Assembly (NCBI GenBank): GCA_041498975.1
Contig: JBGQJI010000044.1
Coordinates: forward strand, 1-16,857
Reading direction: 5' to 3'
DNA from: Candidatus Methylomirabilis sp.
GTDB lineage: Bacteria; Methylomirabilota; Methylomirabilia; Methylomirabilales; Methylomirabilaceae
DNA length: 16,857 nucleotides
The notes under the pieces were generated by a model. It worked only from the letters and a program-made list of their open reading frames with translations, was not told the DNA's origin and did no database searches. Below are positions 1-16,857 of the stretch, piece after piece. Positions within the stretch are counted from its first letter, which is position 1; every line of letters starts with the position of its first letter. Position numbers and translations under genes: made by a program.

Positions 1-2202
1 ATGTTTCGAATCGGAAAAGATGGCACCTATTTGAGTTTCAAGGCGGAAAGGGAGACCGATCTGTTGGTGCCGCCCAGCGAATTCCTGGGGAAGAAGGTGG
101 GTGATGTCTTGCCCGAAGAGCTGGCCCAGCAGACGATGCGCCATGTGGAACGAGCTCTCCAGACCGGCGAAACCCAAACCTACGATTATCGGCTCGTGGT
201 AAACGGCGCATTGCGCGACTACGAAGCCCGAGTGGTTCGCAGCGGGGAAGATGAGGTCCTGACCATCGTGCGCGAGATCACCGAGCGCAAGCGGGCGGAG
301 GCGGCGCTGCGGGAGAATGAGGATCGATACCGCGATCTCGTGGAGAACAGCGGGGTGTTGATCGGTACGCACGATCTTGACGGGACCATCCTGAGCGTCA
401 ACCGCGCTGTCGTGCGGCTATCGGGCTGCGAGCCGGCCGAGAAGATCCTTGGAACAAAGATCGGCGACTTTCTCGCTCCGGACGCGCGCCACCTGTTCGA
501 TGGCTACCTCGACACGGTCGTCAAGCAAGGGCATGCGCACGGCTTGATGAAAATCCTGACCCGGAGCGGGGAGGAAAAGATCCTTGAATACAATAACTCC
601 CTGCGCACCGAAGGCCTGGACAGGCCTGTCGTGCGGTGTATTGGCCACGATGTGACGGAGCGCAAGCGTGCAGAGGCCGCGCTGCGGGCCAGCGAGGAAC
701 GCTACCGGGACCTGTTCGAGAACGCCAACGACATCATCTACACTCACGATCTGGCAGGACACTTCACCTCGCTCAATAAGGCGGGCGAGCAAATCACCGG
801 CTACACGCGTGAAGAAGCCCTCGGCATGAACATCACCGACGTGGTGGCGCCCGAGCATGTCGAGCTGGCACGCCAGATGATAAGCCGCAAGGTGGATGAA
901 GGGGGGCCGACCACCTACGAGTTGGAGATCGCCGCCAAGGGTGGGCGCAGGTTGGCGCTTGAAGTCAGCACCCGGCTGATATGGCAGGAAGGGAAGCCCG
1001 TTGCAGTGCAGGGCATCGCGCGTGACGTGACCGAACGCAAACGCCTCGAAGAAGAACTTCGTCAGGCACAGAAGCTGGAAGCGATCGGGCAGTTGGCGGG
1101 CGGGGTTGCCCATGACTTCAACAACCTCCTCAATGGGATCATCGGGTTCACAGATCTGGCCCTTCAGGAGTTGCCGGATGGGAGCAAGGGACATCGGTAC
1201 CTGTCAAGGGTCTCGGCCTTGGGGGGCCGAGCCGCCGATTTGATCGGTCAACTGCTGGCCTTTGCCAGAAAGGCCCAACTGGAGCGGAAGCCCCTGGATC
1301 TCAACTCGTTGTTCGAAGAGACCGGGAAGATGCTGGAGCGCACACTTCCAGAGACACTCACTATCCGCGTGCACTCCTGTCCGGAGCGCCTCATGGTGAA
1401 AGCCGAACACGCGCAGGTGCAGCAGATTCTCCTGAACCTGGCCACCAACGCCAGGGAGGCCATGCATCACAGGGGCATCCTCACCCTCAGCCTGGCTCCG
1501 GTCGCGCTCACCGAGGGAAGCGCGCGGGGTCATCCCGAGCGCCGCCCCGGCGACTTCGCTCGCCTGACCGTGGCCGATACCGGAACCGGCATCCCGCCCG
1601 CAATCAGGGACCGGATCTTCGACCCCTTCTTCACGACCAAGGAGCCCGGCAAGGGCACCGGCCTTGGTCTGGCGTCGGTCTACGGGATCGTGCACCAACA
1701 CGATGGCTGGATAGAGGTAGAGACGGTGGAGCATCAAGGCACCGCCTTCCACGTGTTCCTCCCGCTGCTTCCCTCTCAAGAGGCAAGCATCGTGCCGCTC
1801 GCTCAGGCCATTCCTCGTGGCGCCGAGACGTTGCTCCTGGTGGAAGACGACGCGACGGTTCGTGAGCTTGGGGAGATCCTTCTCGCCGAGCTTGGGTACA
1901 CCGTCCTCACCGCCGCTGACGGCATTGAGGCCCTGACGGCTTACCGTGCGCATCCGGACATCGCCCTTGTTCTCACCGATGCCGTGATGCCGCGGATGGG
2001 GGCGGCAGACCTGATCCCGGCGCTGCGGTCCCTCAACTCCGAGGTCAAGGTGCTGGTCGCGACGGGATACGCCCCCGACCAGATCCGCGCCTCCTTGGAT
2101 CACCTTGGCCTTAGCGGCTATATCGGGAAGCCATTTCGCCAGGGCGATCTGGCCGCCGCGGTCCGTGCCGCCCTGGACGGCCCTAGACCACGGTCGCACT
2201 GA
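1..2202 (+). CDS. Multi-PAS hybrid sensor histidine kinase (3 PAS/PAC, HisKA, HATPase_c, C-terminal receiver); probably 5'-truncated by the window
   Basis: Three PAS-linker motifs ([27 protein letters not shown]); H-box AHDFNNLL; N-box [11 protein letters not shown] boxes [20 protein letters not shown]; receiver LLVEDD...LTDAVMP...KPF. Reading frame begins at base 1 inside a PAS-like domain. Confidence 0.95.
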
Positions 2203-2328
2203 TCAGCGGACGGGTCGGCCCTCGGCAACGACACGTCCCCATGCCCTCTCCAATGGTCGGCCATCGCCCATGAAATAAGACGGGACATCGAGTGGAATCC
2301 TGGAGCCCTTGGCGTTCGGGAGGGGCCG

Positions 2329-2511
2329 GTGGAAGAGCAGGTGGTGGCCATCACGCTACATCGGGTCGCCCGCAAACTGGTTTGCGGCGCGGTGATTCTC
2401 GCCAGGCAGCCGGATCGCTCCTGGTTGGGCACTTGCCAGAAATGCGGGGAGGAATTCCGGCTGCAGCCCGACGCCCGCTTTGAGGGACAGGTCCGCGCGA
2501 TGAGGAATTGA
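2329..2511 (+). CDS. Small hypothetical protein (60 aa), possible Zn-ribbon (H..C and CxxC)
   Basis: GTG start with GGGAGG at 2318-2323; contains CQKCG plus an upstream His and Cys; stop lies 3 nt before the next start (2515). Confidence 0.6.
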   Translation: MEEQVVAITLHRVARKLVCGAVILARQPDRSWLGTCQKCGEEFRLQPDARFEGQVRAMRN

Positions 2512-2514
2512 ATC

Positions 2515-3051
2515 ATGCTGAACATAGAACTGAAGGCCCGCTGCCAGGACATCGGGGGGCTTCGCGAGGCCTGCCGGTCGCTTGGCGCGGAGGGTCAAGA
2601 GCCGGAAAGGCAACTCGACACCTACTTCGGAGTTTCCCACGGTCGTCTGAAGCTCAGAGAATCGCTGCCATCGGGCGCAGAATTGATCTTCTACGAGCGG
2701 GCCGATATCGCTGGGCCGAGGGAAAGCCACTACGAAACCTGTGCGGTGGAAGACGCCGAAGGGCTCAAGGCGATCCTCAAGAAGGCGCTCGGCGTGCGGG
2801 CGGTGGTGGCCAAGCGCCGGGAGACTTTCTTGATCGGGCACATGCGGGTCCACCTCGACAAGGTGCAGGACCTGGGGACTTTTGTCGAGCTGGAAGGGAT
2901 CGTAGAGGACCCGGCTGGGCTTTCGGAAGTAGATAACGAGGTTCGGGAGATGAAGCAGGCGCTCGGAATTGACGATCGATCGCTTCTCAAGGAGTCTTAC
3001 TCGGATCTGATCCGCATTGCGGGAGATGGACGGGCACCACATCCAAGATAA
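2515..3051 (+). CDS. cyaB: CYTH-domain protein (class IV adenylate cyclase CyaB-like / triphosphate tunnel metalloenzyme)
   Basis: N-terminal NIELKAR, QLDTYF, RLKLRE, KRRETF, RVHLDKVQDLGTFVELE and SYSDL motifs typical of CyaB-like CYTH proteins. Cyclase activity is not established by sequence alone. Confidence 0.88.
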   Translation: MLNIELKARCQDIGGLREACRSLGAEGQEPERQLDTYFGVSHGRLKLRESLPSGAELIFYERADIAGPRESHYETCAVEDAEGLKAILKKALGVRAVVAKRRETFLIGHMRVHLDKVQDLGTFVELEGIVEDPAGLSEVDNEVREMKQALGIDDRSLLKESYSDLIRIAGDGRAPHPR

Positions 3052-3063
3052 GAGGCGCCTTGG

Positions 3064-4032
3064 ATGGAATATCGTAGGCTGGGGCGGACAGGGGTAAAGG
3101 TCTCGGAGATCGGCTTCGGGGGATGGGGGATCGGCAAAGGCTGGTGGGGCGAGACCGATGACGACCTCTCTGTCCGGTCCCTGGTTCGGGCGCTGGAGTT
3201 GGGTGTCACCTTCATCGACACCGCGTACGCCTACGGGAATGGGCATAGCGAGCGACTGATCGCGAGGGCGTTCAGGAAGGCCGGGCGGCGAGTGTTTGTC
3301 GCCACCAAGGTTCCGTTGAAAAGCGCAGAATGGCCGCCCGAGCCGGGGGTCACGGCGCGCCAGGCATTTCCCGCCGACTGGATCATCAAGCACGCTGAGC
3401 GGAGCCTCGGCAATCTCGAAACGCAGTGCCTGGACCTGCAGCAGCTCCACATCTGGCGCGACGAATGGGTTGACGAGCCGGAGTGGCAAGAGGCGGTCCA
3501 GAAGCTGAAACAGGAGGGGAAGGTCCGGTTCTTTGGCGTCTCGATCATCGACCACCAGCCTGAAACCGCGCTCAAACTCGTCCGCTCCGGGTTGGCCGAC
3601 ACAGTCCAGGTGATTTACAACATCTTCGACCAGTCACCTGCCGAAGTCCTGTTCCCCATCTGCCAGCAGCTCGACGTCGGTGTCATCGCTCGGGTCCCTT
3701 TTGACGAAGGGAGCTTGACGGGCCAGCTTACGCCGCAGACGACCTTCCCGCAGGGCTCGTTTCAAACCTTCTATTTTCGAGGAGAGCGGCTTCGCGAGAC
3801 CTGTGAACGTGTCGATCGACTCCGGCCGCTTCTGCGCAGTGGGGTCGCCACGCTGGCACAGCTCGCCCTCAGATTCTGCCTGAGCCACCCGGCGGTCTCG
3901 ACGGTCATCCCCGGGATGCGGCGGCCCGCCAATGTGGAGGAGAACTGCGCCGTCTCCGATGGGAAGCCGCTGGCAGAAGATCTGCGCAGCAGCGTGAAGG
4001 CACACGTCTGGGCCAGGAACTATTATCAGTGA
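3064..4032 (+). CDS. Aldo/keto reductase family oxidoreductase
   Basis: YRRLGRTGVKVSEIGFGGW, FIDTAYAYGNGHSE (catalytic D, Y), VATKV (K), DLQQLH (H), GKVRFFGVS, VIPGMR; GAGG upstream of start. Confidence 0.95.
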   Translation: MEYRRLGRTGVKVSEIGFGGWGIGKGWWGETDDDLSVRSLVRALELGVTFIDTAYAYGNGHSERLIARAFRKAGRRVFVATKVPLKSAEWPPEPGVTARQAFPADWIIKHAERSLGNLETQCLDLQQLHIWRDEWVDEPEWQEAVQKLKQEGKVRFFGVSIIDHQPETALKLVRSGLADTVQVIYNIFDQSPAEVLFPICQQLDVGVIARVPFDEGSLTGQLTPQTTFPQGSFQTFYFRGERLRETCERVDRLRPLLRSGVATLAQLALRFCLSHPAVSTVIPGMRRPANVEENCAVSDGKPLAEDLRSSVKAHVWARNYYQ

Positions 4033-4079
4033 GACGCCACCAATTCCGGCAATCCACCTTGGGGACTTCGAAAAAATAC

Positions 4080-4109
4080 TTGACAGAGCGGCCGATGGTT
4101 GTGTATAGA
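4080..4109 (+). promoter_or_regulatory. Putative sigma70 promoter of the rrf2-sulfate operon
   Basis: TTGACA at 4080-4085 preceded by an A-tract; TATAGA at 4104-4109 (18-nt spacer). Confidence 0.55.
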
Positions 4110-4112
4110 CGA

Positions 4113-4143
4113 TCCAGTCCATAGATTGATTGGACAATAGGAA
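4113..4143 (+). promoter_or_regulatory. Candidate Rrf2 operator upstream of rrf2
   Basis: Inverted repeat GTCCA-N9-TGGAC (4117-4135) and TAGA-N11-ATAGGAA (4122-4143); the latter recurs upstream of sbp at 4623-4644. Confidence 0.45.
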
Positions 4144-4146
4144 CCG

Positions 4147-4608
4147 ATGCTTTCCAAAAAGGCAAAATACGGATTACAGGCATTATTGCTGCTCGCAAAG
4201 GAGTATGGTCACGGGCCACTCCTTATCTCGGAAATGGCCGAGAGGGAGAGAATCCCGAAGAAATTCCTGGAGCTGATCCTGCTCGAGCTGAAGAATAAAG
4301 GTGTTCTTCAAAGCAAGAAAGGCAGGGGTGGCGGATACCTCCTGGGCAAATCGCCCGAAGCGATCACCATGGGCCACATAATACGAGCCTTGGACGGACC
4401 GCTTGCCCCGATTCCGTGCGTGAGTCAGACCGCCTATGTGAAGTGCGAAGAGTGTAAGGATGAAACGACATGCGGGATAAGGATCGTGATGAAAGAGGTC
4501 CGCGATGCGACAGCAAAGATCCTCGATGGCACGACTCTGGCGGAGATCCTTGAGCGGGTAGAGAGGGCCGCCAGATTGGGACGGGAGTCCTCTGTGTACT
4601 CAATCTAG
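4147..4608 (+). CDS. Rrf2-family transcriptional regulator (4-Cys, CymR/IscR-like)
   Basis: KYGLQALLLLA, HTH IPKKFLELIL, wing SKKGRGGGYLL, IIRALDGPL; C91-X8-C100-X2-C103-X5-C109; sits directly upstream of sulfate transport genes. Confidence 0.95.
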   Translation: MLSKKAKYGLQALLLLAKEYGHGPLLISEMAERERIPKKFLELILLELKNKGVLQSKKGRGGGYLLGKSPEAITMGHIIRALDGPLAPIPCVSQTAYVKCEECKDETTCGIRIVMKEVRDATAKILDGTTLAEILERVERAARLGRESSVYSI

Positions 4609-4622
4609 TTTTTTTGCTCGAT

Positions 4623-4644
4623 TAGACGATTAATATTATAGGAA
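4623..4644 (+). promoter_or_regulatory. Candidate Rrf2 operator upstream of sbp
   Basis: TAGACGATTAATATTATAGGAA: AT-rich, same TAGA-N11-ATAGGAA spacing as 4122-4143. Confidence 0.45.
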
Positions 4645-4715
4645 TAATGGACTGTTTAGCGGACGCACTCATCGATTTAGTTGTCCGATATCTGGCTTCC
4701 CCGTGAAAGAGAGAG

Positions 4716-5735
4716 ATGCTCACCAAAAATACCATCCGCTCACTCTCAGCACTGATTGTGGCCTTCGGGCTTATGCTGCCCGCCTTGGTTCAGGCGGACA
4801 TCACATTGCTCAACGTCTCTTACGACCCGACGCGCGAGCTCTATCAGGACGTTAATGCGGCCTTCGCAAAGCACCGGCAGGCGAAGGCCGGCGAGAAGGT
4901 TACGATCAGGCAATCCCATGGGGGATCGAGCAAGCAGGCAAGGGCCGTCATCGACGGCCTGGAGGCCGATGTGGTGACGCTGGCGCTGGCCTACGATATC
5001 GACGCGATTGTCGAGAAAGCCCAGTTGCTCCCCAAGAACTGGCAGGCGCGTCTGCCGCACAACAGTTCGCCCTACACGTCAACGATTGTCTTCCTCGTGC
5101 GCAAGGGCAACCCCAAGAAGATCAAGGATTGGGACGACCTGGTCAGGTCGGGCGTCTCGGTAATCACTCCCAACCCGAAGACGTCCGGCGGCGCCCGCTG
5201 GAACTATCTGGCCGCGTGGGGCTATGCCCTCAAGAAAAGCGGCGGTGACGAGACCAAGGCCAGGGAGTTCGTGACACGCCTCTACAAGAACGTGCCCGTT
5301 CTGGATTCTGGGGCCCGCGGCTCCACCACGACTTTTGTGCAGCGAGGGATCGGTGACGTGCTTATCTCGTGGGAGAACGAGGCGCTGCTCGCCCTCAGCG
5401 AACTGGGCAAGGACAAGTTCGAGGTCGTCGCGCCCTCGGTGAGCATCTTGGCCGAGCCACCGGTGAGCGTCATCGACAAGGTGGTGGATAAGCACGGCAC
5501 GCGGGCCGTCGCCCAGGCGTACCTGGAGTACCTGTACTCCGCGGAGGGCCAGGAGATCGCGGCAAAGCACTACTACCGTCCACGGTTGGCATCGGTGGCC
5601 GCACGGTACGCGAAGCAGCTCCCGAAGGTGAAGCTCTTTACGATCGACGAGATCTCCGGGGGCTGGCAGAAGGCCCAGAAGACCCATTTTGAAGACGGCG
5701 GGCTCTATGACCAGATCTACCAACCAGGCCGATGA
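4716..5735 (+). CDS. sbp: Sulfate ABC transporter substrate-binding protein
   Basis: Signal peptide ending [58 protein letters not shown] motifs of Sbp/CysP. Confidence 0.97.
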
Positions 5736-5823
5736 CGAGCATCAGTAGAGGAGACATGGCGGGGGCGGTCAACGGAGTCCTGGTCGCCATCGCCAGCCCG
5801 ACACCAGCATAAGGAGTCAGCCG

Positions 5824-6654
5824 TTGGCCACATCCCTTGCGCGTCGGCGCGTCCTGCCCGGCTTCGGTATGACCTTGGGCTTCACCTTGCTCTACCTCAG
5901 CCTGATCGTGCTGATACCGCTCTCCGGGATCTTCCTGAAGACGGCCACGATGAGTTGGGCTCAGTTCTGGTCGACGGTCACCGAACCGCGCGCGGTCGCC
6001 TCGTATCGGCTCAGCTTTGGCGCATCGTTGATCGGCGCCTTGATCAATGTCGTGTTCGGGCTCCTGGCCGCGTGGGTCCTGGTGCGGTATAGCTTCCCTG
6101 GCAAGCGCATCATGGACGCGCTAGTGGACCTCCCCTTTGCCATGCCGACCGCCGTGGCGGGGATCACCCTCACCGCCATCTTCGCCGGCAATGGCTGGAT
6201 CGGCCGGCATCTCGAACCCCTGGGCGTGAAAGTCGCCTTCACCCCCCTGGGCGTGGCTGTCGCGCTCACCTTCATCGGACTGCCCTTCGTGGTGAGGACG
6301 GTGCAGCCTGTGCTGCAGGACCTCGACGCGGAGATCGAGGAGGCCGCCGCCAGCCTTGGAGCCACCCGCTGGCAGACCTTTACCCGAGTCATCTTGCCCG
6401 ACCTGTTGCCGGCGCTGATGACCGGTTTTACCCTGGCCTTCGCCCGGGCGCTGGGCGAGTACGGTTCCGTGGTGTTTATCTCGGGGAATATGCCGATGCG
6501 AACGGAGATCACGACGCTGTTGATTATCACCAAGCTGGAGCAGTACGACTACACTGGCGCGACGGCGATCGCGGTCGTCATGCTCATCGCGTCATTTGTG
6601 CTGCTCCTGCTCATCAACTTGTTGCAGTGGTGGACCCACAAGCGCTATGCATAA
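5824..6654 (+). CDS. cysT: Sulfate ABC transporter permease CysT (CysU)
   Basis: TTG start after TAAGGAG; VLPGFG, DLPFAMPTAVAG, EAA loop EEAAASLGA, FARALGEYGSV. Confidence 0.96.
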   Translation: MATSLARRRVLPGFGMTLGFTLLYLSLIVLIPLSGIFLKTATMSWAQFWSTVTEPRAVASYRLSFGASLIGALINVVFGLLAAWVLVRYSFPGKRIMDALVDLPFAMPTAVAGITLTAIFAGNGWIGRHLEPLGVKVAFTPLGVAVALTFIGLPFVVRTVQPVLQDLDAEIEEAAASLGATRWQTFTRVILPDLLPALMTGFTLAFARALGEYGSVVFISGNMPMRTEITTLLIITKLEQYDYTGATAIAVVMLIASFVLLLLINLLQWWTHKRYA

Positions 6655-6754
6655 GGTTGCCCTCGTCGTGGACACAAGCGGCGGGCGATGCGACGGGAGC
6701 GCGAGATAGCGTGAGCGCTGACGGACCGATGAAGCCAAGCAAGGGAGAAGGCGG

Positions 6755-7660
6755 ATGGCCAGAGCCATCGTCGTAGGGCGTGCGGCAGCATCCATGGCTC
6801 GAACCCGCGCCACAACGGAGCCGGCGTTCGTGCGCTGGAGCTTGATCTCAATGGCGTTGGTCTTCCTCGGGCTGTTCCTGGTTCTGCCGCTGGTCGCGGT
6901 CTTCGTTCAGGCCCTTGAGAAGGGCGTGGCGGCGTACATTGAAGCGCTTCGCGAACCGAACGCGCTGGCTGCCATCCGCCTTACGCTGTTGACTGCGGCC
7001 ATCGCCGTCCCCCTGAATCTGACGTTTGGCGTAGCTGCGGCATGGGCGATCGCCAAGTTTGAGTTTGTCGGCAGGAACCTGCTGATTACGCTGATCGATC
7101 TGCCCTTCGCCGTATCGCCGGTGATCTCCGGGCTGGTCTATGTGCTGCTGTTTGGCCTACAGGGCTGGCTCGGGCCCTGGCTGGCGGCGCACGACATCAA
7201 GATCATCTTTGCCGTGCCAGGCATCGTCCTCGCGACCATCTTTGTGACGTTTCCTTTCGTCGCCCGGGAGCTGATTCCCCTCATGCAAGCCCAGGGCACC
7301 GAGGAGGAGCAGGCCGCCCTGGTGCTTGGCGCCAATGGGCGCCAGACCTTCTTTCGCGTCACCCTGCCGAATATCAAATGGGGCCTCTTGTACGGCGTGA
7401 TTCTCTTGAATGCGCGAGCGATGGGCGAGTTCGGCGCCGTCTCGGTGGTGTCGGGCCACGTGCGAGGACTGACGAACACCATGCCGCTGCACGTGGAGAT
7501 TCTGTACAATGAATACAACTTCGCCGCCGCCTTCGCCGTTGCCTCCTTGCTGGCTATGCTGGCGTTGGTCACGCTGGCCGCAAAGAGTCTTGTCGAATGG
7601 AAAGCGCAGCAACGGATCGCGGCCGCCGAACAGCGTGTCGATCGAGGAGCTGTGCGATGA
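6755..7660 (+). CDS. cysW: Sulfate ABC transporter permease CysW
   Basis: [47 protein letters not shown]. Start could be 6755 (GGGAGAAGG upstream) or 6794. Confidence 0.96.
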
Positions 7661-8724
7661 GCATCGAGGTTCGTCATATCACGAAGACCTTCGGCGGTTT
7701 CAGCGCCCTTAAGGACGTCAGTCTCGAGGTGCCGATGGGCGAACTGATCGCCCTGCTCGGGCCCTCCGGCTCGGGCAAAACGACTCTGCTGCGGATCATC
7801 GCGGGCCTGGAAGTCCCTGACAGCGGCGCGGTCCTGTTTGACCGCGAGGACGCCACCGACATCAGCGCGCGTGACCGACGAGTGGGCTTCGTGTTCCAAC
7901 ACTACGCGTTGTTCCGACATATGACTGTCTTCGAGAATGTCGCCTTCGGGCTAAGGGTCAGACCTCGCAGGCTCCGGCCATCACAGGCCGCGATCCGCGA
8001 GAAGGTCTCGGAGCTGCTCAAGCTCGTTCAACTGGACTGGCTGGCGGATCGCTACCCGTCCCAACTCTCCGGTGGCCAGCGCCAACGCGTCGCCCTGGCC
8101 AGAACCCTGGCGGTCGAGCCCAAGATGCTGCTGTTGGATGAGCCGTTTGGCTCGCTGGACGCCAAGGTTCGGAAAGAACTGCGGCGATGGCTCCGTCGGC
8201 TCCATGACGACCTTCACATCACCAGCGTCTTCGTCACGCACGACCAGGAAGAAGCGTTAGAGGTGGCAGACCGCGTGGTGGTGATGAACGAAGGCCGGGT
8301 CGAGCAGATCGGAACGCCCGATGAGGTCTACCACCGCCCCGCCAATTCCTTTGTATACAACTTTCTCGGCAACGTGAACCTCTTTCACGCGCGGGTTGAG
8401 GGCGGGAAAGCCTATATCGGCGACATGGCGATGGAGCTTCCTGAGCAAGCCGAACCGGACGCCACATCCGCCCTTGTGTACGTTCGCCCGCACCTGCTGG
8501 ACATCGACCACCAGCCGGATGGCAGCAATCACTTCCGCGCCAGGGTGGAGCATATCAATCCTGCAGGACCACTGGTCAAGGTGGAGCTGGAGACTGAATG
8601 GGGAGATCCCGTGCACGTGGAGATCTCCCAGGATCGCTACCGGGCCCTCCATCTGAAGAAGGGCGCAGAAGTGTTCATCACACCGAAGGAAAAGAAGCTC
8701 TTCGTTGACAATTACTCGATCTAG
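7657..8724 (+). CDS. cysA: Sulfate ABC transporter ATP-binding protein CysA with C-terminal TOBE-like domain
   Basis: Start corrected to 7657 (ATGA overlap with cysW stop, GAGGAG at 7644-7649); Walker A GPSGSGKT, signature LSGGQ, Walker B LLLDE, H-loop VTHD. Confidence 0.97.
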
Positions 8725-8806
8725 GGCGATCTGCCCGACTGCCTCAGGCCCTATACATATCCTACTCAAATCCAGACGGGAGACACCTGCCAAAGCTCCC
8801 TCGGAT

Positions 8807-8836
8807 TTTACAAAGACGATCGTGGTGTGCTACCCT
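8807..8836 (+). promoter_or_regulatory. Possible sigma70 promoter for the 102-aa ORF
   Basis: TTTACA (8807-8812), 18-nt spacer ending TGc, TACCCT (8831-8836); the same -10 hexamer occurs in the rhodanese promoter. Confidence 0.35.
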
Positions 8837-8867
8837 CAACACGCGACAAAGGGGGTGGGATTGGGCC

Positions 8868-9176
8868 ATGAGTGACCAGCCAAAATCGACCGTTGAGTTG
8901 ATCTGCCCTTGCTGTCAAGCGCGGCTGACCGTTGACCCCGAACTTGGAGCGGTCCTACATCACGAGCTGCCGCCCAAGGTGGCGTCGATCACCGATCTGC
9001 AAGCCGCCGTCGAGGAGCTGAAGGGCGAGGCGGGCAAGCGGGAGGCTCGGTTCAAAGAGTCGATGGAGGCCGAGAAGGACAAGGCCAAACTCCTGGAGCG
9101 GAAATTCAAGGACCTCCTCAAAAAGGCAAAGGACGAACCGATCACCCGCCCCACCCGCGAAATCGATTTGGACTGA
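8868..9176 (+). CDS. Hypothetical protein (102 aa): N-terminal CPCC knuckle and charged coiled-coil C-terminus
   Basis: Fills an intergenic gap on the operon strand; ICPCCQARL then a Lys/Glu-rich helix; protein-like composition. Confidence 0.85.
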   Translation: MSDQPKSTVELICPCCQARLTVDPELGAVLHHELPPKVASITDLQAAVEELKGEAGKREARFKESMEAEKDKAKLLERKFKDLLKKAKDEPITRPTREIDLD

Positions 9177-9197
9177 TATGCGCGGGGAAAGTCATGT

Positions 9198-9289
9198 GTC
9201 ATCGCGAGGACCCAGAGCAAAGCGAAGGGGACCGAAGCGATCTCAAACAAGGCGAGATTGCCGCGCTCCTTTCAGTCGCTCGCAATGAC
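9198..9289. repeat. Palindromic REP/MITE-like element, copy 1 (GTCATYGCGAG...CTCGCAATGAC family)
   Basis: Terminal IR GTCATCGCGAG / CTCGCAATGAC; inner IR GCGATCTC / GAGATTGC; homologous to 14039-14141 and 16435-16532. Confidence 0.85.
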
Positions 9290-9321
9290 GATGTTACAGG
9301 GTTTGGCGCGTTTGTAGTAGA

Positions 9322-9373
9322 CCCTCCCCAGGCCCTCCTCCCCAGTTGAAGGGAAGCGCGCAAGGGAGAGAGG
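9322..9373. repeat. CCCTC(TC)CCC...GGGAGAG palindromic repeat, copy 1 (degenerate)
   Basis: CCCTCCCCAGGCCCTCCTCCCC...GGGAGAGAGG; inverted relative to the copies at 12058 and 15729. Confidence 0.5.
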
Positions 9374-9400
9374 TGGTCTTCGCCGGAGGCTAGAAGGCAC

Positions 9401-9991
9401 ATGGAGAAACCGGCCCCGGTGGCCCATCCCATCGAACTGCTGCTTCAACGTCGATGGAGCCCGCGGGCATTTTCCGATAAGCCCGTTGAGCGGGAAGCGT
9501 TGCTCAGGTTCTTCGAGGCGGCCCGGTGGGCTCCGTCCTCGTATAATGAGCAGCCGTGGCGGTATGTCGTGGTGACCCGGGAGAATCCGGATGGGCTGAA
9601 AGAGGCGCAGAGCGTCTTGTCTTCCGGAAATGCGTGGGCCAGCAAGGCACCGGTCTTGATCTGCACTCTTGCCCAACTCGCCTTCGCCAGGAACGGCAAA
9701 CCCAACCGCCACGCCTTCCACGATGTTGGTGCGGCTTCAGAAAACCTGCTATTGCAGGCTACCGCGCTCGGCCTGTTCGGTCATCAAATGGCCGGCTTCG
9801 ACGTGGAAAAGGCGCGCGCGGTCTTCGAGGTCCCGGAGGGGTACGAGCCGGTTGCGATGATGGCGCTGGGCTACCCCGCAGATTGGGAGTCGCTGGCGGA
9901 GGAGCAAAGAGCGTACGAGCAGCGCCCACGGGTGCGACGATCCATCGAGGAGTTCGTCTACGAGGGTCGCTTTGGCAATCCGATAGCATAA
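9401..9991 (+). CDS. Nitroreductase family protein (FMN-dependent)
   Basis: RRWSPRAFS, EAARWAPSSYNEQPWRY, HDVGAASENLLLQATALGL, HQMAGFD, ALGYP. Confidence 0.95.
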   Translation: MEKPAPVAHPIELLLQRRWSPRAFSDKPVEREALLRFFEAARWAPSSYNEQPWRYVVVTRENPDGLKEAQSVLSSGNAWASKAPVLICTLAQLAFARNGKPNRHAFHDVGAASENLLLQATALGLFGHQMAGFDVEKARAVFEVPEGYEPVAMMALGYPADWESLAEEQRAYEQRPRVRRSIEEFVYEGRFGNPIA

Positions 9992-10043
9992 TCGATCTGA
10001 CAGATTACGTTCAAATGTGGGAAATCCAGGGGAGGAGAACTCC

Positions 10044-10910
10044 GTGGACGAAATCGGAACGGTCAAGCTGGCAAAAGGCGTGACGCGGCGCGAACTGCTG
10101 ATCGGCCTGGGCGCCGCCGGGTTCGCCCTGGCGGCGGGGCCGGTCTCTGCCGAACGGATCACGACTTCGTCCGAGGGCTTGGCCGTCGCGGATATCACGA
10201 TTAGGAGCGGTAGCGACACGATCCCGGCCTACGAGGCGAGGCCGGCGTCGCCTGGCCGCTACCCGGTCATCATCGTTATCCATGAGATCTTCGGACTACA
10301 CGAATACATCAGAGATGTCGCTCGTCGCTTTGCCAAGGAAGGGTATTATGCTGTGGCGCCAGAGCTCTACTCTCGCGAGGGCGGGGCCGGCAGGCTGCCG
10401 GACATCCAGGAGGTGCTCGCCCTTGTCGGCAAGGTCTCCGATCGTCAGGTCCTCCAGGACCTCTCCTCGGTGGTCGAGCATGCTCGCGGGCAATCGTGGG
10501 CGCAAGCCGGTCGTGTGGGCGCGACAGGCTTCTGCTGGGGTGGCCGGATGACCTGGCTCTTTGCGGCCCACGAGAAGAACCTCAAGGCGGGAGTGGCCTG
10601 GTACGGCCCGCTCGGGCCGTGGCGAGGGCGACGGGACGACGCCCATCCGCAGGCGGCACTCGATCTGACCGAACAGCTCCTCTGCCCGGTCCTGGGGCTT
10701 TACGGCGAGGCGGATGAGGGCATCCCCGTGTCGACCGTCCGAGAGATGGAAGCCCAGCTCAAAGCACACCACAAGACGGCCGAGCTTGTGGTGTATCCCG
10801 GGGCACCTCACGGGTTTTTTGCCGATTACCGGGCCACCTATCGAGCGGAGGTCGCCAAGGATGCCTGGAAACGGGCGCTCGGCTGGTTCGCCAAGCACCT
10901 GAAGGCGTAG
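10044..10910 (+). CDS. Dienelactone hydrolase family protein with twin-arginine signal peptide
   Basis: Start likely GTG 10044 (GGAGGAG at 10031-10037; track start 10017 is in frame); TRRELL, hydrophobic stretch and PVSA cleavage site; HEIFGL, nucleophile GFCWGG, Asp in EADEG, His in PHGF. Confidence 0.93.
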   Translation: MDEIGTVKLAKGVTRRELLIGLGAAGFALAAGPVSAERITTSSEGLAVADITIRSGSDTIPAYEARPASPGRYPVIIVIHEIFGLHEYIRDVARRFAKEGYYAVAPELYSREGGAGRLPDIQEVLALVGKVSDRQVLQDLSSVVEHARGQSWAQAGRVGATGFCWGGRMTWLFAAHEKNLKAGVAWYGPLGPWRGRRDDAHPQAALDLTEQLLCPVLGLYGEADEGIPVSTVREMEAQLKAHHKTAELVVYPGAPHGFFADYRATYRAEVAKDAWKRALGWFAKHLKA

Positions 10911-10962
10911 GCGAGGGCAAGGCCGAAGGGCCTGGACGGTTCGAGAGGCGTTTTCCCAGCCG

Positions 10963-11994
10963 ATGCAAGCCCACGATCTGCTCGGCACCATCCTCAAGCA
11001 AGTCAGCCGCTCGTTTTATCTGACCCTGAAGGTTCTCCCGCGCAGCGTCCGGCGACCCATCGGTCTTGCCTACCTGTTCGCCCGCGCAGCGGACACCATC
11101 GCGGACACCGCCCTCATTTGCCGCGCCGACCGCCTGAAATACCTTGAAGTGTTCCGTGAGGCGTTCAGGGTTGGGGAGGCCGGACGTCTGCGGGCGATCA
11201 GCGAGGCTCTCTCGACAGCCCAGCAGAACGTGGCGGAACGAGAACTGCTGGCTCGCTTCGACGAGGCGTTTACCTTCCTCGGCACCATCGATCCGGTGGA
11301 CCAGTCGATGGTCCGGAGCCTGATCCTCACACTGACGGAAGGGATGGTCATGGATCTCGCCACCTTCCCTGGCGAGGACGAGGGTCGGCTGGTGGCATTG
11401 GAGACGCGGGCCGACCTTGACCGCTACACCTACTACGTCGCGGGGTGCGTGGGAGAATTCTGGACGGATATCCATATGGCCCATCGCCTCTCGCTCGTCG
11501 GATGGGACCGGGAGGCGATGGCGCGGCTTGGAGTCCGGTTCGGGAAGGGTCTCCAGATGACCAATGTGTTGCGCGATCTCCCCAAGGACCTCCGAATAGG
11601 GCGCTGCTATCTTCCCCGGCAAGAGCTGGAGGCACTGGGTCTCCGGCCGGCCGACCTGCTCGACCAGACAGCGATCGTCAAGATCAAACCACTGCTGCGG
11701 GACCTCCTCGCGCTCACCCTCGACCACTACCGGGAGGGCTGGGCCTACACGCTCGCGATCCCAAGGCGTGAAATACGAATGCGCCTGGCCTGTGCCTGGC
11801 CGCTATTCATCGGACTTAAAACGCTGGCACTGATCGGTGAGTCCCCGAACCTGCTCGATCCAAGCATGGCGATCAAAATCCGGCGATCGGCGGTCTACGC
11901 GACCATGGCGCGCTCCTTCGCTCTGGTCGCCTCCAACGTGGCTCTCGACCGGTACTACCGGGCGTTGCGGCAAAGGGTGGCGCTTCGCTCCTGA
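10963..11994 (+). CDS. Squalene/phytoene synthase family protein (farnesyl-diphosphate farnesyltransferase-like)
   Basis: VSRSF, YLFARAADTIAD, LDRYTYYVAGCVGEF, GLQMTNVLRDLPKDLRIGRCYLP, KIRR motifs of head-to-head prenyltransferases. Confidence 0.92.
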   Translation: MQAHDLLGTILKQVSRSFYLTLKVLPRSVRRPIGLAYLFARAADTIADTALICRADRLKYLEVFREAFRVGEAGRLRAISEALSTAQQNVAERELLARFDEAFTFLGTIDPVDQSMVRSLILTLTEGMVMDLATFPGEDEGRLVALETRADLDRYTYYVAGCVGEFWTDIHMAHRLSLVGWDREAMARLGVRFGKGLQMTNVLRDLPKDLRIGRCYLPRQELEALGLRPADLLDQTAIVKIKPLLRDLLALTLDHYREGWAYTLAIPRREIRMRLACAWPLFIGLKTLALIGESPNLLDPSMAIKIRRSAVYATMARSFALVASNVALDRYYRALRQRVALRS

Positions 11995-12057
11995 GCCAAC
12001 ATGTGTGCGCCCTCGCTCTCTCGCGAGGGAAGATGGTTTGTCATAGCCCGCTCGTAT

Positions 12058-12092
12058 CCCCTCTCCACCATATGGAGGAGAGGGCGAGGGGG
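12058..12092. repeat. CCCTCTCC-loop-GGAGAGGG palindromic repeat, copy 2
   Basis: CCCTCTCC (12059-12066) / GGAGAGGG (12077-12084) followed by CGAGGGGG. Confidence 0.6.
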
Positions 12093-12104
12093 ACTTTCCG
12101 AGCG

Positions 12105-12401
12105 ATGACGCAGAGTGGGGAGCGGGTCAGGGCCCATGTCTGGATCACCGGACGGGTGCAAGGCGTCGCGTTCCGCGCGTACACCGTCGATGAGGCGTCG
12201 GCCAGAGGGGTGGGCGGCTGGGTGCGGAACACCCCCGATGGTCGCGTTGAATCGGTGTTTGAGGGGGATCGGGCGGCGGTCGAGGCGATGATCGCCTGGT
12301 GTCGGAAGGGCCCTCCAGCCGCGCGGGTCAGCTCGGTTGATGTCGTCTGGGAGGAGCCGAAGGGCGAACGCGACTTCGGGGTTCGGTATTCAGCGCCCTG
12401 A
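12105..12401 (+). CDS. acyP: Acylphosphatase
   Basis: GRVQGVAFR and GWVRNTPDGRVE signatures, GPPAARV; start moved to ATG 12105 (98 aa) because the longer track ORF runs through repeat sequence. Confidence 0.95.
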   Translation: MTQSGERVRAHVWITGRVQGVAFRAYTVDEASARGVGGWVRNTPDGRVESVFEGDRAAVEAMIAWCRKGPPAARVSSVDVVWEEPKGERDFGVRYSAP

Positions 12402-12428
12402 AGATCCTGGAGCAGCAAGAGGCCGAAC

Positions 12429-12716
12429 TCATGACCTTTCGTCTCGACGAAGGAGCCGAAGCGTCTCTTCGTAGATTGTGCGGCGAGGCCCCACCGCCAC
12501 GAGATCTACTGCCCCCGAAGCGACTCGATAGACAATCCGAAGCCGCCCGACGCCAACGCTCCGCAACCCGAGAAGTTTATCTCTCAGGGCTTTGCCCACG
12601 TCGGGTTTGACGACCACCGACTCCAGCGCGGCTCTGACCTTCTTCTTGAGCGTGGGATGCATATGCTGGATGAGGGTACGGACGTCTTCAGGAATGAGGA
12701 GCCTGCGAGGTGTCAC
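12429..12716 (-). CDS. Type II TA toxin, RelE/ParE family
   Basis: 95 aa, basic; GKALRDKLLGLRS.GVGRLRIVY, VAVGPRRTIY; immediately downstream of the antitoxin. Confidence 0.88.
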   Translation of the reverse strand: MTPRRLLIPEDVRTLIQHMHPTLKKKVRAALESVVVKPDVGKALRDKLLGLRSVGVGRLRIVYRVASGAVDLVAVGPRRTIYEETLRLLRRDERS

Positions 12717-12734
12717 CTGTGTGCTCTGGTACTG

Positions 12735-13001
12735 TCACTGGTCATCCCCGAATAGCTCCTCCAGTGTGTAAAGCCGCTTTGTTCGCGCGAGGGAGCGTAG
12801 TCCACGCCGAATCTCTTTCATCATCTCAGCGCTTGACTGGATCACAATGGTCTCATGCCAACTGTCGAACTCTTCCGGGCTGATCAAAACTGCCGCCGGC
12901 CTCCCGTTTCGGGTGATTGTAATTTGTTCATCCTTCGAAATGATTTCCTCGATGAGCTGGCTCAGCTTCGTCTTGACTTCCGACAGAGGGAGCATCTTCA
13001 T
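12735..13001 (-). CDS. Type II TA antitoxin, Phd/YefM family
   Basis: LSEVKTKLSQLI, ITITRNGRPAAVLISPEEF, C-terminal TLEELF; AGGAGG RBS (CCTCCT at 13011-13016). Confidence 0.95.
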   Translation of the reverse strand: MKMLPLSEVKTKLSQLIEEIISKDEQITITRNGRPAAVLISPEEFDSWHETIVIQSSAEMMKEIRRGLRSLARTKRLYTLEELFGDDQ

Positions 13002-13022
13002 GGGATTGGTCCTCCTATAGAT

Positions 13023-13070
13023 TGACCTGAATCATGACCAGATTCTGACACGCAGGGACGGTCCTGTCAA
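13023..13070 (-). promoter_or_regulatory. sigma70 promoter and candidate operator of the TA operon
   Basis: Minus strand TTGACA (13065-13070), 17 nt, CAGAAT (13042-13047) with TG extension; TGAC(C/A) repeats at 13023, 13035, 13046. Confidence 0.7.
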
Positions 13071-13086
13071 ATTCCTTTCAGCTTCG

Positions 13087-13959
13087 TCATCCGGTCTCCG
13101 CTGGGTTCTGCGGATCATGCTCCCACTCGTACCAGGAGCCAGCGAAGTTGGCGGCGGCAGGATGGCCGATCAGCTTGAGTGCGAGGAGGCCGAGCGCGGC
13201 TGAAACACCGGCGTTGCAGTAGGTAATGGCGCGTTTATCGAGAGTGACGCCGGTTGCCTCGAAGGTGTGCCGCAGATCGGCCTCCGAGTTGAACGTTTTA
13301 TACTCTCCGCTGACGAGAGTGGCCGTGGGAACATTACACGCGCCCGGGATCCGCCCCTTCCGGTTGCCCCGTCCGATCTCGCCATGAAATTCAGGTGGGG
13401 AGCGAAGGTCTACCAGCACAACGGCTGGGTCACCGATGGCGGCTCGCACCTCAGGACTGCCCGCCCGCAACTCCGGTTGAATTCTGGGTGTAAGGGCCGC
13501 AGGCTGGTGATGCGGGATTTCCGCTGTCACCGGGTGCCCCTCCGCGATCCACTTTCGAAAGCCGCCGTTGAGGACCTTGACCGCGGGATGGCCGTAGTAA
13601 TTCAAGGCCCACCACAAGCGCGCCGCGATCTGCCCGGCGCCGCCTTCGTAGACGACAACGGTGTGCTCATCGCCGATCCCCAGCCGGCCCATGAGCGCGG
13701 CGAACCGCCTTGGGCTGGCTAGCGTCATCTTCACCGGCGCCCCCGGCTCCGTGATGTCTGCCGCCCAATCCACGAACACCGCCCCTGGGATGTGGGCCTC
13801 GAGGTAGGCGTTCCGATTGCCAAAGTAATGGGGGTGTGGCGCATCCGGAGGCTTGATAATCCCCCTGATGTCCACAATCCGAATCGACGGATCCGAGAGG
13901 TGGTCGGCCAGCCAGTCGGTCTCGGCCAACAGGCGTGCCCGTCGGGTGATTGACTCCAT
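13087..13959 (-). CDS. Two-domain sulfurtransferase (rhodanese / 3-mercaptopyruvate sulfurtransferase family)
   Basis: YLEAHIPGAV, AARLWWAL, VKVLNGG, LVDLRSPPEF, GRIPGA, active site YCNAGVSA, FAGSWYEW; AAGGAG RBS. Confidence 0.95.
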   Translation of the reverse strand: MESITRRARLLAETDWLADHLSDPSIRIVDIRGIIKPPDAPHPHYFGNRNAYLEAHIPGAVFVDWAADITEPGAPVKMTLASPRRFAALMGRLGIGDEHTVVVYEGGAGQIAARLWWALNYYGHPAVKVLNGGFRKWIAEGHPVTAEIPHHQPAALTPRIQPELRAGSPEVRAAIGDPAVVLVDLRSPPEFHGEIGRGNRKGRIPGACNVPTATLVSGEYKTFNSEADLRHTFEATGVTLDKRAITYCNAGVSAALGLLALKLIGHPAAANFAGSWYEWEHDPQNPAETG

Positions 13960-13985
13960 GCTTTGCTCCTTTCTGGTGATGGCTC

Positions 13986-14014
13986 AGGGTAGCCGGCAAG
14001 GCCCGCCCTGTCAA
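13986..14014 (-). promoter_or_regulatory. sigma70 promoter of the sulfurtransferase gene
   Basis: Minus strand TTGACA (14009-14014), 17 nt, TACCCT (13986-13991). Confidence 0.65.
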
Positions 14015-14038
14015 GGGCCCAAGAACATAGGCGCCGAT

Positions 14039-14141
14039 TGTCATTGCGAGCGCAGCGAAGCAATCTCGTCACTGTGCGCTGAGATTGCCACGCACCCTTC
14101 GACTCAGCTCAGGACAGGCCCTTCGGGTGCTCGCAATGACA
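14039..14141. repeat. Palindromic REP/MITE-like element, copy 2 (most intact)
   Basis: Perfect 13-bp terminal IR TGTCATTGCGAGC / GCTCGCAATGACA; inner GCAATCTC / GAGATTGC; internal module at 14095-14120. Confidence 0.9.
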
Positions 14142-14189
14142 GACAAATGGATCGTTAGATTGTTACCGCTCTCGGGAAGGACTGGCTCG

Positions 14190-14218
14190 TTGCACTCGGC
14201 AGACGAACGACCTACAAT
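14190..14218 (+). promoter_or_regulatory. sigma70 promoter of yktB-like/tatD
   Basis: TTGCAC (14190-14195), 17 nt, TACAAT (14213-14218). Confidence 0.65.
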
Positions 14219-14283
14219 CGGGGAAGCGATCCGTGGTTGAGGAGAAAACCCAAGAGAGCGCGTTGTTCCCGAGGAGGTTGAAA

Positions 14284-14913
14284 ATGGCCTTTGATGGTTT
14301 TACCGAACGGGACTTTCAGGTGTTCGCAATCCCAGATTTCGCAGGCCGGATGGCGGCAATCAGGAGGCAGATTCAACCAAAGCTCTTCAGCTTGGCGGAG
14401 GAGATCGGCCCGAAGCTCAAGGCGACAGTTGGGAGTGGGGTCTTCTCTCACGTGGCAAAGCACATGCGCCGGACGGTTAACCCACCAGACGACACCTGGG
14501 TGGCCTTCGGCCCCGAGAAACGCGGATACAAGAAGGCCCAGCACTTCAAGGTCGCGATCTCGCGTCGTTGTATCAGGTTCCTGTTCGAGGTCGGGCCGGA
14601 GTACGCCAACAAGGCGAAGTGGGCAGCGACATGGCAGCGCGAGGCTGGCCGGCTGGCGTCGGCGCTCAAGAAAGGCTCGGCGCTCGGCTGGTACAAGAAC
14701 GAGCATGACGAGGAGCCGGCCGCCCTTCTCGCGAGCCTCTCCACCCGGGAGATTGGAGGGCTAGCGGGGGATCTCTTGAGACGCAAAGACGGTCAACTTG
14801 TCTTCGGCCGCCGGCTCGATGAGGCCGAAGCGCTTCGCCTGACGCCTCAGGGCTTCGAGCGGGGGGCGCTGGCCACATTCGCAGAGCTCTCTCCGCTCTT
14901 TCGGCTTGGCTGA
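14284..14913 (+). CDS. DUF1054 / UPF0637 (YktB-like) protein
   Basis: Start ATG 14284 with GAGGAGG at 14271-14277; FTERDFQVF, HVAKHMRRTVNPPDDTWVAF and RGYKK match my recollection of Bacillus YktB. Confidence 0.85.
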   Translation: MAFDGFTERDFQVFAIPDFAGRMAAIRRQIQPKLFSLAEEIGPKLKATVGSGVFSHVAKHMRRTVNPPDDTWVAFGPEKRGYKKAQHFKVAISRRCIRFLFEVGPEYANKAKWAATWQREAGRLASALKKGSALGWYKNEHDEEPAALLASLSTREIGGLAGDLLRRKDGQLVFGRRLDEAEALRLTPQGFERGALATFAELSPLFRLG

Positions 14914-14933
14914 GACGACAGCGCCACCAGGGG

Positions 14934-15701
14934 ATGAACATGGAGCTGATCGACGCCCACGCCCACATGAATGCGGAGGCATTCGAGGACGATCTGCCCG
15001 CTGTCCTGGCCGCCGCTGAGTCGGCGGGGGTCAGGGCCATTCTTGCGGTGAGCGAGACCGTCGCCGACGCCCGGCTGAATCTTGAGTTGGCAGACCGCCA
15101 CCCGATCATCCGCCCATGCGCCGGCCTCCACCCGACGGTAGTCGATCTCGAGGCGGCAGAGGCGATGGTCGCATTGATCCGGGCGCACCGGGATCGCCTA
15201 ACGGCGATCGGAGAAGTGGGGTTGGACTACTGGATCGTGCAGGAGCCGGAACGGCAAACAATCCAGCGGGAGATCTTCGGTCGGTTCATCGGCCTGTCGA
15301 ATGAACTGGATCTGCCGCTCAACGTCCATTCCCGCTCGGCGGGCCGCCACGTCATCGCCTTTCTCCGGGAGCATGGCGCCATGCAGGTCCTGCTACATGC
15401 CTTCGACGGCAAGGCCTCTGCTGCCATGGTCGGCGTCGAGCTGGGCTACTACTTCTCGATCCCGCCCTCGATCGTTCGCTCGCCGCAAAAGCAGAAGCTG
15501 GTGCGACACCTGCCACTCGAGCGGCTCCTCCTCGAATCGGATGCGCCGGTTCTTGGCCCCGACCCAGCGGCCAGAAACGAGCCGAAGAACGTCCGCCTTG
15601 CCTGCGATGCCATCGCGCAGATCAAAGCCCTGTCCGCAAAGGAGGTCGCCCGCATCACCACCGAAAACGCCCGCCGCCTCTTCCCTCGTGCCTTCTCGTG
15701 A
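14934..15701 (+). CDS. tatD: TatD-family metal-dependent hydrolase/DNase
   Basis: DAHAH, GLHP, IGEVGLDY, VHSR, LHAF, LLESDAP, RNEP, TTENARRLF; start may be 14940. Confidence 0.95.
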   Translation: MNMELIDAHAHMNAEAFEDDLPAVLAAAESAGVRAILAVSETVADARLNLELADRHPIIRPCAGLHPTVVDLEAAEAMVALIRAHRDRLTAIGEVGLDYWIVQEPERQTIQREIFGRFIGLSNELDLPLNVHSRSAGRHVIAFLREHGAMQVLLHAFDGKASAAMVGVELGYYFSIPPSIVRSPQKQKLVRHLPLERLLLESDAPVLGPDPAARNEPKNVRLACDAIAQIKALSAKEVARITTENARRLFPRAFS

Positions 15702-15728
15702 CTGGCAAACGCACCTCCTCTCCATGAT

Positions 15729-15767
15729 CCTCTCCCCCAATCGTGGGGGAGAGGGAGGAATGAGGGG
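15729..15767. repeat. CCTCTCCCCC-loop-GGGGGAGAGG palindromic repeat, copy 3, between convergent genes
   Basis: 11-bp perfect stem CCTCTCCCCCA/TGGGGGAGAGG with ATCG loop, followed by TGAGGGG; no U-tract. Confidence 0.65.
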
Positions 15768-15779
15768 ATGGAGCGGTCA

Positions 15780-16394
15780 CTAAGACTTCGCACGCATCAA
15801 CACCAGCCATTCCGCGCCCTGACGTCCCTTCGCGGAATCAGTCGGCACCCAGGCTCCTTCAAAGCTGAAGTGGGGTTCTAAGAGGCGGCGGACCTCTGCC
15901 TTGCTGACCGGGAATGGTGGACCGCCACTGCCGTTCCACAGGGGGAAGAAAAGAGCCAGGAGCCACCCCGACGGCTTCAGGATCCGGCGAACCAACTCGA
16001 CATATTCGGCGCGTCGCGGCGGGTCGATGGCGCAGAAGCAGGTGTACTCCCAGACGCCATCGAAGAAGGTGGGATACCGTGCGGGAAGGTCGAAGATGTC
16101 GAGCTGTTCGGGCTGCGCCGCCCCATCACGCGGCCCGGTTAGACGGCGGGCTGCCTCGATGGCGGCCGCCGAAAAGTCGAACCCCCAAGTCTCATACCCA
16201 TGCCGGGCGAAGAGGCGGACATCGTGCCCCCTCCCGCAACCCAGCACGGCAACTCGCCCGTGGGGCAGCGCCTGCCGCTCGAGGAATGAGACGAGGGGCG
16301 GTGCGGGCCCGCCCAGCTCCCACGGCTCCCTTCCCGCGGCATACATCGTCTCCCAAAAGGCGGGGTCGCTAACGGTAGGCTTTCGCGCCGGCAT
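15780..16394 (-). CDS. Class I SAM-dependent methyltransferase, thiopurine/thiol (TPMT-like) family
   Basis: FWETMY..PWELG, motif I VLGCGRGHD, GFDFS, EYTCFCAIDP, LKPSG, GPPFPV. Confidence 0.9.
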   Translation of the reverse strand: MPARKPTVSDPAFWETMYAAGREPWELGGPAPPLVSFLERQALPHGRVAVLGCGRGHDVRLFARHGYETWGFDFSAAAIEAARRLTGPRDGAAQPEQLDIFDLPARYPTFFDGVWEYTCFCAIDPPRRAEYVELVRRILKPSGWLLALFFPLWNGSGGPPFPVSKAEVRRLLEPHFSFEGAWVPTDSAKGRQGAEWLVLMRAKS

Positions 16395-16434
16395 CTCATG
16401 GATCCGCGAATGAGGATAGGCGCGCCAGGGGAAG

Positions 16435-16532
16435 TGTCATCGCGAGGGAGCCGCGCGATGACACTGCGTGTCGGATTGCCGCGTTCCCTTCGACGAAGCT
16501 CAGGGCAGGCCCGTTGGTCGCTCGCAATGACA
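16435..16532. repeat. Palindromic REP/MITE-like element, copy 3 (rearranged)
   Basis: TGTCATCGCGAG...CTCGCAATGACA; left end forms its own 12-bp hairpin (16433-16465); internal module at 16486-16511. Confidence 0.85.
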
Positions 16533-16588
16533 AAAAATGACAAATTGATGCGTTTGCTATAGCGTGGGCAGGTGGTCGTGGTGAGGCG

Positions 16589-16857
16589 CTAGACTTCTGT
16601 GCAAAGGTTCTTGAATTGCTCGTCCGTGAGCTGATCGAGGATGGTGAGGTCGATGTCGTTAGACGCGCGGCCCGGGTATTTGTTTGTGATCGTGATCCCG
16701 AAGAGCCCTTCGAGCTTCTCCGTCTTGACCATGGTGATCGCGTTCCACGCATCTCTTGCGCAGGCCTGGGCGCATTTGTCGCAACTGATGCATTCATCGA
16801 AGCGGATCTGGACAGGCGGCACATATCCGTGGACGCTGCGGTCGTACCCCTTCGCGG
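16589..16857 (-). CDS. 4Fe-4S ferredoxin-domain protein, 5'-truncated by window edge
   Basis: Frame stays open to the window end (AKGYDRSVHGYVPPVQIRFDECISCDKCAQACARDAW...); CxxCxxCxxxC motif. Confidence 0.8.
   Translation of the reverse strand, partial: AKGYDRSVHGYVPPVQIRFDECISCDKCAQACARDAWNAITMVKTEKLEGLFGITITNKYPGRASNDIDLTILDQLTDEQFKNLCTEV

What the first reader, a model, noticed from the sequence alone, without database searches (positions are those of the whole stretch)
4147..8724. Regulator and sulfate-transport ATPase both end in -YSI: possible CysK-docking circuit controlling transcription and uptake
Seen: the Rrf2 protein ends ...ESSVYSI* (TAC TCA ATC TAG, to 4608) and CysA ends ...FVDNYSI* (TAC TCG ATC TAG, to 8724). 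Two unrelated folds in one operon share the last three residues, and no other called protein in the window ends in Ile. Established: cysteine synthase CysK binds partners through a C-terminal Ile peptide inserted in its active site (serine acetyltransferase CysE, Bacillus/Staphylococcus CymR, CdiA-CT of E. coli 536), and O-acetylserine displaces them. Inference: CysK could dock on CysA to gate sulfate import post-translationally, or channel it to assimilation, while also acting as co-repressor for the Rrf2 protein. I do not know of this being described for a bacterial CysA. cysK itself is not in the window.
Basis: partly seen in the sequence, partly recalled or inferred. Interest (0 to 1): 0.8.

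Follow-up and report, generated by a model that had tools for sequence, protein, structure and literature searches.

The report
CysK-docking tails on CysA and Rrf2
The ATPase of a sulfate pump and the gene regulator beside it both end in a conserved tyrosine-x-isoleucine tail of the kind that plugs into the cysteine-making enzyme CysK, so one enzyme may sense sulfur supply and control both sulfate import and its genes.

Summary
The Rrf2 regulator (4147-4608) ends VYSI and CysA (7657-8724) ends DNYSI.

Neither tail is chance:
- All 43 close CysA relatives end Y-[S/A]-I, while the residue before varies.
- 85 of 120 Rrf2 relatives end [F/Y]-x-I.
- A crude gene call of the genome gives four Y-x-I ends among 2455 proteins. 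They are two CysA copies, this Rrf2, and a second Rrf2 directly upstream of cysK.

It occurs in 22 of 77 diverse CysA and in 24 of 37 from two further phyla, typically as [E/D]-D-[Y/F/W]-x-I. This resembles the published CysK-plugging peptides DFSI, DDYII and YMFYI.

The tail tracks its proposed partners:
- With an isoleucine tail on the neighbouring Rrf2: 35 loci gave 18 both, 16 neither, 1 discordant.
- With cysK nearby: 15 of 17 loci with cysK carry the tail, against 9 of 20 without.

CysE of this genus lacks the isoleucine anchor.

Best reading: CysK is an O-acetylserine-sensing hub that docks on two Rrf2 repressors and on CysA. No binding was shown. My searches found no paper on a CysA tail. 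Earlier notes of this scan reported the same idea on other genomes.

The parts
4106..4124 (+). Operator-like box TAGACGAT-N7-ATAG, 23 bp upstream of the Rrf2 start
   Evidence: It is one of only two matches to this pattern in the window; shuffles gave 0. The pattern was derived after the fact from these same sequences.
4147..4608 (+). Rrf2-family regulator, 153 aa, with four invariant Cys (C91, C100, C103, C109) and a C-terminal tail ...VYSI
   Evidence: Pfam Rrf2 E 2e-35. NCBIfam CymR model scores 84 bits, below its cut-off of 195. The nearest solved structures include CymR 2Y75 and 3T8R. The four Cys are invariant in 120 of 120 relatives.
4597..4605 (+). Codons for the Rrf2 tail Y-S-I (TAC TCA ATC), followed by TAG
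   Evidence: 85 of 120 relatives end [FY]-x-I.
4623..4641 (+). Second operator-like box TAGACGAT-N7-ATAG, between Rrf2 and the sulfate-binding protein gene
   Evidence: A similar box lies just after the Rrf2 stop in G046, G068, L191, L196 and L198.
4716..5735 (+). Sulfate ABC transporter substrate-binding protein
   Evidence: NF008022 552 bits, TIGR00971 510 bits.
5824..6654 (+). cysT permease
   Evidence: TIGR02139 432 bits, cut-off 246.
6755..7660 (+). cysW permease
   Evidence: TIGR02140 409 bits, cut-off 329.
7657..8724 (+). cysA, the sulfate ABC transporter ATPase (355 aa from ATG 7657), made of the ATPase (nucleotide-binding) domain, the CysA_C_terminal and TOBE_3 regulatory domain, and the tail ...DNYSI
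   Evidence: TIGR00968 396 bits, cut-off 343; Pfam PF00005, PF17850, PF12857. The start is set by homologues.
8713..8721 (+). Codons for the CysA tail Y-S-I (TAC TCG ATC), followed by TAG
   Evidence: In the AlphaFold2 model the last strand ends at residue 349 and residues 352-355 have pLDDT below 50.

Best explanation
The window holds a sulfate-import operon (Rrf2 regulator, binding protein, CysT, CysW, CysA). Its first and last products each carry a short, flexible C-terminal peptide, aromatic-x-Ile-COOH. This is the kind of peptide that inserts into the active site of cysteine synthase CysK.

Proposed mechanism:
1. When O-acetylserine (OAS) is low, meaning sulfur is sufficient, the CysK active site is free and binds these tails.
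2. On the Rrf2 proteins, CysK acts as a co-repressor, as in the CymR-CysK complex. One Rrf2 is in this operon and a second is encoded next to cysK.
3. On the CysA dimer, the CysK dimer docks on the two tails that leave the C-terminal regulatory domains and changes ATPase and transport activity. By analogy with plants the change is most likely a decrease.
4. When OAS rises under sulfur limitation, it competes for the same pocket. It then releases the repressors, the transporter and CysK itself together.

What is shown: the tails, their conservation, their co-variation, their linkage to cysK, and a CysK whose aligned pocket residues match peptide-binding CysKs.

What is inferred: that CysK is the partner of CysA, and the direction of the effect.

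In this genus CysE has no Ile anchor, so the classical CysE-CysK complex is probably not formed and the pocket is left to these partners.
For: (1) Conservation under selection. All 43 CysA in the close clade (72% identity or more) have Y at -3 and I at -1, with S (38) or A (5) at -2. Position -4 takes 7 different residues. Codons vary synonymously: TAC/TAT, TCG/TCC, ATC/ATA.

(2) Rrf2 tail. 85 of 120 relatives end [FY]-x-I, including MYFI and MYYI. The S. aureus CymR tail YMFYI binds CysK at 25 nM in the active site.

(3) Second Rrf2. In 30 loci of the order, 29 end [ST]-Y-x-I and 28 lie directly beside cysK. The one tail-less copy has no cysK beside it.

(4) Breadth. 22 of 77 diverse CysA end aromatic-x-I, mostly [ED]-D-[YFW]-x-I. 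So do 24 of 37 in a second sample from Planctomycetota and Verrucomicrobiota. The state changes at least 14 times on a tree of 121 CysA.

(5) Controls. 0 of 24 paralogous TOBE-type ABC ATPases in the phylum end in Ile. Among the 33 ABC ATPase-like frames found in the own genome, only the 2 CysA copies end aromatic-x-I; two others end in Ile without it.

(6) Likeness to known ligands. The native M. tuberculosis CysE tail is DFSI, crystallised in CysK1 (2Q3C). MNYDI binds Salmonella CysK at 0.22 uM against 11.8 uM for the native YGDGI. EWSI and DWSI were the best dockers (PMC9547175).

(7) Co-variation. In 35 loci that hold both an Rrf2 and a CysA, 18 have both tails, 16 have neither, 1 has only the Rrf2 tail and 0 have only the CysA tail.

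(8) Linkage. All 4 first-sample loci with a same-strand cysK beside or upstream of cysA in the transporter cluster have the tail. In the second sample 15 of 17 loci with cysK within 6 kb have it, against 9 of 20 without (Fisher 0.014).

(9) The partner exists. The own cysK scores 435 bits against a cut-off of 351. Its best solved matches after 2EGU are S. aureus CysK and M. tuberculosis CysK1, and the aligned TSGNT loop, QQF and Met are identical.

(10) The tail is free. In the AlphaFold2 model (mean pLDDT 88) residues 352-355 are below 50, after the last strand at 347-349.

(11) CysE of the genus ends ...RQND or ...PRNE in 5 of 5 complete copies.
Against: - No binding, competition or activity datum exists for any CysA tail.
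- The tail is dispensable for transport. E. coli CysA ends ...LALAQSA. 55 of 77 and 13 of 37 sampled CysA lack it, and only 1 of 14 in Acidobacteriota has it.
- Two cysK-linked cysA genes lack the tail (L277, L303). Nine tailed cysA genes have no cysK within 6 kb.
- The co-variation counts include relatives. The test on phylogenetically independent pairs found only 2 pairs on well-supported branches (both concordant, p 0.5), so it has no power. The naive Fisher values overstate the case.
- Three same-contig pairings (P0005, P0016, P0040) rest on matching contig lengths, not on DNA that I saw.
- The genome-wide count rests on my own crude gene caller.
- In most other tail-bearing genomes CysE also ends in Ile, so CysA would have to compete with CysE there.
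- Three Rrf2 counted as tailed end EGI and one ends AGI, without an aromatic residue.
Confidence: 0.55

Rival explanations
1. The tails are real docking peptides but for another common partner. Candidates are the second PLP enzyme of the genome (the CysM-like paralogue on C87), a tail-recognising protease or unfoldase (a C-terminal degron that couples turnover of regulator and transporter), or an unknown protein.
For: The genome has a second CysK-like enzyme at C87:7502-8437 (302 bits, below the cysK cut-off). Conservation and co-variation show a shared constraint but do not name the partner. Nine of 20 loci without cysK nearby still carry the tail.
Against: The tails match published CysK ligands closely: DFSI, DDYII, YMFYI, MNYDI. 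The tailed second Rrf2 is beside the true cysK in 28 of 30 loci. Tailed cysA genes are enriched next to cysK. CysM-type enzymes bind such peptides far more weakly according to the review: MNLNI about 3000 uM and YGDGI 4922 uM for Salmonella CysM. From recall, known ClpX C-terminal tags are of the LAA or basic-AI kind, not acidic-aromatic-x-I.
Confidence: 0.15
2. The CysA tail works within the transporter itself, for example by packing against the regulatory domain of the other CysA subunit or taking part in trans-inhibition. On this reading its likeness to the Rrf2 tail is convergence without a shared partner.
For: It follows directly on the last strand of the TOBE-like regulatory domain. From general knowledge, C-terminal regulatory domains of related importers mediate trans-inhibition.
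Against: AlphaFold2 leaves residues 352-355 unstructured with pLDDT below 50. The linker length between the last strand and the motif varies while the motif is kept. The tail is gained or lost together with the tail of an unrelated DNA-binding protein in 34 of 35 loci. It is enriched where cysK is adjacent.
Confidence: 0.1
3. The shared ending is chance or a neutral feature inherited in a few lineages.
For: Many CysA do without it.
Against: Y and I are invariant in 43 of 43 despite synonymous changes and variable neighbours. The state changes at least 14 times on the CysA tree, yet the same motif recurs in eight or more phyla. None of 24 paralogues end in Ile. Only 4 of 2455 proteins in the genome end Y-x-I, and all are CysA or Rrf2.
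Confidence: 0.03

Closest known systems
CymR-CysK regulatory complex (Bacillus subtilis, Staphylococcus aureus)
   Same: An Rrf2-family repressor of sulfur genes ends in aromatic-aromatic/x-Ile. The CymR tail YMFYI inserts in the CysK active site with KD 25 nM. Relatives of the window's Rrf2 end MYFI, MYYI, FHI, YSI. A paralogue is encoded next to cysK.
   Different: It is not a CymR equivalog: 84 bits against a cut-off of 195. It has four invariant Cys where the aligned B. subtilis CymR has none, so it may also hold a metal or Fe-S centre. It occurs in NC10-like and other Gram-negative phyla. There are two such regulators per genome.
Cysteine synthase complex (CysE C-terminal tail in the CysK active site)
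   Same: The chemistry is the same: a free C-terminal Ile carboxylate plus a hydrophobic or aromatic residue at -3. CysE tails include DFSI (M. tuberculosis), DDYII (S. aureus) and MNLNI (H. influenzae). OAS displaces the tail (PMC13040420, passages).
   Different: The carrier is an ABC-transporter ATPase, not the preceding enzyme of the pathway. In the window's genus CysE itself has lost the Ile anchor.
Plant SULTR1;2 STAS domain with cytosolic cysteine synthase (OASTL)
   Same: Cysteine synthase binds the cytoplasmic regulatory domain of a sulfate transporter. The binding lowers transport and raises synthase activity (Shibagaki and Grossman 2010, as reported in PMC4158793, passage). This is the only known case of cysteine synthase gating sulfate uptake.
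   Different: The transporter family is unrelated (an SLC26 H+ symporter against an ABC importer), as is the domain (STAS against TOBE-like). I saw no evidence that the plant contact uses a C-terminal Ile peptide.
CdiA-CT (E. coli 536) toxin activated by CysK
   Same: An unrelated protein has borrowed the CysE-type C-terminal Ile tail to dock in CysK (PMC5562914 and PMC4961446, abstracts in listings).
   Different: There a toxin hijacks CysK of a target cell. Here the partners are the cell's own proteins of the same pathway.

Membership tests
CysK-docking partners (C-terminal Ile tail type: CysE, CymR, CdiA-CT) | The protein ends in Ile with a free carboxylate, preceded by a hydrophobic or aromatic residue at -3 | tested here: met
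   CysA ends ...DNYSI* and Rrf2 ends ...SVYSI*. Compare the ligands DFSI, DDYII, YMFYI, MNYDI.
CysK-docking partners (C-terminal Ile tail type: CysE, CymR, CdiA-CT) | The tail is conserved among orthologues while the flanking residues drift | tested here: met
   CysA 43 of 43; Rrf2 85 of 120; second Rrf2 29 of 30.
CysK-docking partners (C-terminal Ile tail type: CysE, CymR, CdiA-CT) | The tail is flexible and exposed | tested here: met
   In the AlphaFold2 model of CysA, residues 352-355 have pLDDT below 50 after the last strand at 347-349. This is a prediction only. The Rrf2 was not modelled.
CysK-docking partners (C-terminal Ile tail type: CysE, CymR, CdiA-CT) | An A-type CysK with the peptide pocket is present in the same genome | tested here: met
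   TIGR01139 435 bits against a cut-off of 351. The TSGNT loop, QQF and Met are identical to S. aureus CysK in the alignment.
CysK-docking partners (C-terminal Ile tail type: CysE, CymR, CdiA-CT) | Physical, Ile-dependent binding to CysK that OAS competes with | not testable with these tools
   This needs peptide titration, SPR or a pull-down.
CymR (NCBIfam NF047409 equivalog) | Score over the curated cut-off | tested here: not met
   84.3 bits against 195. The protein is a member of the Rrf2 superfamily (TIGR00738 113.5 against 73.3) but not of the CymR equivalog. It also misses the IscR, NsrR and RirA cut-offs.
CysA, sulfate ABC transporter ATPase | Family score, CysA-type C-terminal domain, and an operon with sbp, cysT and cysW | tested here: met
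   TIGR00968 396 against 343; PF17850 and PF12857 present; neighbours are over their cut-offs. The E. coli-type equivalog NF008105 is not reached (449 against 502).

The most novel reading that the evidence does not exclude
In many bacterial phyla CysK is a general sensor of O-acetylserine. Through one pocket and one peptide code ([E/D]-D-aromatic-x-Ile-COOH) it controls transcription through Rrf2 repressors, enzyme flux through CysE, and sulfate import itself by clamping the two tails of the CysA dimer. That would be the first post-translational switch described for a bacterial sulfate ABC importer. In the window's genus the CysE arm has been dropped and the transporter and repressor arms kept.
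Probability: 0.45. Interest if true: 0.8.

Novelty: new variant of a known kind. Interest (0 to 1): 0.72.

Why it matters
Regulation of bacterial sulfate ABC importers is described at the level of transcription. My searches of the held library found no protein-level switch.

- If CysK docks on CysA, uptake, gene expression and cysteine synthesis would all answer to one metabolite through one pocket.
- It would be a bacterial counterpart of the plant SULTR1;2-cysteine synthase contact.
- It would add a housekeeping transporter to the short list of CysK moonlighting partners.
- It gives a simple sequence rule for annotating genomes and predicting where this control exists: a C-terminal acidic-aromatic-x-Ile on CysA, Rrf2 or CysE.
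- It bears on CysK inhibitors being developed as antibiotic adjuvants, since a compound that fills the pocket would also release these partners.
- It can be tested directly with a peptide and a purified enzyme.

Tried and rejected
- Complex prediction. CysK (alignment of 72 rows) was run with the CysA C-terminal domain, residues 238-355 (alignment of 55 rows). The result was no verdict: best score 0.26, mark 0.32, controls not run. It counts neither for nor against binding.
- The search for related loci with CysA in genome contigs. I hoped for close relatives. I used them as a diverse background sample instead.
- Phylum-wide search for CysA orthologues. True orthologues appeared in only 5 genomes of the genus, so the phylum gave little.
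- Independent-pairs tests of co-variation were underpowered: 1 and then 2 pairs on supported branches.
- E. coli as a model carrier is ruled out, because its CysA has no tail.
- The Campanini 2015 review (PMC4506874) is not held. What I say of it is recalled.
- The promoter and terminator scan of 3950-4800 found nothing.
- I considered and rejected the idea that C230 is an independent paralogue. It has the same downstream genes as the window, so it is more likely a second strain in the bin.
- Supplements of the papers were not opened.


Full report
**1. The observation**

The window encodes, on the + strand:
- an Rrf2-family regulator (4147-4608);
- a sulfate-binding protein (4716-5735);
- CysT (5824-6654);
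- CysW (6755-7660);
- CysA (ORF from 7597; homologues start at MSIEVR, so ATG 7657 is the likely start; stop at 8724).

The Rrf2 ends TAC TCA ATC TAG, which reads ...VYSI*. CysA ends TAC TCG ATC TAG, which reads ...DNYSI*.

**2. Is it chance?**

I laid the assembly (241 contigs, 2.68 Mb, 85% complete) and called genes with a simple codon-usage model. The results were:
- 2455 proteins in all;
- 60 end in Ile;
- 8 end aromatic-x-Ile;
- 4 end Y-x-I.

The four Y-x-I proteins are:
- CysA of the window;
- a CysA copy on the short contig C230, 82% identical with the same downstream genes, so probably a second strain in the bin;
- the window's Rrf2;
- a second Rrf2 on C87 that ends TYQI and lies directly upstream of cysK.

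The gene caller is crude, but the result does not depend on start codons.

**3. Conservation of the CysA tail among close relatives**

I searched 5.8 billion proteins and read the ends of the 120 best CysA hits.
- 43 form the close clade: P0001-39, 41, 42, 73, 103, at 72% identity or more. Named ones are NC10 / Methylomirabilaceae.
- All 43 have Y at -3 and I at -1.
- Position -2 is S (38) or A (5).
- Position -4 takes seven different residues.
- The 43 hold 25 distinct last-16 strings.
- Of the other 77 hits, at about 73-79% identity from other phyla, one ends in Ile and none ends aromatic-x-I.

DNA of six copies shows synonymous changes inside the tail: TAC/TAT, TCG/TCC, ATC/ATA.

**4. The Rrf2 tail**

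Of the 120 best Rrf2 hits (68% identity or more, several phyla), 87 end in Ile and 85 end [FY]-x-I: YSI, FAI, YFI, FHI, YAI, YYI.

A preprint reports the following (10.1101/2024.09.19.614015; I read passages):
- The S. aureus CymR C-terminal decapeptide EDLDGYMFYI and the CysE decapeptide NGEIQDDYII both occupy the CysK active site in crystals.
- The CymR peptide binds at 25 nM.
- The last five residues suffice for this binding.

The window's Rrf2 is therefore CymR-like in its tail. It is not a CymR equivalog, scoring 84 bits against a cut-off of 195. It also has four Cys that are invariant in 120 of 120 relatives. The aligned B. subtilis CymR has none in that stretch.

**5. CysK, CysE and the second Rrf2 in the genome**

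- cysK is present at C87:1823-2737, scoring 435 bits against a cut-off of 351.
- Its best solved matches after 2EGU are S. aureus CysK (8T2C, 8SRT-W) and M. tuberculosis CysK1 (2Q3B/C/D).
- In the printed alignments the TSGNT loop, the QQF motif and the Met before GA are identical to S. aureus CysK.
- The preprint names residues of these elements as contacts of the peptide carboxylate and of the hydrophobic channel.

Immediately upstream of cysK lies the second Rrf2. In 30 loci from 7 genera of the order:
- 29 copies end [ST]-Y-[QHR]-I;
- 28 are directly beside cysK;
- one locus is cut by a contig end;
- the one tail-less copy has no cysK beside it.

CysE of the genome ends ...YRSPRND. Four further complete CysE of the genus end ...RQND or ...PRNE. 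The Ile that anchors the classical cysteine synthase complex is therefore missing in this genus.

**6. The CysA tail is widespread**

First sample. A scan of one genome per species returned 80 diverse CysA loci at 52-70% identity. Of these:
- 77 are complete;
- 30 end in Ile;
- 22 end aromatic-x-I, usually [E/D]-D-[Y/F/W]-x-I a few residues after the last strand.

Examples are EDYSI (Acidobacteriota), EDYVI (Sporomusa, Planctomycetota), EDFSI and DDYSI (Verrucomicrobiota), EDYTI and EDFSI (Leptospira), MDFVI (a Bacillus), PDYQI (Aeromonas), DWEI (Dickeya, Lonsdalea), CDYYI (a Campylobacter) and QDWVI (a Burkholderiaceae MAG).

Tree. I built a FastTree of 121 CysA with the last 12 residues removed. 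The state changes at least 14 times on it.

Second sample. I drew CysA from 200 genomes each of Planctomycetota and Verrucomicrobiota, which gave 40 loci.
- Three were dropped: one runs off its contig, one is the same contig as L073, and one is a fragment.
- Of the remaining 37, 24 have the tail.

Where the tail is absent:
- In Acidobacteriota only 1 of 14 CysA has it.
- E. coli CysA ends ...LALAQSA.

Controls:
- 0 of 24 paralogous TOBE-type ATPases of the phylum end in Ile.
- Of 33 ABC ATPase-like frames in the own genome, 4 end in Ile. Two of these are the CysA copies, and the other two lack the aromatic residue.

**7. Likeness to known CysK ligands**

A review (PMC9547175; passages and its section on peptide inhibitors) gives the following:
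- The native M. tuberculosis CysE tail is DFSI, crystallised in CysK1 (2Q3C).
- MNYDI binds Salmonella CysK at 0.22 uM, against 11.8 uM for the native YGDGI.
- EWSI and DWSI were the best docking tetrapeptides for Leishmania CysK.
- The last three residues set affinity.
- CysM binds such peptides in the millimolar range.

The CysA consensus D-[Y/F/W]-[S/A/V/T/Q]-I belongs to this class.

**8. Co-variation and linkage**

Rrf2 and CysA tails. Loci that hold both proteins were collected from four sources: the first sample, Acidobacteriota, 80 metagenome loci fetched with the Rrf2, and the second sample. Counts over the 35 loci:

| CysA tail | Rrf2 ends in Ile | Loci |
|---|---|---|
| yes | yes | 18 |
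| no | no | 16 |
| no | yes | 1 (L080) |
| yes | no | 0 |

Caveats on this table:
- Three pairs (P0005, P0016, P0040) are inferred from equal contig lengths.
- Four of the tailed Rrf2 end AGI or EGI without an aromatic residue.
- The naive Fisher value (4e-9) overstates the case because relatives are counted.
- Each trait changes at least 9 times on the tree. Only 2 independent pairs lie on well-supported branches, both concordant, which is too few for a test.

cysK linkage.
- In the first sample, a same-strand cysK lies beside or upstream of cysA in the transporter cluster in 4 loci (L016, L023, L026, L073). All four have the tail. A fifth, partial cysK lies 6.6 kb away on the other strand, beside a tail-less CysA.
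- In the second sample, 15 of 17 loci with cysK within 6 kb carry the tail, against 9 of 20 without (Fisher 0.014).
- The exceptions L277 and L303 lack the tail. In L303 the Rrf2 lacks it too.

Metagenome loci also show Rrf2(DWVI)-sbp-cysK operons (L214, L225).

**9. Structure**

An AlphaFold2 model of CysA was built from an alignment of 55 rows, with mean pLDDT 88. It ends its last strand at residues 347-349 and leaves 352-355 below pLDDT 50. This fits a free tail on the C-terminal regulatory domain.

**10. Anatomy of regulation**

The box TAGACGAT-N7-ATAG occurs twice in the window and nowhere else there:
- 23 bp before the Rrf2 start (4106-4124);
- 15 bp after its stop, ahead of the binding-protein gene (4623-4641).

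Similar boxes follow the Rrf2 stop in relatives. I derived the pattern from these same sequences, so its shuffle statistic is not an independent test. It suggests autoregulation and control of the transporter genes.

**11. Reading**

The best explanation is a CysK hub.
- When its pocket is not occupied by O-acetylserine, CysK binds the tails of two Rrf2 repressors and of CysA.
- O-acetylserine, which accumulates when sulfide is short, releases all of them.

The Rrf2 arm is a new member of the CymR kind, with a probable extra metal or Fe-S site. I put it at about 0.8. The CysA arm is the new part, and I put it at about 0.55.

The direction of the effect on CysA is inferred only. I favour inhibition of import when sulfur is sufficient. 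This rests on analogy with the plant SULTR1;2-cysteine synthase contact, which lowers transport (PMC4158793, passage).

The rivals are listed with their odds: another common partner or a degron; an intramolecular role; chance.

**12. Novelty**

Six full-text searches combined CysA, CysK, cysteine synthase, tails, sulfate transporter and binding partners. None found a paper that links a bacterial CysA to CysK. The 2022 review of the pathway does not contain the word CysA. Subscription journals are mostly not held, so this is not proof of absence.

Earlier notes of this scan (e1-7755370, e1-5142920, e1-5283204) report the same idea on other genomes. They are unchecked AI notes and I did not use them as evidence.

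**13. Verdict**

It is a new variant of a known kind, namely a new class of carrier for the CysK-docking tail. It can be tested directly with a peptide titration.

Noticed in passing
G000 contig C87:1241-3905 (locus L001): The second Rrf2 (ends TYQI) and cysK are followed by a fused ThiS-ThiF protein (382 aa; Pfam ThiS and ThiF). About 5 kb on lie a TusA-like small protein and a second PLP enzyme (311 aa). From recall, this recalls the CysO/MoeZ/CysM protein-thiocarboxylate route to cysteine of M. tuberculosis.
   Followed up: partly
G000 contig C213:2-652 and loci L156-L159: CysE of this genus ends ...RQND or ...PRNE instead of Ile (5 of 5 complete copies). The classical CysE-CysK complex is therefore probably not formed here.
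   Followed up: partly
G000 contig C230:2-2183: This short contig repeats the end of the window's locus (cysA, small ORF, nitroreductase) at 82% protein identity. The bin seems to hold two strains or species, although contamination is rated 0.4%.
   Followed up: partly
window 8868-9176 (+): A 102-aa ORF directly after cysA has a CPCC motif and a Lys/Glu-rich tail, with no Pfam or NCBIfam match. A similar ORF follows cysA on C230.
   Followed up: no
window 4147-4608: Four Cys of the Rrf2 (C91, C100, C103, C109) are invariant in 120 of 120 relatives, whether or not they carry the tail. The regulator may hold a metal or Fe-S centre besides the CysK tail.
   Followed up: partly
window 12429-13001 (-): A ParE-type toxin and Phd/YefM-type antitoxin pair.
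   Followed up: no
window 13087-13959 (-): A two-domain rhodanese (sulfurtransferase) lies 4 kb from the sulfate operon. It ends ...PAETG, so it has no Ile tail.
   Followed up: no
loci L022 and L025 (Variovorax): These CysA end ...EDWVSP, which looks like a CysK-type tail (EDWV-) that has been extended past the Ile position. It may be a decayed tail.
   Followed up: no
loci L214, L225, L233, L241 (metagenome): Rrf2 relatives that end DWVI or NWEI sit in Rrf2-sbp-cysK operons or directly beside cysK. This is another operon form of the same pairing.
   Followed up: partly
loci L151-L154 against L023, L026, L028: In three tail-bearing genomes a short CysE isoform ends in a tail like that of CysA in the same genome: IDFTI with EDYTI, PFWVI with EDYVI, VDFQI with EDFSI. 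This hints that the tails track the same pocket, but it is anecdotal.
   Followed up: no
genus g1: With this query, the sulfate ABC operon was found in only 5 of 18 genomes of the genus (counting the window's own). It was missing from six genomes that are 99-100% complete. All 11 genomes of the genus searched (the window's own included) keep the Rrf2-cysK pair. The operon looks like accessory, possibly transferred, DNA.
   Followed up: partly
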